NCBI GenBank assembly: GCA_000165425.1 | Contig: CT868068.1 | Location: 123,094 to 143,093 of the forward strand | Length of the DNA: 20,000 bases | Direction of reading: 5' to 3' | Source: Paramecium tetraurelia | Lineage: Eukaryota | In this document: positions 1 to 20,000 of the stretch, in pieces | Layout: the number at the start of each line of letters is the position of its first letter | Position numbering within the stretch: position 1 is the stretch's first letter | The notes under the pieces: model-generated | What the model was told of the DNA's origin: nothing | Seen by the model: only the letters and a program-made list of their open reading frames with translations | Databases searched by the model: none | Made by a program: the position numbers and the translations under genes

Positions 1-865
1 TTACCTATCTGTTCACTTAATTTTACATAACTTACAAGACAACATAAGAATAAAAAGATAGTTGCAGTAATAATATCGTTATAATCTTTGCTGTCTGGTA
101 TAGAGGTATTTAGCACAATGACTGAAAAAATAAGTAAGAAGTCAAGTATTAAATCATCCTTAAAATAATATTTCAAAATTGAAAATCGATCATTTATTAT
201 CTATTTTTTCTTTAAATAAAATTAATTACATTTCCTTAAATTGTGATTTGTGTATTTAATCTCAGCAAAATATCCAAAGAAAAGTAAATTAGAGTATATA
301 GAATAATAAATGAGAAACTTTCCTCTCTACCCATTTCAAAGCTCCATATAAAAGGATAAATCCATAAAATAGATATAAGAGATAAAGACCTTATGAACTC
401 CCAAGATGTTATCAAAGCGCTACTTTGATCAAATACTGAAATTTGAAAATTTTTTGTAGACATATATTCTCCCTACATAGCAGGCTTCCTTAAAATTTAT
501 ATTCACTCATACTTTTGTAAATATTTTTCAATGAGAAATTTTTCAGTAACTTTCTTAGTTTCATTGTTGTAAATATAGGCTTTCTTCATTATTCTCTCTT
601 TAAATACTTAAACCAATTTGTCCACCTTTAATAATCCAAATAATTTCTGAGTGGTTTTCTTTTTGCTTGCCATATTTTTTCCCTCTATTATTTGAGGATG
701 AGAAAAGTTTTAAAAAGAAACAGACATATCTAGAATATCTGATTTTTCATTTTAATTTACATCTATTTAATTTGTAATGGGTGAATGACGAAATGGGCGG
801 AAATCCTCATTCTCAATGTAGGATTAGCAGTTCTTTTAATAGTCCGATTCATCAATTTTATTCAT
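1..865 (-). CDS. Voltage-gated/cyclic-nucleotide-regulated (EAG/HCN/CNG-like) cation channel, 5' part only (N-terminus and S1-S3); runs off the window start
   Basis: Code-6 translation from ATG 865: MNKIDESDYQ...VFKERIMKKAY...VFDQSSALITSWEFIRSLSLISILWIYPFIWSF...FSLDILLRLNTQITIQGNIINDRFSILKYYFKDDLILDFLL. This matches the S1, S2 (D..L..NT) and S2-S3 (I.DR..I...Y.K....LD) pattern of CNBD channels. GT-AG introns at 489-512 (24 nt, in-frame TGA) and 201-229 (29 nt). An alternative upstream ATG lies at 918. Confidence 0.8.
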
Positions 866-1576
866 AATAAATAAATAATAATTCAACTAAGATTTAAATC
901 ATCCTCTAATTAAGACATATTTTTTAGATTTATTATAATATAATATTCAAGATTGTTATTTTATTGAAAAATATAGAAACGAATTTTAATTGTGTAAATT
1001 TATTACTAGACTTTATAACTAATAGCAATTAATATTAAATTCTACACCAATCTAGAAAATTTAATTTGTTTGGCGATTGAGAAAATTATATATATTTTTG
1101 GCAATTCTTTTTTGATATTTTTTATGTCTTAATTCAAATTACATAAAACCTATAAAAATATTCATATCTATTTGTTAAAATGTTGATAGTTTTTAGTTGA
1201 CTCTAGCTGGCTTCTTCATATATGAAATGATTTCGTATTTCATAATAGTGCAATTATATAAACTTAAATAATTATAAATTAGGTTTAATATTTTTTCTTA
1301 ATAATTAATTTTCAAGTTTGATGATTTTCTCTTGAAAGAAAAAACTTAGCAATCAAATTCTATAAACGAAATTATTAAATTGTTACTTAAATTTAGATAT
1401 GGTTTAGGTAATGAAAAGCAATAATATCATCGAGATCCATCATAAAGTATATTAACATATAAAATTATAAAATGATATCAAGTTTAAGTTGATATATATT
1501 AAAGATAAAATTTTATAATGCTTTTTTGAAATGAAAAAGGAATGTCTATTACATATTTATCTATTCAATATATTAA

Positions 1577-1885
1577 ATGGAAACTAAATAATAATTTATA
1601 TTTTCAGATAGAATCAAATTATTGTAATAGTTGGGACCTGAACCAGAAAGAGAAGATATTTAAAAGCTAGCCACAATGTACAAAATACCAGAAGGGAAAC
1701 TTTAGAAATGGCTTAATCAGTATGATAAATATGTGCTGCCTTAGAGGAAAGAAACTATAGATTCTGATGATGAATAAATAAACAAATTAATATAAGAACA
1801 AAGATAATTATGCTAAGAACTATCAGCTTTGGTGGAATAAATTAATGAAATTCATAAAAAGAAATTCATATCTTATTATTAATGA
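1577..1885 (+). CDS. 102-aa protein with a homeodomain-like helix-turn-helix followed by a coiled coil
   Basis: Intronless ATG..TGA: METKQQFIFSDRIKLLQQLGPEPEREDIQKLATMYKIPEGKLQKWLNQYDKYVLPQRKETIDSDDEQINKLIQEQRQLCQELSALVEQINEIHKKKFISYYQ. P.......LA....I....L..W spacing matches homeodomain helices 2-3. Confidence 0.7.
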
Positions 1886-2187
1886 AAATGGAAAAAATAG
1901 ATTATGATTATGCAATATGCATTATTAGCATAGAACTTATTACAATTATAAATTAACATGAATATTAATAATGGTGGAAATTCTTTGTTCTGCAAAATAG
2001 ATAGTTTTGTATATTTGTATAGAATATAATTTTATCAAATTTAAAAAATTCAGTATTTGGATTATAACTGTTTCTTTTGCCCCGCTAATCTTATTGTAAT
2101 TTGAATGATAATCTTATGCTAGAAGTCTAATTTTGAAAAATTGTGTATAATATAACAGTTTAATAATAATGAATATTAATTAATTAA

Positions 2188-3548
2188 TCAATTTAAAACT
2201 TCAAATTTGACTTATCCTTCTAAACATGACATGTAGACGTATTGTTTTTGTTTCATCAAAGATCCCTTTTTCTAAAATAAAATCAAAATAGCATCTCTTG
2301 TAAACAATCTCAGACTCACTATATCATCAACAAAGTTTAAATTTAGTCCGACGATGCTATCTATTTGGAGACAGAACTCTTGCAATTTTCCTAATTTAGA
2401 ATCATCTCTGCATTAATTATATAAACATGCCCAATTACCAACATTATCAATATTCTTGGTCAATTCATAGGCTGTTTATTCAACATATCCAAAATGAAGA
2501 CAGCCAGATAGAAATGAAAGAATGCGTATGCGTATTTCTATATTATCTTGAAAATACAACTCCTGTGAAACAATAGTAGTATTCTTTTGCATAGTGATAA
2601 TTTTGCCTCCCTCTTCAAATTTGACTTTCGGTTTGCCTAATAAACTTCTCTTGGTTGTTTTATCTAGGAATTGGAGTGTTGGCATCAAAGGACTTATAGC
2701 GTCATCGAATTTAGAAATGGAAGTGTTTGTTAGATTGTTATTTTGTGCATAAGTGTTTGTAAAATTATCTATGTTTTCAAAACTATCTTTATTTAACAAC
2801 AATTGTTAGGTTTCTCCTAATTAATCTATTTATGATAAGTTCAAAGTGATTGCTTATGGCATTGATTTAACATCTGTTGATTTCTATTCATTACTATCTT
2901 CTTATAAAATAGATTGGAAATTTAGATAAATTTATGAATGTGTAGTCTTAATTAAATCTTGCATTTTTTGTTTGAATTATTAAATCTTCTTGTACTTCTG
3001 AGAATTATCTTGAAGTGAATGCACACTCTTTTCCACTTGTGATTTGAGATCATCCATGTTTGCTAGGAATGCATCTTAGACTGTTAGAAATACATTGTCG
3101 AATGTTAAAGAAGGATATGGACTCTCTTTGCCACTCAGAATGCAATCTTATAACCATGTATACTCATCTACATTAGAATAACTAATCTACGTAAGTTGAT
3201 ATGACGACAACTGTTTTCCTAGTTGTGAAGATATTTAATCAATCTAAATAGTTTGTCTCTTTTATTCACAATTTCTTTGATAACTAAAATATTCTGGGAC
3301 TCATGCTGATGATCATTTATTATACATTTTAAACTAGCTAGTCAATTCAATTACCATAAGATGTGTTGATATTCCTCGCAATTCGAATCTATGCAAATGG
3401 CTATAATTGAGTCATGATCATGTAATTAACATTGTAAATCCTTGAATAAATCATTAATTCTGAAGATGTAGGTTTTCAATTAGAGATCGAACTCTGACCA
3501 TATGAAATGCGTATTATGAGGTTTATATTTGAGTAAGCATTTTCTCAT
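2188..3548 (-). CDS. B-box zinc finger / coiled-coil / SPRY-like protein (TRIM-like, no RING), ~438 aa
   Basis: Open in code 6 after removing introns of 21 and 23 nt (1317 nt = 439 codons). N-terminal CQLHDHDSIIAICIDSNCEEYQHILCLKCIINDHQH is B-box-type and the centre is Q/K/E-rich helical. The C-terminal beta-rich IEIRIRILS..GCLHFGYV...SIVGLNLNFVDDIVSL is SPRY/B30.2-like. Confidence 0.75.
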
Positions 3549-3619
3549 AATTTAAATTGAATTATTATTAAATAAACTTTTTATAGTTTTTCAAGTACTA
3601 ATTTAAATATCCAAAAATC
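3549..3619. promoter_or_regulatory. Putative bidirectional promoter (71 bp between divergent start codons)
   Basis: AT-rich spacer between ATG 3548 (-) and ATG 3620 (+); inferred from geometry only. Confidence 0.4.
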
Positions 3620-6406
3620 ATGCTCATGCACTATCACTTAAATGGTTAGTAATAAGGTTCCTCTTCACGTTCGATGTCAATATCTATGGATGATTCAATC
3701 AATATGTAAATACAACCAATTGTTTAAAAAATGGTCGTTGTCAACTCTCATTAACTATTGGTGAGAAAACCATCTAACTAAGCCTAAGATATTGTTCATT
3801 CCCCCCCTACAGCCAGTTTAACTCCACAACAGCCATCAGAAAAACTTCCTGAAAAAGACATGAAGGATTTATTATTAATAGATGAAGAGCCAAGCATCAA
3901 AGAATAATCTATATAAATAACTCCAGAACCAAAAAATAAGAAAAAGCAAATCAAGGATAATGTAGCTAACGCGGAGATAATCATTGACGAAAAGCCTTAG
4001 AACTCTTACAGTGATGTACATTGGAGTAAATTAATTACATCCAAAACAAGTATCACTCGTCCATCATTCTAATTTCATTTTCTTTAAGACAAGGCTGCGG
4101 AATTCTCTATCAAAGTAACTTCTTTTGAGTGGCTCAAACCTAAATTACAAAATACATACTACTATATAAGTAGTGCTGTCTTAAGTGTTTACTTAAGTTT
4201 TTTCATCACATTAATGTTATTCGATTTAGAAGATGGAATGTATTAGCAACCAATCTACTAAGTGATTTTAATGGTATTTTGGTTGATAGATACTATTAAT
4301 TAAATACTTTTTATTCAATATAAAAATGGAGAGGAAATTATTTTAATGGAAGATCTAGTTGCGAGATACTGTAAATTTCAATCATTAATTGATATCTTGG
4401 GCATAATCCCTATCATATTTTGTTTAATTTCAAAAAGAATGCCTACTATTTAATTATTGCATCTCGTTAACATATGGAAAATTAGAAGAGTGTTTTATGA
4501 ATTGTAAATGTTAATAGGTAAATTCGCATTGTACATTTATTATATATTAGAACTCCATTTCGTTTAATTTATAGCTTTGACTATAATTCAATTTTCGTTG
4601 GATAAACATTTAAATTTTTTTGACGAATTCATTGTATTATTCTATAAATCAGAGAATGCTAATGCTCTTACTTATATCGTTAGGCTTCTCATTTTAATTT
4701 ATTATTGTTATTTTATACATAGATACAACTCTGAAGATAAGTGGAAACTGAATCAGATTTCAATTCAAAATAACACAAAGTAAAAAATTAATGGATATAT
4801 AAATAAATTAAAGAGTCAATCAACGGTTGATTTAAATTTCCTGGAATACTTACCTCAGTCATATGTTGAAGACTTCAAAAATTAACGTTATATGTAGATA
4901 CTCTCTAATATACCAATTTTTAAGTCTTCCTTTTCTGAGAAGACTCTCAAGGAAATTTGCAACCTTATTCAAGAATACACTTACAATCCTAATCAAACTA
5001 TCCTTCTTTAGCAGACTCCTAATCAATAACTGTACTTTATTTTATCAGGGGATGTCAGGATCTCCTAGAAAAGAGAAGGCACCTAAGCAAACTGTGAATT
5101 TAAATTAAAAGTGTTAGGTGAAGGTTAGATGTTCAATAACAAAGCTTTTTTCAAGAATTCTTTCTCGAACATTGCTGCTACTTCAATAGGATTCTCTTAA
5201 ATTGCTTAATTGGATGTTGAACTATTTTAGGAGTGTATAAAGAATCATCATTAGGAAAAATAGAAATACAAGATGATGTTGGATTAAATAGTATAATAGG
5301 AATTTTACAGTTTATGTTTGATGCGGTGTTATGCATGTGGTAAATTTCATGACATTGATGAATGTGATCATGTACACTATGTTCCTAAGAGATCTTTTTT
5401 AGTTTCTTACATCTAATCTAATGATATATAGGGAAGATTTCCAAAGAAGAGGATTAGATGTAGACAACAAAGAACGAAGTCATTCATATTAAAAATAGAG
5501 GAGAATGCTTTGCTCTACCAGTAATTGAATATTGAATCAGAGTTATCTGAAGAACACAGGCATTTAGAAGAGATGATAAGTATTCAATAATAGCATTATT
5601 TGAAAGAAGTTACAAATCCATACACGGAAAGATAAAACTCATTATTACAATCTTAATAAACTCCTCACATGGTATCTTAGTAATCTTTAAGAGAATCTAT
5701 ACAATCTCAATAACAGCCTGGACATTAACTAATGGATATTCCAAACATAAGTCCTGTTTAATATGTTCAACAGCCTCCCAGTGGAATTTCGCATAGTTCT
5801 TATGCTTAATTATTAAAAGATGCTTCTGTGAATCGCAAGAATTTCAATGGTTCTTCTGATAAGAATTCTAGTGGCAATGTTTTTTCATTACCCTACAGCA
5901 GCAATGGAAGCAAAACAAATCCGAATAATGTTATGTAGAATAAGGATAAGGAGGAATTGATAAGTATATAATTGAAGAAGGCCAAATTGAAAGACAGTGT
6001 ATATTACCATCAGAGGAGAATACAGAATCAAATAGAGAGTGAGGGTCCACTCACTCCATCTATGTATCAAAAGTGTCAAACCACAGCACCTTAGTAGTAG
6101 TAGACTAAGGCTTTCAGATCAGATCGTAAATCAAATTCCTGCATTTCTGAATCTGAGAAAGGAGAGTATCAAGTACAGTAACAACAAGAGAAACCAACAT
6201 CAAAGTATGGCATCGCCTCTTCCAAATTTACTGGGGAAACTGCAAAATAGTTTATGAGAAATCCTTTGGAAATGCCCAACATTGAATTCTACTAATCGTT
6301 TGAAAAGAGCAATCAGTATAGCGATTTTTTCCCCTAATACAATGTGGATTAAGCAATTGAAAGTTATAAACAATATTAATAATCTAGATCCAGTGCTCAC
6401 AAATGA
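3620..6406 (+). CDS. Ciliate-type CNBD ion-channel-like protein, 928 aa, with a degenerate pore
   Basis: Uninterrupted 929-codon frame. It has S1-S4-like helices (FWLIDTINQ; RYCKFQSLIDILGIIP; LLHLVNIWKIRRVF) and a C-linker/CNBD (FLEYLPQS..ILSNIPIFKSSFSEKTLKEICNLIQEYTYNPNQTI..LYFILSGDV..LGEGQMF). These are followed by a Cys/His knuckle (CYACGKFHDIDECDHVHYVP) and the ciliate channel tail motif FEKSNQYSDFFPQYNVDQAI. Confidence 0.85.
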
Positions 6407-6571
6407 TTAAATATATTATAAATTATAATTATTCAACTTCCTTAAAAGTATTCTATCAATCTGGTTGAAGACATCCTCTCAAATAATCATACTATTAAAT
6501 TTGATGAACTATAGGTGCAGTATTCAAGAGAATCCTTCTTATTATTAATAAAAATACTTAACAACATACCT

Positions 6572-7351
6572 ATGGGTTTAATGCACTTCTTGGTTAGAAT
6601 GTCATAGCCAATTAAAGACCTTCAAAATTATGAAACCAAACAATTAAAGCAATTATTAGAATGCATTTCTTTAGATTATTTACGATAAGATATCTCTAAA
6701 ATTACCTTATTTGTGCTGATCAACAATTTAGTCATCAATAGTGGGGTTAGTCTTAACACATTAAGTGAACTCAAAAAAATTTAAAATAGCAAAATAACAC
6801 TACACCTACCTTCAGCTAATTTTAATACGTAATATTATAATGGAAGCGTTAATTGGTGCATTTTATAAATGCTCGAAAACATCACTGAATGCGCCACTAT
6901 CATTATTACATTAACAAAATCATTATCATTTGCTACTCTTTTGTACAATGCTCATAGAAGTTTGAAATGCATAAAAATGGCATTCTTCACTACTTCTATA
7001 TCTTTTGAGGCTACTAATGTATTCATCTGTGCATTTACTTAATTGGTAAATGAAGTTAAACAACATTAAGGCCAGATCAAAGTTGCCCAAGAATCATATA
7101 ATCTATTGACGGTAGATGATGAAGAATCAGATTTGAATTTGAGTCTAAAAGAATTACACATAACATACTGTAAGATGCTTATTCAACAAGATGTATTCCT
7201 TAAGTTTTTGGGGCTGCACTCGATCAAATCAAATTTATAATTAATCGAAATTAATCTTAAGATATAGGACAAAGAGCTTATGAGTTTGAATTAGAAAATA
7301 ATAAAAAAACTTTCAAAGATACAGGTTGAATTTATGTTTCAAAATAGTTGA
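6572..7351 (+). CDS. Hypothetical protein (~259 aa from the first ATG; frame is open from 6407)
   Basis: 314 TGA-free codons from 6407 to 7348 with A-rich sense bias: MGLMHFLVRMSQPIKDLQNYETKQLKQLLEC...KIQVEFMFQNS*. The minus-strand frames I checked are closed. No motif recognised and the start is uncertain. Confidence 0.55.
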
Positions 7352-7419
7352 GATAGGAAATATAAAAGAATTGAAACTATTTCTATCCTATTTTATCATA
7401 TATAAAGAATAAAATAATA

Positions 7420-7936
7420 ATGAAACTGAATTATTATTAATAGATTACTTAGCTATAGCAGTTTCAGAAATTGGAGCAATCACTGAAGTATTTATATAGA
7501 TTTTATTATTTTTAGAGAAGAATTCAAAGACTGATGAATGCAAAATTAACTAAATTATAGGAATGTTATGAAGAATATCTAAAGGATGAGGAATCTCCAT
7601 TTGGATTTCAGCAATTGGCAAATTAGGCCAGTAATTTGAAATAGAAAAAAAATAAGTATTTTCATCCTTTTTCAGGTGATTCAATGCCTTAAACTACTCA
7701 TCTAGAAGATCAATAATAACTTTGAAGATTCTATTCTTAAAATGTAACATAATACAAATAACACAATTCAAGTATTGGCGATTAATATGTTTCTAGATTC
7801 AAGAATTATCAAAAAATTAAAATAGAAAGAAGGTAAATTGATTCATTCTAAATTGGATGCACTAGTTTAGCAAGTGCTGCCTACAGAGAATTCCATAAAG
7901 GTTGCACAATGGTTAGAATTATTTATGAAATTGTGA
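7420..7936 (+). CDS. Small helical hypothetical protein (weakly VHS-like) split across two frames; possible pseudogene or assembly indel
   Basis: Frame A reads MKLNYYQQ...MNAKLTKLQECYEEYLKDEESPFGFQQLANQASNLKQKK and stops at 7722-7724. Frame B reads VIQCLKLLIQKINNNFEDS...VAQWLELFMKL* (TGA 7934-7936). No canonical short intron joins them without a 1-nt change in the A-run at ~7645-7652. Confidence 0.4.
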
Positions 7937-8237
7937 TTATTTCAATCTTTAAAAATGAGTAAATATGATTCTATCTCTTAAATTTCATAGTATTTTAGGA
8001 TGTATCAAGAATTAAGGTATTAGAGAGTGAACAAAAAATTGAGAATTTTATTTTGAATTAATTTAAAAAAACACAAACAATCAAACTCCCCACTCGACAT
8101 CTCGCAATGTCTCAAAATTGTTGAAAGAAGCTACTTAATTGTGTTTTTCTCCAAAACATATATTTACAGACATAATATTATTATTTAATCCCATCCATAT
8201 CCATTTTTATCTATCCTAACTGTTTTTATCAGTAATT

Positions 8238-8618
8238 ATGTTTTTTCCAAATTAATAAATAAATTTCTATTGTTCCTATCAAATGAAGAGCATCGAAAAA
8301 TCGGATTTAATCCCTTTTTCAGAGCTCTGGCCCGTGCAATTTTCTATTTATTAATTTGGTGAAAGGACCTAACTTTAGAATATATATAGATCCCTTATCA
8401 AAACTGAGAAGGACTTTTAAAACATTACTGATTCATCCATACACCTGAACCTTCTAAATGTTTTATAATTAACGCCATTCAGGGCAGAGTTTTTTTTGGA
8501 AATTTTCCATTATAAATTATATTTGAATCTAATATCTAAACTGAATATAATTATTACTCTATATGGATAGATATAAAATGCATTGTTTGTTTATTAATGG
8601 TTCTTAAAAAGAAAGTGA
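8238..8618 (+). CDS. Possible hypothetical protein (frame open 8043-8615)
   Basis: About 190 TGA-free codons: ...MKSIEKSDLIPFSELWPVQFSIYQFGERTQLQNIYRSL...YQWFLKRK*. No motif, and the 5' end is unresolved. Confidence 0.3.
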
Positions 8619-8640
8619 TATTTAATATAATAATATACTA

Positions 8641-9394
8641 TCATTAACAGCAATTTTCTTTTTCTTTTCTACAATTTGTTTTTTTTGTTATTGATTTGCT
8701 TGGTAAATCATCATCTAAAGTTAAATTATCTCCTTGTAATTGTTTAACATTTTTTTACTACTTGGAGGACATTGAACTAAAAATTTCTATTAATCTAGTT
8801 AATCTATACCACTAACTAAGTTGGAGAAGGCCTCTTCTACATTTAAGCCATTTTATGCTGAAGTTTCAATATACCCAATTTTATTTTATTAACAGAGTTT
8901 AGCTGCTTCTACACTTCTAACCATCTATAATCATTTTAAGGATATACTCTATCATTTGCTTAGTCTATTTTATTTCCAATCATCATGATTACAATATTTT
9001 TTGGAGCATACTCTTTTATTTCACTAAGCCATTTTTCTATGTTTGTAAAAGTTATTTCTCTTGTAATATCATAACAAACGAAAGCTCCCACTGCTCCTCT
9101 ATAATAGGCATTTGTTATTGCTCGATATCTTATATTGTTTAAATTTTACCTTTCTTATCCAGCAGTATCCCAAATCTAGCATTTCACACTTTTATTTTCA
9201 ACATTAATTGTCTTTGTTGAAAATTCAACTCCAATTGTGGGTTTGGAGTCTAAGATAAATTCATTTTTTACGAACCTTTACAAAATATTTGTTTTACCAA
9301 CTCCAGAATCTCCTAAAAATTTTTAATAAATTAATTTACCTATTAGGATTATTTTAAACAAGAAATCATACTCGTTTTCATTGCATCTAGTCAT
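8641..9394 (-). CDS. RAB11: Rab11-family small GTPase, 219 aa
   Basis: [62 protein letters not shown] and a C-terminal prenylation motif CCQ*. Introns 9313-9339 (27 nt), 9129-9149 (21), 8925-8947 (23) and 8787-8809 (23) leave exactly 220 codons. The DTAGQ Gln is encoded by TAA. Confidence 0.95.
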
Positions 9395-9670
9395 CAATAA
9401 TTTATTTAATAAAATTATGGAATTTGCTAATTTTTCTAAATTTATAAAAGTAGAATTATCATTACAATCCTAAAGATAAATTACCAATAATAAATTTACA
9501 TTTCTTCTTTTGTTAAAATGTATAAATAAGAATGATAACTAATTAATCATTGCAATAGAAAATTATGAGATTAAACTATACAATTTATACATATTTATAG
9601 TTTTATTTGGCTATAACAAATATTTTTATATCAATATATATATTATATACTGTATTATAACTAATAGTTT

Positions 9671-11171
9671 TCAAATTAATTAATTATTTAGTATCGTATA
9701 TAATCCCACGGATTCACAAATACTTTTAAACTAAATTTGATCAGCAACTAGATCTTCTTCTTCAATTTTATATAATGCCTCACTTACTAATTCAAGTAAT
9801 TACACCTCGATTCCTGACAAATTCACCTTGTCTTTGCTAATATAACCATCTTTATCTCCATCTAATTACCTGAAAATCTTTTTTATATTTAAATCAAACT
9901 AGCAAGTTTTAGAGTTATTAATTTTAGTTCTTGAGTCTTATCTTTACGACAGGTTGCTAGTGCTTCTATTGTTCTACTTTAATTCAATTTATTTTATATC
10001 ATCTTGATCCTATTTGTTATAAGGTTGTTAATAAAGTTATTCTTTACTAATTTAATTTTGAAACTTAGAATTATTTTAAATCGATTGTTCTCGTCTAATT
10101 TTAATAAATTAATTACTATTTCTATTCAATTTTTTTCTTTCTCTCAATTTAATCCGTAAATAGCTTTTTAACTTGCTATTATTGAGTTTATTTTTTATTT
10201 TCTTCTTTTTAGTATACATTATTTATTTACGGATTAGAATACATTTTTTAGAATTCTTGTTTAAGCTGTTCAAATTTGTATTGTTTTCTTTCCTTTTCTT
10301 AAATGTAAGGCTTTTCGTTGACTGGTGTGTTTGATCTTTCTTTTTTATTGCTGGTTGATCTATTTTGCTAAGAGTGATTACGACTGCTTATGTCTGATCT
10401 TCTTGGTTAAAAGGATCTGAGTGATGATTGCTCTTTTTAAAGCTAAAAAACCTATTATTATTTTTTTATATGTTATTCTTCTCCCTTTGATTTTGTTTAA
10501 TAGCCGATATTAAATAATGAATTGTCTTCTACTTTCTTTTTTTATTGGATGGCACTTTTAAAATTTGGAGATATATTGGTTTTAGGTGTGGTTTCTGAAA
10601 CTATTTACTACCCCTTATAAATTTAATTTTATTTTTGTTATTCAATCTTATTTTATTGTTGAGTATTTGTTTCTCCATATAGTTTATCATTTGTATTGAT
10701 GGACCTAGGATTGTTTTAATTATTTGCTAATTATTAGAATAACTTACACCTAGCTGATGTTGGCAAATTCCATTACATTTTAGAATTTGAATTGGCCTCT
10801 ATCTTCCTATTAATTTTTTTCTACCATTCTTCATAACTCTTTTATGCTGATACCTAATTCTCATCAGAACTGGCTGATATTATAAGGCCAAAGTCGCTCT
10901 GTTTACTACTCCTTGTTTGAGATGGGCCTTTGTTCAAAAATTATTACTTATTAAATTCTGCAAATCTAGGCGAGGGTTCACGTTTTAGTTATTGCTTAAT
11001 TTAATTTACGAGATATTCTAAGCAATCATTACCAAGTTTGTATCTTTAACAAAAAAGCTCAACTTCTAATTCAACATCCTCTCCTTCATATACTTTTATC
11101 TCTTCGGTCCCATCTTCCATCTATAAACTAACTATAGCAATTGGTTGAGATTCAGCATTTGTCATAGACAT
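9671..11171 (-). CDS. Q/K/N-rich protein with a small N-terminal domain and a C-terminal EF-hand, ~490 aa
   Basis: N-terminus MSMTNAESQPIAIVSLQMEDGTEEIKVYEGEDVELEVELFCQRYKL. One required 22-nt intron near 10095-10116 and a possible 21-nt intron near 10727-10747. The C-terminal IKKIFRQLDGDKDGYISKDKV is an EF-hand-like loop (DxDxDGxI). Confidence 0.75.
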
Positions 11172-11407
11172 TTTAAATTCTGCGATATTTATATAAATTA
11201 TTTCTCTAGAAATAATAAAATATAGAAGTTATTATAAAAATTCATTTTTCATGCTGTTTTTAATACGAAATATGACATTAAATATACTAGTTAGAGGTTT
11301 ATTCATAATTTGAAAAATAAAAATCCTTTTCATATATTAAATTTTCAGAGATTAAATAAAATCACAAATGATTAAGATTATAATTAGTTATTTGATTATA
11401 TAATTTA

Positions 11408-14177
11408 ATGAATTAAGGGAATAATTTCATGTAATTTTTCTTTATTAGATAGTGAAGAACTGTTGGATGGTTTTCGCATTTTTGAATGCCAAAGCCAGGG
11501 AAATGAAAGTGCTTTTAAAAACCTATTAAGCCAAGTTAAAGAAAATAGAAAACAACTCAGCAAGCAGTTATACTAAAAACAACCATTTTCAAATGAATCT
11601 TCTTAATTAGCTTCTACTAATACATAGTTTTCTTTGAGTAGATAAAGTTTTAATGCAAACGAAGAGAATGTGTCATGTGAAATAGAGAGAGAAACTATTA
11701 AACAAAACCAGCTCTAAAATGTTATTAAAACAATTTAGAGAAAAATAACTGACTATAAGAAGCATACAGATGTTGTTCTAGAATTAATAAAAGGGTTTAA
11801 TAAAGACAATGAAGCTGCTTAACATGAAGGAATTTAATCAAATTAGTTACTCTATTAAAGTAAAAAAAATGCTGTGGAAGCATAGGAATATCATTAATTA
11901 CTAAAAAATGCTTAGGAGATACAAAAATAAATGTTAATTGATAAACATTCATTAATTTAATAAGATATAAAGGAATTATAAAATGACTATATTGAATATA
12001 GATTGAAATATTAACAGAAAAGTTAAATAATATAATAATAAAGAGAAGCGATAGCAGAATTGGATGAGAAGAAAGCAAAAATATTGTTAAAATAGCAGGA
12101 ACAATCCACTGTGATTTTCTATGCGAACACAATAAAGTTATTAGATGAGATGATCAATAAAGAGGATCCAAGAAGTTTATTTCAATACTAATTTGAGCAA
12201 AGATAACAACTGATTAGATAAAATAAGAAACTAACATAATCATAAGTTCAATCATCAAATCCAGCATCAGTTATGAATATTTTCGCAACTTAAATAGAGC
12301 AGGTTGAATAAGAAATGCTTGAATCTCCGAAAGCAGAAGAAAAAGAAAAAGATCTGAAATTATTAGAATTAATTAAAAGCTCTAATAATCAATTAAATGA
12401 ATTAGATATACAATAAGATCTATTAGCATTTGCAGATATAGTTGTTCAAAATTATTAAGAGTATAAAGAATAGTTCGATAGGTTAGGATTTCAGTTTATA
12501 TAATTAAATGAAAAAAAATTTGAACTTTAATAAATTACGAGAGAAACAAAGTATTGTAAATATCCTGAAACTTCAAATGGTCTCTTACCTTTGAAATTAT
12601 CAGATAATTATAATAATAATTAAATTACTTTAAATATTTTATCAACAAGTGTTGAATTGGATTTGAATGAATAGCGTAATGAAAATGAAGTCAAACGAAT
12701 TCAAAATGCAGTGATAAGATTATTTAATTTTTTGAGAAATCACGTGGGAAGAGTTAACCATTTAATTAAACACATATAAGAACTAAGTGAATTGGTTCCA
12801 TCAACGATATTTTTGGTTTTAGAACAATTAAAAAACTCTTTGTATATTATTGAGATAATCAGAACTCCAACATAAAAGAAGCCATCAATGTTGGCTACAA
12901 CAGTTTTAGAGCAAAAGTAAGAGTTTATCCATGTTAAACATACCAAGTTATTGTCTCAAAAATAAATGCTAAATACTGTTCATATTCCTAAGAAACATGT
13001 CCATGCATCAATTACAAAGTTTAAATACTTAGAAATAGTACAAAAATTTATTAAGTCTTTGCTCTCGGATGAAATAGAAAGATTATTTATTCAATAAGAT
13101 ATGGTGGATGAGTAATTAAAATAAATTATCGATTTAGATTAACCAAGGAAGTTTAGAAATATTGTGAAGAAACCGATCCTGACGAAGAAGCATTGGTGAG
13201 ATATTTAGGAACCAAAAAGATGTTCTTTCAACATCATTTATAACAAAGGACTAGAGGAATGTTGAAGAACGCTCTCTCGAAATTGGGCGAAATACATTAG
13301 AAACTCAAATTTTAAAGTTAATAACGTAATTAGTATTTTTATATATCAGTTCGATTAAAAGGTTTAGATTTTACTGAAGGAAAGTTTAAAAGTGGATGTG
13401 CTTTTAATAGTAATGAACTTCAAATGAAATCATGCTAGCGTACAACATCCAATCATTTTGTATCTAGCTAATAATCATTTGATAATGTCTCGATAAATCA
13501 TTCAGAACATAGCAAACCTCATGGAGGTAAGGATGTATTTCATTTGTTAAAGAAATTGACAAATGTTAATGATATGCAAGAGATAGCATAGTAAGATTCT
13601 GAAGATGTAAATATATTGATATTCATATTAGAGTATTGATAAAGAGAGAGATAAATTGAAAAAATAGTAATACTTTATTAAGAGTTAAGTCAATACAAAA
13701 GATAAAACACAAAAGAATCTGGATGATGATGTATTTTACAGGTTAAATCCGTAAAGGCAGAATCCAAATAAAGAATTAAGAAATTAATTAGGCATTTTGA
13801 GACACATGAGAATTAGTAAATTTATTGATAATTTTTTAGGTGCTGCAAGAAGTAGCTGTTCCATTGATTAGGATATGAAATCTGAAATTTGGAAGATGAC
13901 TTGTCCTGTTAAACCTAGTAAGATTATGAATCGCAAAGATACATTTAGAAAACTATTCAATTCTTCCGATAAGAAATAAGTGGACCTATTGTCCCAAAAG
14001 AAAATGTAAACTAGATCATTTTAGACCAATCTGAATTAGTTGCCAAGAAATACATACACTTCAGGAGATGATGCAGAAGCAATTTGGAAGAAAAAATATC
14101 GAGCAAAGAAAATTTTGAATGCTATTTCGGTAAAGGAAAACTAGAAAGAGAAATTTGGGTTTTTAGAAGTTATTTGA
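11408..14177 (+). CDS. Large coiled-coil protein of unknown function, ~880 aa
   Basis: Continuous in code 6 with 3 frame-required introns (22, 26, 25 nt) and 2 optional 24-nt introns. Rich in Q/E/K/L heptads; ends KENQKEKFGFLEVI*. No catalytic motif seen. Confidence 0.75.
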
Positions 14178-14195
14178 TATTATAAATAATTAATT

Positions 14196-15155
14196 ATGGA
14201 GAGATTGAAAGATATTGAAAGTATGGCACATGGACATGCAGGTGCATTGGCTGGTCTTTTTTCTACATGCTTACTCTATCCGCTGGAAAATATAAAAACA
14301 AGAATGGCAGCATCTTAATAAAAAGAGGCCATTCAGGAAGTCATCATTAAAGTTTGGGATTAAGAAGGTCTAAGGGGATTTTTTAAAGGAGTAACCCCAT
14401 TAGCATTAGGCAACTATATTTCGTATGGAGTTTACTTTTTTTGGTATGAATATCATATTTTATAAGAAGGTATGAGTATTTTAAACATTTGTTTAGAACT
14501 GATATTTCTAATTCATTTGCTTTAATTTAACCTTCATTAGCATCAGCCATTCTCACAACATTCGTAACAAATCCATTTTGGGTAGTTTAGTCAAGGATGA
14601 CTATTTGTAAAGATAATCTTAATTTTTTTCAAAAAACTAAAAAGATAGTCGAAACTGAAGGATGGGAAGTCTTATTTAAGGGTCTATAAGCCTCTCTGAT
14701 ATTAACTATTAATCCAATTATCCAATTTATTATTTATGAAGCGTATAAAAGGAGGTTCTAATATGCAGAAAATTAAGCCTTTGTAAATTTCATTGGAGGA
14801 GCCATCTCCAAAGCTGTTTCGACTATTTTAACTTATGTTTATTTTTTAACTTATTTTAGCCTTACTAACTTCTAAGGACCAAAATCCATTTCAAAAAAAA
14901 TAGTTCAAAATCATATTTTTCTGCTGCTGAAAAGATATTAAAGAGTGAAGGAATATAAGGATTATTTAAGGGTGAAACATTAATATTAATAATTTAGGTT
15001 TGACACCCAAATTATGTTAATCAGTATTGAATTCTGCATTCTTACTCATGTTTTACGAAAAGATTTATGAAATCATCAAATAAGGAATAATCCTTATAAT
15101 TATTGAAATTTTGAAATATCGCAAAAAAATAAGAAAACTTTAAAAATTAAAATGA
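14196..15155 (+). CDS. Mitochondrial carrier family (SLC25) protein, most like the peroxisomal CoA/NAD/adenine-nucleotide carrier PMP34/SLC25A17, 294 aa
   Basis: Three carrier repeats: AHGHAGALAG..YPLENIKTRM, TNPFWVVQSRM (PMP34-type W) and TYPYQLLRTK, with EGLRGFFKG / EGWEVLFKG / EGIQGLFKG and INPIIQF. Introns 14444-14469, 14837-14859 and 14972-14997 leave 295 codons. Confidence 0.9.
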
Positions 15156-15196
15156 AAATGAAAGTTTATTTTTTATATATTTTATTGTTATTTAAA

Positions 15197-16114
15197 TCAA
15201 GCTATTTATTACAGTTTTTCTTTGTATAATGAGTTCAATAAAATTCTAGATGGGCACTTTTTCGGATTCTTGTCATCAAAGTCTTTTTAGGTTATAGAAT
15301 TAAATTAACCTTCAAAAGCAGGAATCATTTTAATTTTCTAAAAATTAAATTCAGCAATTTACTAATTCAGGATCAACTTTATTAAGTTTTCCAGTTTAAT
15401 ACGGTTTGTAAAAAGCATTATTTGTAGATTGATGAATAAAAGGTAGCTCTGGAGATATTGGGCTTTTGAAACTACTTTTATTTGCAGTTGTTAGAAATTC
15501 TTCCCTTGGAATTGGTTTTTTATAGAAGTTATCTTGATAAGTAGAATGAGTAGTCATAGGCATATCTACGACAGTTGGATGATGAGGTGGATTAATTTTG
15601 AGAGATGACATTCCTCCTCCAGCATAATCAAGCTAAATATTTATCAAAGATAAGTACTCGATATGCTGATGAACTACTAAATGGGATTAAAAACACTTTT
15701 TATTCTGGTTTTAAAGACTCTGCTGGCTTAGCATCAGGATGACCTTAATATGTACTCTAAATTTATGGAGTTATATAATACTCTTTATATAGTATCTATA
15801 TCCATTGGCAATTAACTCTTGTAAGTTACATTGTGATCAATTAGAGGTATTTACCTTTATTTACCATGTGTAATAAATTCCCTTTAATATAATGATTCTT
15901 ATCCTTTCTTAAAATCATTGGACAGAAGCATTTTAGGACATTTACATTATCCGCAAATGCATCGGCCGCAAATACAATCTCCTTTTAGATGGTTGAAGAA
16001 TGCTTCATTCTTAACTAATAATTTTCCAAAATGAGTCGACAACAGCTGACTCTAGTAAGTATTGGATTCTAGTGTTGAATATCGCGAATTGGCTTTGTAA
16101 TCTTATTCACTCAT
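15197..16114 (-). CDS. SAXO/STOP-domain (FAM154-like) ciliary microtubule-stabilising protein, 280 aa
   Basis: N-terminal CICGRCICGQCKCP followed by repeated Mn-like motifs SLYQREF, TIQRSTY, SAYRLDY, STYQDNF, STNNAFY and SITQKDF. Three 25-nt introns leave 281 codons. Confidence 0.8.
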
Positions 16115-16171
16115 AATATATATTAATATTTATAAAATGATCTTCATTTTGAATATAACATTTATTCCTAC

Positions 16172-17234
16172 TCAATAATTAAGGATCCGTTTCATCCTTT
16201 CAACATCCTCGTTTATATATTAGGCTTATTATATTTAGTCATCATATTGAGATAATAACTAAAGTATTTAAGATCTCTAATGATTTTAACAGGAATCATT
16301 TTGGTTTAGGAATATTTCTGATATGGAATTTGAACTTCCATCGAAGGTGTTATCTAGCTAACTTTTCATGCTATCATCCAAAAATCGTTAAAATTATTCA
16401 CTGTTAACTAATTCCAAAGCACATTTAAAGAGTTCTTTTTCAACAACTTTTTTTTATATTCCTCTTCTTTTGATTGGCACAATATTATTAATCCTTAATT
16501 CATATTCATAAATTAATTAATTTGAATCCAAACTACTTTTGATTTCCGAGAAACTTAGTTAATATGAATATTCTGGATGTTTATCCATAAATTCTTTGAA
16601 ATCTCCTTTACTGTTTACTTGCTAAGGATAATTCATTGCTTCATCCTATTTAAAGACTATTTTTTACAAGAGATATTTTGATTAAATCAAGAAAGAGCAC
16701 CTGTAATAAATCTCTTAATACGTTTAAATCTTTTTTCTTATCAAAATATTGCGCTCCGATTACAGCTTTAAGGGTCTAGGCTAATATCTTTGAATTGTTT
16801 CTAGAATTATTTAGATTCCCCATATTACTTTAAATCTGAATTAGGGTTGATTGAAACGAACATTTAAGACTTCAATCCTAATTAAACTGCAATATCTGCT
16901 AAATTTTTCTCTGATAAAACCAATTGCTTCAACCTCCTAATTTCAGAGTAGGTTTTGAATGTTTTATGAGTTTTATTGGGTAGACTAGTAAAATAATTTA
17001 ATTCTTTAAGTCATACTCTTAAAAAAAAAAGAAATCATTGTAATAAAAGTCGATCAGATCTTAACCTAATTCAATCAAATTTTCGTTGATGCCTTATTTT
17101 AAAGGATTATCTTTATTTCTTGACATATACTCTTAATGGTATTATTTGAAAGTCATGGCTTTTTTTAGCAACTCAGGGTGTCGAAATTCCAATAATTTAT
17201 TCGTGGTTGAGTATTGTTTGTGGTTAGATTGCAT
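16172..17234 (-). CDS. RNase III domain + dsRBD-like protein, predicted catalytically inactive, 326 aa
   Basis: FRHPELLKKAMT..NENLIELGQDLIDF..LKQLVLSEKNLADIAVQLGL..KILAQTLKAVIGAQYFD matches the RNase III fold. NSKGDFKEF..YEYELRINN..RGIQKKVVEKELFKCALE is dsRBD-like. Introns 16985-17016 (32 nt), 16801-16828 (28) and 16646-16667 (22) leave 327 codons. Confidence 0.85.
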
Positions 17235-17281
17235 ATAAATATATTAAATATAAATAAATTTAGAGTTAAAATTTTAATCAA

Positions 17282-19400
17282 TCATATTTTTCTATGATAG
17301 AACACAAGGTAAGCATCTATGCGAGATATTTGATCATATGAAAGTCTTGCGATTTCGTCATCATTGTATAGAAAAAACTAAAGAGATTGATAACAGGATA
17401 AAAATACTTATGAATTACGCAAACATAGTGACCTTAGTCAATGGTTCCAGAGTGTACAATCACTGCTTATAAATGATACTTTGTATCAACGATATCTGTG
17501 GAACAACAGCTAGAAATGATGATTGGAACTTATACTTTTTGATGTTTATGATTAAGGAAAATCATCTTGCAATAAACCTCTAATTTAATTTTTAGATGCA
17601 ATTAAATATATGAATGTATGCATATCTAGCTTAAACACTACACTATAATTGCAAAATTGGAGTTTATCAATAAATCATATAACAGCATTAAATTGGAACA
17701 ATCTTAATTAATAAAGTGTGATTTATCTGAAAAACATAATAAGTTTAATCAATGGCTTTAGGAATCAAACAGAAAAAGAATTCAATAAAGGAGGCATTCT
17801 TAAATTTGCAAACCAAGAAACTGTATAGATTATAAGAAATTTAACTTAATAGTAATTTTCTAAAGAATATATTTCAATAGTCATTATCTTGAGGCTTTAT
17901 CTTATTTCGATCGAATTCTAATTGACTCAATTCCTCTAATCTTAGTTAATTATAGAATTCATAACCAATATTAATGAATACAGGAGGGAAGATGATTTCT
18001 ATTTGAAAAATTGATCTTCATCAAAATTAATTTTATTTTGATTTCGACTTTAATTAATGCTCAAATTTAATATTCAAATGTTTAATCTCTAATTTGACGA
18101 TTTTCTACTAAATCGTTACATTATTCTACTATATTCACCTGTCTCATGTTATCTCTAGATATTACATTGCATTAAAGTCGCCATTATTGATCGTTTACGC
18201 GAAAACCTTTTAAAGAATAATCATATGTTTATACTTATATACCCTCATCTATTAAAAATGATTCTCATTTTTATCTAAAGGTGATTCATTAAAATTTTTC
18301 ATCTTCAAAATTTCGAAAGTTAAGTTTAATCAGATGGTATTTTAAGTTTTTCTTAACAAACAATTTCCCCAATTGCTGAATCATTAATTTGTGATTAAAA
18401 TCTCCCTTAATGGTTTAATCCCACAAAAATTAACCAGTTTAAACAGAATCCAACGAATAATAGCAATCCATTCGTGAGTTAAAGATGTTGGAATTATTAA
18501 TTGTAAAACACATTCCTAAGAAACAAATTGAATAAAACTTGTATAATAAATTAAATTAATGAATTTAAAAGAGTTGAAATTACAAATATCGTTCTTTCGA
18601 TCTATAACAAATACTTCATTAAGATGTTTAATTTGTGCTTAGGATGTACAATTCAATCGAAAAGAACTATTATTTAAAACAGAATAAAACGCTCACTTTT
18701 TTCTTATAATCATCTAATGATTGTAATACAATATTATTTGATTTACATTATATTATTAATCTAATTCAAATTGGCTTTGATTTAGGATATAATTACTTAT
18801 AAGGTACTTTGTATTTGAATGTTATTGTTTAAAATTCAATTTGCAAAAATATTAAAATCAATAGTTGAAGGTAGGAAAAGTTAAGTTTTTAACCTTTGCC
18901 TTTAATAGAATACCAAAATTTTGTTAAAAATATTTTAGACAATGTTAGAACAATTTGTTGATAAATAACAAATGATAGAGTCTTAATATGTGTTTCTCCT
19001 TAACAGGATTAATAAATAAATAAATAAAAATAAACTATTAGAAGTTAATTCCTCACTGCTTTGAGAACATCACTAGAATTTATAAGAGAGGATAAGGAAA
19101 AGATGTTCGATTTTAACAGCATGGATTACAATAATATTAATTTTCTTTTTATCAAGCCAAACATAAGTTAAATAGCATTACAACTCTGAGCAATAAGCTT
19201 AAGTGAAAATGTATGAAATTTGGCTATATATTTATTTTAGTTAAAGGGACTTTTGAGCAGAACAATTTTCCATCACTAAAATAAATGCATCTGATGTATA
19301 ATAGACTCTTGGTTAAATTATAATTGAGGTAACAATTGCTTTTCCAATTCCTTCAAAGTTAAAAATACTAAAAACTGTTTAATCAGAAGTAGATTTAAAG
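17282..19400 (-). pseudogene. Degenerate ubiquitin-specific protease (USP, peptidase C19)
   Basis: Clear His box KYHLQAVIVHSGTIDQGHY (17481-17425) and C-terminus FLYNDDEI..IDAYLVFYHRKI* (TGA 17284-17282). A Cys-box remnant SNCYLN lies at 19340-19323. The intervening ~1.8 kb has repeated TGA and frame breaks that I could not fix with short introns. The 5' boundary is approximate. Confidence 0.65.
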
Positions 19401-20000
19401 GATTTAAAAAACCTAATGTATTTGACTGAAATATATAATTTCAACTCTAATTTCTTAATTATTTTTCGAAGAATTACAAAGTGTTAAAGATAGTATTCGA
19501 TATTTCGAAATTATTATTCGATGTTTATACATCCTTAGAAAAGGTTTCTTAAACATAAAGCATTTTTAGAGAAGTTTTTTTTAATTTTTTTTACTTATTT
19601 ATTTATTATCTACCCATTCTCTTCAAATACATAAACTTAATTTCTTTATGAATATCAAATCTTAATATATATATATAAGATTCATCAAATTATTGGTGAA
19701 ATCAATTTTATATTATATTTTGTAGAATGGATTGGCAGCGCACAAAAAACAGTTTGATAATCTTATAGTTAATATTACTTTTTAAACATAATAATTTTTG
19801 TTAAACCAATTTGATGTAATTTGACAAAATTTTCAATAAGTCTTAATTTTCTTGTCAATTTCTAACATTCTTTGATAACTTTTACAATTTATGGATAGCT
19901 GATATCAGAAATTATTATTAAAATATATATAATATATATTAAAAGGATATTTGGAAATGATGTGGGGTGGCATAATTGAGATAGGTTAAAAAGAAAATTG

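Follow-up and report, generated by a model that had tools for sequence, protein, structure and literature searches.

Gene Structure and Transcription

The window, i.e., the whole stretch of DNA analyzed here, comprises 20,000 nucleotides of the Paramecium tetraurelia contig CT868068.1 (positions 123,094 to 143,093 of the forward strand). On its minus strand we found a gene running from an ATG at 17234-17232 to a TGA at 16174-16172, which after intron removal gives a coding sequence (CDS) of 981 nt and a protein of 326 amino acids under genetic code 6. Exactly three strict GTA..TAG candidates of 18-44 nt lie between start and stop (32, 28, and 22 nt). The surrounding DNA is AT-rich (GC 0.22-0.31) and readable as genes under the ciliate code only. 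The transcript, exons, and introns occupy the following positions of the window:

16118..17239, minus strand: spliced mRNA, minimum extent (one X5 contig, 16118-16984 plus 17017-17239, minus 22 and 28 nt)
17017..17234, minus strand: exon 1, beginning at Met1 and ending after two bases of codon 73 (intron scan, translation, RNA contigs)
16985..17016, minus strand: intron 1, 32 nt, GTA..TAG (scan; joint 16984/17017 in X3 and X5 contigs and in one X20 read)
16829..16984, minus strand: exon 2 (translation, RNA contigs)
16801..16828, minus strand: intron 2, 28 nt, GTA..TAG (scan; absent from X3 and X5 contigs)
16668..16800, minus strand: exon 3, last residue 169 (translation, RNA contigs)
16646..16667, minus strand: intron 3, 22 nt, GTA..TAG (scan; absent from X3 and X5 contigs; read through in the public annotation)
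16172..16645, minus strand: exon 4, residues 170-326 and the TGA stop (translation)

We compared positions 15600-17800 of the window with four public RNA runs, two of them in the form of contigs from two studies (X3 and X5) and two being oligo-dT stranded RNA-seq (X19 and X20). In the X3 and X5 contigs, 22 nt were gone at 16645/16668 and 28 nt at 16800/16829, and position 16984 was joined to 17017; the ends of this last joint are CT..AC on the plus strand, i.e., GT..AG on the gene strand. A single X5 contig (16118-17239) covered the whole CDS. Since these contigs lack exactly the three predicted introns, they can derive from spliced RNA only. Raw reads of X19 and X20 covered the gene at a depth of about 1-10, with the first mate always on the plus strand, as over the downstream minus-strand gene, which indicates minus-strand RNA. 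Over the bin 17228-17301 both runs were down to a depth of about 0.1-0.3, so that the in-frame ATG at 17285 falls outside the transcript and translation starts at 17234. Junction reads were too sparse to be counted in the raw data, the removal of intron 1 being seen in one X20 read and the other two junctions being uncovered. The gene is thus transcribed, polyadenylated, and spliced as a single mRNA. An earlier note on this DNA, made from the sequence alone, had described an intact spliced open reading frame at this place, and this description was borne out, with 326 codons and all three introns exactly removed in the RNA contigs.

Two public protein records correspond to products of the window itself. 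The first, P0008 (177 aa; named as the P. tetraurelia macronuclear protein GSPATT00037904001), joins exons 1-3 correctly and then continues for eight residues into intron 3; the second, P0010 (154 aa), is exon 4 taken from an internal Met. The public annotation thus cuts the gene in two at the 22-nt intron, and the single-gene model is the right one according to the RNA contigs. In all seven close homologues, which come from other aurelia species, the protein is continuous across the exon 3/4 junction. Short in-frame inserts are located exactly at intron sites in two homologue models, P0001 (junction 1/2) and P0007 (junction 3/4); at the intron 1 junction, the insert in the gene model of P. 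octaurelia is 11 aa long. The inserts in P0001 and P0007 suggest retained introns, in which case the intron positions would be conserved. The correction of the gene model matters because the split annotation conceals the double-stranded RNA-binding domain (dsRBD) described below from domain-based surveys. Public databases label the proteins of this family as “RNase III domain-containing” and nothing more, and our searches of the literature on Paramecium RNase III, dsRBD, pseudo-RNase III, scnRNA, Dcl2, or the gene identifiers recovered no paper on the family.

Domain Organization

Three regions and two degenerate motifs can be placed on the protein and on the window as follows:

16668..17198, minus strand: RNase III-like domain, about residues 13-169, with introns 1 and 2 inside (PF14622, AF2, structural alignment)
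17061..17087, minus strand: NENLIELGQ, a degenerate form of NERLEFLGD in which E38 is kept, E41 is replaced by I, F42 by E, and D45 by Q (HMMER, 49-row alignment)
16764..16784, minus strand: LAQTLKA, with D114 replaced by Q and E117 by K, this Lys being found in 13/13 family rows (HMMER, alignments)
16400..16621, minus strand: dsRBD-like domain, about residues 178-251 (AF2 model of the orthologue P0002, structural search, invariant residues)
16175..16399, minus strand: Gln/Ser/Asp-rich C-terminal tail, about residues 252-326 (composition, weaker conservation, low pLDDT in the orthologue model)

Pfam recognized the first domain in P0008 (window residues 1-169), with PF14622 (Ribonucleas_3_3) at an E-value of 1.6e-12 (48.2 bits for a cut-off of 35) and PF00636 (Ribonuclease_3) at 27.1 bits for a cut-off of 27. 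When single exons were submitted, nothing significant was obtained, the top match being PF14622 on exon 3 (E 0.024). An AF2 model of P0008, based on a 49-row alignment, had a mean pLDDT of 91 and a pTM of 0.86. Searching the PDB with this model using Foldseek, we obtained bacterial RNase III on top, with 1jfz at 1.3e-5 followed by the enzymes of Campylobacter, Thermotoga, M. tuberculosis, and E. coli; human mL44 (3.8e-4), Arabidopsis RTL4 (4.9e-4), Rnt1 (2.1e-3), and Dicer and Drosha (about 3e-3) came lower. VIA, an aligner independent of Foldseek, placed first the T. maritima RNase III (Z 17.1, rmsd 2.2 over 149 residues), then the E. coli, Campylobacter, and Aquifex enzymes (Z 16.3-15.4) and the RNase IIIb domain of Dicer (15.2-14.6), with human mL44 at 14.3, yeast mL57 at 12.3, and a T. 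brucei RECC1 chain at 11.4; from row 32 on, Z was at most 4.4. The alignment behind the model consists mostly of bacterial RNase III, so that this likeness is partly built in and the order of the matches is not a phylogeny. As modeled, the protein shows the all-helical RNase III fold to be kept.

The second domain is more divergent. The Pfam dsrm model (PF00035) gave no match on exon 4 at E <= 10, and none at E <= 1 on P0010 or on eight full-length family proteins. The fold was modeled on the 67%-identical orthologue P0002 and not on the window's own protein: in this AF2 model, residues 180-249 adopt an alpha-beta-beta-beta-alpha arrangement with a pLDDT of about 80. The run was based on a 7-row alignment and gave a pLDDT below 50 for residues 1-177, and we used the dsRBD part alone. 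With P0002 residues 174-258 as query, the best 30 rows returned by VIA were all dsRBDs (Z 9.6-8.1), including those of DCL4, R2D2, HYL1, TRBP, Loqs, Staufen, PKR, bacterial RNase III, and human mL44. The HMMER alignments to Aquifex RNase III stay collinear through the C-terminal half, and at the start of helix 2 the window protein reads GIQKKVVEK where bacteria have G.SKK.AE. Five residues (K181, F184, G230, K233, and E237) are invariant in 11 aligned rows. The tail (residues 251-326) contains 13 Q, 10 S, 12 D+E, and 6 K+R. The class-1 architecture proposed by the earlier note, i.e., one RNase III domain plus a dsRBD, with an additional tail, was thus recovered, the dsRBD fold being seen on the orthologue P0002.

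Loss of the Catalytic Residues

The equivalents of the E. coli catalytic residues were located by HMMER alignment with Aquifex RNase III and in the 49-row alignment, which contains 13 rows from the Paramecium family and 36 rows of non-family RNase III. Both agreed that E41, D45, D114, and E117 correspond to I54, Q58, Q133, and K136 of the window protein, so that none of the four catalytic carboxylates is present; the equivalent of E38, E51, is unchanged. The I/Q/Q/K reading of the earlier note therefore holds. Its coordinates for LAQTLKA (16784-16764) were right as well, but the interval 17087-17061 contains the nine codons of NENLIELGQ and not the eight-letter ENLIELGQ that it had placed there.

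The loss is no peculiarity of one copy: E41, D45, and E117 were each lost in all 13 family rows, and Lys occupies the E117 position in every one. Among the non-family rows covering the respective columns, E41 was kept in 34/34, D45 in 34/34, and E117 in 36/36. The D114 column has Gln in groups 1 and 2 of the family (see below), and in group 3 it has Glu in one member and Asp in two; the non-family matches, all of which retain E41, D45, and E117, likewise differ at this position (D, S, or N). At the dimer interface, the “ball” Phe has given way to Glu in groups 1 and 2, and group 3 has Val or Leu there. Short library fragments and a metagenome ciliate contig, L001, likewise have Lys at E117, the residues of L001 being E41I, D45N, and E117K.

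According to excerpts of PMC3867540, the Aquifex residues E40, D44, D107, and E110 hold two Mg ions, and E110 (E117 in E. coli) bridges both and is functionally essential. By their titles, the PDB entries 1rc7 and 1yyo contain the Aquifex E110K enzyme with dsRNA, so that a Lys at the E117 site is compatible with dsRNA binding. The E. coli allele carrying E117K is named rnc70.

A Paramecium Family

A profile built from seven homologues and compared with 1.84 billion representatives gave 50 matches at E <= 0.001. The matches below 1e-10 were Paramecium proteins, two being the window's own pieces P0008 and P0010. Above 1e-10, the full-length matches were bacterial-type RNase III retaining E41, D45, and E117, together with a few short fragments in which the Lys of the family was present. 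When a wider profile was run against a library of 5.8 billion sequences, 11 of the 14 matches came from Paramecium (P. tetraurelia, P. octaurelia, P. primaurelia, P. pentaurelia, P. sonneborni, and P. bursaria), the other three having an RNase III + dsrm layout. A metagenome scan added one relative, the ciliate contig L001, and a scan of viral contigs produced 264 pattern matches and no relatives. Clusters of giant-virus and Bacillota RNase III had been considered as relatives on the basis of their atlas scores (0.92-0.89); they obtained no further support. As far as sequence comparison goes, the family was found in Paramecium only, plus this one metagenome ciliate contig.

We built a tree from 15 family and 13 non-family RNase III rows, for which the short fragments were set aside, as were 23 of the 36 rows from outside the family. 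The family formed one clade (100/100) on a long stem, divided into three paralogue groups. Group 3 includes P. bursaria, group 2 consists of P. primaurelia and P. pentaurelia, and group 1 contains two ohnologue clades. The window protein branched with the P. octaurelia copy (100/100), then with the P. primaurelia copy. P. tetraurelia and P. octaurelia each retain both ohnologues. When the window protein was compared with its two orthologues, identical residues made up 79% and 80% of the RNase III domain, as against 72% and 69% of the dsRBD part and 64% and 41% of the tail, so that the dead RNase III domain is the most conserved part of the protein. Since the catalytic replacements are common to all groups, they are older than the split from P. 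bursaria, and as judged from these alignments the catalytic loss is old and fixed in the family.

These data bear on whether the gene could be a decaying or functionless ohnologue that is open by chance. The path between P. tetraurelia and P. octaurelia measures 0.35 in the ohnologue clade of the window and 0.17 in its sister clade, which makes the former the faster of the two, by about twice. Expression was also low in the two oligo-dT runs (X19 and X20), and frames stay open longer in a code in which TGA is the sole stop codon. However, 326 codons remain open over three introns that are all spliced, orthologues have been retained in P. octaurelia and P. primaurelia, and conservation is graded by domain (79-80%, 69-72%, and 41-64%). 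The replacements are moreover family-wide and do not look like recent damage: their presence in 13/13 members, together with the high conservation of the dead domain, argues against neutral decay. The graded identity, the splicing of all three introns, the retention of both ohnologues in two species, and the shared replacements are indirect signs of selection. We thus regard a functionless copy as extremely unlikely.

Comparison With Mitoribosomal Proteins

Dead RNase III folds are also found in the mitoribosomal proteins mL44 and mL57, and the window protein could in principle be a protein of this type, combining such a fold with a dsRBD in the mitoribosome or its assembly. Two observations favor this possibility. 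The Pfam model of the mL44 endonuclease domain, PF22935, matched P0008 with 34.5 bits for a cut-off of 27, and human mL44, which has the same architecture, is structurally close (Z 14.3 for the N-domain and 9.2 for the dsRBD). The Pfam match however does not appear to be specific: as a control we took ten non-family RNase III matches, and six of them, enzymes with E41, D45, and E117 intact, also passed PF22935 (30.6-42.7 bits), three more being below the cut-off. PF14622 scored well above PF22935 in the window protein and in all ten controls; it was also the top model throughout, except in one control (P0034), where dsrm was higher.

The family profile compared with PDB sequences gave nine matches at E <= 10, all of them bacterial RNase III (best 1.5e-4), and no mitoribosome chain within this threshold. 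The position of the fold in the chain points the same way. The window protein enters the fold at residue 9-12 and the bacterial enzymes at chain residues 8-16, vs. residue 79 in human mL44, 103 in yeast mL44, 71 in yeast mL57, and 105 in the Neurospora chain. The N-terminal extension of the mitoribosomal proteins is thus missing, and no member of the family has an N-terminus long enough for a presequence, in agreement with the earlier note, which had considered the N-terminus short for a mitochondrial presequence.

As for the taxonomic distribution, the family was not found beyond Paramecium in the two profile searches, and excerpts of PMC7947838 describe it as uncertain whether LECA possessed mL44. 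In ciliates, the main text of a paper on the Tetrahymena mitoribosome (PMC7326499) contains no mL44, mL57, RNase III, ribonuclease, or dsRBD, and three of its supplementary files, the protein table being possibly elsewhere, contain no mL44, mL57, mL43, or RNase; PMC8998825 does not mention mL44, mL57, or RNase III. No Tetrahymena mitoribosome chain was among the structural matches listed by Foldseek and VIA. A grouping with mL44, named in the earlier note as evidence against its proposal, thus received little support from the PDB profile, the PF22935 control, and the start of the fold, and we consider a mitochondrial protein of the mL44/mL57 type improbable.

Possible Function

We think it probable that the gene encodes a pseudo-RNase III of 326 aa that is non-catalytic and predicted to bind dsRNA. 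With the replacements E41I, D45Q, D114Q, and E117K, the two-metal site would be abolished and RNA cleavage would be impossible. The dsRNA would be held by the divergent dsRBD, through its retained KK..E stretch, and also by what used to be the catalytic valley; there, phosphate may be contacted by the invariant Lys instead of by Mg. The protein is probably a dimer located outside the mitochondrial matrix, and its task would be to keep hold of dsRNA, protect it, or offer it to other enzymes, with no processing of its own.

Homodimerization is not assured, because the “ball” Phe is Glu in the group of the window protein, and this change at the interface may indicate a changed or heterologous partner. 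The protein could then be the dead half of a heterodimer whose other half is a paralogue or a catalytically active RNase III with a single domain. Such a pair would be a nickase with one site, a model that has been proposed for KREPB4/5 and KREN1-3 in trypanosome editosomes. Excerpts of PMC3867540 describe RNase III domains as dimeric and heterodimers with one dead site as nicking dsRNA. The replacement of the “ball” Phe, seen in all three groups, could favor a changed partner, and the match to the T. brucei RECC1 chain (Z 11.4) goes in the same direction. On the other hand, all 13 family members examined are dead, and such a nickase appears to us very improbable.

A special case of the non-catalytic dsRNA binder that we favor, suggested by the earlier note, would be a protein that assists the Dicer-like enzymes or competes with them, either supplying a dsRBD to Dcl2, Dcl3, or Dcl5 or sequestering their dsRNA substrates. 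Paramecium has eight Dicer or Dicer-like genes, of which Dcl2 and Dcl3 are without a dsRBD according to excerpts of PMC5871716. Within Paramecium, to which it is restricted, the family has expanded into three groups, and its dsRBD resembles those of the Dicer partners R2D2, HYL1, TRBP, and Loqs (Z 9.3-9.0). This likeness is unspecific, every dsRBD scoring similarly in the structural search, and the known Dicer partners are built of dsRBDs, none of them with an RNase III domain. The literature search also returned no paper naming the gene. A role of this kind is conceivable, although we hold it to be rather unlikely. A broader version of the same idea, which we put forward as a speculation with still lower expectations, is that Paramecium possesses its own family of dead RNase III + dsRBD proteins, marked by the invariant Lys, which would serve as dsRNA-holding subunits for Dcl2, Dcl3, or Dcl5 or in feeding RNAi and would set which long dsRNAs are diced and which are protected in genome rearrangement.

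The interest of these proteins is that they form a multi-copy family in Paramecium, a host whose genome rearrangement depends on several dsRNA-derived classes of small RNA. Two of its key Dicer-like enzymes are without a dsRBD (PMC5871716, excerpts), which makes the gene a concrete and cheap-to-test candidate for a missing dsRNA-handling factor. Should the protein be merely structural or mitochondrial, the finding would be an ordinary one.

Relationship to Known RNase III Proteins

The bacterial class-1 RNase III (Aquifex, E. coli, Thermotoga, and Campylobacter) have the same layout as the window protein, one RNase III domain then one dsRBD, collinear from the first helix, and they are its best matches both in sequence (profile E 1.5e-4) and in structure (Foldseek 1.3e-5, Z 17.1-15.4). 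The window protein differs from them by the replacement of the four ligands, a dsRBD that lies beyond the reach of the dsrm model, a tail of about 75 aa, and three introns in a eukaryotic gene. The E117K/E110K mutants of RNase III carry Lys at the same essential Glu, and the mutant enzyme is still on dsRNA in crystals, as indicated by their titles. The best single-sequence PDB match of an orthologue was precisely the Aquifex E110K chain (15.8 bits vs. 14.1 for the wild type), the E-values being marginal. In contrast to these mutants, the Lys of the Paramecium family is natural and invariant, and it is accompanied by the loss of three further ligands.

The proteins mL44 and mL57 share with the window protein a dead RNase III fold, followed in mL44 by a dsRBD. 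Compared with mL44, the window protein is without the N-terminal extension, its sequence searches favor bacterial RNase III, and its family is found in Paramecium only. Plant RNC1 is another dead RNase III fold acting as a structural or partner subunit.

KREPB4 and KREPB5 of the trypanosome editosomes resemble the window protein in having a nonfunctional RNase III catalytic site. They are mitochondrial and possess PUF and zinc-finger modules and no dsRBD, whereas the window protein has a dsRBD instead of these modules. Excerpts of PMC3867540 describe their RNase III domains, with nonfunctional sites, as thought to be paired with active partners.

In Paramecium itself, the second RNase III domain of Dcl1 has mutated catalytic residues (PMC5871716, excerpts). 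The same organism thus has another mutated RNase III domain, but Dcl1 is a two-domain Dicer-like protein, unlike the single-domain class-1 layout with a dsRBD described here. Pseudo-RNase III proteins were already known, and the one described here is a further, lineage-restricted example with the class-1 layout.

Gene models of the RNase III-like gene and its homologues

The RNase III-like gene (17234-16172, minus strand) is divided between two models in the public P. tetraurelia annotation, P0008 (177 aa), whose translation continues into the 22-nt intron 3 (window 16646-16667), and P0010 (154 aa), for which an internal Met was used as the start. The assembled RNA contigs showed a single spliced mRNA for this gene. 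Short in-frame inserts were also observed in three homologue models, P0001 from P. octaurelia, P0007 (the P. tetraurelia ohnologue), and P0011. Their positions coincide exactly with the boundary between exons 1 and 2 or between exons 3 and 4 of the window gene, and the inserts look like retained introns.

Genomic neighbourhood

The RNase III-like gene is flanked on the same strand by the following features:

15351-16147, minus strand, downstream: ORF in which a CICGRCICGQCKCP segment is rich in Cys and ..FYK(K)P.. motifs recur
17281-17688, minus strand, adjoining upstream: 3' portion of a gene for a ubiquitin C-terminal hydrolase (USP; PF00443, E 2.3e-7)

The downstream gene had no match in the Pfam search at E <= 0.001 and is transcribed, with a depth of 6-12. 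In the public RNA run X3, one contig joined it to the RNase III-like gene, which shows that the spacing between these two genes is very tight. Over the upstream gene, the few reads of the oligo-dT stranded run X20 at 17376-17597 had their first mate on the minus strand, the reverse of the orientation expected for the minus-strand USP gene, so that an antisense transcript over this gene is possible.

Three further ORFs were observed in the window, at 3620-6403 (plus strand), 8714-9592 (minus strand), and 9674-10864 (minus strand). The domains found among them were a cyclic-nucleotide-binding domain, a Ras/Rab GTPase (E 5e-42), and a weak EF-hand, a gene content that is ordinary for Paramecium.

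A metagenome relative and a structural match in Toxoplasma

A relative resembling group 3 of the Paramecium pseudo-RNase III family was recovered in the metagenome contig L001 (2103 nt), which originates from an uncultured organism using the ciliate code. It is encoded at 48-483 and onward, and its gene is spread over two frames, as if interrupted by an intron. The signature motifs read TNEDWIIIGNQ and LSDCFKA, and the positions of the E. coli RNase III metal ligands correspond to E41I, D45N, and E117K, with D114 kept.

Finally, in the structural search (row 27), the N-domain model matched 9ya0_DA, a chain of the pre-conoid ring of Toxoplasma gondii, with a Z of 9.9 over 152 aligned residues and 14% identity. 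This model-based match suggests that an RNase III-like fold may be used as a structural component of the cytoskeleton in T. gondii, another alveolate.
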